From an uncultured Planctomycetota bacterium (GTDB lineage: Bacteria > Planctomycetota > Planctomycetia > Gemmatales > Gemmataceae), in the NCBI GenBank assembly GCA_963849325.1, contig CAWKHF010000005.1:864001-928000 (forward strand): DNA of 64,000 nucleotides, written 5' to 3'. The notes beneath the pieces were generated by a model. That model was given only the letters and a program-made list of their open reading frames with translations, was not told the origin of the DNA and searched no databases. The translations under genes were made by a program, and so were the position numbers. Below, piece after piece: positions 1-64,000 of the stretch (the first letter of the stretch is position 1; each line of letters begins with the position of its first letter).

Positions 1-194
1 AGGAACATCGGACTGATGTGCGCCCGCATCTGGGACATCGGCAATTGCATCATTTGCCAATGCCAATTGACGTAGGTATCGTAGTTCCTGCGGGTGGCGG
101 GGTTGCCGTCTTTCTTGAGTTTGAGCAGTGCATCGACAAATGTCTTACGTTGGCTTGGAGAGAGGCTTCGATAGTTGACACGCTTGACCGCCAT
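1..194 (-). CDS. Tyrosinase family protein, N-terminal part (runs off the window edge)
   Basis: Not in the ORF track. Manual translation from ATG at 194: MAVKRVNYRSLSPSQRKTFVDALLKLKKDGNPATRRNYDTYVNWHWQMMQLPMSQMRAHISPMF. This matches the tyrosinase N-terminus (R.N...L...E/Q...FV.A.L.LK...YD..V..H ... AH..P.FLPWHR, CuA histidines). AAGGA RBS upstream. Confidence 0.85.
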   Translation of the reverse strand, partial: MAVKRVNYRSLSPSQRKTFVDALLKLKKDGNPATRRNYDTYVNWHWQMMQLPMSQMRAHISPMF

Positions 195-390
195 GAACTT
201 GTCCTTTGTTGAGGACTCATTTGTGGAGGCCGAACGACAAGGAGCAGCAGCCAGCTCACGCGGGCTAAAGCGCTAACACTTTAGACTTCCATCGCGTGGA
301 CGGTCTGCTGCTGCAATTGGTTCGGTTCAGTTCTTCAGAGCGTTTCCTTATAAGCCCTTCTTTTCCGACTCTTTCCTGAGCCGTTTCCTG

Positions 391-846
391 TCAAGGGATG
401 TCTTGTGGAAGATTGGGCAACGCCTCCGAAGTCCCAGGGAAATTAGCACCTGCTGCCGACGAAGTTGTTTGTATGGGACCAAAGTTGTTCATCACCTGAT
501 TGATATCCGGCGTTTTGTGGTTCAACAGTCCAAAGTTGTTGGGACTGGAGTTCGGATCGTAGCCGGGGTAGTTCGGGCTTGGACAATAACACCAATAAGC
601 CCCATTGGGATATTGGTTGCCCATGTCATCACTGGTTGGGTACGGAGTATAACAGAGGAAGTAGCTTGACAGCGAAGGAAGGGGGTAGAACACGACAAGG
701 AATACGAGCCAGGGATCTTGTGGCCCAGCATTATCTGGTTTGTACCGGCACTGCTTACGGTAGTGATCCCCACGATTCTCCCACTGGTTCTCAAAGGTGT
801 ACTGCATACGTCCTCCTACAAAGTCTTTTCCAAAAGACTCAGGCAT
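391..846 (-). CDS. Hypothetical Tyr/Pro-rich protein upstream of the tyrosinase
   Basis: 151-aa ORF, co-oriented with the tyrosinase, in a lower-GC region. Confidence 0.6.
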   Translation of the reverse strand: MPESFGKDFVGGRMQYTFENQWENRGDHYRKQCRYKPDNAGPQDPWLVFLVVFYPLPSLSSYFLCYTPYPTSDDMGNQYPNGAYWCYCPSPNYPGYDPNSSPNNFGLLNHKTPDINQVMNNFGPIQTTSSAAGANFPGTSEALPNLPQDIP

Positions 847-1196
847 TAACCTACATCACCCAGCAAGACGCAGTTGAATGCCTGCGGCCACAAGGAACCC
901 GGCTTTGTAGCCTGCACTGGGCTTTGGGCCGGAACAGAATTAGATCGCGGTGCGCGCGACCTAGCCAGTTACGCATGCTGATGGCCCACTGAATGTCTGC
1001 GGTAGAATCCGGTCCTATGCATTGGGTTTACCCACGATCGCCGACAAGCAATAGCGGATGCTTGCCGCTGATTCCACACAACTTGTCGCGGCGTTCCGGC
1101 GATTTCCCGAGAAACCGAGTCGAGTGTACTCGCTGCTGTCCAAATCTACGGAGCCGCGGATCAGCGAACGGATTGTCCCATGCAATCCGCCGTTGT

Positions 1197-1229
1197 CTAC
1201 TGTCGCTCTACTGTCGCTCTACTGTCGCT
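1197..1229. repeat. 11-bp tandem repeat (CTACTGTCGCT)x3 overlapping the stop codon
   Basis: Three exact copies read directly from the sequence. Confidence 0.9.
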
Positions 1230-1580
1230 CGTCTTGCGGTACTCCCAGGCCACGCCGGTGCCCTGGCGGATGACGTGGAAACGGAGCAGCGACACGCGCT
1301 GCCGCCGGTTGAGGTTCGTCACCGCCATCCGCAAGCGTTGCTTCGGCTCCTGCTCGTCTTTCCCCGCCAGAGGATCGTCGATGCTCCAACTCCAGTTGTC
1401 CTCCTGGAACGTCCGGACGATGATCTCCTGAGCGTCCGATTCCTGCGTGAAGCGTTTGACGAGCACGCCACCGACATGCAGCACGCGACGTTCTTCGTCG
1501 TAACAGGGCGTCTCGCTCCCACCCTCCGCGCAAACCGTCTTCGCGGAGGCCCGTTGGCCTCGATTGCGTTGCCCACTCAT
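1197..1580 (-). CDS. Planctomycete-type putative winged-helix DNA-binding protein
   Basis: Motif pattern P.YD..RR.L.VGG.LVK.F...QE.I...FQE..W...IDDPL...PKQRL...LNRRQ. Confidence 0.65.
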   Translation of the reverse strand: MSGQRNRGQRASAKTVCAEGGSETPCYDEERRVLHVGGVLVKRFTQESDAQEIIVRTFQEDNWSWSIDDPLAGKDEQEPKQRLRMAVTNLNRRQRVSLLRFHVIRQGTGVAWEYRKTSDSRATVERQ

Positions 1581-1933
1581 GGTTGTCTCGCTGTCTGGGG
1601 ATGAAAAGTGCGAGGGGTTCAGATTCCTCTATATATTCCATCGAAATCGGCGCGCGAAATCGGACAAGAATTCCGACTATTTTTCCGATTTTTTCTCAAG
1701 TTGTTGCTAGAGACGAGAAAGGCTGTGCACTGAACGTATTTGCAGACATAAGCACGGAAGGAGATCACGGGTCCATTTTACGGGGAGCCGAGCGTCACGC
1801 GCGACGGTTGTGACGAGCGTGCTACGCGCTGCTTTCCGCTGTCTATGACCTTGCCGGCAAATCGCATTGCGACCCCCACCGTCGAAACGGCACAATCGAG
1901 TAAGTCCAGCGCCGGCATCGCTTCGCGGAACAC

Positions 1934-2629
1934 GTGGGGGCAAGTGTGAACACCATCGCTGAATGCACCGTACCGGAAAAAATCCTCCTGGCCGCCTTCC
2001 AGCTCGAAGAACAGGGCCAATCGCCCTTCAGCGCCGAGGCGCTCATCGTCGCGGCCTGGCAGAAGTATCCGCGCACCTTCGGCCTGAAAGGCTACGACGA
2101 GCAGCACCCCGACTCGAACAAGGTGCTGGCCAGCATCATGGGCGAGAAGGGACTGACGCGGCGCGGCTGGCTCAGCAAGCCGGCCCAGAAGTTGTACGCC
2201 CTCACGCACGACGGCCGCCGCGTGGTGCGCCGCCTGCTGCAAGGCGACGACCAGCCGGAAGTCGTTCACAAGGACCGGCCCGTCAAGCTGACGAAGGAGC
2301 ACGACAAGCTGCTGCAAGGGCTGTTCGTCGCCTCGGCCTACGAGAAGTTCCGCGAGGGCCGGCAGCAAGAATTGACCTTCGCCGACGGCTGCCGTTTCTG
2401 GAGCATCACCGAAAACCTGTCCGGCGAGGCGCTCGACGCTCGGCTCGACCATCTGCGGGCGACGCTGGCCGAGGTCGAACGGCAGATCGGCCTGGGCAGC
2501 GCCAACCTCGGCGACGGCCACAACGTCACCCTCGACGACATCGGCCTGCTGTGCGACATCCACAACCATCTGCTGCAGCGCTTCAGCCGCCATCTCACCC
2601 TGTTGCGCAACCGGGCAGGGAAGTCGTGA
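1934..2629 (+). CDS. Conserved hypothetical protein, probable N-terminal winged helix
   Basis: 231-aa ORF with host-like GC3 codon bias; start uncertain. Confidence 0.7.
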   Translation: MGASVNTIAECTVPEKILLAAFQLEEQGQSPFSAEALIVAAWQKYPRTFGLKGYDEQHPDSNKVLASIMGEKGLTRRGWLSKPAQKLYALTHDGRRVVRRLLQGDDQPEVVHKDRPVKLTKEHDKLLQGLFVASAYEKFREGRQQELTFADGCRFWSITENLSGEALDARLDHLRATLAEVERQIGLGSANLGDGHNVTLDDIGLLCDIHNHLLQRFSRHLTLLRNRAGKS

Positions 2630-3509
2630 CGGCGGCGTCCTCGAAGCGCAGCCGCGAGCCGGCCACGTAGTCGGCGTTGATCTCGACGCTCAGCCAGCGT
2701 CGCTCCAACCGCTCGGCGACGTGGCCGGTCATGTTGCTGCCGGCGAACGGATCGAGCACCAGTTGGCCCGGCTCGGTCAGAAAGCGGATGAAGAACTCCG
2801 GCACCGCCGCCGGGAAACGAGCCGGGTGGATCGGCAGGCCGGCGGCGCGGCAGCGGCGGAAATACTCGTCGCTGGAGCGCGTGTTCGGCACTTGCAGCAG
2901 GTTCGGCGGGATGGCGCCGCCGTTGTCGCGGCGAAAGTGTGGGCCAATGTCGTGCTGCGACGGCCGCTTGGCCGTCTGATAGCCGTCGCGCAATAGGCGT
3001 CGCATGGAACGGCTGTACGGCCGCAGCACACGGCGGTTGTCGGCGCGCGGCGACTCCGTCTTGGACAGCCACCAGAACGTGTTGACCGCGTCCTTGACGC
3101 GCGTGCGGCGAATCGTCACCCACTCGGCCGGCGTCGGCAGTTTGCTCGGGTTGTACCAGTAGAATTCCTGGGCCAGATGGAAGACGCGGCACAGGCGCAG
3201 GAGCAGTTCGTACTGGTACAGGGAGCGCGTGCCGCTGCCGCGGTTCCAGGCGCCGCCGAGGTCGAAGACGAAGCTGCCGCCGGCGTCGAGCACGCGCTGG
3301 ATCTCGACGGCGAACGGCCAGAACCACTCGACGTATTCCGACGCATCGACGTTGCCGTAAGCCTTGCGCCGCCGCAGGGCGAACGGCGGCGAGGTCAGCA
3401 CCAGGGCCACCGAATTGTCCGGCAGCTGCCGCAGCACCTCCAGCGCATCCGCTTCGTAGCACTCACCTTGGGCCGTGGTGTAGCGCGGCTCTCGTCCTGT
3501 CTGGATCAC
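2595..3509 (-). CDS. Site-specific DNA methyltransferase (N4-cytosine/N6-adenine, beta class)
   Basis: TSPPF catalytic motif, HPARFP, LDPFAGS SAM-binding motif; GTG start after GGAGG. Confidence 0.92.
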   Translation of the reverse strand: MIQTGREPRYTTAQGECYEADALEVLRQLPDNSVALVLTSPPFALRRRKAYGNVDASEYVEWFWPFAVEIQRVLDAGGSFVFDLGGAWNRGSGTRSLYQYELLLRLCRVFHLAQEFYWYNPSKLPTPAEWVTIRRTRVKDAVNTFWWLSKTESPRADNRRVLRPYSRSMRRLLRDGYQTAKRPSQHDIGPHFRRDNGGAIPPNLLQVPNTRSSDEYFRRCRAAGLPIHPARFPAAVPEFFIRFLTEPGQLVLDPFAGSNMTGHVAERLERRWLSVEINADYVAGSRLRFEDAAVTTSLPGCATG

Positions 3510-3560
3510 GTCGTTCCTCCTTGAATTCGTCCGCGCGCTAGCGCGAGAGCCAGGGGCCAT

Positions 3561-3622
3561 CTCTCCGAGCCTGAAGCGTAAGCGAAGGAGCATCCCTTCG
3601 CTTACGCTTCAGGCTCGGAGAG
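3561..3622. repeat. REP-like palindrome, family A (second copy at 30142-30197)
   Basis: 28-bp arms CTCTCCGAGCCTGAAGCGTAAGCGAAGG and its reverse complement. Confidence 0.9.
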
Positions 3623-3778
3623 GAGTACGAGGCGCCCGCGGCGCGGTCCCTTCGTTGGGCAGAGTTATTGATACCAGCGGAGAGCGCGAAGGCGAAGGGG
3701 AAGTTGAGAGACGGGGCGATCCAGGATACAATGCGGGGCGTGTTCGCGTGGCGCGGCAGAGGCATGGAGGATCGGCTT

Positions 3779-4594
3779 ATGAAATCACCATTTCCGGGCA
3801 TGGATCCCTACATTGAAGACCGTGGCTTGTGGGGAGATTTCCATCATAATCTGATCAGCGAGATTTGCCGCTGTCTCGCCGACGTTGTCTCGCCGCGCTA
3901 TCTGGTACGTACCGGAGAACGCTTTTACCTGGTGCTGGTGGGCGCGGAGGGTAAGGAGGACCGCCCTTTCTATCCCGATGTCAGCACCACCACCCACCGG
4001 AGCCGGAAAAAACCCGCGAACAAAAAGGGAGGAGCGAAGGTCGCGGAGACCGGCGCCGGCCCGCAACCCGTGAAGATGCGCGCCTTCATCACCGAAGAAC
4101 ACCGCGAGAGTTTCTTGGAAATCTTCGAGGCGGAACCGGAGCAACGCCTGGTGACGACGATTGAGGTCCTTTCTCCATCCAATAAGCGCCCCGATACGCC
4201 GGGTTGGGAGCAGTATCAGCGGAAGCGACAGAGCTTACTACTCAGCGGTCTCAACTTGGTCGAGATCGACCTGCTGCGCGGCGGCCAGCGCTTGCCAATG
4301 CTGGATCCGTGGCCAGATTCCCCCTATACCTTGCTGGTGTCGCGCGGAGACTGGTTTGATCGCTGCGACGTTTGGCCGGCCCATTTCCAGGAGCCGCTCC
4401 CTGTCATCCCCGTACCGTTGGCCAAACCCGACCCCGACATTCCGCTCCCCCTTCAACCCTTGATCGAGACGATTTACCAGCGCTCCCGCTACGCGGCCAG
4501 CATCGACTATCGCAAACCGCTGACTCCGCCATTGACCGCCGAGGAGATGAGTTGGCTAAAAGGACGCCTCCGCCAGCGGCAGAGCCAGACATGA
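3779..4594 (+). CDS. DUF4058 family protein (PD-(D/E)XK-like)
   Basis: MKSPFPGMDPYIE start, IEVLSPSNK, LVEIDLLRGG, IDY motifs. Confidence 0.9.
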   Translation: MKSPFPGMDPYIEDRGLWGDFHHNLISEICRCLADVVSPRYLVRTGERFYLVLVGAEGKEDRPFYPDVSTTTHRSRKKPANKKGGAKVAETGAGPQPVKMRAFITEEHRESFLEIFEAEPEQRLVTTIEVLSPSNKRPDTPGWEQYQRKRQSLLLSGLNLVEIDLLRGGQRLPMLDPWPDSPYTLLVSRGDWFDRCDVWPAHFQEPLPVIPVPLAKPDPDIPLPLQPLIETIYQRSRYAASIDYRKPLTPPLTAEEMSWLKGRLRQRQSQT

Positions 4595-4614
4595 GGAACA
4601 CGATCCTTCGGGAC

Positions 4615-4857
4615 TCAGACGGAGGCGGCGTCGCCGTCCTCGACCTGGCGAAAGTCGGCGGCGCGGCGGAGGAGACGGTAACAAGCACGCTCCAGCCCGA
4701 GCAATTCGCCGCGCGTCGCGGCGACCAGCTCGTAATACAACGCCTCCACCGCCTCCAGGGCGAACGACTCGTCACCATCGAAGGCCAGCAGGGCCGGCGC
4801 CTCCGGCCGCAGTGTCGCGTACAACAGCAAATCATCGAGTAAACAGCGGATCGTCAC
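4615..4857 (-). CDS. Small hypothetical protein
   Basis: C-terminal 80 aa of ORF 4615..5253; GTG start, good codon bias. Confidence 0.55.
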   Translation of the reverse strand: MTIRCLLDDLLLYATLRPEAPALLAFDGDESFALEAVEALYYELVAATRGELLGLERACYRLLRRAADFRQVEDGDAASV

Positions 4858-5035
4858 CGGCGCGTTCCCTTCCCCTGAAAGCGCTCGTTCGCGTTCTCCT
4901 CTCTCAGCGTAACGCGGCGACCGATCCGGCTCCAAGGTCGGTAGGCGCGAATGCTTCTCAAAGCGACGGCCGGCGCCTAGGATGGACTTGCCTCCGCACC
5001 GGCGCGGAGGCGAACCGCCCCGCGGGAGCCAGCTC

Positions 5036-6229
5036 ATGAATGACGTACCCGAATCGGCCGGCAATCCGCCGGTCCCTCCGCCGCCTCCGCCGCACGGGAG
5101 GGCCGCCCCGCTCGGCTCGCGGGGCCAGCCGACGCCCAACACCTCCATGCTCGGCTGCGCCTTCGCCTTTTCCTTCGCTCTCAACCTGCTGGCCGGACTC
5201 GTGATCCTCGCCGGCTGCCTTGGCCTGTTCGTGGTCAAAAAGCCCGACGTCATCCCCCTGGCCGAACAGCACTACGCGGGCCAGAAAGGGGCCAACGACA
5301 AGGTCGCCGTCATCACCCTGGACGGCGTCATCCTCGAAGGATTGCTGTCCTACGTCCGCAAGCAGATCGAGCAGGCGGCCGGCGACAAATCCGTCAAGGC
5401 CGTCGTCCTTCGCATCAACAGCCCCGGCGGCAGCATCACCGCCAGCGACGATCTCTACCGCCGCCTCACCGAGCTGCGCGACGGCAATCCCCGCAAGGAC
5501 CGCAACGGCAAACCGCTCGTCGTCTCGATGGCCGGCATGGCCGCTTCGGGCGGCTATTACGTCGCCATGCCCGCACAGACCGTCTTCGCCGAGCGAACCA
5601 CCCTGACCGGCTCCATCGGCGTCTACGTCTCGTTGCCCAACGTCAAGGAACTGGGCCAGAAAATCGGCGTGTCGCTGAACACCATCAAGCAGGGCCAAAT
5701 CAAGGACAGCGGCTCACCTTTCCACGACATGACCCAGGACGAACGGCAGGTATGGCAGGACATGATCGACAACGCCTACCAGCATTTCGTGCAGGTCGTC
5801 GAGAAAGGCCGACCGGCCCTGGCTGGCGGCAAGCTCCTGGAACCGTTGAAGATAACGCCCCTCCAGGCAGGTCCGGCGTTCCGGAAAAACGGCGAAAAGC
5901 GTGAGCCGTACACCCGCTACTTGGCCGACGGCGGCGTGTGGACCACCGATCAGGCGCTCCAGCATCGGCTTATCGACCAGATCGGCACGCTCGACGATGC
6001 CATCCAGGCGGCCCACGACGCGGCCGGACTCGGCGACCATTACGAGGCCATCCAGTACGAACGGCCCCTCACTCTCCTCGGCCTGCTCGGCTTCGGCGTC
6101 CATTCGCCGACGCCTCCCGCCGGCTCTCTCCTCGACCCGTCGCGCCTCGAAGCCGGATTCATGCCTCGTCTGTGGTATCTTGCGCCGGGGGCCGAGGCGT
6201 CCGGGTTCCTGGCGGCAACGCGGGAGTAA
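5036..6229 (+). CDS. sppA: Signal peptide peptidase SppA (S49)
   Basis: N-terminal TM helix; LRINSPGGS, AASGGYY, TGSIGV motifs. Confidence 0.92.
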   Translation: MNDVPESAGNPPVPPPPPPHGRAAPLGSRGQPTPNTSMLGCAFAFSFALNLLAGLVILAGCLGLFVVKKPDVIPLAEQHYAGQKGANDKVAVITLDGVILEGLLSYVRKQIEQAAGDKSVKAVVLRINSPGGSITASDDLYRRLTELRDGNPRKDRNGKPLVVSMAGMAASGGYYVAMPAQTVFAERTTLTGSIGVYVSLPNVKELGQKIGVSLNTIKQGQIKDSGSPFHDMTQDERQVWQDMIDNAYQHFVQVVEKGRPALAGGKLLEPLKITPLQAGPAFRKNGEKREPYTRYLADGGVWTTDQALQHRLIDQIGTLDDAIQAAHDAAGLGDHYEAIQYERPLTLLGLLGFGVHSPTPPAGSLLDPSRLEAGFMPRLWYLAPGAEASGFLAATRE

Positions 6230-6275
6230 ATCGCAACCTCTTGCTTTCAAAGAACATCTGCCGAGGAAAGTAGCG

Positions 6276-6635
6276 ATGAGCACCTTGCTTCGGTCTCGAC
6301 CGCTCTGGCGAGCAGTGCTTCTTCTCCTAACTCTTTTGGTCTTTGGGGCTTCCGATGTGGGCTTCACTCAGGAGCAGGTCAAGGAAGATCCGGCGTCCGC
6401 CTTCGCCAAGCTGGAGAGTGGCATGACCGCCGACCAGGTGCGCCAACGAGTAGGAACGCCCAAGCACATCGCCCGGCAGATCCTCTATCATCGCTACCTC
6501 GAACAATGGATCTACGATGGCCCGGTCGCCGCTCGCCTCCAGTTCGATTGTCCCCGCGGTCAGCAACCGCAACTGCTGTGGAAACGAACCCTTACGGATA
6601 AAGCCCGCCCCGGTCGGGGAGTCGGCCCGCGTTGA
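6276..6635 (+). CDS. Secreted hypothetical protein (SmpA/BamE-like GMT..QV...G.P motif)
   Basis: Signal-peptide-like N-terminus; GMTADQVRQRVGTP...EQWIY. Confidence 0.6.
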   Translation: MSTLLRSRPLWRAVLLLLTLLVFGASDVGFTQEQVKEDPASAFAKLESGMTADQVRQRVGTPKHIARQILYHRYLEQWIYDGPVAARLQFDCPRGQQPQLLWKRTLTDKARPGRGVGPR

Positions 6636-7046
6636 CGGAGGTTCGGTCCCGCCGACGCCAAGGCCCGTATCACTCCCCAAGTGTCGGCGCAGGACGGAAA
6701 CGCCCCTTTTCCCCTGCAATCCGCAGATCGCGTTCGTCTATCCTTTCCCGACGAATAATCCGAGCGATTCGACGAAAAGACTCAAGGTTGCAAGCGCTTC
6801 GGACGCTCGCTCGTCTTTTTGTCGGATATACTTGGATCGCTTACGGCCCAACTCAGACGCAGCGGAATGAGAGTAGCCTATTCTGTCCGATGCGCCACCG
6901 ATGGCTGTAAATCCGGCAGCGAAGTGTTCAATAATGGATCAGACCGGCAAGGATCGCGGCGGCATTCGTGAGTTTTTTTTGCTGGAACTGCTCATTTTAT
7001 CGCAACTTATGAATGAGAACGGCAAAAGATCGCTAAGAGAGGAAAA

Positions 7047-7062
7047 CGGCACAAAGATTGCT
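7047..7062 (+). promoter_or_regulatory. Putative sigma54 (-24/-12) promoter
   Basis: CGGCAC-AAAGA-TTGCT fits YGGCAC-N5-TTGCW; lies in a ~600-bp intergenic region. Confidence 0.7.
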
Positions 7063-7231
7063 TTCCTACGGGAGTTGGGATCTTTCCTTCTTATTCCCTG
7101 GAACGGAGTGGGGCAAGGCTCAGCGATCGGATCGAACGGGCGGATTGTCCGAACGGACGGACGGTCTCTGAGGGCTGGGTCCCGTCCCAACCTGGCAACC
7201 GAGTTTCATCCTTTGAGTGAGGTGGTCAGTC

Positions 7232-7708
7232 ATGGCACGACGAGACGCATTACTGCGACTGCATAAATCGCTCTTGAGTCGCCGATCGGACATCCGCAAG
7301 AAGCTGGCGGATGAGCTGGATGGTTTGCGGAACCTCAAGGGGCACGACGCGACCGGAGACTCGGCCGACGTCGCCTTCGAGTCGGGCAGCGAAGAGATGG
7401 CTTCGCAGTTGGCCGAACTGGACGCGCGCGAGCTGAACCAGATCGAGCGCGCCTTGCTGCGGCTGAAGCAGGGCACTTATGGCGGCTGCGAGGTCTGCGG
7501 CTGCCGCATCCCCATCGGCCGGCTCAACGCCTTGCCGTACACGACCTTGTGCATCGCCTGTCAGCGCGAGATGGAAAAGTATCCCGACTGGGCCGACCAT
7601 CGCTCCGTCGGCAGCTGGGAGAAAGTCTACGACGCCGCCACGCCGCTGGAGGAGCAGCGCGAAGTGGACCTCTCCGAAATCGAGATCGACCTGTCGAGCA
7701 ATCGCTAA
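7232..7708 (+). CDS. dksA: TraR/DksA family C4 zinc-finger transcription factor
   Basis: Coiled coil with DSADVA tip; GTYG.CEVC...RL.ALP.TTLC..CQ. Confidence 0.9.
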   Translation: MARRDALLRLHKSLLSRRSDIRKKLADELDGLRNLKGHDATGDSADVAFESGSEEMASQLAELDARELNQIERALLRLKQGTYGGCEVCGCRIPIGRLNALPYTTLCIACQREMEKYPDWADHRSVGSWEKVYDAATPLEEQREVDLSEIEIDLSSNR

Positions 7709-7741
7709 TCGCTCTCCGCGATCCGCAATCCGTCAAGCAAC

Positions 7742-7773
7742 GGGCCGCGTCTCCTCTTCCGGGGACGCGGCCC
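7742..7773 (+). terminator. GC-rich hairpin after dksA, possible terminator
   Basis: GGGCCGCGTCTCC...GGGGACGCGGCCC; weak U tract. Confidence 0.4.
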
Positions 7774-7839
7774 TCCTCATTTGTCCCTCCGCGATCCGTA
7801 GAATGTCCTCGCTCATCCCCGCACGGAGGATCGTCGATC

Positions 7840-8744
7840 ATGCCGGACTTCGTGGTCGTGGCCACCTGGCCGTTCGGACAGACGGCGGTGAAAGCCGCCG
7901 CGTCGCTGCTGCAAGCGAACCAATCCGCCCTCGACGCCGCCCTGGCCGGCGCCAAGCCGTCGAGGACGATCCCACGGTCCACTCGGTCGGCTTCGCCGGC
8001 CTGGGCAACGCCGTCGGCACGGTGCAACTGGACGCCTGCGTCATGGATGGCCGCACGCTGAGCTGCGGCGGCGTCGCCGGTCTGGAGAACGTCCGCCACG
8101 CCGCCGCCGTGGCTCGCCGCGTCATGGAGAAAACGCCGCACGTCCTGCTCGTCGGTGAGGGGGCCAAGCTGTTCGCCGTGCAGCAGGGCTTCGCCCTGGA
8201 GACGCTGCACACGCCGGAGAGCGTGGCCGAGTGGGAGAAGAAACGTCCCAGGGGCCGACCGCGGCCGGAGACGCCGATGGGTTCGCCGTCGGGCAGTCAC
8301 GACACGGTGACGGTGCTGGCGCTGGACCGTCGCGGTTCGCTGGGCGGCGTGTGCAGCACGTCGGGCTTGGCGCACAAGCTGCCCGGCCGCGTCGGCGATT
8401 CGCCGCTGATCGGCGCCGGCCTGTACGTGGACGACACGGCCGGCGCCGCCGGCGCGACCGGCGTCGGCGAGGAGGTCATTCGCCTCGGCGGCAGTTTGCG
8501 CATCGTCGAGGCGCTGCGGGCCGGCAAAAGTCCGCAGGAGGCGTGCGAGTCGGCGGTGCGCACGGTCAACACCGTGGCCGTGCGTCGCGGCGTGCATCCG
8601 GCGCGGGTGGCGTTTGTGGCGCTGGACCCGCGTGGCCGCGTCGGCGCCGCCTGCACCGAGCAAACGGGCTTTCAGTACGCCGTGGCCCGGCCCGGCTCGG
8701 TCGAGCTGCTCAAGGCGAAGGAGATCGGCGTCGAGGGGAAATGA
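7840..8744 (+). CDS. Glycosylasparaginase/isoaspartyl peptidase (Ntn hydrolase); apparent indel near 7955
   Basis: ATWPFG, VQLDACVMDG, HDTV nucleophile Thr, GRVGDSPLIGAG, GATGVGEE. Confidence 0.9.
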
Positions 8745-8799
8745 GGAACGAGCCGCTGGCGGCCTGACGCGAATCGTCAAGCCGCCAACGGCTCATGGG

Positions 8800-11700
8800 T
8801 CAATCGATGATGTTGTAATACGGCACCACCAACGGATCTTGTCGTGGATCGTAGGACTTCAGCGTCCACGGGCCGGGGTTGCCGCGCTGGATCACCTGGA
8901 CGCCGGGGGCGTGGCTCTTGTAGAAGGTGGCCTGGTATTGTACCGTCGGAAGAGCGCTCGTCACTTGCTGCAAAGTTACCGTCTCCTCGTTGTCGGTGCC
9001 CGGCTCGAACACTAGCGTCGAGCCGACGCCGATGCTCCAGGGTACTCCCGTGTACAGGTTGTTGCCTCCCGTCGCCGAAAACGTCAGTGGTATCGCGGGA
9101 GGCGGGGGACCTATCGGTTGTTGCGCGGTCTGCGGTCCGCCGGTCGGCGCGCCGGTCGCCGTTACATTGATCGCGCCGCCCGTGTATGTCGTCGAGAAGA
9201 CGTTCAAGTTCGTCCGATCGACGATAGCGAACATGCGATGCCGCACTTGCCGGCCCTCGCTGCGGCCAATCTCCGGCCCCAATTGAGGCACGTTCGGCTG
9301 GCCCACGGCCCCGCCGGGTATCACCTGGAAGAAGCCGACCGTCACGAACACCGCGAAGGTGTTGCTGCGCGTCGTCACGTTGTTGTACAGTTTCGTCAGC
9401 AACTGCGTCTGCAAGTAGGGATGGGTGGCCGAGGTGTCGGCCGAAATCGCGGGATTGGCCGTGCTAGCGCCGGGGTTTTGCATCAGCAACTGTGTCGTAG
9501 TCGCCGTCGAATTCGTAATCGTACGCAGAAGGGTATCCTGAATACTCACGCCGTTGGGATACTGCTGCCCAGCCTGGCTCGCCCCGGTGGCCAAGGGCAG
9601 GAAGGGCCGATCTAACGAATAGCCGGTCGGGACCGAAGTCGTCGGCACATTGGTTGGTCCAATCGCGCCGGTGCAGAGCCCTGTGCCCAAGGCGTATCCC
9701 ACGCTGGGCGAACGCGATTGCATCATGTAATTGAAGAGCTGGGCGACGGGGTCCGTGGCGTAGGGCGAACTATTGGAAGGCACAACGGGGAGGCCAATGC
9801 TCTGGTTGGCATCAATGAGGGCCTGCAAGATTTCCGCGTCCCAGATGGTGTTGATGTTAATCTTGCCGGGGATGCGTCCCAGGCCGTTGACGCCGAAGGC
9901 ACGGTCGCCGCATTCGAGGAACTCGAAGAGGCGAGAGAGCCGGTGCGTCGATCCAGCCGGTAATTTAGAGTCAAACCACCAGGGGCAGGTCGCTGGGTTA
10001 AGCGCCGCCGTTGCCGGAAGCCCATCTAACCACGGAGCGTAGTGCTGGAACATGTTGGCGGGAGTGGCGTCACTACCCTGCATGAACATCTGGGTGAGCT
10101 GGTAGGGTTGATACCCAGACACGTGCAGCAACTCGATGGGACTGATGACCTGGCGGTCGAGATGGACCAACCAGTCGTAATGATTGCTCTGCGGCAGCGG
10201 ACTGTTCTGCTGTCCGAACGTGTGGCTGACACCGGATGCCTTCGCCGGGCCGGGTTGATCGGCCGTGGGGCTGGTGGCCTGCGTGGTTGCGGTCGGTCCT
10301 GTTCCGTTAACCTGCGTGAAGGCGGCGTATGGCTGACGTTTGCCGCGCGAGGCATAGCCCGGCAGCGGCGCCGGTGGCACGCCCGCCGCCGAGACGCCGT
10401 TGGAACGAATCGGCACGTTCTGGAGGTAATCGACCGTGACGTAGGGGTTGTAATTGGGTCCAGGCGTTCCGTTGTACGGCAAGTACGGATTCGCCAGCCG
10501 GCGAAGCAGTATCGTAAGGCCGGTGGTCCGCTCATCGGTGGTCCCTCCGAGACCCCAGGTCGGCGTATACGACATATTGGCCGTGCGCACTACGAGCGTG
10601 GCGGCCGGTGCGTCCGAGAACGGATCTTGATAGTCGGCGGCCGGCGTCGGTGAATTCGGACCAACCAAGAAGTATTGTTGCGGAGCGACGGTGGCTCCGC
10701 CGGGGACTGCGGCCCCGCCGATCGTCTTCACGTTGGCGGCCAAGAAATCCCCATTGCTCGTGCTGACTGGGAATGGCGCGACGATGTTCGCCTTGCCCAG
10801 GACATTCATGCTGGCGTCCGTCAGGGGAGCCGGGTTGGCCATGAGGTTCTGAGCGATGGTAACGCGATAGGGGCTGTAACCGCCGTTGCCCGTCATGTAT
10901 AGCGGGACGGGAGTGCCGTCTTGTTGCTGGGCCATGTTGGCGCCGTGGGCGGCGTCTGCATCGAGTTGTACAACTCGACCCAAACATTCACCTGTTCGCC
11001 GGCGACGGGGGCGAGGGCCGGGGTGGAATTCTGGGCCTCGGCCAGCGCCTCGTTGAGCACCACCTTCGGCAGTTCGGTGCCAAACACCCAGAACATGGGA
11101 TTGGCTCCCGTGTTGGTCGCTTCGTCGCTGCCGTTCATCTGAGGGGCCGGAGTAGTAATCGCAGCCCCATTCGTGTCCTGGGTGGTGTAAAAGTTAAAGG
11201 GAGTGCTGATATCGTCTTCGTCGATGAAATCGACAATGTTGACCGCCAGCTGAGCGAGCCAGCGGCGCGGGGCAAGGTCGGCGGCAGACGGATTGATAGG
11301 CGTGCCCGTCGGATTGGTAGGCGTGCCCGGCCCCGTGATCCCAGCGGTGCCCGGCACCGGAATCCCCGCGAGGGCCAGCAGACGGCGATAGATGTCGTTG
11401 GCCAGCGCTTGCCGGGCGTTTTGGGCCGCCAGGAACTGGTTGTAGATCGGATTTCCAGCCGTCAGGTTGTAGCCGGTGCTCGCTCCCGCCATAGCGCCGG
11501 CCGTATAGGGAGGGACCAAACCGCTGCCCATGTGTGGATAAGGCGGCAGCGGACGGTTCAACTGGATACGACCGCCGGGAGACGTATACGGGAACAAATT
11601 GTTCGCCGTATATGTGGTCACATTGGCGGTCAGTGCTCGCCAGTCGGTGCCAAACTCGCTCGTGGGTGGACTGGTCCCCGCAGGGTTGACGATGGTCTGA

Positions 11701-13564
11701 TTGGGCGGCAGCGTTGGGAAAAGCACGGCTTGGCCGGACGGCGCGAACTGTGCTCCGTTCGTATTGGCCGCCAGATACGACGCCACCGGCATCCCACTCC
11801 ACCAGTTGGGAGAGAGAGCGGGCGTGCCGAGGTCCATGCTGAGCGTGGTCACGAGATTGCGAAGTCGCGGATAGGCGGCTCGGATAGGCGGGCTCGGGCC
11901 GAGATTTTTCGGACACAGCCGCAGCAGGTCGGACATCAGGGCCGAGCTGCCGGCATCGACGGCGCTTCCGGTGAGGCTGTTCGGCCGCATCAGCGGTTCC
12001 ATGTCCGACGCGCGAAACAGACGATCGTCGGTTCCGTTGTACATGCACCGATCGGAGGAGATCGTACAGTAATGGATGATTGGTGTTCTCGGTGCCGCCG
12101 TTGAGGTAACCCTGAGTGAACGTCGGGAAGCAATTCGTCGCGGTGGCGCCGGACTGCGGCGAGCACCGGACGACTGCTGGGCGTTGGCACTGCCGGTGAC
12201 ACAACCGGCGTCGCAGCCTCGTTCAGTCCGTTATAATCGACCGGGGCGTAGAAATGCGGGCCGGTCCCGGCCGGGGCCGGGTAGGCGGTCGGAGTCGGCA
12301 CACCAGGTTGGGTCAGCTGGATGGGCAGGTTTGGCGCGTTCGGCGTGCCCGTTGCGCCGTAGCGGCCATAGACCTTCTGCACACCAGCGGGAGGAGGACC
12401 GGCGGGAGGCGGATTTCCTACGATCAGATTGATGTGTTCGGTGGGCCAGGTCGTATAGGTGGGCGGCTGGTTCATCGTGTTTACCGCCTGGTCCGCGTAG
12501 AGAACCTTGGCCAGGTTGACTTCCCACGGACCCCAACCCTGGTTCGAGACGTGCGGCGCGGTGCTGCGGCGCATTCGCATAGTTCAAAATGTTCCCCGCC
12601 GTGTTCAGGTTAATGCGGCCGTCCAGGTCCACGATGAGCGGAGCAAACAGCATCTTGTATTGCGTGCCGTCCGCCGCCGTCATCACCGGCGCGCCGAGGT
12701 CGATCCAGATGCTGTCGTTGCCGCCGGGCGCCCAGACCAGGTTCTTGACATCACCGTTGGGATCGTCCGGGAGGGGGAACAGAGGATGCTCGGCGGGTCG
12801 CGGACGCGGCGTCAGGTATTTGCCCTGCGGACTGGTCCAATTGGGATTCGTCATGTCGTTCAATTGGTAGAATTCCATTGACCGTTCGCGAGCTACGTTC
12901 TGGAACAGCCAGGCACGATGGTAGGACGGCGTCAGTACCTGGCCGTAAGCGTTCACGGCGGCGAGGAAGAAGTTGTTGAGATCGGGATAGGTGTAAGGAG
13001 CGTTGCCGCCCACATAGGTGTTCGGTGGATTAGGCAGACTATTGCTCTGGGCAAGAGCATTCGTCCGCGTAGAGTAGCGCTCGGGGTCGCGTAAGAAATG
13101 GTCTCCGGAGAACCAGGTATAATTGACAGAGTGTAATCGTCCACCGTCACCGGCTGGAGCTGCCTGTCGCGGGATTGAACATCGTTAGCGGATCGGGTAG
13201 TGCAGTCGGCCGATGCCATTGAACGGGACGATATTGCTTCCGGGGACGAATACCGGACCGCCGGCTGGCTATAGTTGTAGCCGTACATGGTACGGGCCAG
13301 GCTGTGGCCGCGCAGACCGGAGCCGACGCCGGTAACGTCATCGTTCACGTCGTAGATGAACTGGCCGAGGAAGAACGCGAGGGCCTGCTCGGGGTCCACG
13401 TCGGCGCGTTGCTGTCGATTCGGATTCGCGGGCGATGCGCGCGGAGGTGGCCTCGCTGCTGGCGTACAGCACGAACGAGATGCCGACGATGGCGAACAAC
13501 GTCAACAGCGCCAGCACGACCAGAAGGATGATGCCGCGCCGCTCGGTGTTCGGTTCAATCGCAT
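8800..13564 (-). CDS. Giant (~1,550-aa) PilX/PilY-like pilus-associated protein, split by several indels
   Basis: N-terminus [27 protein letters not shown] (PilX/GspK-like); [32 protein letters not shown] motifs spread across ORFs 12953..13399, 12231..13013, 11990..12580, 10893..12044 and 8800..10983. Confidence 0.75.
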
Positions 13565-13631
13565 GACTGTGGTCTCCGTGTGCGTACCATCCCGCGGGCC
13601 GTGGCGCTGCAGCTCGGCGGCGGCGGCCTCA

Positions 13632-15040
13632 TTACATCGCTTGCACAACCGTCACTTGCCGCGTTTGATTCGTCTTCGTGTCCCAAATGCGAATCGATAT
13701 CTGAATCGCCTGCACGATCGGGCCGGACTGAAGTAGCGGAATTCCACAATGGAATGCTCGTGTTTGTCCGTTGGCTGTTCCAAATCGAGTAGTTGGCCGG
13801 TGAGAAGGCGGAACCTGAAACTATCGTGACGCTGCTCCAGGTGTCGAAGACCATCGGTCCTGTGACCGGGTTGAAAGATGTTCGGGTTGCCGTTGAAATA
13901 GTTGGCGGGGCGACAGGTGCATTGGTGAACGTTCCGGGTTGAGCAGCGTCACGAACGGTTCATCGGGAAATGTGGGGTCTGTTATAAGGAGGGCCGTAGA
14001 ACCCCGCGTATATTAGCGGCCAGCAGGCGCACGTCGAAGGACACCACATCGGTCAGCTGGATGTCCGCCCCCTTGAGGGTCGGACGGCAATTGCCATAGG
14101 GCCAGGCTCGGATAACCCATGGTCGAATACCGGCTCGGGCGGATAGTCTGCCATCACATAATCTTGCAATCCGAAAGGGGGTTCAGGAGGCCCAAGTATC
14201 ATGCCGAAACGCCGGTTCGGCACGGTCAGGTCGCTAGGGTTATTGAAGTATATAGAGTATGTATTCGCCGGGGCGAGATTGGAGAAATATACATCCATGG
14301 CTCATTTCGAGGAATGGCTGAACAAGCGCTTCTGGAACGCCTAAATTCCCGCGGGCACCGAGAAGGCGATGGACTGCGGGGGCACCAAACTGTTGTCGGG
14401 CACGCACAAGCGCTGATTGCGGCACAGCGTCCACAGCGGCGGCCCTCCCGCGCCTGCCGTGTCCTGAAAGTTCGTATTGGGGTCGCTCTGCGGCAGGAGG
14501 AACCATGTCACCTCGGCCCACTGGTAATTGTAGGTGCTGGTTGACGTTTGATACCTGCGCTTCCATGGGACCGAAACCGTGATCGAGCCGAGAAGTTGTC
14601 CGCTTCCGGACGGCCCCGAGGTAAAGAAATCACCCTGCTGATTGCCGCGCAGCTTGACCGTGAAGGAGATCGTGTGATCGACGCTGAGAAAGGAGCTAAT
14701 GCCGTCGATGTCTGTCCCTTCAAGAACGCTGGAGCTACCGGGAACTGCGGAAGGCGGACTGCCGTGCCAGACCCGGAAGAAACCCTGCTGCGGCGGACCG
14801 TTGACCCAGAAATTCGGATTGCTGAGACGCTTCGTGCCCTCGAAGTGGTCGGCGGCCAGGTCGTGCTGCATCATCGCAGTAACGGCACGCAACTTGTTGG
14901 CCATGTCGCCGACGGCCTTGAGGTTGCGGAACGTGTTCGTCGCGGACACGAACGCCTGCGACAGGATGGCCATGATGAACATGATCAGGGCCATCGCCAC
15001 CAGCAGTTCCACCAGCGTAAAGCCGTTGTCGGCGTCGCAT
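13632..15040 (-). CDS. PilW/GspJ-like minor pilin, split by indels
   Basis: GFTLVELLVAMALIMFIMAIL prepilin motif; ends ...IRIW...RQVTVVQAM*. Confidence 0.8.
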
Positions 15041-15108
15041 GGTCGATGCTCCCAGATGCGCCGGACGGGCCGTTGATGAGGTGGATAAAAAAACTCCGGT
15101 CCATCCGC

Positions 15109-16060
15109 TTAAGGTTGCCAGCTAAACCCCTTATCGAAAACTTCCACCGCGTAATCCATGACCACGACCTGGGAAACGTTGCCGATCGGGTTGGGCTGCA
15201 CGTCGAGTGCCGCCGATCCGGCCCCCGTGTCGGTCACGTTCACGACGCGATAAAAATTCGCTTGCGGAACGGCGGGAATCCCAGGCACTCCGGTTCCAAA
15301 GATCGGCGTGGTATCGAGGATCGATATCCCGCGCTTGAGGTTCGGCGACTGCGTTGCGGGGTTCCAATTCAGAACCAATCCACCCCCGGCGACGCTGGCG
15401 GAATAGGTCTGTTCGATGGTGGGTACGAGGGTCGGCCGACCGCTGTAGACCACCACGGTGACATCGACCGTCGTATTGGACCACGCTTGCGGCCGACGTA
15501 GCATGTACGCCCAGCTGTACCGCCGGCCGCGCTCGATACTGCCGCCGCTGAGGTCCGGTGTGCCGTTGGGAAGGAAAGTAATGTCGTTGGGCAAGCTGAA
15601 CCATCGATCCACCAACGGCATCGCCACGGGCGGAGACGGCAGAGGTATCGTCAGGGGCAGGCCGATGAAACTGACGAGGCCTGCGCCGGATGAGCGGCGG
15701 AGAGGTGCCCAGGGTACTCATCCCAGAGGGATCGACGTAGACCGGATAGCTCGGCCCCGTGTACCACGGGGGCAAAGTCAAATTTCCCGCGTTGGATTGA
15801 ACGACGAACAGATTGGGTAGGGTCTGACTCGGATCACCCGTTATCCACAGATCCTGACGGAGGTTCTTGGCGAGGGCGACCTGCTCGGCCATGCTGGCGG
15901 CACTGGTACAGCGGTCGTCCTTGAGGGCCTGGCCCATGGTGACGGCGCCCAGTGGGAACAGCGCCAACAACGCCAGCATGCCGATAGCCATGATGAACAT
16001 GGCCACCAGCACTTCCATCAGCGTAACAGCGGGCCGTCGTATCATGATGCGTATCTCCAT
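15109..16060 (-). CDS. PilV/GspI-like minor pilin, split by an indel
   Basis: AVTLMEVLVAMFIMAIGMLALLALFPLG. Confidence 0.85.
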
Positions 16061-16063
16061 CGT

Positions 16064-17083
<1,020 letters not shown>

Positions 17084-17098
17084 GACCTCCGCCGGCGA

Positions 17099-18095
17099 TT
17101 ACGGGGTGCTGAACAGGTCGTCGTTGTAGGTAACCGGCGTCATCACCGACAACCAGATCGGATCGAAGCTCGGGTTCTTGCCCCTGTTGTCCCTGTCCGG
17201 CCCGGAGGAGGCGAGCATGGGCATGAGCTTGTACGAACAATTGCCTCCAGCCAGCGGTTGCAGGGTCAACTGCGTGAAGAGGGTCGTATTGCGCTGGACC
17301 AGGCCTGGCTGTTCAGTAAGCCCTGGGGATCGCCCGGATCGTTGATGCCTGGCTGCCCTCCGCTGGGAACCTGGGGATTGCTGTTGACCAACGGACAACC
17401 GGCCGGGACTGCGCGTGAAATACAACGGCTGTCCCCACGCATCCACATAAGCGCGGATGCTCTGGTTGCCTCCCAGGGGGATACTCTGCGTCGAGCCGCC
17501 GGTGCCAACGTCTCCACTTCCGCCGCCGCCGCTCTGCGTCCGTTGCATGGCCATCAGCAAGCACGCCGCGGATTCGTAAGGTTGAGGGCTGTAGGCCGCG
17601 CGACTCACATACGCTTGGGTGATCCCCAGGTTGTTCAGGTAGCTGACATAGGCCGGCAGCGGAGGCAGCGGCGAGGCCGGAACGATGGGAGATATTCCCA
17701 GTTGAGCCAGTTGCGGGTTGTTGTACTGAACGCCCAGTGCCTCGCCGAAGTTCATCGGGAACAGCTGGCGCATTCTCAGCTTCACATAGACCACGTGAAA
17801 CGCGCCGTGGCATTGGCGTCCGTCCCCGCTAGGTTGAGAGCTTGCACGCTGGGGGGGATCGTTTCTCTGAGAGCCTGGTCCTTGGCGGCGGACCATTGCT
17901 TGTTGAGGGCCGATTGGAGCTTGTTCAGCGTCGTTTGCGTATTGCCCACTTCCTGCACGGACAGATACTTCAACACGGCCGAGGCGCCATGCGCCAGCAG
18001 CGCGGCGATGATGACGGTGACCACCATCAACTCGATCAGCGTGAAACCGTCCGGCGCCTGGCGCCGGACGGAGTATGGACCTCGATTCGTGGCAT
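17099..18095 (-). CDS. Prepilin-type (GspG-like) protein, split by indels
   Basis: GFTLIELMVVTVIIAALLA; DAWGQPL; SSGPD motif. Confidence 0.8.
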
Positions 18096-18115
18096 GACCG
18101 ATCCTCCTCGATTCC

Positions 18116-19066
18116 TTATTGTCCGGCGCCCAGGGTGCCGCTGGCGAAGTTCGCCTGGTCATCGTAACCGGGAGTACCCCTGGTCACGCCGCCCGCGGGA
18201 TTCCACGGATAGAACCATTCGTCGCCGTACCGAACATGACATCCTTCCCCGCCGAAATGATCTGGTAGGTGTTGTTGTTCGTGAAGTTCGCTGTGCCGGC
18301 GGCTGTCATTTCAAAGTACGGCCAGGCGGCGATGGATGCGCAGTCTCCCCCGACTGCGGATGTCACGGGGTTGTAGCCGTTGATTTTTCCTGCGGAGCTG
18401 AAGAAGGCATACGGTTTCGGTGTTTTAATGCTCCAGTCATCTACATAGACGGGGAACGAGCCGACGGGACGGAGACGCGCCGGGTTGAAGTTGAAGTAAG
18501 GGCCTTTGCGCTGCGTACCTGCACTGGCAGGAGTCGCCGGCCCCATGGGGTTTGCCGGGCTGACCACCACATTCGGCGAAAACCCGGTCATACTGACGCC
18601 GCTGGCCGTGGAAATCGGAATGCCGCCCAGGTAAAAGACGAGACACTGTTCGCCTTCCAAGACATACATTTCGTTGGGGTTGCCATTACCGTTCCAATCG
18701 CAAATCGCCGAAGTCACGCTGAAGCTGCGCCCAAACCACTGCTGGAGGAAAGCGACCGTCTGGGCGGCCAAGGCGGCATTCACCGGGCCTTGAGCACCAC
18801 CGATCACCGCCGCATATTGACTGCCATTTTCGCACAGAAAAAGGCAGCTGGGCGGCGGCGTGCTGAGATTATAATCCGACATGAAGCCGCCAGGGCGACT
18901 TCCAACTGCCGATCTCCGTGCGCGTCTTCACCTCCGGGATCTTCTCCATCGCCTTCATCACCGCGGCGGCCGTCAGGCTCACCAGGACGGCGATGATGGT
19001 GATGACCACCATCAGCTCGATCATCGTGAAGGCCGACCGCGTCTTCCGCGAATGGATGCGTATCAT
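18116..19066 (-). CDS. Prepilin-type (GspG-like) protein, split by indels
   Basis: AFTMIELMVVITIIAVLVSL; YQIISAGKD..FG; DDQANF. Confidence 0.8.
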
Positions 19067-19105
19067 GAGTGTCTCCTTGTGTCGCGCAAGCCGCAAGCGG
19101 CCTCT

Positions 19106-20349
19106 CTACTTGCTCAACCCTTCCAGCAGTTTGATCAGCGGCATGAACAACGCGATCACGATGGTGCCGATGATGAAGCCGAGCACCACGATCATGAGCG
19201 GCTCCAGCAGGCTGATGAGGCTCTCGACCATCACGTCCACTTCCTCATCGTAGACATCGGCGATCTTGTAAAGCATCGTATCCAGGTCGCCGGTCTCCTC
19301 GCCGACGTCGATCATGTTGACCACCATGTCATCGACCAGCCGGCTCTCCTTGAGCGGCTGCGCGATGGTGTCGCCCTCGCGGATCGACTCGTAGACGCGC
19401 TGGTACATGCGCTCGAAGACGGCGTTGGTGCAGGTCTCGCGGACGATGCTCAGCGCCTCCAGGATGGGCACGCCGGAGCTGACCAGCGTGCCCAGCGTCC
19501 GCGTCGTGCGGGCCACGATCGTCTTCTCGATCAGCGGGCCGACGATCGGTATCCACAGGTAGATGCGGTCCAGGGCGTACGAGCCGGTCTTGTTGAGGCG
19601 GATGAGCTTGATCATCAGCCACCAGCACAACGGGAACAGCGGCAGGACGTACCAGTAGTTGGCGAACCAGCGCGACGTGGCCATCAGCGCTTCGGTCAGG
19701 GCCGGCAGCTTCATGCCGAAGTCCTTGAAGATCTTCTCGAACTTCGGAATGATGTACAACATGATGAAGGTCAGGATGGCCACCGCCGTCAGGATGACCA
19801 CGACGGGATAGACCATGGCGCCGGTGATCTTGCGTTTGAGGCTCTGCGCCTTTTCCTTGAAGTCGGCGAGGCGTTTGAGAATGACTTCGAGGGCGCCGCC
19901 GGCCTCGCCGGCCTTGACCATGTTGACGTAGAGACGATCGAAGCATTTGGGGTGCTTGGCGAACGCCTCCGACAGCGTGCTGCCGGACTCGACGTCGTCC
20001 ACCACGTCGATCAGCGCGTTTTTGAGGACGCCGGGCTTCATCTGATGTTCGAGGATGCGCAGACTGCGCAGCACCGGCAGGCCGGCGTCTTGCAGGGTCG
20101 AGAACTGGCGCGTGAAGGTGCAGAGGATTCTTGCTGGAGACGCCGCCGATGGTGAAGGTTTGGCCCTTCTTTCTCTTGCGCGCCCTTCTTGCCCTTGGCC
20201 TTCTTGGCGCCGGCCATTTCCGTGATCTTGGTCACGAAATAGCCCATTTGGCGGATCTTTTGTTGCGCTTCTTCCTCGCTCATGGCCTCGACGGAGTCCT
20301 TGACCTCTCCGCCGCTGGTGTCCATCGCCTCGTACTTGTAGGTCGGCAT
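19106..20349 (-). CDS. pilC: Type IV pilus/T2SS platform protein PilC/GspF; indel near 20125
   Basis: MPTYKYEAMD; AGEAGGAL; GAMVYP; VGEETGDL; LLEP. Confidence 0.93.
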
Positions 20350-20358
20350 GACGCCCCC

Positions 20359-20391
20359 AAAGTTCTGAGTTCTGAGTTCTGAGTTCTGAGT
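20359..20391. repeat. Heptamer tandem arm AAAGTTCTG(AGTTCTG)3AGT, left inverted repeat
   Basis: Perfect 33-bp reverse complement of 20831-20863. Confidence 0.95.
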
Positions 20392-20409
20392 AAGAACAGC
20401 GAGCGTCAT

Positions 20410-20790
20410 CTAGCGATTGTCGCAGTACCGCTCGACGGACGCTCTCAGACCTCCAATAACCCGGCCCACTTCTTCCGCTTGTTGGAGAAATTGGGCAAAG
20501 ACTTCTTGATCCAAGTATTCCGCGTCGAACGCAACATACAACTGAGAACGAACTTCGGCACAGGATCCTTTCGCAATGCGAAGGAAGTTGTGAAACTCCG
20601 CCGACGTTCCTTTCTCGAACCCCTCCGCCACGTTCGACATGATCGATACCGCGGCCCTACGAATCTGCTCTCGAAGACCATAATCCCGAGCGAACAACCC
20701 TGTCCGCGTCACTCGGTAGATTGCTTTCGTTAGTAATCGCGCCTTCTGCCAGGCGATCAAGTCCTCGAATCGCTTGACCCCCGTACTCAC
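20410..20790 (-). CDS. Four helix bundle protein (23S rRNA intervening-sequence/Avd-like family)
   Basis: [10 protein letters not shown]...[21 protein letters not shown]...[19 protein letters not shown] start after GGAGG. Confidence 0.93.
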
Positions 20791-20830
20791 ATCTGGTCCC
20801 TCCGTCTGAGCCTCGACTGCTCCGTCTTGC

Positions 20831-20863
20831 ACTCAGAACTCAGAACTCAGAACTCAGAACTTT
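20831..20863. repeat. Heptamer tandem arm (ACTCAGA)4ACTTT, right inverted repeat
   Basis: Read directly from the sequence. Confidence 0.95.
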
Positions 20864-20867
20864 TTTT

Positions 20868-22848
20868 CTAGCCCTCATCTTCCAGCACGGTTTCGCGGAC
20901 CACTTCCTCGATGGTGGTGACGCCATCGTAGATGGCGTGCAGGCCGGACTCGCGCAGACCGACCATGCCGTGGCGCAGGCAGGCCGCCCGCAGCTCGTCG
21001 GTCGAAGAGCCGGCGGAGATCATGTCGCGCAGGTCGTCGTTGATGATGACCAGCTCGTACAGGCCGGTGCGGCCGCGGTGGCCGGTGTTGTTGCAGCGAT
21101 CGCAGCCTCGACCGTAGTAGAACTTCTTGCCCTTGACCTCCTCCGGCCGCATGTTCAACTCCATGAGCATCTCGGCCGACGGCTCGAACTCGGTGCGGCA
21201 GTCCTCGCAGATCTTGCGCACCAGGCGCTGGGCCAGGATGGCCTCGACCGTGGCCGTGATCAGAAACGGCTCCAGACCCATGTCGCGCAGGCGCGTGATG
21301 GTGCTGGGCGCGTCGTTGGTGTGCAGGGTGCTGAAGACAATGTGGCCGGTCAGCGACGCCTGCACGGCGATCTGCGCCGTCTCCAGGTCGCGGATCTCGC
21401 CGACCAGGATCTTGTCGGGGTCCTGGCGCAGGATGGCCCGCAGCGCCGAGGCGAACGTCAGGCCGATCTCGTGGTTCATCTGGCACTGAATGATGCCGTC
21501 GATGTCGTACTCGACCGGGTCCTCGGTGGTGATGATCTTCTCGCTGATGACGTTCAGCTCGTTGAGGGCGGAGTACAGCGTGGTCGTCTTGCCGGCGCCG
21601 GTCGGGCCGGTGACGAGGATGATGCCGTTGGGCTTGCCGATGACCTGGCGGAACTCGGCCAACAGTCTGCGACGGCATGCCGATCTTGTTGAGGTCCAGC
21701 GACACGACGGTGCGGTCGAGCACGCGGATGACGACGCTCTCGCCGAACATGGTCGGCAGGATGCTGACGCGCATGTCCACCGGATTGCCGCCGACGTTCA
21801 GCTCGATGCGGCCGTCCTGCGGCATTCGGCGCTCGGCGATGTCGAGGTTGGACATGACCTTGATGCGGCTGGAGATGGCGTTGGCCAGGTGGCGCGGCGG
21901 CGGCACCATTTCGTAGAGCACGCCGTCGCAGCGGTAACGCATTTTGTACTCTTCCTCGAACGGCTCGAAATGGATGTCGCTGGCGTGGTCCTTGATGGCC
22001 AGCAGGAACACCATGTTGATGAGCTTGCGGACGGGGGCGGCCTCGGCCATCTCGAACATGTCTTCCAGGTCGATGCTGGTCTCGGCCCGGCGTTTGCCCA
22101 GCTCGGGGTTGTTCTCGATCTCCGTGATGATGTCGATGATGCTCTCTTCCTTGCCGGCGTAGGCCTTGGCGATGGCCTCGTCGATGGCCTGCGGCGTGGC
22201 CAGCTGCGCCTGCACTTCGTTGATGTTGAGCAGGTTGCGCAGGTCGTCCAGGGCGGCGAGGTTGTTGGGATCGCCGATGGCGATGGTCAATACCTTGTCC
22301 TTGAAGGACAGGGGAAGCACCTTGTAGACGCCGGCCATGGTCTCGGGGACGAGTTGGGTGGCCTCCGGCGTCGGCTTGGTCTCTTGCAGGTTGGCGACCT
22401 TCAGTCCGTGCTGTTCGCCGAGAGCTTGCAGCAGTTGGTCCTCGGTGATGAGGCCGCGTCCCATGGCGGCCTGGCCGATCGGCTGGGCGGTGTTCTTGGC
22501 CTCTTCGAGGACTTCCCACAGCTGGTCCTCGTCGAGGAAACCGAGATCGACGAGGACCTGGCCGAACTTGCGACGGCCGCCGGCCGAGGTGTTTTTGGCG
22601 GGGCTTTTCTTGGCGGGGGCCTTGGCGGCGGGTTTGCCGCTGCCGGCCTTGGAGACCGGCGCCGCCGGTTTGCCCGTCGGCACAGCCGGTTTACCGGCCG
22701 GCGCGGCCGGTTTGCCCGTCGGTGCGGCCGGCTTGATGGACCCGGAGACCGGCTTGCCCGCCGGCGGTTTGCCCGCGGGCGGCTTGCCGGACGCCGCGCC
22801 CGGTGGAGTGGGTTTCTTGGGAGGTATCGATTCGTTCGGCGCCGCCAT
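20868..22848 (-). CDS. pilB: GspE/PilB ATPase (copy 1) with Pro/Ala/Gly/Lys-rich N-terminal extension; indel near 21665
   Basis: [37 protein letters not shown], CxxC...CxxC. Confidence 0.93.
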
Positions 22849-22892
22849 ACCAGGTGCTCCTCAGCAAGATGCCGGACAGGATCACGTTCGCC

Positions 22893-22955
22893 GTTTCGCC
22901 GCGACGCGCAGCGGAGCGCGGGACTGACGCGCTCCGCTGCGCGTCGCGGCTAAAC
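22893..22955. repeat. REP-like palindrome, family B (second copy at 60303-60369)
   Basis: GCCGCGACGCGCAGCGGAGCGCG...CGCGCTCCGCTGCGCGTCGCGGC. Confidence 0.9.
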
Positions 22956-22973
22956 AAAAGACATTTCTGGCGA

Positions 22974-24147
22974 TTAGCGACGAATGCCCCGACGAGGGGG
23001 ACTTTCGTCCTCATCCTCGTCCTCGTCGTCCTCATCCTCGTCCTCGTCGTACTCTTCCTCCTCGAAGTCGCCGCGCTCGGCCAGGGCGAACTTGGCGGCC
23101 AACTCGGCGGGCTTGGCGGCGCGAAGGAGGGCCTCTTCCTTATCGACCAGCTGGTCTTTCCACAGCTTGAACAGGCTCTCGTCGAGCAGGAACATGCCGT
23201 GCTTGCGGCCAGTCTGGATGCTGGAGTCGATGCGATAGGTCTTGTTTTCGCGGATGAGGTTCTGGATGGCCGGCGTCACGACCATCATTTCGTAGGCGGC
23301 GATCACGCCCTCGGGCTTCTTCGGCAACAGCGCCTGCGACAGCACGCCGATGAGGGCCGTCGAGAGCTGCGTGCGGATCTGGTCCTGCTGCTCCTTGGGA
23401 AAAACGTCGATGATGCGGTTGATGGTGCTCGACGCCCCGCTGGTGTGCAGCGTGCCGAAGACGACGTGGCCGGTCTCGGCCGCCTCGATGGCCGCGTGGA
23501 TCGTCTCCAGGTCGCGCATTTCGCCGACGAGGATGATGTCGGGGTCCATACGCAAGGCCCGGCGAATGCCCTCCTTGAAATCCGGCACGTCCACGCCGAT
23601 CTCGCGCTGATTGACCGTGCATTTCTTGTGCTTGTGGAAATACTCGATCGGGTCTTCCAGCGTGATGATGTGGCGATCGTAATTGTCGTTGATGAAGTTG
23701 ATCATGCTGGACAGGCTGGTCGTCTTGCCCGAGCCGGTCGGTCCCGTCACCAGCAGCAGACCGCGCGGCCGAGTGATGAGGCGCTTGATGGCCTCCGGCA
23801 TGCGCAGGATTCTCGAAGGAGAGAAACTGGCTGGGGATGCGCCGCAAGACCAGGCCGATGCTGCCGCGCTGTTTGAAGACGGCGACGCGAAAACGATAGC
23901 CATCGGTGAACTCGATGGCGAAGTCCGAGCCGCCCTTCTGCTGCAACTCCTGCTGGCAGCGGTCGGGGGTAATGGACTTCATCAAGGAGGTCGTGTCGTC
24001 GCTATCCAGCGACTTGGTGTCCAGGCGGCGCATGCGGCCGCTATGGCGGATGACGGGCGGTTGTCCCACGGTGATGTGCAGATCGCTCGCCTTGAGCTGG
24101 ATGACCGTGGCCAGCAGTTTGTCAATCAGCGGCGTGGTGGCAGCCAC
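22974..24147 (-). CDS. pilT: Retraction ATPase PilT with acidic C-terminal tail; indel near 23815
   Basis: ASDLHI, GPTGSGKTT, EDPIEY, LRMDPDIILVGEMRD, AAETGH, AIQNLIRE. Confidence 0.93.
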
Positions 24148-24471
24148 AAGAACTCCTCGCCAATCAAGAGGACCATCGGTTCAGCCGAGAGGGTTCCCCG
24201 GCCGGCCTTGCGAAGCGCAAAGCGGAAGGTTCCACCCGGCGCCGGGTGGGCCTTCACAACCTCAGGCGTTGGGCGCGTGAGCTGTGAGACACAGCCGCTC
24301 AGAAATCGAGCAGGACGGGTTCAATGTCCTCACCCGCATTATCCGTTGCCGGTTGTGAAGGATCAATTCATCGCAACAAAAAAACCAATACCGAACGCCG
24401 AAGGCGAAAATCCGAAATCCTCCCTCGGAACCGCAAAGGAGGCATTCCCTCGTCTCCCTACTCCTTCCCCT

Positions 24472-24593
24472 CTCGTTCCCAAGCTCTGCTTGGGAACGCC
24501 CGGGTGCGAAGCTCTGCTTTGCGTCTCGCCCCCCCATCGCAACGGGAAGCCGAGCTTCCCGACGTGCGTTCCCAAGCGGAGCTTGGGAGCGAG
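24472..24593. repeat. Composite REP-like palindrome
   Basis: CTCGTTCCCAAGCTCTGCTTGGGAACG ... CGTTCCCAAGCGGAGCTTGGGAGCGAG with internal hairpins. Confidence 0.85.
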
Positions 24594-24639
24594 GAGGGAA
24601 GCGCCACAACCTTCCGCCTTCGGTATCCCTCGCCGGGGG

Positions 24640-26346
24640 CTAGAGGGACGATTCGTGATGGCAGGTGGACAGCACTTCCTCCAGGGTGGTCATGCCCGTA
24701 AGTGCTTTGTAGAGTCCATCTTCCAGCAAGGTACGCATACCGAGGAGCCGAGACTGACGACGGATGGTTTGCGTCGGTTCGCGTTTGAAGGTCATCTCGC
24801 GGATGGCCGAGGTCATCTTCATCATTTCAAAGATGCCCTTGCGGCCGCGATAGCCGGTGTGGTTACAGTGACTACAGCCGCGCCCGCGCATGAAGGTGGC
24901 GGTCTTGAGTTGCTCCGACGTCAGGCCAGACGCCTTGATTTCGGCGTCCGAGGGTTGGTCGGGAGCCTTGCATTTTGGGCAGATCACACGCACCAAACGC
25001 TGGGCCATAATAGCGATAACAGAGGAGGCAACGAGGAACGGTTGCACACCAATATCGACCAAACGTGTAATGGCGCTGGGCGCATCGTTCGTATGCAATG
25101 TACTGAAAACCAAGTGTCCAGTTAAAGAAGCTTGCACCGCGATTTCAGCGGTCTCATGGTCGCGGATTTCACCGACGAGGATGATGTTGGGAGCCTGCCG
25201 CAACATGGCGCGAATGATGCGCGCGAAGTCCAGTCCGATCTGATGTTTCACCTCGACCTGATTGATGCCCGGCAGATAATACTCGACCGGATCCTCGGCC
25301 GTGATGATCTTGCGATCCGGTCGATTCAGTTCGTTAAGGGCGGCGTACAGCGTCGTGGTCTTGCCCGAGCCGGTCGGTCCCGTGACCAGGAAGATGCCGT
25401 TGGGCCGTTTGATGATCGACTGGAAGCGGCGATAATCGTCCTCCGCGAACCCCAGGTCTTTAATGCTCACCTGTATACTACTGCGGTCGAGGATGCGCAT
25501 GACGCAGGTCTGCCCCATGTTGGTCGGCAGGAGGCTGACGCGCAGGTCGAAATGCTTGCCGGCGATGCTCATCTTGATGCGGCCGTCCTGCGGTCGCCGC
25601 TTCTCGGCAATGTCGATCGATCCCATGATCTTGAGACGAGACAGCATGGGGGCGAGCAAGCGCCGCGGCGGACTGTCGCGCTCGACCAACATACCGTCAA
25701 TGCGATAGCGGATGCGCACGCGGTCGGCGAACGGCTCAATGTGGATGTCGCTGGCCCGCAGGCTAACCGCCTCTTGAATGATCAAGTTACATAACTTGAC
25801 GACCGGAGCATCGCTCTCCTCGAAGGAGGTGGACGAGGTCGCCTCGGTCTCGGTGAAGTCGATGGCCGTATCGGTGAACTCGGCGAGCATGGAGTCCACC
25901 GATTCGGTTTCGGACTGCCCGTAGTGGCGGTTGATGGCCTCGATGATCTGCTCGCGCGGGGCCAGGACCGGCTGAATGTCTTTGTTCAGGATGAACTGGA
26001 GCTTCTGAACGGTGTCGAAGTCGCTGGGGTCGCTCATGATGATCTTGAGCGCTCCGTTGTCCTGGGCCAGGGGCAGGACGACGTTCTCGCGGGCCACCGA
26101 TTCGGGCACCAGTTCGACGACGGCGGGAGGGATCGTCACCTCGGTGAGGTCGATGAACTGCAAGCCGTGGAACTCGGCGATGGCCGTCATGATCTGTTCC
26201 ATCGTGGCGTATTCCAGCTTCAGCAGGGCGTCCTGGATCTTGACGCCGGTCTGCTGCTGGAGTCCCTTCGCCTCCTCCAACTGATCGGAGCTGAGGACTT
26301 GACGGCGAACGAGGATGTCCGTGAAATCGCCACGCGACTTGGCCAT
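24640..26346 (-). CDS. pilB: GspE/PilB ATPase (copy 2)
   Basis: Intact ORF from MAKSRGDF; Walker [25 protein letters not shown], Zn motif. Confidence 0.93.
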   Translation of the reverse strand: MAKSRGDFTDILVRRQVLSSDQLEEAKGLQQQTGVKIQDALLKLEYATMEQIMTAIAEFHGLQFIDLTEVTIPPAVVELVPESVARENVVLPLAQDNGALKIIMSDPSDFDTVQKLQFILNKDIQPVLAPREQIIEAINRHYGQSETESVDSMLAEFTDTAIDFTETEATSSTSFEESDAPVVKLCNLIIQEAVSLRASDIHIEPFADRVRIRYRIDGMLVERDSPPRRLLAPMLSRLKIMGSIDIAEKRRPQDGRIKMSIAGKHFDLRVSLLPTNMGQTCVMRILDRSSIQVSIKDLGFAEDDYRRFQSIIKRPNGIFLVTGPTGSGKTTTLYAALNELNRPDRKIITAEDPVEYYLPGINQVEVKHQIGLDFARIIRAMLRQAPNIILVGEIRDHETAEIAVQASLTGHLVFSTLHTNDAPSAITRLVDIGVQPFLVASSVIAIMAQRLVRVICPKCKAPDQPSDAEIKASGLTSEQLKTATFMRGRGCSHCNHTGYRGRKGIFEMMKMTSAIREMTFKREPTQTIRRQSRLLGMRTLLEDGLYKALTGMTTLEEVLSTCHHESSL

Positions 26347-26662
26347 GTGTACAAACTCCAGGAAGTACGGACCCGGGGAGCGCGGAGGAAACCGTCTCGG
26401 TTCATTCGGAGACCCACACGACCGTGTGGGAGCTACACGTCCGCGATCGGCAAGACTTGTCCAGCCTTTCGCAAGGCAACGGAACAGGTTGTTGTTATTC
26501 AGAATACGCCTCCCGCGCCAGTCCTTCAAGAGAAAAGCACCTCGGCTGGCGCGGATTCGTGCCGCACAGATTGTCGCCGTGCGGGAATAAACGCTCGGCT
26601 CTCGGATCGAAGGAAATAGGTAGTGGCCGCTAACTTCTGCTGGCGTTCCGAGGAGAGCAGTC

Positions 26663-27064
26663 ATGGGATACGGCCTGCTCGCGGACGGGATCGTGGCGCT
26701 TCACGTCGCTTATGTGAGTTACGTCGTGCTGGGTCAGCTGGCGATCTGGCTGGGGCTGGCCTTGGGATGGCGCTGGGTCCGCAACAGGTGGTTCCGCTGG
26801 ACGCACTTGCTCATGATCGCGATCGTGGCCGGGGAGGCGATCCTGGGTATCGAGTGCCCCCTGACGCGCTGGGAGAGAAACCTGCGCGAGTTGGCTGGGC
26901 AGGCGACGAGCGGTGAATCGTTCGTCGGCCGGTTGCTCCACGAGCTGATCTTTGTGAGCTGGCCGCCGTGGGTCGTGAATGGCCTTCACGTCGTCTTCGC
27001 CCTGGTGGTGCTGGGCACTTTCGTTCTGGCCCCGCCGCGCGGGATGGGCGAACGGCCGGCGTAA
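26663..27064 (+). CDS. DUF2784 family membrane protein
   Basis: LADGIVALH...H......CPLT.WE..LR. Confidence 0.85.
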   Translation: MGYGLLADGIVALHVAYVSYVVLGQLAIWLGLALGWRWVRNRWFRWTHLLMIAIVAGEAILGIECPLTRWERNLRELAGQATSGESFVGRLLHELIFVSWPPWVVNGLHVVFALVVLGTFVLAPPRGMGERPA

Positions 27065-27111
27065 GCCGGCTGGTGCGGTCCAAACCAGCCGGCTTACGCC
27101 GGCCGTTCGCC
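27047..27111. repeat. REP-like palindrome, family C (more copies at 56205-56322)
   Basis: GGCGAACGGCCGGCGTAAGCCGGCTGGT and its reverse complement; supplies the stop codon of the upstream gene. Confidence 0.9.
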
Positions 27112-27118
27112 TCAACGA

Positions 27119-30075
27119 TTACTTGCGCGTTTCGGCCTCCGGCGCGGCCGGGAAGGCGGCGCCGACTTCAAAGCCACCGCCGGCCATCGGCTGCACGCGA
27201 ATGATGCGAGCGAGGACGGCGAAGCAGGACACCGTCGCCGACTTGTGCCAGTGCAGGTAGGCTTGCTCGGTGCGCGGCGCCTTGGGGACGCGGAAGCTGA
27301 CGCCGCCCAGCGAGATGTTGCGGCTAATGCCGTCGAGCACTTCGTCCAGCTCCAGGTCGGTTCGGACGGGATAAACGTGCAGCGGCTGAGGACAGGGCCA
27401 ACGATCCGCCGAGCGCTGCTCCGGTCCGGCTTGCAGGTAGCGGCGCATGCTGTCGAACAGGCGCGGGGCCAGTTCCGGCAAGAAGCGCGCGATCCGCTCG
27501 CGGTCGCCGCCCGCCGGGCGGACGCGCATGCGCGCCTCGGCGAAATGCTTGGCGGAGCTCGATCGTCGATTGCACGTCCAGCTCGAACGCCAGGCGGACC
27601 AGGGCGATGGGTTCGCGGTCGCCCGCTCCCGGTCGCGGCGGCGGCTGCACGTCCAGGTGGAAGACGAACGAGTCGCCCTTCTCGCGGACGGTTCGCGCCT
27701 GCCATTCGCCCTTGAAGCCGGCGACCTTCAACGGCAGCGTGCCGGCGAAAAGCTGGATAGGGCATTTGCACTCCCAGACCTCGCTGGACTGCAACACGTA
27801 GCGGACGTTCTGCGGCCCGAGGATGATGCGCGGCGGCGCGGACGAGGCCAGGTTGGGCATGGCCAGGGCGATGGCGATCTGGTTGAGGGGCGGCAGAATG
27901 ATGTCCTTGGACGGCGGCTCCCCTTGCAGGCTGGAGAAGGGAATGACCGCCGGCAGGTCGTAATACAGGTTGCCGCGCCGCGTATTCTGATCGCCGGCCT
28001 TCTCCAAGGCCGCGATCAGCTCCGTGCAGCTGGCGAAGCGCTGTTCGGGATCGTCGCGCAGCGCCCGCTGGAGGATGTCGCGGTCGCAGGCCGGCAGCAG
28101 ATCCAGGTCCAGGCGCGGCTGACCGCGTATCGGAATCAGTCCGGAATCGCCGCGACGCCCCTTGCGCACGCCGGCGGGACGGCGCGAGGAGGCGGCGGCG
28201 GAACGCGGCACCTGCGGCGGGATGCCGTTGAGCATCTCGGCATAGATCAGCGCCAGGCTATACTGGTCGGCGGCGGAGCCGGCCCGACCCATCAGCGCCG
28301 CCCACGCCGCGTCGCCCGGCGGAATGCCTTTCAAGTCCGGCTTGTCGAACAGCTCCGGCGCGGAATAGCGCCCGTTCACGCTGGCCGCCCTCTGTCCGGT
28401 CGGCAGCCAGACCAGCGGCACCAGGCCGAAATCCGTCAGATAGATCGCTTCCTGGTGGAGCATGAGCGCGCGCGGGTTCAGTCCCAGGTGCGGAAGGCTG
28501 TGCTGTCCGTACAGCGCATCCAGTGCCTCGGCCACGGTGCGGAGGAAGGCCAGCAGTTCGTCGCGCGGGATGCCGGGTAGTCCCTGTTTCTGGCACACTT
28601 CCAGGCGTTCGCGCAGGCTCTGCTCGAACTCCTCCGTGACGAGCACCAGGCGGCCGGCCGGACTCCAGGATACCTCGGTGGCCGGCAAGGCCGGATGGTT
28701 GAAGCCCTGCAAGCGTTCGATCAGGATGGGATCTTGTTCGACGAAGCTGTACAGGCACAGGGCGGCGCGGACGGCCCTGCTCGTCCTCGGCTTTCCAGAC
28801 GTCGCCGAGCGGCGTCTGGTTGATGCACTGGAGGAAACGATAGCCGGGCAGCGAAACGCAGGTCGGCGCCAGCCCCATCGGCCCCATTCGGCCCCGCGGT
28901 ATCGAAGGCGGCGCCGCGTCCGGCGCCAGGGCCGGGCGGAGCACCGTCTCCAGTCCGCGGCCGGGTAGCAGCAGCTTGTTGTCCGGGTTGGTCTGCATCA
29001 TGGCCGGCGTCGGCTCGGCCGGCGGACTCGCCCCCGCGTCTTCCGCCGGGCTGGCCGAATGGCCGGCCTTTTCCTCGGACGGATGGGCCGACACGATTTT
29101 TTTGACGGTCATGGCCCGCCGCGGCAGATCGCGCCGCGTGCCTTCCTGTCCGCCGCAGATCAGCGCTTGCAGAAAGTCCAGGCACGAGGGGAAACGCTCT
29201 TCGGGGCTTTTGGCCAGGGCGCGGCCAAGTACCGGCCGGTCCTCCGGCGACAGCGGCGCCAGGTTCGGCTCGGCCGTCAGGTGCAGCATCATCAGCTGAT
29301 ACATGTTCTGGCACCAGAACGGCACCGTGCCGGTGAGCAGCTGTTGATAGACGATGGCCAGGCTGTACTGATCGCAATGACGGCTGACGGTCCCGCGCAG
29401 CAGTTCCGGCGCCGCGTACAACGGCGTCATGCCGCCCTGCCGATGCGAGGGATGGCTGCGGTCCACCTCGCTGAGCCGATCCACCAGGCCGAAGTCGGCC
29501 ACCTTCAAGTGATTGCTGACCAAAAACAGGTTGTGCGGTTTGATGTCGAGATGTTGCAGGCCGTGGCCGAAGTTCATCCAGTCCAGCGCCTCGGCCGCTT
29601 CCAGCAGGTAGCCCAGCAGCTCTTCGCGCGGGATGCCCGCCTGGTTCTGGCCCTGGTAATCGCCCAGCAGGCCGTACAGGCTCTTGTCGGCCAGCTCCAT
29701 GACGATGACGAGAACGCCGTCCACGACCTCGACGCGGTCCAGCGACAGGATGAAGGGATGGCGGATGGTTTTGACCAGCTGCAGGGCTTCGCGTTCCTGG
29801 TTGGCCGGTCCGTCCTTCTCGTCCTGGTTGGGCACGAACTTGACGGCCTTGTACAGGCCGCCGGGCGCCTCGCACTTCCAGACTTCGCCGAAGCCGCCGC
29901 GACCCAACGGTTCGATCAAGCGATAACCGGGGATCGGCTGGGCGCCCGTTTCGCGGGCCCAGGTCGGCAGTTTCGAGGCAACGGGGACTGCTTGCTCCAC
30001 GGCATTTACCTTTGCCAGGGTACGGGAGGAGAGCGGCAGCGGCTTGCCCGAACGTCCTTTTCCTTCCTCCAGCAT
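27119..30075 (-). CDS. Ser/Thr kinase-pseudokinase-PilZ-like multidomain protein, split by indels near 28765 and 27560
   Basis: GRGGFGEV/HLDIKPHN/DFG in domain 1; HLGLNP/DFG in domain 2; C-terminal RSADR...NISLGG. Confidence 0.8.
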
Positions 30076-30141
30076 CCCAAGGTTAGTTCACAGGATGAAC
30101 GCGGTCCAATCCGGGTCCGAGAATGAGGAAGGGAACGCACC

Positions 30142-30178
30142 GTCCGAGCCTGAAGCGTAAGCGAAGAGCGTCCTTCGC

Positions 30179-30197
<19 letters not shown>
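30142..30197. repeat. REP-like palindrome, family A copy 2
   Basis: Same arms as 3561-3622; encodes the kinase C-terminus SEPEA*. Confidence 0.9.
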
Positions 30198-31880
<1,683 letters not shown>

Positions 31881-31884
<4 letters not shown>

Positions 31885-32495
31885 GGTGTCAGTACGGCCC
31901 GCAGGCGGCGCACGGCCCGCAGATAGCGCATGGAGGCGGCCGCTTCACTCAGCCCCAGGGCGGCGGCAACGTCCTGGTTGGACAGCTGTTCGCGGTGTCT
32001 CAGCAAAATGATTTCACGGTCGTCCTCGTCCAGCTCGGTGATGGCCGCATCGAGGCGGCGCTGCAGCTCGCGGCGGATGGCCTCCGTCGCCGGCGTCAGC
32101 TCCGGGTCAACCAGCTGGCCGGCCAATTCGTAGGACGAATGGTCGGCCAGCACGGCGGGGACGATTGGTTGCTCGCGGTCCAGGCTGCGCCGCTGCGCCT
32201 GGCGATGGCGGCGGTGGGCGTCGATGATGTGGTCCTTGGCGATGTGCCGCAGCCAGAGGGGGAAAGGCATGGCTGGGTTTTTCAGATAATCCGGCAGACG
32301 CCGATGTGCCTCGATAAGGACGTCCTGAACGATGTCGCTGGCATCGACGCGGGCGGCCAGCGCCGGATCCAGGCGCACGCCGATCAGGCGGCGCAGCGGC
32401 TCGCGGTGCGCCGTCAGCAGACGCTCGACGGCCGTCGCCTCTCCTCGGCGCGCCTCTTCGAGTAACCGATCGGTTTCCGGCTGTTGGGGCCACAT
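31881..32495 (-). CDS. ECF sigma-70 factor (planctomycete type)
   Basis: RVDASDIVQD, WLR.IA, DREIILLRH.EQLSNQDVA, SMRYLRA. Confidence 0.92.
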
Positions 32496-32530
32496 GGGAT
32501 CGTTCCGGTTATCGGGGTTGCAACCCATCG

Positions 32531-32585
32531 GAGCCGCGACCGTAAGGGAGCGGTGCTTTCTCCCGCTCCCTTACGGTCGCGGCTC
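32531..32585. repeat. REP-like palindrome, family D (related copy at 54987-55043)
   Basis: GAGCCGCGACCGTAAGGGAGCGG...CCGCTCCCTTACGGTCGCGGCTC. Confidence 0.9.
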
Positions 32586-32591
32586 GGTTTG

Positions 32592-34398
32592 CTAAAGCCC
32601 CAGCTCTTTCAGCTGTTTGGCATCGACCGGGGCCGTGCGTCCGGTCATCAAATCGCGCGCCTTCTGGTTCTTGGGAAAGGCGATGACATCGCGGATGTTG
32701 CTGGTGCCGGCCAGGATCATGCTCAGACGATCCAGGCCCAGGGCGATGCCGCCGTGCGGCGGTGCGCCGAACTTCAAGGCGTCGAGCAGGAAGCCGAAAC
32801 GCTGCCGGGCCTGCTCCGGCGACATGCCGAGCCGGGCGAACATCCGCGACTGCACCTCCGGGCTGTGGATACGGATGCTGCCGCCACCCACCTCGTAACC
32901 GTTGATGACCAGGTCGTAGGCCTTGGCGCGCACCTTCGCCGGTTCGCTCTCCAGCAGGGCCAGATCCTCGTTGCGCGGCGCGGTGAACGGATGGTGGTTG
33001 GCCGCCCAGCGCTTCTCCTCCTCGTCCCAGATGAAGGAAGGAAAATCAACGACCCAGGCGATCCGAAAATCGCGGCGGGTTGCATCCACCAGGCCGAGCG
33101 TCGTCGCCAGGTGGACCCGCAGGGCGCCCAGACACTGACAAACCACGTCCTCCTTGTCGGCGACGATCAGAAGCAGGTCGCCGGCTTCGGCGGACAGCCG
33201 CTGGCGCAGCGCCGGTTGCATCGCGGCTGGCAGAAACTTCTCAATGGGCGACGTCAGCTTCTCGGCCTCGACCTTGATCCAGGCCAGTCCCTTCGCCCCC
33301 AATCGGCCGACGTATTCGGCCAGCTGGTCCAGTCCCTTGCGCGAGAACTTCTCCGCTCCGCCGCGGACGTTCAGACCGCGCACCTTGCCGCCGGAAGCGA
33401 TGACGTCCTGAAACACCTTGAACTGCGTCTGCCCGGCCAGGTCGGTCAACTCGGCGATCTCCAGGCCGAAGCGCAGGTCCGGCTTGTCGCTGCCGTATTT
33501 GAGCATGACCTCTTCATAGCCCAGGCGCGGCACCGGCAGCTCGATCGTCACACCGAGGCACTTGTCGAAGACTTCCGCAATCAGCCCCTCCGTGACCTTC
33601 AGCACGTCGTCGATCTCGACGAACGCCATCTCCAGGTCGAGCTGCGTGAACTCGGGTTGACGGTCGGCGCGGAGGTCCTCGTCGCGCAGGCAGCGCGCGA
33701 TCTGAAAGTATTTGTCGTAGCCGGCCACCATGAGGAGCTGCTTGTACAGCTGCGGCGACTGCGGCAGGGCGTACCAATAGGGCCGGCCGGTCTTCTCGTC
33801 ACTCCAGACGCGGCTGGGCACGAGATAATCGCGGCGCCCCCTCCGGTGTACTGCGGCCCAGCAACGGCGTCTCCAATTCCAGGAAGCCGCGGGCGTCGAG
33901 GTAATCGCGGATGACCTTGTTGAGCCGATGGCGCAGGGCCAACGTGCGCTGCAAGCTCGGACGGCGCAGGTCGAGATAACGATACTCCAGGCGCAGGTCC
34001 TCGCCGGCCAGTTCCGGATCGCCCAGGCCGCTCTCCAGCGGCACGGACATGACCGTGAACTTCGGCGTCGGGCAGCGGTTGAGGACGTGCATCGACTGGG
34101 CCACCACCTCGATGTCTCCCGTCGCCAGCTTGGCGTTGTGCTTGCCCGGCAAGCGCTCGCGGACCAATCCTCGCACGGACAGCACCCACTCGTCGCGGAC
34201 CTCCTGGGCGACGGTGAACAATTCGGGATGATCGGACTCCAGGACAACCTGCGTCAAGCCATAGCGGTCGCGGAGATCGACGAAGACCTGGTCCGGATAG
34301 GCGCGATAGCTGTTCACCCAGCCGTTGAGGACGACGGTTTGCCCGACGTGCGTGGGCCGCAATTCGCCGCAGGTGTGTGTCCGCTGCCACTCCGCCAT
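32592..34398 (-). CDS. aspS: Aspartate-tRNA ligase; indel near 33835
   Basis: RTHTCGELR, STPEGA, ALPQSPQLYKQLLM, RDEDLRADRQPEFTQ, GAPPHGGIALGLDR. Confidence 0.97.
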
Positions 34399-34463
34399 GT
34401 GCTTTTCCCTTGGTTTCGTTTCGTTTCGAGCCGCTTGCGGCTTGGAAGCTCTCCCAAGAAGAA

Positions 34464-34567
34464 CCTCACGCAAAGGCGCAAAGAACGCAAAGGAATAGAG
34501 AATAAAGATCCAAGTCACTCACGCCTATTGTTGTCTTTCTTTGCGTTCTTTGCGCCTTTGCGTGAGG
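34464..34567. repeat. Inverted repeat with arms built from CGCAAAG 8/9-mer units and an AT-rich 46-bp spacer
   Basis: 29-bp perfect arms CCTCACGCAAAGGCGCAAAGAACGCAAAG at 34464-34492 and 34539-34567. Confidence 0.92.
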
Positions 34568-34594
34568 ATTTTGGTTAGAGGCTCTTAACCGATG

Positions 34595-35446
34595 TTATTC
34601 GGCCGTTCGCCGCATCAGCGTGCCGCGCTCGGGGTCTTCGCTGTACGCGCCGCGTTCGAGGGCGGAGACGAAGTTCGCGACCCAGGCCGACAGCGACGGG
34701 GCGGCGACGGGATGATCGGATCGTCCGCGCCAGCACTCGCGCACGGGACAGCCGGGCGAAGCGAGGTCCAGGCACAGGTAATTGCCGTTGTCGTCGTCGA
34801 GGAAAGGAGTCCAGGACGATTGCCAGCCCTCGTGCGGCTGAGCGTCGAGTTCCTTCTTGGCATCGGCGATTTCTCGGGCGCCCATGAGGTTCCAGCTCTG
34901 CTCGAAGGCGCCGGGGACGTCGGCGTTCTGGCCGTTGTGCCAGCTCAGCCAGGTCCGCAACTCCTCCGGCAGCGGCCGACCCAGCGCCGCGGCCAGGGCG
35001 TCGAGCTTGGCCATGTCGGCGCCCGGCTGCAGCGCCTGCCGGAAACGCGCCCGGTGGGTGCTCAGCCACTCATCGAGGCGAGTCAGCAGGTCGTTCAGAT
35101 TGTGCCCCGACGGCGCCGGCGGGACGGTCGATGTCGCGGGGGCCGCGGCCGGAGGCGGCGCGGCCGCGGGGGCGGATTCAGCTGGCTCCGCGGGACTCTC
35201 CTTCGGTTTGGGTCCGCCGGCGTGGATCGCCTTAAGGGCTTGCTGAATCTGCTCCGTCGCCGGCCCTGGCTCCGCGGCGCCGGCCACGCAGGCACAGACC
35301 CAGGACTCCCAGCTCATGGTGTGCGGCGGCCGACGACCGCCCACCGGACGGACGGACAGTCCCTCCTTGCTCAGGGTGACGGCCAACCGTTCGCCGCCGA
35401 CTTCGATCTCGCGCGTCAAGCTCCGGGTGAACTGCTGCATGACCAA
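34595..35446 (-). CDS. SMI1/KNR4 family protein with an extra N-terminal domain
   Basis: LQPGA...L.ALAAALGRPLPEELRTWLSWHNGQ...WTPFLDDDNGNYLCLDL. Confidence 0.85.
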   Translation of the reverse strand: MVMQQFTRSLTREIEVGGERLAVTLSKEGLSVRPVGGRRPPHTMSWESWVCACVAGAAEPGPATEQIQQALKAIHAGGPKPKESPAEPAESAPAAAPPPAAAPATSTVPPAPSGHNLNDLLTRLDEWLSTHRARFRQALQPGADMAKLDALAAALGRPLPEELRTWLSWHNGQNADVPGAFEQSWNLMGAREIADAKKELDAQPHEGWQSSWTPFLDDDNGNYLCLDLASPGCPVRECWRGRSDHPVAAPSLSAWVANFVSALERGAYSEDPERGTLMRRTAE

Positions 35447-35621
35447 CGCTCCCCACTCGGATAGATGATGGAGGATTGAAGACAGGTTTGGAGAATCCTC
35501 AATCCTCCATCCTCAATCTCTTCCCTGGCATCCTACCGCCGGCGCCCCGGCGTGGACAGGCTTGCGCCGCCGCGGTACAACGATCCTCGGTCGTCGCCCG
35601 TGGTCGGGAGAGGAGGAACGG

Positions 35622-36356
35622 ATGCGAATCATCGTGGGGATCGCCTTGATGGCGCTGGGGCTGGGAATACACACCCCGGTACGGGCTGGCGAGCGCGACA
35701 AGGCGCTGGCCGTGATCGAACAGGCCATCAAGGCCCACGGCGGCGCCGAGGCGCTGACCAAGGCGCAAAAGCGTTCGCGCCGCGGACAAGGCGTTCTGAC
35801 GCTCACCGGCGAGGTGCCCTTCACGACCGAAGAAACGGTCCATCTGCCCGATCGTTGCCGGGTCGTCCTGGAGGTCGGTCGCAACCGTGTCGTCATCGTC
35901 CTCAACGGCGACAAGGGCTGGCTGCTGCCGCCCGGCGGCTCTGCCCAACCGATGAACAAGGAACAGCTCGCCGAGCGGCGAGAGGAGCCTTACGTCTGGT
36001 GGCTGATGACGTTAACCCCTCTACAGAAAGACGGCTTCGACCTGACGCCGCTGCCCGACGCCAAGGTCAACGGTCAGGACGCCGCCGTCGTCAAGGTGGC
36101 GAGCAAGGGCCATCCCGACAGCCGATTGTTCTTCGATAAGAAGACCGGCCTGCTCGTCAAGATCGCTCGCCGCGCCAGGGAAGCGGGCGTGCCGCTCGAT
36201 CGCGAGTATTTGTACAGCGATCACAAGGACTTCGACGGCGTCAAGCTGCCCGCCAAGGAGATCATCACCATCAACGGCAAGAAGCAGAGCGAGGTGAAGT
36301 TCGCCAGCTACAAGCTGCTGTCCGCCCTCGACGGCGCCACGTTCAACAAGCCGTGA
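35622..36356 (+). CDS. Secreted LolA-like/outer-membrane sorting-type hypothetical protein
   Basis: Signal peptide; AIKAHGG; FFDKKTGLL; YSDHKDFDGVKLP. Confidence 0.75.
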   Translation: MRIIVGIALMALGLGIHTPVRAGERDKALAVIEQAIKAHGGAEALTKAQKRSRRGQGVLTLTGEVPFTTEETVHLPDRCRVVLEVGRNRVVIVLNGDKGWLLPPGGSAQPMNKEQLAERREEPYVWWLMTLTPLQKDGFDLTPLPDAKVNGQDAAVVKVASKGHPDSRLFFDKKTGLLVKIARRAREAGVPLDREYLYSDHKDFDGVKLPAKEIITINGKKQSEVKFASYKLLSALDGATFNKP

Positions 36357-36364
36357 TCCACGAA

Positions 36365-36583
36365 TCACGAGGGCGGCGCCGTCTCGGCGGCCTGGAAGCC
36401 ACAGGTGCGATGGTTGCCGTCGCAGAAGGGACGGTTCTTCGATTGGCCGCAGCGGCACAGGGCCACCGACTCCTTGCCCGGCGGGATGGTGAACACGTTG
36501 CCCAGGTGATCGACGATGCGCACCGGGCCTTTGACCACGTAAGGGCCATTCTCACGGCAGCGGATTTCCACGGGTTCCGACAT
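36365..36583 (-). CDS. CDGSH iron-sulfur domain protein
   Basis: NGPY; LCRCGQSKNRPFCDGNH. Confidence 0.92.
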   Translation of the reverse strand: MSEPVEIRCRENGPYVVKGPVRIVDHLGNVFTIPPGKESVALCRCGQSKNRPFCDGNHRTCGFQAAETAPPS

Positions 36584-36614
36584 CGGTTGTCCTTTCGTCC
36601 CTTGGGTGTTCTTC

Positions 36615-37292
36615 TCAGCCCTCCATCTCCAGCACGCGGTCGCGCTTGGGGTGGTTCACGAAATAATACGAGAGCCGACGAGCCACGTGTTCCAGGAACT
36701 GCTGGCGGAACTGCATGACGGGCATGTCGAAGCTGCTCAGCCGCGGCTCACTCGGATAAAGGTCCGTGAATTCGTCCGGCTGGAGCGTCTCGTCGGTTTT
36801 CTTGACGTCCTCCAGGGACACCAGGATGTGGGTCCGTCCGTGGTACAACTGCTGATTGGCGTTGGGTTCATAGAGACTCAGCTGGTCGATCTCCAGGACG
36901 ATCACGTAATCCGCCTTGAAATAGCGACCGACCTGGGCCGGATCGAGGCTCTTCCACTCGGGGTGGGTATTCTTGTACTCCTCGACCAGGCGCGGCTTGA
37001 CGATGGTGACTTTCTCCTGGTTCTCCTCGGACAATTGATGGATTTGCCGGGCGAGCATGTCGGTCAGCTGGCGATCGACCTGGGCGAACTCCGGCCGTAG
37101 GTCCAGCCCCATGTAGGTCCACAGGACGACCGTGATTTCCTTATTTTTGTCGTCGGAAGCGAGCCGTTTGTACTTGGCCGGCTCCTTCGCTTCGGGGAAG
37201 AGGAAGTACATGGCCGTGGGGAAACTGCAGCCGGCGACGAGGACGGCCCCGCACAGACTCAGCAGCAAAGCTCCCCGACGCAATCCGTTCAT
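36615..37292 (-). CDS. Putative lipoprotein
   Basis: Lipobox LVAGC after a hydrophobic stretch. Confidence 0.75.
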   Translation of the reverse strand: MNGLRRGALLLSLCGAVLVAGCSFPTAMYFLFPEAKEPAKYKRLASDDKNKEITVVLWTYMGLDLRPEFAQVDRQLTDMLARQIHQLSEENQEKVTIVKPRLVEEYKNTHPEWKSLDPAQVGRYFKADYVIVLEIDQLSLYEPNANQQLYHGRTHILVSLEDVKKTDETLQPDEFTDLYPSEPRLSSFDMPVMQFRQQFLEHVARRLSYYFVNHPKRDRVLEMEG

Positions 37293-37303
37293 GGCTCTCT
37301 CCC

Positions 37304-37826
37304 TCATCCTTGAAATGTCGTGCCGGACCACCACGCCCAGCCGAGAACGATCGCCCAGCGCAGCATCATCAGGCCGAGGAAGGCCAGGACGACCCGAGTG
37401 AGGGCGCGCTCCACCGAGTAAAGGAAGAGCGTCCGTTTGCACACCACGCTGCCCAGGCACCAGGGGATGAGCGTCAGACAGAACAGGGCCAGCAGTGTAC
37501 CGACCCAGTTGGCGCGCAGCGAGTTCGCCAGGTCGCCGTGCATGAGCAAGGAAAAGCTCGTGGTCATGCCGCACGACGGGCACGGCAGGCCGGTTTTGTC
37601 GAAGAACGTGCAGGGCGGCAGGCCCATCTTCTGGTGCGTGGCCATGCGCAGGGGCGAACCGTCCTCGTGGTACGGATTGAGCAGGGCGGCCACGACGAAC
37701 ACGGCGACCAGGGCCAGCGCCACGCCGATCAGCGACCCGCGCACCCAGCGCGGAGGACGGGGATGGCGTCGTACACGTCTGGCTCTTCTTGGCTCGACAG
37801 CGTTGGAAGGGGAGTCATAGCGATCA
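37304..37826 (-). CDS. DUF2752 family membrane protein; 5' end likely frameshifted
   Basis: LPPCTF...TGLPCPSCGMTTS motif. Confidence 0.85.
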
Positions 37827-37856
37827 TCCGGGTGCGATGCAAGGGCAAAAGTTTCC

Positions 37857-37942
37857 AGTTCTGAGTTCTGAGTTCTGAGTTCTGAGTGAAAGAAAGAAGG
37901 AGATGTTTTTCACTCAGAACTCAGAACTCAGAACTCAGAACT
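37857..37942. repeat. 'Empty' heptamer inverted-repeat element: (AGTTCTG)4AGTGAAA - 16 bp - reverse complement
   Basis: 35-bp perfect arms with the same unit and copy number as the arms flanking the four-helix-bundle gene. Confidence 0.95.
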
Positions 37943-38590
37943 TTTTTTTCCGCCGCTTCGGTCGCCGCGTTCATGGCCTGTTCGACCTGAAGGCGGTAGT
38001 GTTCGAGCTGGTCCTTGCCGACGTTCTCGGGCACGCGGATCGGCTCGGCGGTGACGCACACGGCGGCGCTCCACGGATGCGGCACGGCGAAGCGGTCCCA
38101 GCTGCGCACTGCGCCAGGCGCGGGCGAAGGCGACGCCGAAGGGCACGATCGGCAGGCCGGTCAGCGCCGCCAGGTAGACCACGCCCGGCTGGACCTTCCG
38201 TCGCGGCCCGCGCGGTCCGTCCGGCGTGATGGCCAGGTGCGCCGACCGGCTCAGTCGCTGCATCTGCCGGATGGCGCGGGCGCCGCCGCGCGTGGCCGAG
38301 CCGCGCACCACGCGGAAGCCCAGGTGCCGGCACGCCTCGGCGATGAGCTGGCCGTCGGCGTGCTGGCTGATGAGAACGTGGATGTCGCGCCGCCCATAAT
38401 GGTAGGCTGGCACCAGGATGTTCTCATGCCAGAAAGCATACAGATAACGACCTCGCAAGTTCGGCTGATTCGGGTCGAGGTTGGCGCCCATCGGCCGATA
38501 GCGGTAACGCAAGGTGCCAATCCACAAGCGGACCAGCCAGCCGACCGCGAACCCCAGTGCCTTGATTAACATCGGATGGCGAATCTTCAT
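37921..38590 (-). CDS. DUF374/lysophospholipid acyltransferase family protein; indel near 38110
   Basis: YAFWH, LISQHADG, VRGS, ITPDGPRGP, SWDRFAVP.P. Confidence 0.88.
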
Positions 38591-38623
38591 CGCGGGCCTC
38601 CCTGCCACACGGACCCCTTGCGG

Positions 38624-39460
38624 CTACTGGGGCCACTCCCCACGGAACACCTCGACGGCGGGGCCGGTCAGATATACGTGATTATCCGCCTCGGACCACT
38701 CCAGTTGCAAGTCGCCGCCGGGCAAATGCGCGGTGAGGCGTCGCTGCGTCCGTCCGGTGAGATGTCCGGCCACGACGACGGCGCAGGCGCCGGTGCCGCA
38801 AGCCAGCGTCTCCCCCGAGCCGCGCTCCCACACGCGCACGGTCACGTCGTCGGGTCGATTGACGCGGACGAACTCGGCGTTGACGCGGCGCGGAAACGCG
38901 GGATGGCGTTCGACCTGCGGTCCCACGCCGAGGATCAGGGCATCGGTGACATCGTCCACGAAGGTGACGCAGTGCGGATTGCCCATCGATACGCAGGTAA
39001 CGCGCAGCGTCTGCCCGGCCACGTCGAGCCCGGCGTTCAACGGCGGATCGCCGGGCAACGCGGTCGGGATGCGGTCGGCTTGCAGGATCGGCTCGCCCAT
39101 GTCCACGCGCACCTGCCGGACGGCGCCGCCGGCGATTTCCAGTTCTAGCGTCAACACGCCGCGGCCGGTCTCGATGGTCAACGGCGACTTGCGGATCAGG
39201 CCGTGATCGTGGACGAATTTGGCCACGCAACGGACGCCGTTGCCGCACATCTCCGCCTCGCTGCCGTCGGCGTTGTACATGCGCATGCGGGCATCGGCCT
39301 TGTCGGACGGACAGATGAGGATCAGCCCGTCGCTGCCAACGCCGAAGTGTCGGTCGCTGAGGACGCGACTGAGACCGGCTGGATCGTGCGGCATCGATTG
39401 GCGGAAGCAATCGACGTAGACATAATCGTTGCCGCAACCGTGCATTTTGACAAAGTGCAT
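38624..39460 (-). CDS. dapF: Diaminopimelate epimerase
   Basis: [34 protein letters not shown]. Confidence 0.97.
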
Positions 39461-39464
39461 GCCA

Positions 39465-40460
39465 TCAACTCTCTTCCGGCTCATCGGGGATTGGCGGTTG
39501 GTCGGGTGTTTCGATGGAGCGGGCCATAGTCAGGCACTCGCGTAGGAAACTCTCTAACCACCGTATCTGGCTCACCTTCGACCGCTCGAAGAAATGAATC
39601 GATTCGGAGGCCAATTCAGCACCTCGCCACCAGCGGCAGCGGCCAGGAATCCAATTTTCTTCCCCCAACTCACCTTCGCCGAGACGAGCGGCTGCTTCTG
39701 GGTCAATTCGGCAGCGTGTGCCGAACCAAAGTTCGTCTGGATTCTCGTAGGCCAAACCGAACCAATACTTTTGTCCATCGAGCCGGAGTCCAATGTAATC
39801 CCAACTCGCCGCCCTCTTGGCAGGCACTTTGCAAGCGATGGCGGTTTCGTGAAGCATGTTGAGCATGTTTGCCAATGCCCGAATCCCTTCAGGCATGTAT
39901 TTGCCCACTTGCGTCAGATTCATATTTCTCTCCCTCAAAAAGTCGAGAAACTGTCTTGCCAGAAAGCTGGCAATCTCATTGGCTGCCTCTACCGCAGGCA
40001 ACTCGCTTTCCAGCCAATCGGCAACCTCAAACCAGCGGACTTCGAGATCCGGGCGTGTTTCGTCCGCCTGGAATACCTCCGGGTACTGAGTCAAAAGAAC
40101 AAGCCGGGTCTGTTTCATGCCGGATTCAGCCAACAGCACTCGATATCCCTCTAATTGCCCGGCCCACAGCGGCGATTCCGCTTTCACCTCGATCCAAACC
40201 AAGCGATCTTTGGTGCTGATTTCCAGATCCGGCCGTCCCGAGCCGGTTTCAACTTGGGTGTGGATCTCTATGGCGCTGGCATCTCCCGGTGCCAAATCGA
40301 CAAAGCCACCCGTTAGCCGGCTCACCAATCGCATGCCGACCTCGGGAGCCAAAATCAGCAATTGTTCCAGCACAACCGCCAGCGATTCCGTCAGGAAGTT
40401 CTCATCCTGCCGGGCCGCCCATTTGTGTAATCGCGCGAACAGGTTTGGGCCGCTGGCCAA
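39465..40460 (-). CDS. PD-(D/E)XK nuclease family protein
   Basis: ENFLTE...GRPDL...IEVK...QL..Y motif; lower GC. Confidence 0.8.
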
Positions 40461-40463
40461 GGC

Positions 40464-40479
40464 TCACTCCCATTCGATC
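40464..40479 (-). repeat. Displaced duplicate of the guaA 3' end (ATC GAA TGG GAG TGA = IEWE*)
   Basis: 14/16 identical to 41161-41176; both mismatches synonymous. Confidence 0.7.
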
Positions 40480-40536
40480 ATCTTGGTGAAACGCATGAAA
40501 TCAAGAATTCTCTGATTCCTCGGAGCGGTCGAATGA

Positions 40537-40854
40537 CTATGTTTTTTTACGTCCTGGTTCGCGCAGCAATCGCCGGGCTAATACTTTTTTTATTCTCTGC
40601 CAGCATTCTTCGGTAACAAAGTAGGTCTGAGTTGCGGCGTAACGTTTCCCGTCGGCGGTTTCAAAGATCACCAGCCACCCGTTGGGCCGATCCGACAAGC
40701 GCAGGTCTTGTCGGGAACCCAGATAGCGAAGACGTTCGCCGACACGAAAATGACGGCAGGTGTCCCAGGAAAAGCCCTCCCCATCCGGAGAGGCATGAAA
40801 CGCCTGAATACACACAAACTCCTCGCCGGCCTGGCACTCCAGGATCACGCTCAT
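40537..40854 (-). CDS. Putative immunity protein (hypothetical)
   Basis: 105-aa ORF starting 12 bp after the toxin-like gene. Confidence 0.55.
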   Translation of the reverse strand: MSVILECQAGEEFVCIQAFHASPDGEGFSWDTCRHFRVGERLRYLGSRQDLRLSDRPNGWLVIFETADGKRYAATQTYFVTEECWQRIKKVLARRLLREPGRKKT

Positions 40855-40866
40855 CGTTCGCGCCTT

Positions 40867-41148
40867 TCAGGAAAAGTTGTCCTCGCCATGATGAACGTCG
40901 CCATCCGGCCGAACATTTGTATGAGAACCATTCGGATGCTGCACGTCCCAATGAAAATCCTCTTCGCGTCCGCTGGGATGAGGGTGCGGCACCCACTCAT
41001 TGCCGTTCGCATCCAGATAACCATCCTGCGGGCCACGCGGCGGGTTTCTCAACCAATCATCTCGCTTCGGCGGAACAAACGAGTGCCTGCCCCGCCGCGG
41101 AAGCAACCGCCAGGGGTACTTCGTCGGCCAATCCTCTGCCGAAGCCAT
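40867..41148 (-). CDS. Stand-alone polymorphic toxin domain (Ntox17/Ntox37-like predicted RNase)
   Basis: LP..G...FVPPK...PRGP..GYLD..GNEWV...HWDVQ...GSHTNV..DG.VHH. Confidence 0.7.
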   Translation of the reverse strand: MASAEDWPTKYPWRLLPRRGRHSFVPPKRDDWLRNPPRGPQDGYLDANGNEWVPHPHPSGREEDFHWDVQHPNGSHTNVRPDGDVHHGEDNFS

Positions 41149-41160
41149 TCGGATTTATCC

Positions 41161-42715
41161 TCATTCCCATTCAATCGTCGCCGGCGGCTTGCTGGTGACA
41201 TCGTAAACGACCCGGTTCACTCCCGCCACCGAGTTGACGATCCGCGCCGACACCTTGCCCAGCAATTCATACGGCAGCTTCGACCAGTCGGCGGTCATGA
41301 AATCGTCCGTCTGCACCACGCGCAGGGCGATGACATTTTCATAGGTCCGGCCGTCGCCCATGACGCCGACGGACTGGATCGGCAACAGCACCGCGAACGC
41401 CTGCGACGTTCTGGCGATACCACCCAGACTGCTTCAATTCGTCGAGCAAAATCGCATCGGCCTGGCGGAGAACGGCGAGACGCTCGGCGGTGACGGGACC
41501 GAGGCAGCGCACGGCCAGGCCGGGACCGGGGAACGGATGCCGATAGACCAGTGCCTCGGGCAGCCCCAGCTCGACGCCGAGGCGGCGCACCTCGTCCTTG
41601 AACAAGTCCTTGAGCGGTTCGATCAGCTCGAAGCCGAGTTCCTTGGGCAGTCCACCGACGTTGTGATGGGTCTTGATGTTGGCGGCGGGACCGTCGGCCG
41701 CGCCGCCGCTCTCGATCACGTCCGGGTAGAGCGTGCCCTGGGCGAGGAAGTGAGCGCCCTCGATGTGGCGCGCCTCGTCCTTGAACACGTCGATGAAAAC
41801 GTGACCGATGCGACGCCGCTTCTCCTGCGGATCGCTGATGCCTTCCAGCGCCTGCAGGAAGCGGGCGCCGGCATCGACGATGTGCAAATCGGCCTGGAAA
41901 TGTCCGGTGAACGTGCGCCGCACCGACTCGACCTCGCCCTGGCGCAGCAGGCCATTATCGACGAAGATGCACGACACCTGCCGGCCAACCGCCCGCAACA
42001 GCAGGGCGGCCGTCACCGACGAATCGACGCCGCCGGACAGGCCGCACAGGACGCGCCGATCGCCGACACGCTCGACCAGCGCCGCCACCGTCTGCGACAG
42101 GAATGAGTCGATCCGCCACAAGCCCTGGCAGCCGCACACGTCGTAGAGAAAATTGCGGAGGATGCGCGTGCCCTGCGGCGTGTGGCTGACCTCGGGATGG
42201 AACTGCAAGCCGTAGACGGGACGAGTGCGATGACGGGTCGCGGCCATCGGACAGGTATCGGTCGCGGCCAGGGACACGAAATCGCCCTGCACCAGCTGTA
42301 CCTGGTCGCCGTGGCTCATCCACACGGTCGTCTCGCTCGGCACACCGGCGAACAATCCGTCGGCGTCGGTGATGCGGCAGACGGCTGGGCCGAACTCGCG
42401 GCTGGGGGCCGACAGAACCTTGCCGCCGAGCAGGTGACAGGCCAGTTGCATGCCGTAGCAGATGCCGAGCACGGGGATGCCGAGGTCGAACAGGCGCGGA
42501 TCGCAGCGCGGCGCCTTGGCGGCGTAGACGCTGGCCGGGCCGCCGGAGAAGATCAGGCCGCGCGGCTTCAACTCGGCGATGCGCTCGGCCGCGAGGTCGT
42601 GGCGGACGATCTGGCAAAAGACGTTCAGCTCGCGGACACGGCGGGCGATGAGCTGGCCGTACTGCGAGCCGAAGTCGAGAATCAGGATCGTTTCATTCTC
42701 AGGCAAAGCAGTCAT
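41161..42715 (-). CDS. guaA: GMP synthase (glutamine-hydrolysing); indel near 41405
   Basis: [43 protein letters not shown]. Confidence 0.97.
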
Positions 42716-42723
42716 GGGACTTC

Positions 42724-43023
42724 TTATTGAAAAAAAGACTCCTGATAGTGGCGAATTTCTTCCGGCGTCGGTTCCGGAGAATCGGCCGAAAATTTGGCGA
42801 ACAGCACGTCCAACAAGGAAGCATCGTCAATGCGTCCGTTACTGCGAAAGCGTTCCACTTCAATTTCGCCATTCTGAAGAAATTCGATCTCCCAATACTC
42901 GCCAGGAACACCGGCCACGACCATGATGGCATCGTCGCGCGAATGTTCCATCGTATAAGAGATCTTCGCTCGATCGAGGCGCTCGAGAAAAGCCAGCAGC
43001 TTGGTGAATTGATCGTCTTTCAT
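42724..43023 (-). CDS. Putative immunity protein
   Basis: LLAFLERL...I.Y....RDDAIMV...VPGE.WEIEF...GEIEVE.F.S.G; ATGA overlap with the upstream gene. Confidence 0.65.
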
Positions 43024-43226
43024 TTGTCAAACCTCTTTGTGTTGAGAAGCTTGTAAATCGTTCGGAATCCCGTCTCTCCTCGTTGCGCTTTTTCCACGAC
43101 CTCTTCCCACGTTAAGGACAGGATGTCACCCCAACTCGGAGAACCGGGACCCAAGGGAGCATATTTGATGCGCGCCTGTTTGCCCTTGAGGATCTCGGCG
43201 ACCGTTTTCCCGGCGTAATCCGCCAT
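43020..43226 (-). CDS. 68-aa protein resembling an Rhs/CdiA C-terminal toxin tip
   Basis: IK.APL.PGSPSW.DI...T.EE...KA..G..GF.TI.KLL...RFDK; starts 1 bp after the proC stop. Confidence 0.55.
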   Translation of the reverse strand: MADYAGKTVAEILKGKQARIKYAPLGPGSPSWGDILSLTWEEVVEKAQRGETGFRTIYKLLNTKRFDK

Positions 43227-43227
43227 C

Positions 43228-44044
43228 TCAAGACTCTCCCAATTCTACCGCTCGCCGCGTGGCCGCCTCAACGGCATCCATCAGGGCTCCTCTCACGCCG
43301 CCGCGCTCCAGGGCGTGCAGACCGGCGATGGTGGTGCCGCCGGGACTGGCCACCATGTCCTTGAGCACGCCCGGATGTGTCCGTGTGTCCAGAACCATTT
43401 TCGCCGCGCCGAGCACCGTCTGCGCCGCCAGCGCCGTCGCCACGTCGCGCGGCAAGCCCACGCGCACGCCGCCGTCGGACAGCGCCTCGATCATCAGGTA
43501 CACGAAGGCCGGCCCACTGCCGGACAAGCCGGTGACGGCGTCGAGCAGGTGCTCGGGCAGCCGAAACGCCACGCCGACGGCGCCCAGCAGCCGATCGACC
43601 AGGGCGACGTCCTCGGCCGTGGCGTTCTCGCCGGGGCTGTAGCCGGACGGCGCTGGCGCCAACCAGGCACGGCGTATTCGGCATGACGCGCACCAGCCGG
43701 CAGTCCGGGCCGAGTCCGTCGGCGAGTTGTCGCAGCGTGATGCCGGCCGCGATGGAGACGACCAGCTGCCCCTTCAGCACCGGACGAATTTCCTCCAGGA
43801 GCGCGGCCATCGATTGCGGCTTGACGGCGAGGACGAGCAACTCGCTGGCGGCGACGACCGCGCGGTTGTCGGCGACGGCGGGGCAGCCGGTCTCGGCGGT
43901 GAATGCCTGGCGAGCCAGCGGCAACGGATCACTGGCGCGGCAGTCCTCGGCGCGCACCAACCCGGCCCGCAGCCAGCCCCGCGCCAGCGCCGTCGCCATG
44001 CGTCCGGCGCCCAGGAAACCAATCCGAGCCATCGCGTCCGCCAT
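43228..44044 (-). CDS. proC: Pyrroline-5-carboxylate reductase; indel near 43650
   Basis: [43 protein letters not shown]. Confidence 0.96.
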
Positions 44045-44145
44045 GTCCCGCCGGTCCTCACCTCGGGAGAGAAGCCATCATCATACTGAAAGAGAGAGGT
44101 TGGCGTAAATCCGGATAGGATGTACCGGGGAGTCATTGGCGACGT

Positions 44146-44565
44146 TCAGGCGTCGGCCCAGTTCTCCAGTTGCAGCCCCGGCACCAGGCGAAAGTGGCGC
44201 AGATTGCGGGTGACGAGTGTTGCTCGGTGTGCCAAGGCGATGGCGGCGATGAGCAGGTCGGCGCGACCGATTTTCTTGAGTTTCTTGTCCTGCCGCAAGC
44301 GGTCGAATTCAGCGGCAGATGCGGCATCGATGGAGATGGTGTCGAACTCGTTCAGGTTTTGCTCGGCTTCTTGCAGCAACTGCTGGGCACGTTCCAGTTG
44401 TGCCCCGTCGGCGGCCTTGAGCAGGAAATCCCACCGCCCCCGAAGAACCTCGATTCGGGAAACAATGGTTATGGCGATCAGGTCCGTTGTTGCCAGGGCA
44501 CGCGCCGCCACTCGGGGATGAGCGTGGATAAGCAGCGTCACGGTATCGGTATCGAGGAGGATCAT
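44146..44565 (-). CDS. vapC: VapC/PIN-domain toxin
   Basis: ILLDTD...E...ADLLIAAIALAH.ATLVTRN.RHF..VPGL..ENW. Confidence 0.92.
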   Translation of the reverse strand: MILLDTDTVTLLIHAHPRVAARALATTDLIAITIVSRIEVLRGRWDFLLKAADGAQLERAQQLLQEAEQNLNEFDTISIDAASAAEFDRLRQDKKLKKIGRADLLIAAIALAHRATLVTRNLRHFRLVPGLQLENWADA

Positions 44566-44933
44566 TCACCTTCCTCGGTCATCGGCCGACCGCGTTGCCG
44601 ATAAATCTCCTTGAGGAACTCATCAAGGTCCGGATGGTCCTTCCAGGCGCCGATCACGGACAGGATAGCTTCTTTGCTTGATTTCCGCGGCGGCGTGCGC
44701 AGCCAATCTTGCAACGCGGACTTCAAGAATCGCCATTCGCCGCCGATCCGTCGGCCCGGGATGCCGTCGCGGCCAATCATCCCCCGCAGATCGGCTTCCG
44801 CCACGCGCAGATACGCCGCCACCTCAGCCAGCGTCAACACTTCGCTGGACGTATCCGGAGGGGGAGGCGCCATCGGCGGAGACGGTGGCTGGGAAGGTTT
44901 CGTTGGACTCGGTTTCGCTTTCGTTCGCGGCAT
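44562..44933 (-). CDS. Excisionase-type (HTH_17) DNA-binding protein, putative antitoxin
   Basis: VLTLAEVAAYLRV...IPGRRIGGEWRF; ATGA overlap with vapC. Confidence 0.85.
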   Translation of the reverse strand: MPRTKAKPSPTKPSQPPSPPMAPPPPDTSSEVLTLAEVAAYLRVAEADLRGMIGRDGIPGRRIGGEWRFLKSALQDWLRTPPRKSSKEAILSVIGAWKDHPDLDEFLKEIYRQRGRPMTEEGE

Positions 44934-44962
44934 GATCGTTCCTTCCTTTCCGGGAAATCTCT

Positions 44963-46540
44963 TTAACTCGCCGCGGCCGGCTCGCGCGGCGGCGCCTCGG
45001 TCGAGTGGATGCGCTGCTCGGCGGCCATCCGCAGGGCGATGCGGTTGATGACCTGCAAGAACGCCAGGGCGCTGGCCTCGATGATGTCGGTGCTCACGGC
45101 CCGGCCGTTGATGACGCTTGCCGTTGTACTCGGCCTCGATGTGGGCCTCGCCCTGGGCGTCCTCGCCGACCGTCACGCTGCGAATGCGGTAATCGCGCAG
45201 CTTCACCTCGATGCCGGTGATCTGCTCGATGGCCTTGAACACCGCATCGACCGGCCCGTCGCCGAGGCTGGCCTGGCGGACGATGGTGCCGTCCTGGTGC
45301 CACAGGCACACCGCCGCCGACGGGATCGTCGCCGAGCCGGCGTTGCACGTCACCGCCTCCAGCGTCCACAGCGTCGGGCCGCTGTGGATCTGCGCCTCGG
45401 CCAGCGCCTCAACGTCGGCGTCGTAAATCACCTTTTTGCGATCGGCCAACGCCTTGAAGCCGTCGAAGACCTTCTGCAACTGCTCTTCGTTGAGGTGATA
45501 GCCCAGGTCGAGGACGCGCTGGCGCAGGGCGTGCCGGCCGCTGTGCTTGCCCAGCACCAACTCCGTCTGCGCCACGCCGACGTCCTCGGGGTTCATGATC
45601 TCGTAGGTGGTCCGCTCCTTGAGCATGCCGTCCTGGTGGATGCCCGCTTCGTGGGCGAAGGCGTTCTGGCCGACGATGGCCTTGTTGCGCTGCACCTGGA
45701 TGCCGGTGACGTGCGACACCAGCCGGCTCGTCGGGTACAGCTTCTTGGTGTTGATGTGCGTCGTGACCTGGAAGTAATCCTGCCGCGTGCGCACGGCCAT
45801 GACGACCTCTTCGAGGGCGCAGTTGCCGGCGCGTTCGCCGAGGCCGTTGATGGTGCATTCGACCTGGCGGGCGCCCTCGGCGATGGCGGCGAGGCTGTTG
45901 GCCACGGCCATGCCGAGGTCGTTGTGGCAGTGGACGCTGATGATCGCCTTGTCGATGCCGCGGACGTGCTTCTTGAGGTGGGCGATGGCGGCGGCGTACT
46001 GGCTCGGGCACCGCGTAGCCGACCGTGTCGGGGATGTTCACCGTCGTCGCGCCGGCCTCGATGGCGCGCTCGACCACTTCGGTCGAGGAAATCCAGTTCG
46101 GTGCGGGCGGCGTCCTCCGGCGAGAACTCGACGTCGTCGCAGTAGCCGCGGCGCGCTGGACGCCCTCGACGGCGCGGCGGATGATCTCTTCCTTGGCCAT
46201 CTTGAGCTTGAATTCGCGGTGGATGGCGCTGGTGGCGAGGAAGACGTGGATGCGCGGCCGGGCGCAGTCGCGCAGGGCTTCGCCGGCGCGGTCGATGTCG
46301 GCGGCGTTGCAGCGGGCCAGGCCGCAGATGATCGGCCCCTCGACCTCGCGGGCGATGGCCTGCACCGCCTCGAAGTCGCCCGGCGAGGCGATGGGGAAGC
46401 CGGCCTCGATGACGTCCACGCCGAGATCCTTGAGGGCGTGCGCCACCTGGAGCTTCTCGGCCAGGTTCATGCTGGCGCCCGGGCGATTGCTCGCCGTCGC
46501 GCAGCGTCGTGTCGAAGATGATCAGGCGGTCGTCGGTCAT
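44963..46540 (-). CDS. leuA: 2-isopropylmalate synthase; several indels
   Basis: IFDTTLRDGEQSPG, HCHNDLG, INGLGERAGN, HEAGIHQDG, LGKHSGR, GDGPVDA regulatory domain. Confidence 0.96.
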
Positions 46541-46558
46541 GGTCGGACTCCGGCGAAG

Positions 46559-46589
46559 AAAAAAGCCCTGGGATTTCCGTCCCAGGGCT
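46559..46589 (-). terminator. Attenuator terminator of the leuA leader
   Basis: mRNA AGCCCUGGGA-cggaaa-UCCCAGGGCU followed by UUUUU. Confidence 0.9.
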
Positions 46590-46628
46590 GTGCTCAGCAA
46601 GCGCGAAGGAAACACCGGCTGGAGGCGC

Positions 46629-46691
46629 CTAGGACCCGTCTCCGCGAAGGAGAAGCGTGTCGAGCAGGCTGAAAAGTAGCTGAGTCGTCAT
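46629..46691 (-). promoter_or_regulatory. Leucine attenuator leader peptide MTTQLLFSLLDTLLLRGDGS
   Basis: 20 codons, 7 Leu, directly upstream of the terminator and leuA. Confidence 0.88.
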
Positions 46692-46806
46692 GGCGGTGTC
46701 GGAAGGGCGAGGGCGTTCCGCTGTTGGTGCGCAAGAAAACCTTAGCAGATAGTGTAGGGGTTCCAGGCGAGGAAGGCAACGGCTCTTTTGTCTTTACCCG
46801 CTTGCT

Positions 46807-48314
46807 GGGTGGGCAGCTGTTACTTGGGTGGGTTTTTGGCTTGTCGCGCGATAGGTTGACTCCCAGGTCCAAAACGCACACGCCTTCTTCACACTCAGGA
46901 GTTGCATCATGGCTTCCCAGCACGGTCCTTCCCCAGTGGCCCCATCCCGCCAAGAACGCATCGAAGCCATCCTGCAACAGCTGCGACCCCAGATCGAACA
47001 GACCGTTCGCCAGCTTGTCGAAAGGGCCGTCGATGTTCCCGAGGCGGAGGAATTCGGCGCCATCGACTTCGAGTTCCGCGATGCCGGGCAGAAGCTGGTC
47101 AACCACGTCCGGCAAGCCAGCGTGGCGAGCCGGAAAAAAAGGGCTACGTAGGCTCCAGCGTACGCTGCACCTTGTGCGGGCACACGGCCAAGTTTCATTC
47201 CTACCAGTCCCGGCGGCTGTTGACCGTGCATGGCGAGGTGCGTCTGGAGTGCGCCTATTACTACTGTGCCCGCTGCCACCACAGTTGCATCCCCTACGAC
47301 GAGGTACTGGGCTTGCACGATGCCATCAGCCCCGGCTTGCGGCCGCTGGTCTGTCTGGCCGGGACGATGGTGCCCTTCGGCGATGCGTCCGAAGACATCC
47401 TCCGGCGTTTCTCCGGAGTGCGTCTGTCGGCTTCCTCGGTATTGCGCTGTACCCAAGGGGAGGGCGAACGCTTGCGGGCGCAGCAGAAAGCGGGGCCGAT
47501 GGTCGAGCCGACGCAGCCCGAACTCCTCTGGACCGCACCGCGAAGGGAAGGGCAGCCCGCGGCCTATGTCGGCCTGGACGCCTTCAGCGTGCCGATGCAG
47601 GGGATCGGAGCAGGCAAGGCCGAGCATCGCATGCTCTACACCGCGTTGTTGTACACGCCGCAAAAGGAGCACAGCCGCTACCTGGTCGATTTCGACCTCG
47701 ATGTGCTGGCGGAGCAAGTGCGCGCGCAGGCCCGGGCGTTGGGCGTTACGCGGGTGAGTGACTTGATCGCCGTGACCGACGGCGGCAACGGCCTGGAAGA
47801 AGCCTTGCAGCGTCACCTGGCCGAGAACCTGACGACTATCCTGGATTGGTATCACGCCGCCGAACACCTCTGTGCCTTCGCCAACGTCTGGCATGCCGGC
47901 GAGGAAACGGCCCGCGTGCTGTGGCAGCAGCAGGCCAAAGGAATCCTCTATGAGCAAGGGGGCGAAGCCTTGCTCACCTTTTTGCGGGCGTTGGACTTGC
48001 CGCCGGAGACATCGGCAGAGGTTCACGAGGAACTGCGGAAGCTGATCGGCTACTTCGAGAACAACCGGCATCGCACCGATTATCCGCGCTATCGTCAGAA
48101 GGGCTGGGACATCGGCAGTGGGCCGACGGAGGCGGGCTGCAAGATCATCGGTGAAAGGCTCAAGGGTTCGGGCATGCGCTGGGTAGAAGACGGTGCGGCG
48201 ACCGTGGCGGCCCTACGGGCTTTATATGTCAGTGGCGGCAAGGTGTGGGACGGCTTCTGGTCGCAGCCTCACCGCGCCGCCGCGTAAAGTCACCCAAGTA
48301 AATGATTCACACCC
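46807..48314 (+). mobile_element. ISKra4-family insertion sequence
   Basis: Imperfect 24-bp TIRs (GGGTG...TTACTTGGGTG, 19/24 match); 9-bp target duplication CCGCTTGCT at 46798-46806 and 48315-48323. Confidence 0.92.
46909..48287 (+). CDS. ISKra4-type DDE transposase, probable -1 frameshift at A7GGG (47134-47143)
   Basis: 80-aa orfA then -1 frame KKGYVGSSVRC; DGG.GL, ILDWYHAAEHL, IGSGPTEAGCK, RLKGSGMRW. Confidence 0.9.
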
Positions 48315-48425
48315 CCGCTTGCTTCCCGTGCCGTATGTCTACCTACGACGCCGGGACGGTCTTGCAATGGGCGACGGTTCGGGGAAAGATGGAAGACGAC
48401 TCTCCCTCTTGGCCGCGGCGCGGAG

Positions 48426-49662
48426 GTGAAGCGTGAACGTCTGCTGCCGGCAGAACGACGAGACAGCTGGGCGGAGGGGGGCGCGGGTGCCCTGTTGCGT
48501 CTGCTGCTGGCGCTGGGCCTTGTGCTGGCGGCAGCGATCGCCGCCCGTAGCGAAGTGCCCGACCAGCGCGGCGAACGGCCCGAGGAGGCCATCATCATCC
48601 GGCTGATCGGGCAACTGGGCATGCGCCAGCTACGCCGAGCGCGAGGAGGCCGGCCGGCGGCTGGACGAAATCGGCGAGGCCGCCCTGCCTCGACTGCGCA
48701 AGCGCTCCAAAGCGATGATCTGGAAGTGCGCTTCCGTGCCCGCGACCTGGTTCGCCTCATCCAGCACCGCCTGTACGGTCAACGGTTGGCGCTCCTGGGC
48801 CACCGCGACGTGGTCGTCAGCATCGCCGTGTCGGCCGACGGCACCCGAGTGCTGTCCGGCAGCAACGATGGCACCATCCGCCTGTGGGACTCGACAACGG
48901 GCAAGCCGATCCGCCCGATGCAGGGGCATCGCGGCCAGGCCTGGGCCGTGGCCCTGTCGTCCGACGGCAAGTTCGCCCTGGGCGGCGGACAGGACGGCAG
49001 CCTCGCCCTCTACGATGTGGCGGACGGCAAACAAGTGCGGTCGTTCGACCATCATCCGCAAGCGGTGCGGGCCGCCGTCTTCACGCCGGACGGACAAACG
49101 CGCCCTGTCGGCCTGCTACGACGGCGTCCTGCGTCTGTGGGACGTGCGCACCGGCAAGAAGCTGCGCTCCTTTACCGGACATTCCGACTCGATTATGTGC
49201 CTGGCGTGCTCGCCGGACGGCAAGCGGGCGCTGACCGGCGGCCTGGTCAACGACCGCACGGTGCGTCTGTGGGACCTGGAAAGCGGCCAAGCGATCCACA
49301 AGCTCACCGGCCACGGCGAGCGCGTCATGGGCGTGGCCTTCTCGCCCGACGGCCGGTTGGCGGCCTCCGCCAGCTGGGACGCTACCGTTCGGCTGTGGGA
49401 CCTGGACAGCGGCAAGGAGGTGCGCCGCCTCGACCACAAGTCCCACCTCTACGGCGTGGCCTTTTCGCCCGCCGGCCGGCACCTCGCCTCCGGCGACGAG
49501 GGCGGCGCGCTGTTGCTGTGGGACGTGGCCACGGGCAAACACCTGTTCACCTTCGAGGGCCACACCGGCTACATCAGCGACATTGCCTTCGCCGCGCGGG
49601 GGCGGCGCCTGGTGTCCTGCGGCGGCGACCATACCGTGCGCATCTGGCTGGCGCTGCGCTGA
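48426..49662 (+). CDS. WD40-repeat protein, split by indels
   Basis: Repeated GH...V..VAFSPDG...SGS.D.TVRLWD. Confidence 0.88.
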
Positions 49663-49663
49663 G

Positions 49664-49806
49664 TGTCTGTCCCGTAAGCCCCTCTCCCCCGTACTCGGGG
49701 GAGAGGGGTTGGGGTGAGGGGGCGGCGAACCTGCGGAAACCGCACCCCCTCACCCCCAACCCCTCTCCCCCGAGTACGGGGGAGAGGGGGGCTTACGGGA
49801 CAGACA
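49664..49806. repeat. Long composite palindromic REP-like element between convergent genes
   Basis: TGTCTGTCCCGTAAGCCCC...CCCTCTCCCCCGTACTCGGGGGAGAGGGG...GGCTTACGGGACAGACA. Confidence 0.9.
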
Positions 49807-49813
49807 TCGGAGT

Positions 49814-50999
49814 TCATTCCTTGTGATATGGCTTGCCGGCCATGTACAGTTTGAGCCGTTTCTGCGCCTTTTCCAGCTCTTTTTTGGGGAATTCATCGGG
49901 CGATTTCAGGGCCGCCTTCTGCGTTTGCACGGCCTTGTCGAACTGGCCGGACTCGGCGTAGGCGGCGGCGAGCGTGTCGAGGAACGTCATCTCCTTGTTG
50001 TCGGTCAGCCGGCACGCCTTCTCGGCGTACCCCACCGCCTTCTTGCCGTCGCGCAGTTCCGCCTTGGGGCAGGTGGCCAGGATCCAGGCCAGACCCGACA
50101 GGGCGTCGGGGTTATCGCCGTGCAGCTTCAGCGCCTGCTCGAAGTCGGCGATGGCCTTCTCGTATTCGCCCTTCTCGCCGTACGCTTCGGCTCGGCTGAC
50201 GTGCGCCCGGATGTTGCGCGGGACGAGCTGGAGGATGTGGCTGAAGTCGGCGATGGCCTTGTCGTACTCTTCCTTCTCCATCCAGGCGTCGCCGCGCGCC
50301 TGGTACGCCTCGGGGTGCTTCGGATCGGTCTCGATGGCCCGGTTGAACTCGGCGAAGGCCTTGTCGTGCTCGCCTTTTTCCGCGTAGACGTCGCCGCGGC
50401 CGACGTAACCGCTGACGAATTTCGGGTCGATCTGGAGCACCTTGTTGAAGTCGGCCAGCGCCTTGTCGAGGTCGCGCTTGTACAGGTACGTCCGCCCCCG
50501 GCTGTAGAGGGCGGGCAGCGACTTGGGGTCCAGTTCGACGGCTTTGCTGAAGTCCGCCAGCGCCTTGTCGTATTCGCGCCGAGCGTTGTACACGCCGGCC
50601 CGGCTGGTGTAGGCGATGACGTTCTTGGGGTCCAACTCGATGGCCTTGCTGAAATCGGCCAGGGCCTTGTCGAACGTCGCCGCCCTCCAGGTACATGGCG
50701 CCGCGGTAGGTGTAGGCGAGCACGTTCTTGGCGTCCAGCTCCAGCACCTTGGCGAAGTCGGCCAGGGCCGCCTTGCGCTCGCCCTTGCGTCCCTGGGCCA
50801 CGGCCCGCAGCAGGTAGGCGCTCTGACTCTTGGGGTTGAGCTTCAGCACCTGAGTAAACAGGTTGATGGCCTGATCGTACTGCTGCCGGGCCAGCGCCTC
50901 GCTGCCCTTCTGAAAGATGTCGGCGGCGTCGTCCGTCCGCCCCGGAGCGGCCAGCAGCAGCACCAGCATCGCGCCGCCCGCCCAACGTGTCGCCGTCAT
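49814..50999 (-). CDS. Secreted TPR-repeat protein; indel near 50670
   Basis: Signal peptide; many AY..RG..Y....YDKA.ADF repeats; LAWILATCP...RDG..A. Confidence 0.9.
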
Positions 51000-51211
51000 G
51001 AATCTTCCTCCCTTCGACGGGGTTGTCTGCCCGTTTCTTCGATCCGACTCATTGTAAAGAAGCAGCGGAGGGGCACAACCCCGGCCTCCTTTCGCGGCGC
51101 ATGACGGATCGGCCAACTTTGTTTTTGCCGATCGGCTTGTGGTTTGCTATCATCCTTCCTCAAGGCCGAATTCCGGTCCCTCTCCGCTTTCCTCTCACGA
51201 TGAGGTGTCCG

Positions 51212-51661
51212 ATGGCGAGCACGCCGACCGTGCCGCCCGCGTCCCGGATGAGCCTGGACGCGGCGCGGGCCGACGATTTGATGACGCCCAACCCGATGTC
51301 GATTCGCGCCGAGGCGACGGTGCCGGAGGCCGTCGCCGTGCTGATCGAGCGCGGCTTCAGCGCCGCCCCGGTAATCGACGAGTCCGGCCGGCCCATCGGC
51401 GTCGTCAGCCGGGCCGACATTCTTGTCCACGAGCGCGAACGGCCGCGCGGCGGTGTCTCGGCGGACCTCGATTCCACGCTGGTGCGCGACATCATGACGC
51501 CCGCCGTGTTCTCGGTGACGCCGCAGACGTCCGTCGAGCAGGTGGTCGATCAACTGTTGACGCTAAACGTCCACCAACTCTATGTCGTGGATGCGGAGCA
51601 TTATCTCATCGGCGTCATCAGCGCCCATGACGTGCTGCGCCGCCTGCGTAGTGAGGATTGA
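51212..51661 (+). CDS. CBS-domain pair protein
   Basis: DLMTPNP...SAAPVID...GVVSRADI...VRDIMTP...GVISAHD. Confidence 0.9.
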   Translation: MASTPTVPPASRMSLDAARADDLMTPNPMSIRAEATVPEAVAVLIERGFSAAPVIDESGRPIGVVSRADILVHERERPRGGVSADLDSTLVRDIMTPAVFSVTPQTSVEQVVDQLLTLNVHQLYVVDAEHYLIGVISAHDVLRRLRSED

Positions 51662-51699
51662 GCCGTCGGAGGGAATGCGAAAGCGAGAGGAAGCGAGGA

Positions 51700-51772
51700 T
51701 GACCCCGAGGGGATTCGAACCCCTGTCGCGGCCGTGAAAGGGCCGTGTCCTGGGCCTCTAGACGACGGGGCC
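51700..51772 (-). tRNA. tRNA-Glu (TTC), CCA not encoded
   Basis: Reverse complement GGCCCCGTCGTCTAGAGGCCCAGGACACGGCCCTTTCACGGCCGCGACAGGGGTTCGAATCCCCTCGGGGTCA folds as a cloverleaf. Confidence 0.97.
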
Positions 51773-51904
51773 ACGTCGTCGGTCAACGACAACCGTATGC
51801 TAGGGAGCCTATCGCGCTCCGTCAAGTTGAGCGGCGGCGTCGCCGGCGCGGGAGTTTCTACAATAACCGTGGACAACAGCGGTGTATTCTCCCGCGAGGC
51901 AACC

Positions 51905-52699
51905 ATGACGGCCGACGAGGTACGGACGATTCTCGAACAGGTCCACGCCGGGCGGCTGAGCGTGGAGGCGGCGCTCGGCCAACTGCGGGAAGCGCCGTCC
52001 GTGGCGGATCTCGGTTTCGCCCAGGTCGATCTGCACCGCCGCCAGCGCTGCGGCTTTCCCGAAGTGATCTTTTGCGAGGGTAAAACTCCTCAATGGGTCG
52101 AGGGCGTCGTCCGCCAGTTGGCGGCGGCGAACCAGGACTGTCTGGCCACGCGCGTCAACGTCGAGCAGGCCGCCTATCTGGCGCAGCTCTTCCCGCAGGC
52201 CGAGCAGGACCGTGTGGCCCGCACCTTCTGGCTGCCGGCCCAAACGCCGGCCGCGCCCGCCGGCCGCGTCGTCGTCCTCACGGCCGGCACCAGCGACTTG
52301 CCGGTGGCGCAGGAAGCCGTCGTCACGTCCCGCGCTCTCGGCTGCGACGTCAAACTGCTGGCGGACGTCGGCGTGGCCGGCATTCACCGTCTGCTGCGCC
52401 ACCGCGAGCAGTTCGCCGGCGCCGACGCCATCGTTTGCGTGGCCGGCATGGACGGCGCCCTGCCCAGCGTGGTCGGCGGGTTGGTCGATTGTCCGGTCAT
52501 CGCCGTGCCGACCAGCATTGGCTACGGCGCCGCCTTTCAGGGGTTGGCCGCGATGTTGACGATGCTCAACGCCTGTTCCGCCAATGTCGTCGTCGTCAAC
52601 ATCGACAGCGGCTTCAAGGGCGGCTACGTGGCGGCCCTCATCGCTCGCCGGGCCACCAAGACGAATGAACCACAGATGAACACAGATAAACACGGATAA
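51905..52699 (+). CDS. larB: Nickel-pincer cofactor biosynthesis protein LarB
   Basis: DLHR..RCGFPEVIFCEGK, AGTSDLPVA, DVGVAGIHRL, AGMDGAL, VPTSIGYG, VVNIDSGF. Confidence 0.93.
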   Translation: MTADEVRTILEQVHAGRLSVEAALGQLREAPSVADLGFAQVDLHRRQRCGFPEVIFCEGKTPQWVEGVVRQLAAANQDCLATRVNVEQAAYLAQLFPQAEQDRVARTFWLPAQTPAAPAGRVVVLTAGTSDLPVAQEAVVTSRALGCDVKLLADVGVAGIHRLLRHREQFAGADAIVCVAGMDGALPSVVGGLVDCPVIAVPTSIGYGAAFQGLAAMLTMLNACSANVVVVNIDSGFKGGYVAALIARRATKTNEPQMNTDKHG

Positions 52700-52754
52700 A
52701 GAAGATTTATTGAATTCTTTATCCGTGTTTATCTGTGTTCATCTGTGGTTCATT
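52664..52754. repeat. Inverted repeat with arms of ~10-mer units (CACAGATGAA/CACAGATAAA/CACGGATAAA) and an 11-bp spacer
   Basis: 40-bp perfect arms at 52664-52703 and 52715-52754. Confidence 0.95.
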
Positions 52755-53666
52755 TTTTTCTTCCATCTGTCGTTCGATGTTCAGGCCGACGCGCTGGCTC
52801 CACGCCGTCAGCAACCGGCGATACACCGGGCCGGGTTGGCCGTCGCCGAGGGGCGCGTCGTTGATCCTCGTCACCGGCATGAGACAATACGACGTGCTGG
52901 ACAGAAACGCTTCCTCGGCGTGCTCGGCCGCGGACACCGGGATGTCCCGTTCCTCGAACGGGATGCCCAACTCGCCAGCCAATTCGATCACCGTGGCCCG
53001 GCTGATGCCCGGCAGCGTGTTGTCCAGGGTCGGCGACACGAGGACGCCGCGGGCGACCAGGAAGAAGTTGCCGGTACTCGTCTCCGTCACATTGCCGGCC
53101 AGGTCGAGCAGCAGCGCCGACGCCTCGGGGTCGGCGCGATGGACCTCGCGCTCGGCGAGGTAGTAGTGCATCCGGCTGCGGCACTTCATGTTCGCGTCCC
53201 AGCACTGCGGCGGCACCTGGCGGATCGACGGCGTCAGCAGCCGCGTCCCCCTTTTCAGCTTGTCGGCCCACAGGGCGAAGGGCAGCGCGAAGGTGTGGAC
53301 GCAGACGGTCGGACCCGTCCGTGGCGGCCGGCCAACGGCATAGACGGCGTGCTCGCCTGCCGTGACGAAATGCACCAGACCCATCTCGGCCGCATCGTCG
53401 AGCAGTCGGCCATTGTGGGCGAGCAGTTCCAACGAGAACGTCCGTCAGCTCGGCCTTCGAGACGCCCACGTCCATGCCCGTGATGCGGAGGGCGCGGAAA
53501 AGACGGTCGAGATGGTCCTCGAGACGGAACGGCCGCTTGTGAAAGGTGCGCGTCATCTCCGCGACGGTGGCTCCCTGCACGACGCTGGCGTCCCAGAGAG
53601 CCAGATGCGCCTGCCCGGCAGGCACGAGGCGGCCGTTCAGATACACCAGTGGTTCCCTCATCGCAT
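52719..53666 (-). CDS. Aminotransferase class IV (IlvE/PabC-like); indel near 53435
   Basis: VYLNG, RLEDHLDRL, ETSTGNFF, LPGISRA, EEAFLSST. Confidence 0.9.
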
Positions 53667-54017
53667 GAACCCCTTGGGTCGCTCGGAGACATTCCTTGTC
53701 TAGTTTGGAGGCTGGAGGGGCCGATTTCCAGTGCAGCCCGCGCATCCCGAGGTGGGAAGCAGCTTGCTCATCCTCTTCGCCGCGAAAAAAGCCGTCAGAT
53801 CGATCAATACTTGCCCAGTCGCGTAGCAGATTGCGGGAGAGAGAAGGGAGCACCCCGCCCGGACGGCCGATGGCGAGCGGCATCGGACCTTTCTTGCCCC
53901 GCTTCGACATCTTGAACTGCAAGTTGAAATGAATTAAATGCTTACGGCTGGTAAACCCCTCGCCGGACTGTTCGCGGACGGCGAGATGGTCGTCGAAGAG
54001 AACTCTGGCTGAACTTT

Positions 54018-54033
54018 TGGCATAACAATTGCA
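54018..54033 (+). promoter_or_regulatory. Putative sigma54 promoter
   Basis: TGGCAT-AACAA-TTGCA in an AT-rich intergenic region. Confidence 0.65.
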
Positions 54034-54121
54034 CCCTCAATCGCTATGAAATGGAGGCGGTTTCGGCTAGTGAAAAAAAATAAATTTGATTACCATGCAA
54101 GTGTGGGCCGCGTTCGGCCGC

Positions 54122-54304
54122 TACAAACGGACTTTCCAGAGAGGAAATCGGCGGCGAAGGAGTCGCCGCCCGAGATACGAAAGGACTTCGTAAGCTACGG
54201 TTGACAGAGAGAGGTTGCTGCTCCGATTGACCCCCTGCTAGGGTCCACTTTCAAGGAAGCCTCTCGGCGCACGACCCCCGCAAGTTCCGTCTTTCGTCCG
54301 TGTA
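54122..54304 (+). ncRNA. Candidate structured RNA with GGA-loop hairpins
   Basis: Hairpins GGCGGCGA-AGGAG-TCGCCGCC, TACGAA-AGGAC-TTCGTA, TTTCC-AGAGA-GGAAA, GAGAGG..CCTCTC; closing pair ACGGAC/GTCCGT. Confidence 0.4.
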
Positions 54305-54410
54305 CCCGACATTCGTTTTCGTCTCGTTCCAATGAGGGCTGCCGGTGCGTCGGCGCTGCCTCCGGGCAGCCACGCCGATGCTCCGCGCCGATAGGGCAGG
54401 AGTACGAGGC

Positions 54411-54968
54411 ATGTTCCCGTTGAACTACGCATTGGCCGTGGCCCTGCTGACCGCGGCGCCGGACCAGGTCGAGTTGCCGGCCGCCGCCGAGGAGTTCGCC
54501 ACCGTCCGGCCGACGTTGCAGCGCGTCGCCATTTCCTGGGAAATCCTCGACCCACGCGAGGTCCGCTACGTGCTCACCCGGACGGAGGACTTCGGCGCCG
54601 ACTTGAAGCTTCTGCGCCGCCGCTATCAGGATCTCCTCGATGCTCCACCGCTGTGCGACGGCATGCGTTTCCCCGACCGCAGCCTCATCAACGAGTTGCT
54701 GTCGTTCAATCGCGCCTACCGCCAGCACCTCGACAGCCGGCAGGCGCTGGACCCGACCGGCTGGTGGGAACTGCACGAGGCGATGCAAGAATCGGATCGG
54801 CTGTACCAGATTTGGGACACCGTCCGCGATGCGCGCTGCGATTACTACTATGTGACGGTTCGGCGGCAGGCGCTGAAGAAGCTGCGCGAGGCGATCGGAG
54901 AACAGGCCTACTATTCCGGCTGCCTGCCGCCGCACGTGCCCATCTGGCGCTTCGCCCGCATCGACTGA
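54411..54968 (+). CDS. Conserved planctomycete-type hypothetical protein
   Basis: AGGAG RBS; WEILDPRE...YYSGCLPPHVPIWRF; strong codon bias. Confidence 0.75.
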   Translation: MFPLNYALAVALLTAAPDQVELPAAAEEFATVRPTLQRVAISWEILDPREVRYVLTRTEDFGADLKLLRRRYQDLLDAPPLCDGMRFPDRSLINELLSFNRAYRQHLDSRQALDPTGWWELHEAMQESDRLYQIWDTVRDARCDYYYVTVRRQALKKLREAIGEQAYYSGCLPPHVPIWRFARID

Positions 54969-54986
54969 TCGATCCAGCCGCATTCT

Positions 54987-55043
54987 CCGAGCCGCGAGCG
55001 TGAGCGAGCGGAACTGGTTCGCTCGCTAACGCTCGCGGCTCGG
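54987..55043. repeat. REP-like palindrome, family D variant
   Basis: CCGAGCCGCGAGCGTGAGCGAGCG...CGCTCGCTAACGCTCGCGGCTCGG. Confidence 0.85.
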
Positions 55044-55055
55044 CTTCCGCGCGGG

Positions 55056-55361
55056 TCAGACATCGACCTGTACCTCGTCGCCGACGACCTGGACCTTGTA
55101 GCAAGCCACATCGCTGCGGGCCGGCGGCGACAGGTGGGCGCCGGTGGTGACGTCGAAGGTGGCGCCGTGCCACGGGCAAGTGACGTGATGTCCCTCGATT
55201 TCTCCCTCCCAGAGCGACGCGCCGCGGTGCGGACAGGTATCGTCAATGGCGTGGAAGGTGCCGTTGACGTTGAACAGCGCCAGTGTCTTGCCGGCCACCT
55301 TCACCTGCCGGGACTTGCCCGCGGGCACTTCGGACACCGTGACTACTTTCACGAACGCCAT
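55056..55361 (-). CDS. Rieske [2Fe-2S] ferredoxin
   Basis: CPH...CPWHGATFD. Confidence 0.93.
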   Translation of the reverse strand: MAFVKVVTVSEVPAGKSRQVKVAGKTLALFNVNGTFHAIDDTCPHRGASLWEGEIEGHHVTCPWHGATFDVTTGAHLSPPARSDVACYKVQVVGDEVQVDV

Positions 55362-55453
55362 CGCCGGCCCTCCCCACTCGAGCACTTGTCCACCGATCTT
55401 ATTGTGGCGAACGCCGGCAGGCCCGGCAACGCCGTTCAGACGACCGGCGGACC

Positions 55454-55978
55454 TCACTCGCTAGGACGGTCCCAACGGGGAGCCTGGACGACGCGCAGTC
55501 GCTCAGCGAGGGCACGGCCATTCACGCGGACGGCGATTTCTTCGTGGTAGCGGATGCCGCGCAGTCGCCATTCTTTTCGAGACCCCAGTTCTTTCCAATC
55601 CAGGATGAGACGACCGCTGTCTTGTAAGATGTTCTCACCGAGGGTTTGTCGCTGCCGGGACCAGGTGTTCGCATCGACGCGGGCGGCCAGCGCCTGGAGC
55701 AAGGCGGTACGCAGGGCGTCGCGGATGGCCTCCTCGGACGTCCAACCCGTCCCCTGAGCGATAACGCAGACAACCTCGCCGGGCGAGAGGGGAGCCGAGG
55801 ACGGCGAAGGGGACCGAGGCGTTTCTTCCTTGAGAGAGGAAGGTCGGGCCTCGGCAGCTGGTTTCGTTCCCTCGCCGTGAATGTCCCGCACGGCCATGTC
55901 CACCACCACGGGGGCGATGATGCTCGTGAAAACGACGGCGAGGAATTTCCCAAAACATCCCTGGATCTTGGCGATCAT
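55454..55978 (-). CDS. Hypothetical membrane-anchored protein
   Basis: N-terminal TM segment; AQGTG.T.EEA.RDALR.A. Confidence 0.6.
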   Translation of the reverse strand: MIAKIQGCFGKFLAVVFTSIIAPVVVDMAVRDIHGEGTKPAAEARPSSLKEETPRSPSPSSAPLSPGEVVCVIAQGTGWTSEEAIRDALRTALLQALAARVDANTWSRQRQTLGENILQDSGRLILDWKELGSRKEWRLRGIRYHEEIAVRVNGRALAERLRVVQAPRWDRPSE

Positions 55979-56204
55979 GACTTCTCCTCCCTGAAACGGT
56001 CCCAATCGTTAGCGATTCGATGTGGATAAAACAGGCAAGTGCCATACCGGCTCGTGCCACGGCACTCCGGGCGCGGACATTCTCGGCCGCGAAGGCGCGG
56101 ATTGTAACGATTACGGCGAATCGAGAGAGGGAGAGGAGACGGGAAGAAGGCGTGACCTCGACCGGACGACATCACCCGCCAGCGCGGCGCGGCTGGCCCA
56201 GGAT

Positions 56205-56322
56205 GGCGAACGGCCGGCGTAAGCCGGCTGGTGGGATCCACACTAGCCGGCTTACGCCGGCCGTTCGCCCCGTAAGCCGGCTGGTGGGATCCACACTAGC
56301 CGGCTTACGCCGGCCGTTCGCC
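56205..56322. repeat. Family C REP with tandem partial duplication (BIME-like)
   Basis: CGTAAGCCGGCTGGTGGGATCCACACTAGCCGGCTTACGCCGGCCGTTCGCC occurs twice. Confidence 0.9.
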
Positions 56323-56327
56323 CTGAA

Positions 56328-57209
56328 TTATCGCACCTCGATTTCCAGCGTCGGCAGATCGAGCTGGCCCTTCCAGGCAATTTTTTGGTACGTCTCGGTC
56401 TCTGGGGACGAGACGGCGAACCTCCCGTGCAGGATGTACCTGCCAGGCTTCAATTCCCAGCACTGCATGGTGGGCAGGAGCGCCAGGTGCGCTCCCGGCC
56501 CGGCCGAGATGCCAATACCGTAGTCGTACAGCGAGAATCCCAGGTAGCAGCCACGCGGCAAGACGCCCCACTGCGGACCTGGCACGGGGCCGCTCCGCGC
56601 CAGCGGCATCTGCTGGGGTATGGGAGTTCCATCGAGGTTGAGCAACCGCACGCGCACCGATGCCGGATCGTTCCGCACCGCCAGCGGTCCCGTGGAGACG
56701 TTCTTCAACTCGACGTACAGGTCGATGATCTCCCTGCCGTTGCTGCGCGGTCGTGCGCGCCGAACCAGCCGGCCGCGCAGTCCGGAGACCGCCTCCGACC
56801 AGCCAGCGTCGGCCTCCCGGTCTGCGTTCCTGGCGAGGAGATCGTCGAGATATTTCTTCAGCCCAGTCTTCGCTTGCCAGTCGCCGTTGCCGTGCCCTTC
56901 CGACCAGACCTTGCCATCGGGGTCCACGGAAACCAGGATCGGAGCGCCCTCGGCGGGGACGAATTTCAGGCGATACCCCGGCCTCCAGCCGCCCGCGATG
57001 TCGGACTTCTTGCCCTGTCCCACACCGGGGAAGAAGCCGGCAATCTGGGCAAGCGTCTCTCGATCAGTGACGACGATCGCCTTGTCGCGGCCGCCCCGAG
57101 GCGAGAGGCGCTCGACCTCGATCTTGTCGAAGCGCGGTCCGTCCTTGGCGGGACCACCGCAGCCGAACGAGAGCAGAACCGCTGCGGCCGTCAGAGCGAT
57201 TTTTTTCAT
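56328..57209 (-). CDS. Putative lipoprotein, two domains
   Basis: MKKIALTAAAVLLSFGC; WSEAVSGLRGRL second-domain start. Confidence 0.7.
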   Translation of the reverse strand: MKKIALTAAAVLLSFGCGGPAKDGPRFDKIEVERLSPRGGRDKAIVVTDRETLAQIAGFFPGVGQGKKSDIAGGWRPGYRLKFVPAEGAPILVSVDPDGKVWSEGHGNGDWQAKTGLKKYLDDLLARNADREADAGWSEAVSGLRGRLVRRARPRSNGREIIDLYVELKNVSTGPLAVRNDPASVRVRLLNLDGTPIPQQMPLARSGPVPGPQWGVLPRGCYLGFSLYDYGIGISAGPGAHLALLPTMQCWELKPGRYILHGRFAVSSPETETYQKIAWKGQLDLPTLEIEVR

Positions 57210-57241
57210 CCTCTTTCTCCTTATTCCCTGAAAGGATCGAC

Positions 57242-60200
57242 TCAGACCGCCGGCGCGGCGGGGCTGGTCCGGCGGCGCATCCGCAGGAACAGCCGATAGA
57301 CCGCCCAGATCACCAGCACCCAGGGCAGGATAACGCAAACACCGACGATCAGGAACATCAGGCTCCAGGACAGGGCCGCGAAGCTGAACGACAGTCCGCC
57401 CGGATCTTCGGCCACAACCCTTCGTCGCCGGCCACGATCAGCTGCTTGTTCAACAGCGTCACGTCCAGGCGAGCGATGGCCAGGGCGCTATCGGGCACTT
57501 CCGGGTGCTTGGCCGACTGCTGCACGCGCACGGTGCCGGCCGACTTCAGCCGATCGAGCAGCTCGTGGACCTTCGCCAGCGGCACGTCGTAAACCAGTTT
57601 GCCGGTGACGCGGCCGTTGCGCTCGCGCGATACGTTCGACTCGACGGTTCGGCCCTGACGCTCGCCGACCAGCGCCGACAGCATGGCCGCGGTCTGGTCC
57701 ACGTCGGACACCTCGACGCCGAACACGAACGTCTCGCGCGGCGGAATGGCGGCCTGATTGATGAGCGTCGAGCTGCCAGTGGACCTTGCTGTCGAGGACG
57801 TTGTCGCCCTCCGGCGCCCGCGTCACGTGACGGGTGTAAATGTCGCCGGCGGCGGCGAGGGCGGCGCGGAGCACGGCCTCTTCCGAACGACGGACCTCGA
57901 AGTCGAGCGTCGCGGTGACGTTCTGCCGATTCTGCTCGTTGAGCTGAGCGTTCATCATGCGTCCCTTGACCTTGGCGACGGCTTCCTGCACGGCGCGATA
58001 GCCCGCCGCCACGTCCGCCGAGGCGATCTGAACCACGTCGGTTTCGCGGGCCGTCACCGCGCCCATCGGCCACAGCTGCACGCGGAAGCCGCGCTTCTTG
58101 CGCGTGGTGTTCGGGACGTCGGGGTTCTCGGTCACTTGCAGACGCATCACTTCGCCGGCCGCCTTGACGTCGTCCAGCACGGCGTCGGCCAGGCTGCTTT
58201 TGACCTCGAGCTGAACATCGCTCTGCGTCTGATTGGTGTGGTTGCTGTTGAAGTTGGAGGCGAGGACGCGGCCGGCCGCCTTGTCCACGCGGGCCAGCAA
58301 TGTTTTCAGCACGGCCTCCACGTCCACGCAAGCCAGGTTGACGATCACCGTCTCGCGCGGCGCCACGTTGACCAGGTTGTAGAACGACACGATAAAAACG
58401 CTGTCTTTGCGCTTGGTCTTGCCGTCGGCCGGCTTGCCGCTGCCGCCCTCGGTCTCCTCCAGCCGATCGATGTCGAGCCGGGCCACGGTGCCTAGCTGCT
58501 TGAGGTGATCGCGCAGCGGCCCCGCCGCGTCCGGCGATACCTCGAACTGCAAGACCGCGGCGAACTGTCCCGCCGAGTGCTGCTTCATCTCCGAGCGCGT
58601 GATGCGTCCCTTGGCCTCGCGCACCGCCTTCTGCGCCGCCTGGAACGCCTGGTCCACGTCGTCCGCCTCGATGCCCATCTGAATGCGCTCGCGCTCGATG
58701 ACGCCGGAAGGGGCCTGGATCTCCTTCTCGTACAGGGTAATCGTCAACGTGCTGAGGGCGACCTGGTTGGCGTAGTAGCGCAGCTCGCCCTCGATCTGCT
58801 CGATGCGTTCGCGCCAGTTGCCCAGCTCCTTCTCGACGGCGAGCAAGTCCTTGATCTCGCCCTTGCCGCTCTTGATGATTTGCAGCAGCCGCTCTTCCAT
58901 CGCACGGGCGGCCCGCAGGCGGCTCTCCAGGTCGGTGTACTGCTTGGTGATGTCCTGGCTGCCGATGCGCTGGTTCTTCAGTTCGCCGCCCTTGCCGAGG
59001 TCGGTGCGCAGGTCGAGCAAGAGGGCGTCGAGGCTCTCCGGCGGCACGCGGACGACGACGGTGCCGCGCACCTTGCCGTTGGCCAGCTTGTCGCTGTTGA
59101 CGGTGGCGAGGAAGCCGCCCTTGATGTTCTTGAGCAGGCGCGTGATGGTCGCCACGGCGGCGTCGAACGATTGGACTTCATACTCGACCTCGCCGGTGCG
59201 GATGACGATCTTGCGCGGGCCGGCCTGGGCGTCGGGCTTGTCGGGCGACTTGGGTGTACCCTTGCGTGCCTCCGCTTTGTCTCGGCCGCTCTGATCCGGG
59301 CTGCTCGTACTCGATGGTTTCTGGGCCGAGGCGACGGCCGACGGCTCGTCCTTCGGCGAGCTTCGCCAACTCCTTTACGTCCAGCAGCTGGCTCGGGGCG
59401 AAGTAGCCGCGTAGCAGTGGGTTCGCATTGACCTTGGCCGGTGCCGTGGTGGGCGTGGCGGTCGCGGCGAGAGAAGGAGTATAGGAGTAATAAGGTGTAT
59501 TTTGGGGTGGAATGCCCGCTGGGCCGGGCATACCGCCCATCATGCCCATACCACCGCCTGCCATGCCCATCATGCCGGCCGGCATACGGCCATCCCCCAT
59601 CATCACGCTGCCTCCCGGCGGCATTGGCCCGTTCATCACGCCGCCTCCCGGCGGCATCGGCCCGTTGACGTGCGTCTGGTCAACGGGTTTCTCAGCCGAT
59701 GTTATCGTGTTGGAGGTTCTGCTTTGTATCGTCGAGGTAGCTTTCTCGCTCAATGCTTGAACCGGAGGATGGTAGCCGAGGTTGTTGTTTACCTGGTCCA
59801 AATTTTTCACATCCCCTCCAGCATCAAGTCGCCCTATAGCAGACTCGCGTGAGGCTCGCGCCATCTCGTCCACGTCCTGGCCATCTCCCAGGGACACACC
59901 GCGCTGGAAAGCGCCTGCGGACCACGCCACGCCGGAAACGATAGGCCGCTGGATACGAGCAATTGACTCACTCCGGCACCGGTGAGGGCGAGCAGCACCA
60001 CGGCCGCCGCCGCAAAAACGAACCACCCCGGCACGGGCAGACGCCATGCGGACTCTTGCGTTCGTGTCCGCAGCGATTGAATGACGCGATCCTCCAGGGC
60101 CGGACCCGGTCGCGCCGCGGCGAACAACCCGGACAGCGCGGCGTCCACGTCGCTGGCGGCGACTAGGGCGGCGGCACAGGAGGCACACTCGGCCGTGTGC

Positions 60201-60286
60201 TGGTCGAGGCGCTCGCGCTCGGCCGGCTCCAGGCCGTCGGCCAGGTACGCAGCGAGGTTCTCCACAACCCAGGCATGATCGGACAT
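57242..60286 (-). CDS. zf-HC2 anti-sigma-like protein with multiple DUF4349-like domains, split by indels
   Basis: L.AYL.D.L...ER..LDQHTAECASC, TM helix, RKIVIRTG, QDITKQYTDLESRL, C-terminal TM helix. Confidence 0.8.
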
Positions 60287-60302
60287 CACGGTATCTCCTC
60301 AC

Positions 60303-60369
60303 CGTTTAGCCGCGACGCGCAGCGGAGCGCGGGCTTTTCCCGCGCTCCGCTGCGCGTCGCGGCTAAACG
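60303..60369. repeat. REP-like palindrome, family B copy 2
   Basis: CGTTTAGCCGCGACGCGCAGCGGAGCGCGGG...CCCGCGCTCCGCTGCGCGTCGCGGCTAAACG. Confidence 0.9.
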
Positions 60370-60371
60370 AG

Positions 60372-60947
60372 TCATCGTGTCTTCTCGCGCAGTTCCGCGG
60401 GTAGCCTCTCCTGCAACAGTTTCAAACCACGGTGCAGCAGACCGCGCAGCGAACCGTTGGTGACACCCATTTGCAGTTGAATGGTTTCGTAGTCGGCGCC
60501 CGTCAGATAGCGTAGCGTCAACGGCAGACGATATTCCTCGGGCAGCGAGCGTAGCACGGCCAGGACTTGCGCCCGCGTCTCTCCGCGGACAGCCTGCTCC
60601 TCGGGGCGAGGCGAGCGGTCCTCGACGTGGGCCAGGGCCGCCATCCCACTCCGCACCGACCCGGCGCGTTTCTGTCGCAGTTCACGGCGGACGGCATCGG
60701 TGTGGACATTCTGGGCAATGGTCAGCAGCCAGCCGCGAAACGCCTTCGGTTCGCTCAGCTTGCCCAGCGAGCGGAAGGCGGTCAGCAGCGTCTCTTGCAG
60801 CAGATCCTCGGCGCGATGGGCGTCGCCTACCTCCAGGTACAGCCGAGCGAAGATCAGGCGCGAGGTACGGCGAACCAGTTCCTCGAACGCGGATCGATCG
60901 CCGCTCCGAGCACGCAGCACCAGGACTTCTTCGGAATCGATCATCAT
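60372..60947 (-). CDS. ECF sigma-70 factor
   Basis: GDRSAFEELV, AEDLLQET, FRGWL, LPEEYR, L.HRG...L. Confidence 0.92.
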   Translation of the reverse strand: MMIDSEEVLVLRARSGDRSAFEELVRRTSRLIFARLYLEVGDAHRAEDLLQETLLTAFRSLGKLSEPKAFRGWLLTIAQNVHTDAVRRELRQKRAGSVRSGMAALAHVEDRSPRPEEQAVRGETRAQVLAVLRSLPEEYRLPLTLRYLTGADYETIQLQMGVTNGSLRGLLHRGLKLLQERLPAELREKTR

Positions 60948-61159
60948 GTCTCCACTGATGGTAGACGCGATTCCGCCGCCCAGCGCGCAAAAAGGGAAAC
61001 CACTCCGACGCCGCGCGAATTATCCGTCACGACCGTTTCCCTCGGCACAAGGCGAGGCCACGGAAGGACCGGAGCGGCTCGCCAGGGTGCAGGCGCGGCC
61101 GCGCGGCCGTCGATCCAGTGTTAGAACTTGGCGAGTGGAGGGGAAGTAAGGAGAGGGCG

Positions 61160-61444
61160 ATGTTGCGGCCGCTGGCGATCCTTGTACTACTCACCTCGGC
61201 GGTCGGTCCCTGCGCCGCGGAATGGTCTCCGGGACAGGGGCGCATCTGGATCGGGCCGCCGGCCAATCCCGAACGCTATTCCCGCTTCGCCACCGACAAC
61301 GGCATCCCCGGCACCGGGCATTACGCCTACTTCGATTACAACTGGCCGTCGCTGCGCCAGGCGCTGGACCAGTATGGCCTGTTCGGACGACGGGTGCGGG
61401 GACCAAAGAGGAGTAGTGTTAGCCGGCCTCTTCCGGCTCAATGA
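61160..61444 (+). CDS. Small secreted hypothetical protein
   Basis: GGAG RBS, signal-peptide-like N-terminus. Confidence 0.45.
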   Translation: MLRPLAILVLLTSAVGPCAAEWSPGQGRIWIGPPANPERYSRFATDNGIPGTGHYAYFDYNWPSLRQALDQYGLFGRRVRGPKRSSVSRPLPAQ

Positions 61445-61931
61445 CGAGTACGAAGCCATCCCACCAGGAGAGGAAGCGCTTCAGCGGCATGGTGCGGATG
61501 CGGCCGTCCGCGTCGTTGGAGTCGATGACGCGCACTTCGTCGGGACCGTAATCGACCAGGGTGACGATGTGCCGTCCCGCTCCGGGTCGGCGTTCGCGGA
61601 AACCGACGAGGGCGCCCTGTTTCTCGCGCACCGCGTAGCGGAGAAGGTTCTTATCGCGGCAGCCGGGATCCTGGACCATGTAGTTGACATCGACTTCGTC
61701 CAGGGCCGCTTCCAGGTCTTCGGGACGAGCGGGGCTTGTGTGCTTGTCGGCCAGGTGGTAGAGGTCGGTGATGCCGTGATAGCGGGCCAGCGTCTCCAGG
61801 GCGCACCAGCCGCAACGCTGTCCGGGAAGGTCGCGGACCCGGCAAGCCAGCGGAATCGGCACCTCGGCATGTAGGGCAGCAGGGAGGAGAAGAGCGGCGA
61901 GGAAAAGTATCTCACGCAAACACAGGCACAT
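61419..61931 (-). CDS. Secreted papain-like/C39-like cysteine peptidase
   Basis: CGWCALE (Cys), HIVTLV (His), VIDSN (Asp). Confidence 0.65.
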   Translation of the reverse strand: MCLCLREILFLAALLLPAALHAEVPIPLACRVRDLPGQRCGWCALETLARYHGITDLYHLADKHTSPARPEDLEAALDEVDVNYMVQDPGCRDKNLLRYAVREKQGALVGFRERRPGAGRHIVTLVDYGPDEVRVIDSNDADGRIRTMPLKRFLSWWDGFVLVIEPEEAG

Positions 61932-62110
61932 AGACTCGCCCAGCAACCTGACTTATCACGACTTGTGCAGGTTATCGAGGAAATGTGAAGATTTGATTTG
62001 GAAAAGAAGTGAGCATTGCGTAAAGTAAAAGAGGAAATGGTGGGACGATCTACCTACCAGCCCGGAGCGCCAGCGACGGGTTAGTAGGTAGACAAAGCGA
62101 GGATGTCGTC

Positions 62111-62730
62111 ATGTGGCGAAACGGAACATCGCGGTGGTTCCGGTCCTTCGGGGCGGTGGGACTGTTGGTCCTCGCCGTTTCGCCGGCCCTGGCCCAGTCT
62201 CCGTCTCGTCCGCTTCTCTACTATTATTTCCTCCCCGGCGTCGGCTACGTGCCGGTGTACGCCCCGGCCCCGGCTGCCGCCGCTCCGAAGTCCAGCCCCA
62301 GTTACGGGGCGGAAGCTCCACGAGCCGGAGAGCCGGACTACTACGAGGAAGATTACCCCAACGCGCCGCCGGACAAGCCCGACGAGAAGATGCCGGCCCG
62401 CATCCGCGTCCGCTTGCCGGCCAACGCTGAGCTGCTCATCAACGGCCAGAAGACGACCTCGACCGGGCCGGTGCGCGAGTTCGAGACGCCGGAGTTGAAT
62501 CCCGATCGCGTCTATACGTATGTCATGCGGGCACGCTGGACGGAGGGCAGCCTCACGGTAGAGAAAAGCCTGAAGGTGCGTACCCTGTCCGGCAAGCGCG
62601 TGACGGTCAACTTCGTATCGCCGGCACGGGAACGCCCGCCGCGCAACCCGTTGTCCGCGTCTCCGCGACGGAGACACCGTCGAACCCAGCGCCGTCGCCC
62701 TCGCGGTGGTCGGCCCCTTATCCGTAGCCG
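62111..62730 (+). CDS. TIGR03000-type planctomycete domain protein; 3' end uncertain
   Basis: ARIRVRLPANAELLINGQKTTSTGPVREFETPEL...YTY...ARW. Confidence 0.8.
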
Positions 62731-62737
62731 CCAGCCC

Positions 62738-64000
62738 TCAAAACGCCAGCTGCATCTGCGTCCGCACCAGCCAGCCATCGACGCCGGCGATGTAACCGGC
62801 CGGCGAAGCGCCGCCGGCCGCCGGGTTGCCGCCCTGGTAGACACTGAAATCCGTGGACCACTTCACCAGCTGGCCATAGAAGAAGTAGTTGAAGCCGGCC
62901 GCGATCTCGGTGGCCTGGTGGTAGTTGCGGAAGGCCCCGTCGATGACGCGCACCGGCGCGGCGACGCCGGGTACGCTCACCGTGCGGAACTTGCCCGTGC
63001 CGTCGATGTCGCCGCTGTCGCCCTCGATCATGGAGTAACGGCCGACAATCTCCAACTTCTTGGGAATGACGAAGTAGCCGCCCTGCACCAGGGTGCCGAA
63101 GTCGGTCAGGTTGCCGCCGGGAAAGAGGGCGTTGGCCCCGGTGCCGTCCTGGTAGACGATCAGGTTGTTGCCGGCGGGGGTCGTCTGGAAGCCGGTTAGC
63201 CGCCGCGCCCACCACTCGTTGGTCAGGCTGAAGCCGCGCCAGTGGAACGACGCCCAGGCGTCGCCGGCGTAATAATCGAATTTATCGACGTCGTGCGCGC
63301 CGGCCGGCGTGCTGGCGACGCCGTCGAGCAGGTTGATCAGCCGCGTGCCGTTGGGTCCGCCGGGGCTGACGAGCACTCGGCTCTGCTCGTCGTCGCCGTA
63401 GATGCTGCGGCGACCCATCGGCACTAAATCGACGGCCCCTCCCACGCGCAGCGTCGGGTTGGGACTCCACTCCAGGTCCGATGTCGAGAAGCCGTACAGG
63501 TTGTAGCGCTTGGCCTGCGCGTCCCAGGTGCCGCCGAAGTCGTACCACAAGCCGCCGATGAAAGCAGGCATGTTGTCCATCTGCGTATTGGGAAACTGCG
63601 AATCGTTGCCGTTGGTGATCATGGCGGTGGCGAACAGGCGGTCGTCGAAATCGCGGTACTGGACGGCGGCCGCCGTCAGCATGTTGTTGTCGTCGGAATC
63701 GAAGAACCAGTCGGCCATGGCGAAATCGACGAACTGGGCGTTGGCGCTGCCGAGGATTTCCGTGAAGCCGAAGAACGGCTGCTGCTTGCCGGCGATGAAG
63801 GTCAGCACCGGATGGTAGGCGTAGGTGCCTTCGGGGCAGTCCGGTCCGCAGCCCTTGCCGCGCGGGCCGAAGATCACGTCGTAGGCCACCCAGGCGGTGA
63901 ACAGACGCACGCCGGCGTCCACGGCGGCGCCGCCGCCGATGGCCGAGGCCGCGCCGCCGATGCCCGGCGCGGCATAGGACGCTCCCGGAGGCGTGCCCGT
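62738..64000 (-). CDS. Outer-membrane beta-barrel (porin-like), 5' part outside the window
   Basis: Alternating beta strands, QGGYF, GFNYFFYG, C-terminal TQMQLAF. Confidence 0.75.
   Translation of the reverse strand, partial: TGTPPGASYAAPGIGGAASAIGGGAAVDAGVRLFTAWVAYDVIFGPRGKGCGPDCPEGTYAYHPVLTFIAGKQQPFFGFTEILGSANAQFVDFAMADWFFDSDDNNMLTAAAVQYRDFDDRLFATAMITNGNDSQFPNTQMDNMPAFIGGLWYDFGGTWDAQAKRYNLYGFSTSDLEWSPNPTLRVGGAVDLVPMGRRSIYGDDEQSRVLVSPGGPNGTRLINLLDGVASTPAGAHDVDKFDYYAGDAWASFHWRGFSLTNEWWARRLTGFQTTPAGNNLIVYQDGTGANALFPGGNLTDFGTLVQGGYFVIPKKLEIVGRYSMIEGDSGDIDGTGKFRTVSVPGVAAPVRVIDGAFRNYHQATEIAAGFNYFFYGQLVKWSTDFSVYQGGNPAAGGASPAGYIAGVDGWLVRTQMQLAF

Follow-up and report, generated by a model that had tools for sequence, protein, structure and literature searches.

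The four-helix-bundle gene between pilB and pilC, at positions 20359 to 20863 of the window (the whole 64,000-nt stretch of DNA analyzed here), is part of a repeat-bounded cassette. The best explanation, to which we give an even chance of being correct, is a selfish cassette of the intervening sequence (IVS) type that resides in mRNA junctions. The unit consists of a heptamer arm, a ribosome-binding site with the four-helix-bundle gene and the inverted arm, and it points in the direction of the upstream gene. This cassette has been gained and lost at many unrelated junctions, nearly always at or just past a stop codon. Its decay proceeds by deletion, and hairpins that have its unit but no gene are spread over the genome.

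At the pilB-pilC junction, a first-pass annotation had described a gene within 33-bp perfect inverted arms of (AGTTCTG)4, and this description holds. The arms are 33 nt long, 100% complementary and spaced by 439 nt, each containing 4.4 copies of AGTTCTG. On the strand of the gene, the 5' arm (20831-20863) begins 4 nt past the pilB stop codon (20868-20870), and the 3' arm, (AGTTCTG)4.4 followed by AAA (20359-20391), ends 9 nt before the pilC start, an ATG at 20349. The enclosed gene (TIGR02436/PF05635; 20410-20790, minus strand) encodes ~126 aa if read from the presumed GTG start. Its reading frame stays open as far as 20832, and the GTG at 20790 is the likely start codon, as it is preceded at a distance of 7 nt by a Shine-Dalgarno-like GGAGGG (20798-20803, minus strand), read off the sequence. 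Its GC3 value is 0.61 compared to 0.95 in pilB, which makes the gene foreign by composition. A search of the cassette revealed neither a sigma-70-like promoter nor a terminator-like site, and no Rfam family is present within it; the sole Rfam match of the window is a tRNA gene (51700-51772, minus strand). In the predicted fold of the minus-strand RNA, both arms are paired with each other (z = -6.3 against 100 shuffles). Among RNA sequencing runs, the best have a word share of at most 0.13, and the contigs compared derive from other organisms, barely touch the gene and are thus uninformative.

The upstream host gene is the ATPase gene pilB/gspE (20868-22848, minus strand; ORFs 20868-21662 and 20875-22848) and the downstream one is pilC/gspF (19106-20349, minus strand; ORFs 20038-20349 and 19106-20074), each of them apparently broken by an assembly frameshift. 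Both lie in a type IV pilus/type II secretion cluster (window 14341-26664), where pilT and pilC occur together with two pilB-like and several prepilin-like genes; assembly frameshifts apparently split many of these. Judged by its genes, the host is probably a planctomycete.

In profile searches, the enclosed protein reached 117 bits against TIGR02436 (cut-off 24) and 126 bits against PF05635 (cut-off 33.8), and it stayed below the cut-off of the Avd profile NF033474. Its predicted structure (pLDDT 96) has the four-helix fold of the Xcc0516 type, with a TM of 0.87 to Xcc0516 (2GSC). The model also resembles BT_0352 and, more weakly, Avd (4DWL, TM 0.75), so that the structural kinship to Avd named in the first-pass annotation is supported by the prediction. 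The same comparison revealed no transposase fold. Invariant residues of the protein are S, N, E-G, S and E. The homolog structures 2GSC and 2RLD contain 5 chains each, and the family is stated to be pentameric (PMC4990558).

To place the cassette in its genomic context, the genome was scanned for perfect period-7 arrays and then for inverted pairs of these, yielding 448 arrays and 164 pairs. Ten of the 164 pairs have the reverse order and are all at least 388 nt apart; because of this distance they are read as gaps between elements and were dropped. The 154 same-polarity pairs are built from AGTTCTG (58), AGGGAAT (43), AGGGGTC (11), AGGGACT (11) and the units of smaller families. A loop of more than 250 nt is present in only two of the 154 (439 and 405 nt), and these two contain the only two TIGR02436 genes of the genome, one for each major unit (AGTTCTG and AGGGAAT). 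The chance of such an enclosure arising at random is ~4e-8, drawing from ~7,475 crude gene calls. Among the heptamer-armed pairs of this genome, TIGR02436 is the only type of gene enclosed. All other pairs are gene-less, among them 57 empty copies of AGTTCTG and 42 of the unit of the second paralog, so that the earlier proposal of a cassette bounded by repeats and occurring both filled and empty is borne out. Furthermore, at least seven unit families have no matching gene in the assembly.

The arms of AGTTCTG elements are exactly 31 nt long, the equivalent of five AG cores, in 54 of 116 cases, and copy numbers range from 2 to 15. All 38 AGTTCTG loops of at least 12 nt are distinct and free of a gene remnant, and a remnant was found in no loop of at least 40 nt (best E 0.49). 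One 16-nt loop occurs twice in the genome, and 50 pairs of loops at different sites exceed the score threshold for relatedness, in comparison to 1-6 in 20 shuffles. Since loops are related across sites, their sequences suggest that empties are copied as empties. The orientation of related loops with respect to transcription has no clear polarity (28 same and 18 opposite; 23 and 17 if only the best partner is counted). On the sense strand, the loops are rich in A (58 vs. 27, p = 0.001).

No excess of target-site duplications was observed, neither for the 154 pairs (16/154, where shuffles gave 11.1 on average and 19 at most) nor in a longer window (10 vs. 7.9). As the enclosed protein has no transposase fold either, a reading as a classical MITE is not supported. 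The single Y1 transposase match of the genome (PF01797) is located at C2:573643, away from the cassette. A bias of G-U over A-C on the RNA strand, as selection by wobble pairs would leave, is absent from filled stems (65 vs. 59) as well as from empties (12 vs. 11). No match to the reverse transcriptase family PF00078 (RVT_1) was found in the genome, which is 84.7% complete, and retro-mobility by an enzyme of the host itself was rejected on this basis. An RNase III gene is present. The two 23S genes of the genome align to the complete model along 2881-2884 nt, which leaves no room for an IVS-type insert.

The cassette had been presented as one half of a special filled/empty pair, the other half being a same-armed hairpin at 37857-37942 with a 16-bp interior. 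This hairpin is real: its arms (37857-37891 and 37908-37942) are 35 nt long and 100% complementary, and the loop has 16 nt. It has the CACTCAGAACT..T-run end in common with the filled cassette; as the flanks differ between AGTTCTG copies when the elements are compared, the T-run is regarded as lying outside the element. The pairing itself did not survive. The twin is one of the 57 empty AGTTCTG pairs and therefore no unique partner of the filled cassette, and a four-helix-bundle gene is present at its site in none of 27 relatives, the gene order being conserved in about half of them; in four genomes of the same genus the site is bare. A formerly filled site was rejected because of this count and because the loop contains no gene remnant. 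In place of the last ~13 codons of the upstream gene (minus strand), our genome has the element, and, judged by homologs across a frameshift, its arm would provide the stop codon of this gene (TGA at 37923-37921). Two relatives, G007 (L194) and G009 (L191), harbor arms of other units at this site, with the left arm in frame within the coding tail. In both of them, the native-looking 'AA-stop' end makes up the end of the loop and the first unit of the right arm. This hinted that loops might be captured host DNA, but nothing of this kind is seen at ribosomal-protein junctions.

The placement of the elements was determined with a crude gene caller and, as a second method, a local strand caller. 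A stop codon is located within 15 nt of an arm in 123 of the 131 elements with a gene call, at a median distance of 2 nt, and in 40 of 125 elements the stop lies inside the arm. For six other repeat classes, the corresponding numbers are 24/46, 1/17, 106/150, 134/221, 25/31, and 4/17. With the crude caller 91 elements lie between co-directional, 31 between convergent and 7 between divergent genes (25 uncalled), and with the local strand caller 65, 13, and 0, respectively (76 uncalled). The statement that elements never occur between divergent genes was dropped, as it holds for the local strand caller (0/78) but not for the crude calls (7/129); what is observed is a depletion only, 7/129 compared to a background of 397/2757.

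Other hairpin systems are present in the same genome. An empty hairpin class represented at window 34459-34572 has 24 two-arm copies, and arms of this type enclose the single GxxExxY (PF13366) gene of the genome (L219:1440-1910; G000:C1:350012). Another class, built from a 10-nt unit, is represented by perfect inverted arms of 40 nt at window 52664-52754; this class has 34 two-arm copies, and it is the one with a stop within 15 nt in 25/31 cases. Further REP-like palindromes lie at window 3561-3622, 24464-24601, 27047-27111, 49679-49789, 56205-56323, and 60303-60369; two-arm copies were counted for four of these classes and number between 21 and 250. Long (ATGGCGC)n arrays at G000:C10:167159-167407 and C12:1157064-1157239 are unpaired, unlike the paired elements.

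Presence and absence of the cassette among relatives had been proposed as a check, and the pilB-pilC junction indeed occurs in filled, decayed, empty, and bare states. Within a set of 31 genomes, of which 21 match the TIGR02436 family, the pilC start and the upstream pilB were recovered in 24. Four of these 24 junctions are filled, one holds a truncated remnant, one a possible remnant and two are empty. Five contain unrelated hairpins and 11 lack evident arms (five of 11-29 nt and six others), all of these being judged by eye. The filled junctions are ours, those of G003 and G008 with AGTAGTC arms and that of G021 with AGGAGCC-type arms. The proteins of the latter three are only 34-41% identical to ours and belong to another clade, hence the site has been filled at least twice. 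In G026, the 33 C-terminal codons of a gene resembling that of G021 (64% identity) remain together with one arm, and G009 and G011 carry empty doublets of other units. In G016, arms surround a possible gene stub; as its match is not significant, a deleted gene is suggestive at most.

A comparable turnover is seen in the ribosomal-protein operon, which was compared at 15 junctions in 11 genomes of the same genus. Here, six junctions bear a hairpin in most of the 11 genomes and three are bare in all of them. The hairpin is either a heptamer doublet of varying unit or an unrelated REP, and a gene-sized insert was found at none of the 15 junctions. G009 carries an empty AATGCAG doublet in the overlapping junction of two genes, which from their translations we take to be rpsE and rplO; the junction is bare in the other 10 genomes. 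This insertion is accompanied by a ~19-nt duplication that restores the ribosome-binding site and start codon, and it is the only case of a duplication. Such junctions resemble slots for hairpins, in which unrelated hairpin families occupy the same junction (L236, L237 and others) and neighboring junctions are bare.

Outside this genome, the best 80 matches in genome contigs (62-72% identity) come from many phyla, and 76 of them have full flanks. An inverted repeat with a score of at least 14 encloses the gene in 65 of these 76 close homologs, compared to 0 of 78 displaced controls; together with the enclosure of both paralogs, this confirms that arms are enriched around members of the family. 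Among the relatives, arms enclose the gene at 22 of 28 non-self loci. For metagenome loci found with the second paralog the number is 20 of 37, some of the 17 failures being truncated.

The unit was then compared with protein identity for 99 distinct full-length armed proteins from 139 loci, a sample that is dominated by two clades and in which kin are not independent. Unit distance drops as protein identity rises (Mantel r -0.82, 0/2000 permutations). A TGAG core is present in 60 of 63 proteins at least 55% identical to ours, compared to 2 of the 36 others, one of which (L023) groups with our clade on the tree. Within the 63 proteins of our clade 13 units occur, with the core retained; the sister clade (47-58% identity) mostly has other units, and a distant clade uses 8-mers. 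On the level of sequence comparison, this coupling shows that gene and arms travel together across phyla. It shows co-travel and not binding, since most of the sample comes from two clades and plain co-inheritance would give the same picture. In a survey of 151 genomes of the order, TGAG arrays were present in all five genomes whose homolog reaches 59% identity or more and in 31/146 others. At least 15 TGAG hits were found in 4/5 genomes with the cognate gene and in 4/146 others, i.e., four genomes contain this many arrays without a homolog of the clade.

Of 101 loci examined, the upstream gene is co-directional in 52 of the 55 that could be called, and in 38 of these 52 no more than 8 nt separate its stop from the arm. 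The 105 called neighbors belong to 69 families; those outside the window were named by BLAST to this genome and by recognizing their translations. Hot spots common to phyla were not apparent (2/33, one being pilB itself, against a background of 168/5040). A phage as vehicle was rejected, as our protein as query found no relative among viral contigs. Plasmid records match in 29 cases, and of six inspected by eye, five have two arms and one has a single arm. On an Azospirillum plasmid, the same gene-in-hairpin layout is present inside a 23S rRNA gene.

Two loci deviate from the usual siting. At L004:1415-2060 (G020), the whole cassette lies within a DNA-methylase-like ORF, presumably of the DUF1156 type. 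The host frame stays open through both arms and the overprinted gene, with further in-frame heptamer relics beyond; alternative frames are open in only 2 of 246 for genes of this kind. At L115:1290-1945, the cassette is inverted between its arms in comparison to L075, L081, and L093, whereas the junction has the sense orientation in eight other cyanobacterial loci. This inversion may reflect recombination across the arms or an effect of assembly.

For the IVS-type cassette, the following course can be proposed. The host operon would transcribe the cassette by read-through, and the arms would fold into a stem of ~33 bp, which by analogy with the rRNA IVS of Coxiella may be cleavable by RNase III. 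The protein is expected to be a pentamer like Xcc0516 and Avd and, following the example of Avd, could bind its cognate heptamer arms, with about five AG cores per 31-nt arm. Such binding would allow the cassette, and in trans the empties, to be copied into new junctions; since the protein has no known catalytic fold, the copying would have to be done by enzymes of the host or other enzymes. Many empties would then persist as REP-like hairpins in permissive junctions. In favor of this IVS-type reading we counted the enclosure of both paralogs, the arms around 65/76 homologs vs. 0/78, gain and loss at junctions, the Mantel link, the related loops, the rpsE-rplO insertion, the 31-nt mode, the 23S layout in Azospirillum and Coxiella, the stem-loop binding of Avd, and the RNase III gene. 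Against it we counted that a general target-site duplication, RVT_1, a transposase fold and the wobble bias are all missing, that TGAG arrays without cognate gene, gene-less unit families and armless metagenome loci exist, that unrelated REP hairpins occupy the same junctions and that the Coxiella ORF is probably untranslated.

The part of the protein in this spread could also be a passive one. It is conceivable, if somewhat unlikely, that REP/REPIN-like heptamer hairpins are spread by another factor, be it a repair/recombination route of the host or an unrelated transposase, and that the gene is inert cargo captured once. The lack of a catalytic fold in the predicted structure, the persistence of empties without a cognate gene, the unrelated GxxExxY gene in the same hairpin type with its own empty family and the one Y1 transposase of the genome would all fit, and co-inheritance alone would explain the link between clade and unit. 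Inert cargo, however, hardly accounts for one protein family being enclosed in almost every clade despite differing units, while heptamer arms enclose no other gene in this genome. Nor does it account for units that drift (13 among 63) around a TGAG core that stays, or for the enrichment of arrays in genomes with the cognate gene (4/5 vs. 4/146 at 15 hits or more). At the other extreme, there might be no element at all, slippage yielding the heptamer runs and fold-back repair mirroring them. Copy numbers from 2 to 15, the 38 distinct AGTTCTG loops of at least 12 nt and the two relatives in which arms surround a native-looking gene end at the twin site are what such a mutational by-product would leave behind. 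We regard it as highly improbable and largely refuted by the polarity census, the enclosure of homologs and the link between unit and clade: 154 pairs have one order and the 10 reverse ones are each separated by 388 nt or more, loops at different sites are related and, at ribosomal-protein junctions, do not stem from the host, the 31-nt arm mode is sharp, and unit and protein clade go together across phyla.

Alternatively, the hairpins may have been domesticated, i.e., selected as post-transcriptional elements that tune operon stoichiometry through cleavage by RNase III, protection of 3' ends or stalling of ribosomes at stops, with mobility being secondary. The pentamer would then be an RNA-binding regulator that autoregulates via its own arms, a stoichiometry that resembles that of TRAP. 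The proximity of stop codons (within 15 nt in 123/131 elements, above six other repeat classes) is in line with this regulon, as are the A-rich loops on the sense strand (58 vs. 27, p = 0.001) and the fact that some ribosomal-protein junctions carry hairpins in the majority of the 11 genomes, whereas others never do. For E. coli, REPs within 15 nt of the upstream gene are reported to regulate translation (10.1101/2024.07.17.603846). We nevertheless consider a regulon unlikely, since the gene is patchy (21/31 genomes), sites turn over fast and any hairpin class occupies the same slot, a wobble bias on the RNA strand is absent, and one cassette is inverted at its site (L115) and another lies within a coding frame (L004).

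Returning to the IVS-type cassette, a broader version can be put forward tentatively, and we hold it to be possible rather than probable: S23p/Avd-like pentamers read a clade-specific code of 7-8 nt, one unit per subunit, and drive transposase-free hairpins to translation stops. Such pentamers would have both their own and gene-less hairpins copied without a transposase or reverse transcriptase of their own and without target duplication. If true, this would jointly explain rRNA IVSs, the excess of heptamers in bacteria and the origin of Avd.

The system joins three puzzles, namely the function of S23p/PF05635, the movement of rRNA IVSs and the richness of many bacteria in heptamers, and the hairpin cassette offers a testable source for bacterial 7-base repeats. 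With two paralogs, two units and 57 + 42 empty copies, this genome represents a good test bed, in which cognate and non-cognate binding can be compared within one organism. Should the protein read a repeat code specific to its clade, it would constitute a new family of nucleic-acid binders with sequence specificity, and possibly also a new type of mobility. New here are two cognate pairs in one genome, a junction filled repeatedly and a measured link between clade and unit, as well as the negative outcomes for duplications, wobble bias and reverse transcriptase.

Among known systems, the heptamers of Xanthomonas, Nostoc, and Beggiatoaceae and the cyanobacterial STRR, which are heptamer repeats, share with our elements the intergenic tandem 7-nt units (here 448 arrays and 164 pairs). 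In Xanthomonas, GGGAATC heptamers form 70-75 inverted pairs, and Nostoc heptamers are likewise described (PMC4692102); in Beggiatoaceae, TAACTGA runs stand directly ahead of start codons (PMC4679880). G-quadruplex or translational roles have been proposed for these heptamers (PMC4692102, PMC4679880), and a term search of the two main texts found no mention of a four-helix-bundle or intervening-sequence gene. A general link between S23p and heptamers was not found stated in the literature searched, for the most part the main texts of openly accessible papers.

REPIN/RAYT systems are similar in that a single repeat-flanked gene is accompanied by many extragenic doublet hairpins near stop codons (10.1101/2024.07.17.603846). 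In contrast, a HUH/Y1 transposase is not what our gene encodes, and it is enclosed within a single hairpin whose arms consist of tandem heptamers. With MITEs, the empties have in common that they are short, non-coding and present in many copies (57 empty AGTTCTG elements) with terminal inverted repeats; they differ by the lack of a general target-site duplication, the apparent lack of a cognate transposase and their variable loops. The Avd pentamer is described to grip an RNA stem-loop with all five protomers (10.1101/2023.10.23.563531). Our protein is predicted to share its fold (TM 0.75 to 4DWL), but has only 14% identity to it, scores 20.9 vs. the required 80 bits in NF033474, and no linked reverse transcriptase was found in the genome.

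The closest known case are ORF-bearing 23S IVSs. The IVS in helix 45 of the Coxiella 23S rRNA contains an S23p ORF, a 28-bp terminal stem and two to three tandem heptamers GACAGAT; RNase III cuts at the first repeat, and the ORF is probably not translated (PMC4990558). As far as this account goes, the likeness comprises a loop gene of the same protein family that is read in transcript sense, terminal inverted repeats (28 bp in Coxiella, 33 bp here), tandem heptamers and decay by deletion of the ORF. The first-pass annotation had called the system undescribed, and this is true only in part: a gene in a hairpin with heptamers has been published for the Coxiella IVS (PMC4990558), as have inverted heptamer pairs for Xanthomonas (PMC4692102), but the siting in mRNA junctions and the REPIN-like empty copies set our system apart from the Coxiella IVS. 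In contrast to 23S IVSs, our cassette lies between protein genes (pilB-pilC), has a good ribosome-binding site and is accompanied by dozens of gene-less copies. It has the long stem around an S23p ORF, sense to the transcript, that characterizes an IVS and not the location in an rRNA gene; being outside rRNA, our element is presumably IVS-like in its working and no IVS proper.

Follow-up and report, generated by a model that had tools for sequence, protein, structure and literature searches.

The gene block DUF374-dapF-guaA-proC, which is conserved in the Gemmataceae, hosts two pairs of small genes in the 64,000-nt stretch of DNA from an uncultured Planctomycetota bacterium analyzed here (GCA_963849325.1, CAWKHF010000005.1:864001-928000; hereafter, the window), namely, p68 and p99 in the junction between proC and guaA, and Ntox93 and imm105 in the junction between guaA and dapF (Table 1). 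Each of these modules seems to consist of a bare C-terminal toxin domain, devoid of the RHS, HINT or secretion part, and a small partner gene that follows it. The interpretation we favor, with a probability of about 0.6, is that these are passenger pairs of toxin and partner that reside within core operons, are transcribed with their neighbors, persist in an addiction-like manner, and are exchanged by recombination in which the core genes provide the arms.

Identification of the genes by ORF listing and Pfam search yields a run located entirely on the minus strand, in the order leuA > HTH_17+PIN > proC > p68+p99 > guaA > Ntox93+imm105 > PD-(D/E)XK-motif gene > dapF, as a preliminary description of this DNA had it, and with the mostly tight spacing reported there: 29 nt between leuA and HTH_17, -4 nt between HTH_17 and PIN, 101 nt between PIN and proC, 1 nt between proC and p68, -4 nt between p68 and p99, 8 nt between p99 and guaA, 12 nt between guaA and Ntox93 as well as between Ntox93 and imm105, 76 nt between imm105 and the gene for a 331-aa protein that carries the PD-(D/E)XK-like motif, and about 4 nt between the latter and dapF. 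The lower GC content of the inserts was recovered too, at 0.50–0.59 per 300-nt interval vs 0.65–0.72 for the core genes (GC3, 0.56–0.72 vs 0.75–0.95). Consistent with the reported lack of an integrase and a secretion carrier, neither an integrase nor an RHS-type carrier was detected within 36–49 kb of the window by inspection of ORFs and by Pfam and NCBIfam searches, and the run itself is free of recombinase genes, although an ISKra4-family insertion sequence (IS) flanks leuA. The further claim, of a toxin-type cassette in every junction, stands for two pairs of the polymorphic-toxin type and one VapBC-like pair but not for the PD-(D/E)XK-motif gene as a toxin. Clustering of the cassettes at this locus exceeds chance; the 8.16-Mb genome contains 24 PIN matches and a single Ntox17 match, which is the window copy. 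The host is a soil planctomycete.

Table 1 Features of the locus, with positions counted from the first nucleotide of the window.
Feature	Position	Strand	Basis
DUF374 gene	37928-38608	-	Pfam DUF374, E 2.8e-25; syntenic with dapF in relatives
dapF (diaminopimelate epimerase)	38624-39484	-	Pfam DAP_epimerase, E 2e-69
331-aa protein, Gemmataceae-specific	39465-40460	-	Conserved PD-(D/E)XK-like motif D78, E91, K93
Recombination scar, 33 nt	40464-40496	-	Immediately precedes the 331-aa gene
imm105, 105 aa, partner of Ntox93	40537-40854	-	Position beside Ntox93
Ntox93, 93 aa, stand-alone Ntox17/Ntox37-type toxin domain	40867-41148	-	Pfam
guaA (GMP synthase)	41161-42715	-	ORFs
p99, 99 aa, partner of p68	42724-43023	-	64 homolog clusters, all unnamed
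p68, 68 aa, stand-alone unnamed C-terminal domain	43020-43226	-	Profile search of homologs
proC (pyrroline-5-carboxylate reductase)	43228-44044	-	Two overlapping ORFs
PIN-domain VapC-like protein, 139 aa	44146-44565	-	Pfam PIN, 3.2e-9, above cut-off
HTH_17 (excisionase-type helix-turn-helix) protein, 123 aa	44562-44933	-	Pfam HTH_17, 1.6e-11
leuA (2-isopropylmalate synthase)	44963-46540	-	ORF pieces; stop codon 44965-44963
ISKra4-family IS, 1509 bp	46807-48315	+	NCBIfam transpos_ISKra4, 1.8e-68

No Pfam or NCBIfam model matched the p68 domain, p99 or imm105, and PADLOC returned no match for p68 or imm105. A profile search with p68 retrieved 303 cluster representatives at E<=1e-3, and among the 150 of these that were listed, the domain is the C-terminal end of proteins of up to 1654 aa. 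Among 24 p68-domain proteins that were scanned, 10 contain RHS repeats, one contains PT-HINT, and one contains an eCIS core; because the same domain ends RHS, PT-HINT and eCIS-core proteins, p68 is a polymorphic-toxin C-terminal domain without a carrier. The search thus identifies what appears to be a widespread, uncatalogued tip of polymorphic toxins together with a candidate immunity partner, given that 29 genomes contain p68 and 28 of them have p99, a putative immunity protein for it, alongside. In the p68 alignment, no His, Asp, Glu or Cys of the kind expected for an enzyme toxin is conserved, and no solved fold matched p68 or p99 above noise; the predicted fold of p99 (model pLDDT 81) comprises a helix, four strands and two helices.

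The toxin assignment of Ntox93 is based on matches to Ntox17 (E 4e-12, 46.6 bits, with a cut-off of 25) and Ntox37 (E 4.7e-7, 30.7 bits, with a cut-off of 27.8). In relatives, the Ntox93 domain forms the C terminus of one RHS protein (G033) and of one PT-HINT protein (G093). The putative immunity protein for Ntox93, imm105, adjoins it at every one of the 13 sites where a close Ntox93 homolog is present. Comparison with the relative G004 gave dN/dS of 0.11 for Ntox93 and 0.07 for imm105, so that the toxin itself is under purifying selection.

These observations bear on an alternative in which immunity comes first, that is, the selected role of the pairs would be protection from RHS- or HINT-delivered toxins of neighboring Gemmataceae, with the solo toxins being decaying leftovers. 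We consider this unlikely, albeit with several points in its favor: p99 is found without p68 in 8 genomes vs one genome with p68 but no p99, and there p68 is only a fragment; in G050, Ntox93 contains 4 stop codons, and the imm105 homolog still aligns over residues 1–99; and the Ntox domain also occurs in the same family as part of full-length RHS and HINT toxins. Orphan immunity arrays that result from displacement are described for Vibrio cholerae T6SS clusters as well (Kirchberger et al. 2017, PMC5361080). However, p68 is intact in 17 aligned loci and well conserved, with a mean column identity of 64%, both p68 and p99 are present in 28 of the 37 genomes that hold either, and the low dN/dS of Ntox93 indicates selection on the toxins themselves.

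Across relatives, the median gap is 0 nt between proC and p68 and -4 nt between p68 and p99 (n=19 loci in each case), and -20 nt between p99 and guaA (n=27), with p99 ending about 20 nt past the guaA start in most loci. The number of terminator-like sites does not exceed that in shuffled sequence, and the spaces between genes of the run contain no such site. Separate transcription of the cassette ORFs seems unlikely because they touch the core genes or overlap with them; without room for promoters and terminators of their own, the pairs would be transcribed with their essential neighbors. This arrangement fits the earlier suggestion that the modules use core-gene transcription.

Tight spacing could also simply reflect compact operons if the pairs were neutral passengers, that is, chromosomal toxin-antitoxin (TA) or orphan genes that landed by chance and slowly erode, in which case their clustering would have no functional meaning. 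The pairs are indeed missing from 82–92% of the sampled family genomes (in a distribution survey of 201 genomes, p99 was found in 36 and Ntox93 in 17), synteny is generally weak throughout this genus, and many genomes carry a decayed 331-aa gene, which is interrupted by stop codons in G133, G171 and G211 and truncated in G008, G111 and G131. We nevertheless find this explanation improbable given that the same pairs recur in unrelated core operons of independent lineages, that the ORF overlaps are conserved over 19–27 loci, that the Ntox93/imm105 pair is under purifying selection, and that the junction is kept across 22 genera. Thus, p68+p99 is found in another family between the genes for E1-alpha and E1-beta dehydrogenase subunits, and 5 genomes have Ntox93+imm105 between the genes for a GATase and a GXGXG protein, whereas in 1 genome the pair follows an NIR_SIR gene; in the genome analyzed here, the GATase|GXGXG site is empty, with a 52-nt gap.

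Gain by recombination with core genes as arms is what the 33-nt scar points to. It fuses an 18-nt copy of a dapF 5' start (40496-40479) to a 15-nt copy of a guaA 3' end (40478-40464), and both pieces are single-copy sequences in the 8.16-Mb genome. The genuine dapF start of G055 has exactly the sequence of the 18-mer, and the genuine guaA ends of G001, G002 and G007 have exactly that of the 15-mer. Relics of the same kind are present in G050, where the relic derives from the guaA 3' end, and in G005 and G006, where it derives from the dapF 5' end and is about 33 nt long. Phylogenetic analysis is compatible with allele exchange: the guaA+proC tree unites the genus with 100% support, whereas the p68+p99 tree scatters the same genus, and monophyly of the genus on the latter tree was rejected by the AU test (p = 0.00095). 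Tandem copies of p99 are present in G114 and G176, and the conflict between the trees could therefore stem from hidden paralogy instead of allele exchange. The dS values, which are near saturation, are 1.7–3.8 for p68 and p99 vs 0.9 for guaA between G000 and G003, and about 1.0–1.2 for Ntox93/imm105 vs 0.8–1.1 for the flanks in the comparison with G004; because in the latter case the pair has diverged as much as its flanks, the pattern at that depth resembles plain vertical descent. As for loss, G008 retains a p99 3' remnant (22/23 nt, E 7e-8), and G004 and G017 retain pieces of the 331-aa gene from its 3' end, from which we infer that cassettes are lost through internal deletions that leave the gene borders in place.

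Under the scenario of addiction-like passengers, each toxin would be neutralized in the cytoplasm by its own partner. Sloppy deletion or silencing of a pair would harm the essential neighbor, for example, at the overlap between p99 and guaA, and a cell that lost only the antidote would be left with unrestrained toxin; for these reasons, the pairs could persist. Most family genomes lack the pairs, so the addiction must be weak or often escaped. The partner might additionally guard against competitor-delivered RHS toxins with the same tip. Cargo and alleles would be swapped between lineages by homologous or homology-facilitated illegitimate recombination in the core genes, without the involvement of an integrase. 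If this scenario is correct, toxin-immunity genes can persist and move without mobile-element machinery, with essential genes serving both as the source of transcription and as recombination arms, and the locus offers a testable case of 'solo' toxin domains becoming addiction-like modules. More tentatively, and with somewhat less confidence than even odds, we suggest that Planctomycetota may harbor a distinct class of selfish elements, promoter-less and recombinase-less 'operon-wedged' cassettes that consist of a toxin tip and an immunity gene, with p68/p99 as the founding example and a new family. The sites of such cassettes may be proC|guaA, guaA|dapF, the junction of the two E1 dehydrogenase subunit genes and GATase|GXGXG; the start/stop overlaps may bar silencing and sloppy deletion, and spread and allele swap may proceed via the flanking core genes. 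A practical implication is that tiny, low-GC ORFs in Gemmataceae core operons are real, conserved genes and should be annotated as such.

Among the closest known relatives of these pairs are the polymorphic toxin systems, which include solo or orphan C-terminal toxin and immunity cassettes. As in the account of these systems by Zhang et al. (2012, PMC3482391), the toxin domains form the C-terminal tips of proteins with RHS, PT-HINT or eCIS core, the toxin gene is followed directly by a small partner gene, here matched by position, and replacement of the toxin is slower than its evolution or decay, such that an immunity gene can survive alone. In contrast to polymorphic toxin loci, the cassettes are located between essential metabolic genes, with overlapping ORFs, rather than 3' of a full-length toxin gene with a shared upstream homology region (the flanks are proC/guaA and guaA/dapF); they lack an RHS-core piece for recombining into an RHS gene, and the genome contains no second copy of either the p68 or the Ntox93 domain. 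Furthermore, p68 and Ntox93 are toxin domains only, without an N-terminal trafficking or presentation domain, and the position of C-terminal-most domain characterizes the families of p68 (12 of the 24 scanned proteins with RHS, PT-HINT or eCIS core) and Ntox93 but not the window genes.

The resemblance to type II TA, such as VapBC, lies in the two small, overlapping genes for a putative cytoplasmic toxin and its cognate neutralizer and in the patchy distribution among close relatives. Unlike in type II TA, however, the toxin gene comes first in p68/p99 and Ntox93/imm105, the partner has no recognizable DNA-binding features, the pairs apparently lack a promoter and autoregulation of their own, and the toxin folds come from secreted inter-bacterial toxins. 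As in integron arrays, promoter-less cassettes would be read from an upstream promoter, and the content differs among relatives, but there is no IntI integrase, no shared attC-like repeat was found at the cassette borders, and essential genes separate the cassettes, each of which is tied to a particular junction. In other bacteria, defense and accessory hotspots flanked by core genes have variable content that can be exchanged via flank recombination; those are multi-kilobase islands located in intergenic gaps, whereas here, one or two tiny genes sit within an operon, frame-to-frame with essential genes. With respect to the mode of exchange, a parallel is the displacement of T6SS effector-immunity modules in V. 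cholerae via homology-facilitated illegitimate recombination, where a conserved flank is the homology anchor and the other end joins illegitimately, older genes are pushed downstream by new modules, and no integrase is involved (PMC5361080). The dapF'/guaA'' scar and the order guaA-Ntox-imm-(scar)-331-aa gene fit that model as presented there, with the difference that here housekeeping genes provide the anchors in place of a secretion-system cluster and that no delivery machinery is linked.

In the 331-aa protein, residues D78 and E91 never vary among 16 homologs, and K93 hardly does. The match to PDDEXK_4 (E 0.027, 14.9 bits) is below the cut-off of 22.3 bits, and this family was matched by 5 of the 16 homologs, at best with E 0.0046; the 309 homolog clusters are unnamed, and the protein has no sequence relative in the PDB. 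The gene, present in 27 of the 201 family genomes, is an old lineage-specific occupant of the guaA|dapF junction, to which it is tied across 17–22 Gemmataceae genera, with frequent loss or decay. Among congeners, this junction is filled variously by the 331-aa gene, the Ntox pair, a PIN-like pair (G007) or a 115-aa ORF (G006). Toxin-antitoxin pairs can act in phage defense, and the content of guaA|dapF varies among congeners as it would in a defense hotspot, but it is highly improbable that the pairs and the PD-(D/E)XK protein form such a hotspot for abortive infection, with toxins released upon infection, because PADLOC yielded nothing other than a match to mad1 through a generic HTH and one match at E 0.039, because the ORF listing and Pfam revealed no phage genes or known defense genes near the locus, and because the toxin domains are those of inter-bacterial polymorphic toxins.

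The preliminary description had anticipated variable cargo at the same junctions and had held against itself the possibility that the inserts are fixed and vertically inherited in relatives. Both apply in part: the fillings do differ among relatives, but p68/p99 and the PD-(D/E)XK-motif gene are junction-bound rather than free-roaming, with p68/p99 likewise staying at one junction across 17–22 Gemmataceae genera, with repeated loss or decay.

The remaining insert, the HTH_17+PIN pair, seems to fit the chromosomal type II TA (VapBC) class directly, judging from its genes and domains: the PIN gene is preceded, and overlapped by 4 nt, by the gene for a small DNA-binding protein, a putative VapB-like antitoxin that also matches the NCBIfam 'excise' domain (2.6e-7). 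The NCBIfam VapC models match the PIN protein, but under the equivalog cut-offs. The pair exactly occupies the breakpoint that joins the leuA block to proC. Synteny with relatives showed that leuA adjoins proC in this genome only; the 'housekeeping run' with leuA as its member, as originally proposed, thus dissolves into the conserved DUF374-dapF-guaA-proC block and a local rearrangement.

As assembled, leuA contains 5 single-base indels (46483, 46150, 46084, 46005 and 45119), and proC and guaA contain one single-base insertion each (43648 and 41414, respectively). These seven frame-breaking changes are confined to this genome in comparison with 7–9 relatives (9 for leuA) and are probably assembly errors. 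The DNA identity to relatives is 84–89% for leuA (10 relatives), 79–84% for proC and 79–86% for guaA. From the starts in relatives, the true start of dapF is likely to be the ATG at 39460. The ISKra4-family IS sits 267 nt upstream of leuA and is present in four copies in the genome, with 99.7–100% identity.

The gene order read from the sequence in the preliminary description, namely, leuA, HTH antitoxin and VapC, proC, a 68-aa protein and partner, guaA, an Ntox pair, a PD-(D/E)XK-like gene and dapF, was upheld by the ORF table and by Pfam, NCBIfam and PADLOC scans, with no defense-system assignment by PADLOC. Intergenic distances within the leuA-to-dapF run range from -4 to 101 nt, with the VapC-proC gap being the widest, and a DUF374 gene is next after dapF. 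We denote the toxin-domain ORF and its putative immunity partner at the proC|guaA junction p68 and p99, and the Ntox17/Ntox37-type protein and its putative partner at the guaA|dapF junction Ntox93 and imm105. The lower GC content of the inserts was borne out as well (0.50-0.59 vs 0.65-0.72 in 300-nt windows), and GC3 differs in the same direction (0.56-0.72 vs 0.75-0.95), a difference that is also seen in the homologs of the inserts in relatives. The longest dapF ORF begins at 39484; the starts in relatives point to ATG 39460, 4 nt past the stop of the 331-aa gene, as the real one.

Features of the leuA-to-dapF region and of one compared locus (window coordinates unless a locus is named)
Feature	Position	Strand	Basis or remark
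ISKra4-family IS, 1509 bp	46807-48315	+	267 nt upstream of leuA
leuA	46540-44963	-	ORF table, family scans
HTH_17 protein	44933-44562	-	ORF table, family scans
PIN/VapC protein	44565-44146	-	ORF table, family scans
proC	44044-43228	-	ORF table, family scans
p68, 68-aa ORF	43226-43020	-	ORF table
p99, 99-aa ORF	43023-42724	-	ORF table
guaA	42715-41161	-	ORF table, family scans
Ntox93, 93-aa Ntox17/Ntox37 protein	41148-40867	-	ORF table, Pfam
imm105, 105-aa ORF	40854-40537	-	ORF table
331-aa ORF	40460-39465	-	ORF table
dapF	3' end at 38624	-	ORF table, family scans
Single-base indels (leuA, proC, guaA)	46483, 46150, 46084, 46005, 45119, 43648, 41414		none in long homopolymer
guaA|dapF content of genome G007	L013 4604-6157	-	PIN-like pair (159-aa and overlapping 75-aa gene), 236-aa ORF

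Two features are absent from the preliminary description, the IS upstream of leuA and a set of frame-breaking errors. Single-base indels were detected in leuA (5), guaA (1) and proC (1), each private to the window's genome in alignments with 7-9 relatives; dapF and the small cassette genes are free of such indels. Because the assembly consists of 14 contigs at 84.7% completeness, with no second copy of leuA, guaA or proC seen in it, we read all seven as probable long-read consensus errors rather than as marks of pseudogenes. Consensus scans, the consensus of which may not suit planctomycetes, yielded 4 promoter-like sites vs 1.0 expected, the only one within an intergenic gap being located before proC, in the VapC-proC gap (44109-44080), and 7 terminator-like sites vs 8.7 expected, none of these between genes of the run. 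No RNA run was listed for the stretch, and 24 DNA runs contain 5-7% of its words. No shared repeats or attC-like structures were found at the cassette borders, and the only match in an Rfam gathering scan of the window is a tRNA at 51700-51772 (-).

What was observed comprises the genes present, their domain architectures, how they are distributed and spaced, and the scars. The solo polymorphic-toxin tips and their partners are most likely addiction-like passengers within essential operons. Such passengers would be transcribed and translated in step with the neighbor genes and, because they overlap the signals of these neighbors, would be hard to silence or delete; they would be exchanged or lost via recombination in the flanking core genes. 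Presumably, the cassettes are co-transcribed with the core genes, and the toxins are active and neutralized by the partners; any benefit might consist in immunity against RHS toxins or in phage defense. Toxin-immunity pairs, VapBC and recombination-driven exchange of modules are already known; what appears to be new is that bare toxin tips recur within planctomycetotal core operons, that the p68/p99 family is bound to its junction although its alleles are shuffled, and that the toxin domain of p68 is uncatalogued. In the open-access literature, we found no description of operon-wedged toxin cassettes and nothing on toxin-antitoxin systems in Gemmataceae.

The housekeeping run was delimited by comparing window positions 38000-47000 as DNA with 30 relatives and by tblastn searches of 20 fetched loci with 14 proteins of the window; these loci were then compared with the window's genome. 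The sole syntenic unit spans 36382-44115 and comprises DUF374-dapF-guaA-proC and three further genes; upstream of proC, the DNA is different among the seven congener loci compared. The leuA gene forms an isolated block (44965-46790), with flanks unlike each other in the four leuA loci compared; in none of the fetched stretches of relatives does it adjoin proC. The run, presented in the preliminary description as an integrase-free array with a toxin-type cassette in every junction, is therefore a conserved DUF374-dapF-guaA-proC block to which leuA was joined by a rearrangement private to this genome. A toxin-antitoxin pair marks one edge of this rearrangement and an IS the other: the gap between the two blocks is taken up exactly by the VapBC-like pair (44146-44933), and conservation upstream of leuA in relatives stops about 15 nt short of the IS edge. 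The ISKra4-family IS is present in four copies with 99.7-100% identity on contigs C1, C2, C5 and C6, with a further copy (80% identity) on C12. Downstream of leuA, genome G001 carries a diverged HTH/VapC and G006 a 19-residue VapC remnant, with neither gene present in the remaining 8 leuA loci checked. A strong hairpin (46589-46564, minus strand; 10 pairs, then a T-run) lies 24 nt upstream of the leuA start codon and could be a leader/attenuator or the terminator of an IS-displaced gene.

Neither p68 nor p99 has a Pfam, NCBIfam or PADLOC match. A p68 profile built from 17 sequences and searched against 1.84 billion cluster representatives retrieved 303 proteins at E<=1e-3 (223 at E<=1e-10). 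Among the 150 of these matches that were listed, the domain is C-terminal in every case, in proteins of up to 1654 aa. A Pfam search of 24 p68-domain proteins identified RHS repeats in 10, a pretoxin HINT domain in 1, an eCIS core domain in 1 and nothing in 12; in the sequences read, the usual RHS core end leads via a linker into this 65-residue tip. The domain is basic and helical, and no catalytic residues are conserved in it. Because polymorphic-toxin C-terminal domains have been defined by such an architecture (Zhang et al. 2012, PMC3482391), we assign p68, for which Pfam has no model, to this class of domains; the domain architecture of its relatives thus supports the original guess that the 68-aa protein is toxin-like.

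Among the 201 sampled genomes of the family, p99 was found in 36 (22 of 90 genera) and a p68 profile match in 29; 28 genomes have both genes, 8 have p99 without p68, and a single genome has p68 without p99, as a 45-residue fragment. The main rival explanation is that selection acts on the immunity genes only. In comparison with G004, dN/dS is 0.11 for Ntox93 and 0.07 for imm105, with dS similar to that of the flanks; at the Ntox93 locus of G050, the toxin has four stop codons and the partner is still alignable. Both proC and guaA flank the pair in 25 of the 29 non-self p99 loci; in three, guaA is the sole neighbor of the two (two of these loci are at contig ends, and G066 has no proC or p68 in the 1.5 kb upstream), and one (G112) has neither gene within 1.5 kb. 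Gaps are minimal, with medians (in nt) of 0 at proC|p68, -4 at p68|p99 and -20 at p99|guaA. Being tied to a single junction across the family, p68/p99 is unlike a roaming cassette. A search of 400 genomes across the phylum added only two p68 matches, both solo, in one other family. In another family, p68 and p99 separate the E1-alpha gene of a 2-oxoacid dehydrogenase from its E1-beta gene (gaps of 3 and 18 nt). A related-locus search from the p68 alignment recovered 15 Gemmataceae/Gemmatales junction loci and two weak matches, L129 and L130, which we rejected as XRE-type HTH proteins. Tandem copies occur as p99-p68-p99 in G114 (L038) and p99-p99 in G176 (L053), and the match tables give a p68-p99-p68-p99 array at about 7090-8080 of G195:C78. 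At L133 (G570), a locus of another family in which p99 accompanies a broken p68, the gene just downstream (596-937, minus strand) encodes an HNH endonuclease (Pfam HNH 2e-11).

The p68/p99 alleles do not follow the flanking genes. The three genus members group together with 100% support in the guaA+proC tree and are scattered in the p68+p99 tree, where the AU test, with the group fixed before the tree was built, rejected their monophyly (p = 0.00095). Between G000 and G003, synonymous divergence is 1.7-3.8 for p68/p99 vs 0.9 for guaA, values near saturation. Allele exchange at a fixed site and differential loss of old tandem copies both fit this conflict. In G008, a 23-nt block matches the p99 3' end at 22/23 positions (E 7e-8), so that "empty" proC|guaA junctions can be derived states; possible p99 remnants in G001 and G005 were seen by eye and are not significant in blastn-short.

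The predicted p68-p99 complex scored 0.22 (mark 0.32), which speaks neither for nor against pairing, and Foldseek against the PDB gave no match for either protein at E<=1e-3. In the wide VIA-align search, the best Z was 3.5 for p68 and 7.8 for p99 (Mediator, MotA C-terminal domain and frataxin-like chains), the latter at noise level, as was Z 5.8 for p99 against the TriTu immunity protein. PDB sequence profiles matched neither p68 nor the 331-aa protein; the alphaRep matches of p99, repeat-summed with zero significant stretches, were taken as compositional and set aside. The ESM Atlas offered no usable match for p68, and its weak link between imm105 and DUF3601 (score 0.90; cluster with DUF3601 in 18% of members) was likewise discarded.

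Ntox93 exceeds the Pfam cut-offs for Ntox17 and Ntox37, the sole such match in the genome, and its domain terminates an RHS protein in G033 and a PT-HINT protein in G093. Homologs are present in 17 of the 201 family genomes, and imm105 adjoins the toxin in 13/13 places with a close Ntox93 homolog and in 0/6 with a distant one. Five of these 13 places are guaA-dapF junctions (G000, G004, G017, G050, G184), and one adjoins dapF (G055); another five lie between class-II glutamine amidotransferase and GXGXG-domain genes (G054, G109, G114, G141, G163; flanks taken from ORFs, with Pfam applied to G054 only), one follows a nitrite/sulfite-reductase gene (G065) and one is elsewhere (G111). The amidotransferase|GXGXG site is empty in the window's genome (52-nt gap).

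The 331-aa protein, with a PD-(D/E)XK-like motif, has 309 homolog clusters, all unnamed; among 16 sequences, residues D78 and E91 do not vary and K93 hardly does, and its PDDEXK_4 match is below the Pfam cut-off. The gene is present in 27/201 family genomes (19/90 genera), with the guaA|dapF junction holding 17 of the 26 non-self loci; we regard it as an old lineage-specific resident of this junction and as encoding a putative nuclease. Several copies are decayed; neutral decay, as an explanation of the cassettes, ranks below selection on immunity genes, as does an anti-phage role.

In the synteny check proposed in the preliminary description, cargo at the guaA|dapF junction varies among congeners: the 331-aa gene alone in G002 and G009, the Ntox pair with a remnant from the 3' end of the 331-aa gene in G004, a 115-aa ORF in G006, a 132-nt spacer in G005 and almost nothing (3 nt) in G003. 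In G007, the 159-aa gene matches Pfam PIN at E 2.3e-4, slightly below the cut-off, and the 236-aa ORF has no family; a possible 5' remnant of the 331-aa gene, seen by eye, is not significant in blastn-short.

In the window, imm105 is followed by a 40-nt spacer, an 18-nt dapF piece, a 15-nt guaA piece and the 331-aa gene start, which is arranged as it is where guaA meets the 331-aa gene in G002 and G009. The 18-nt piece is a perfect match to the true start of dapF in G055, and the 15-nt piece to the true end of guaA in G001, G002 and G007; each is single in the genome. Such a scar would be expected if a guaA-Ntox-imm-dapF allele had recombined with a guaA-331aa-dapF allele, the two being joined homologously within guaA and illegitimately between dapF codon 6 and the last five guaA codons. 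The closest described process is homology-facilitated illegitimate recombination, which has been proposed for effector-immunity displacement in the V. cholerae T6SS (PMC5361080). At the corresponding position, G050 has a relic of the guaA end, and G005 and G006 carry a dapF 5' relic of about 33 nt upstream of the real dapF (29/33 and 22/23 nt). In G001 (L020), the stretch directly 3' of guaA (about 3858-4058) resembles the 3' portion of an opposite-strand tRNA gene; ECF sigma and anti-sigma-like genes are next, and dapF is on a different contig.
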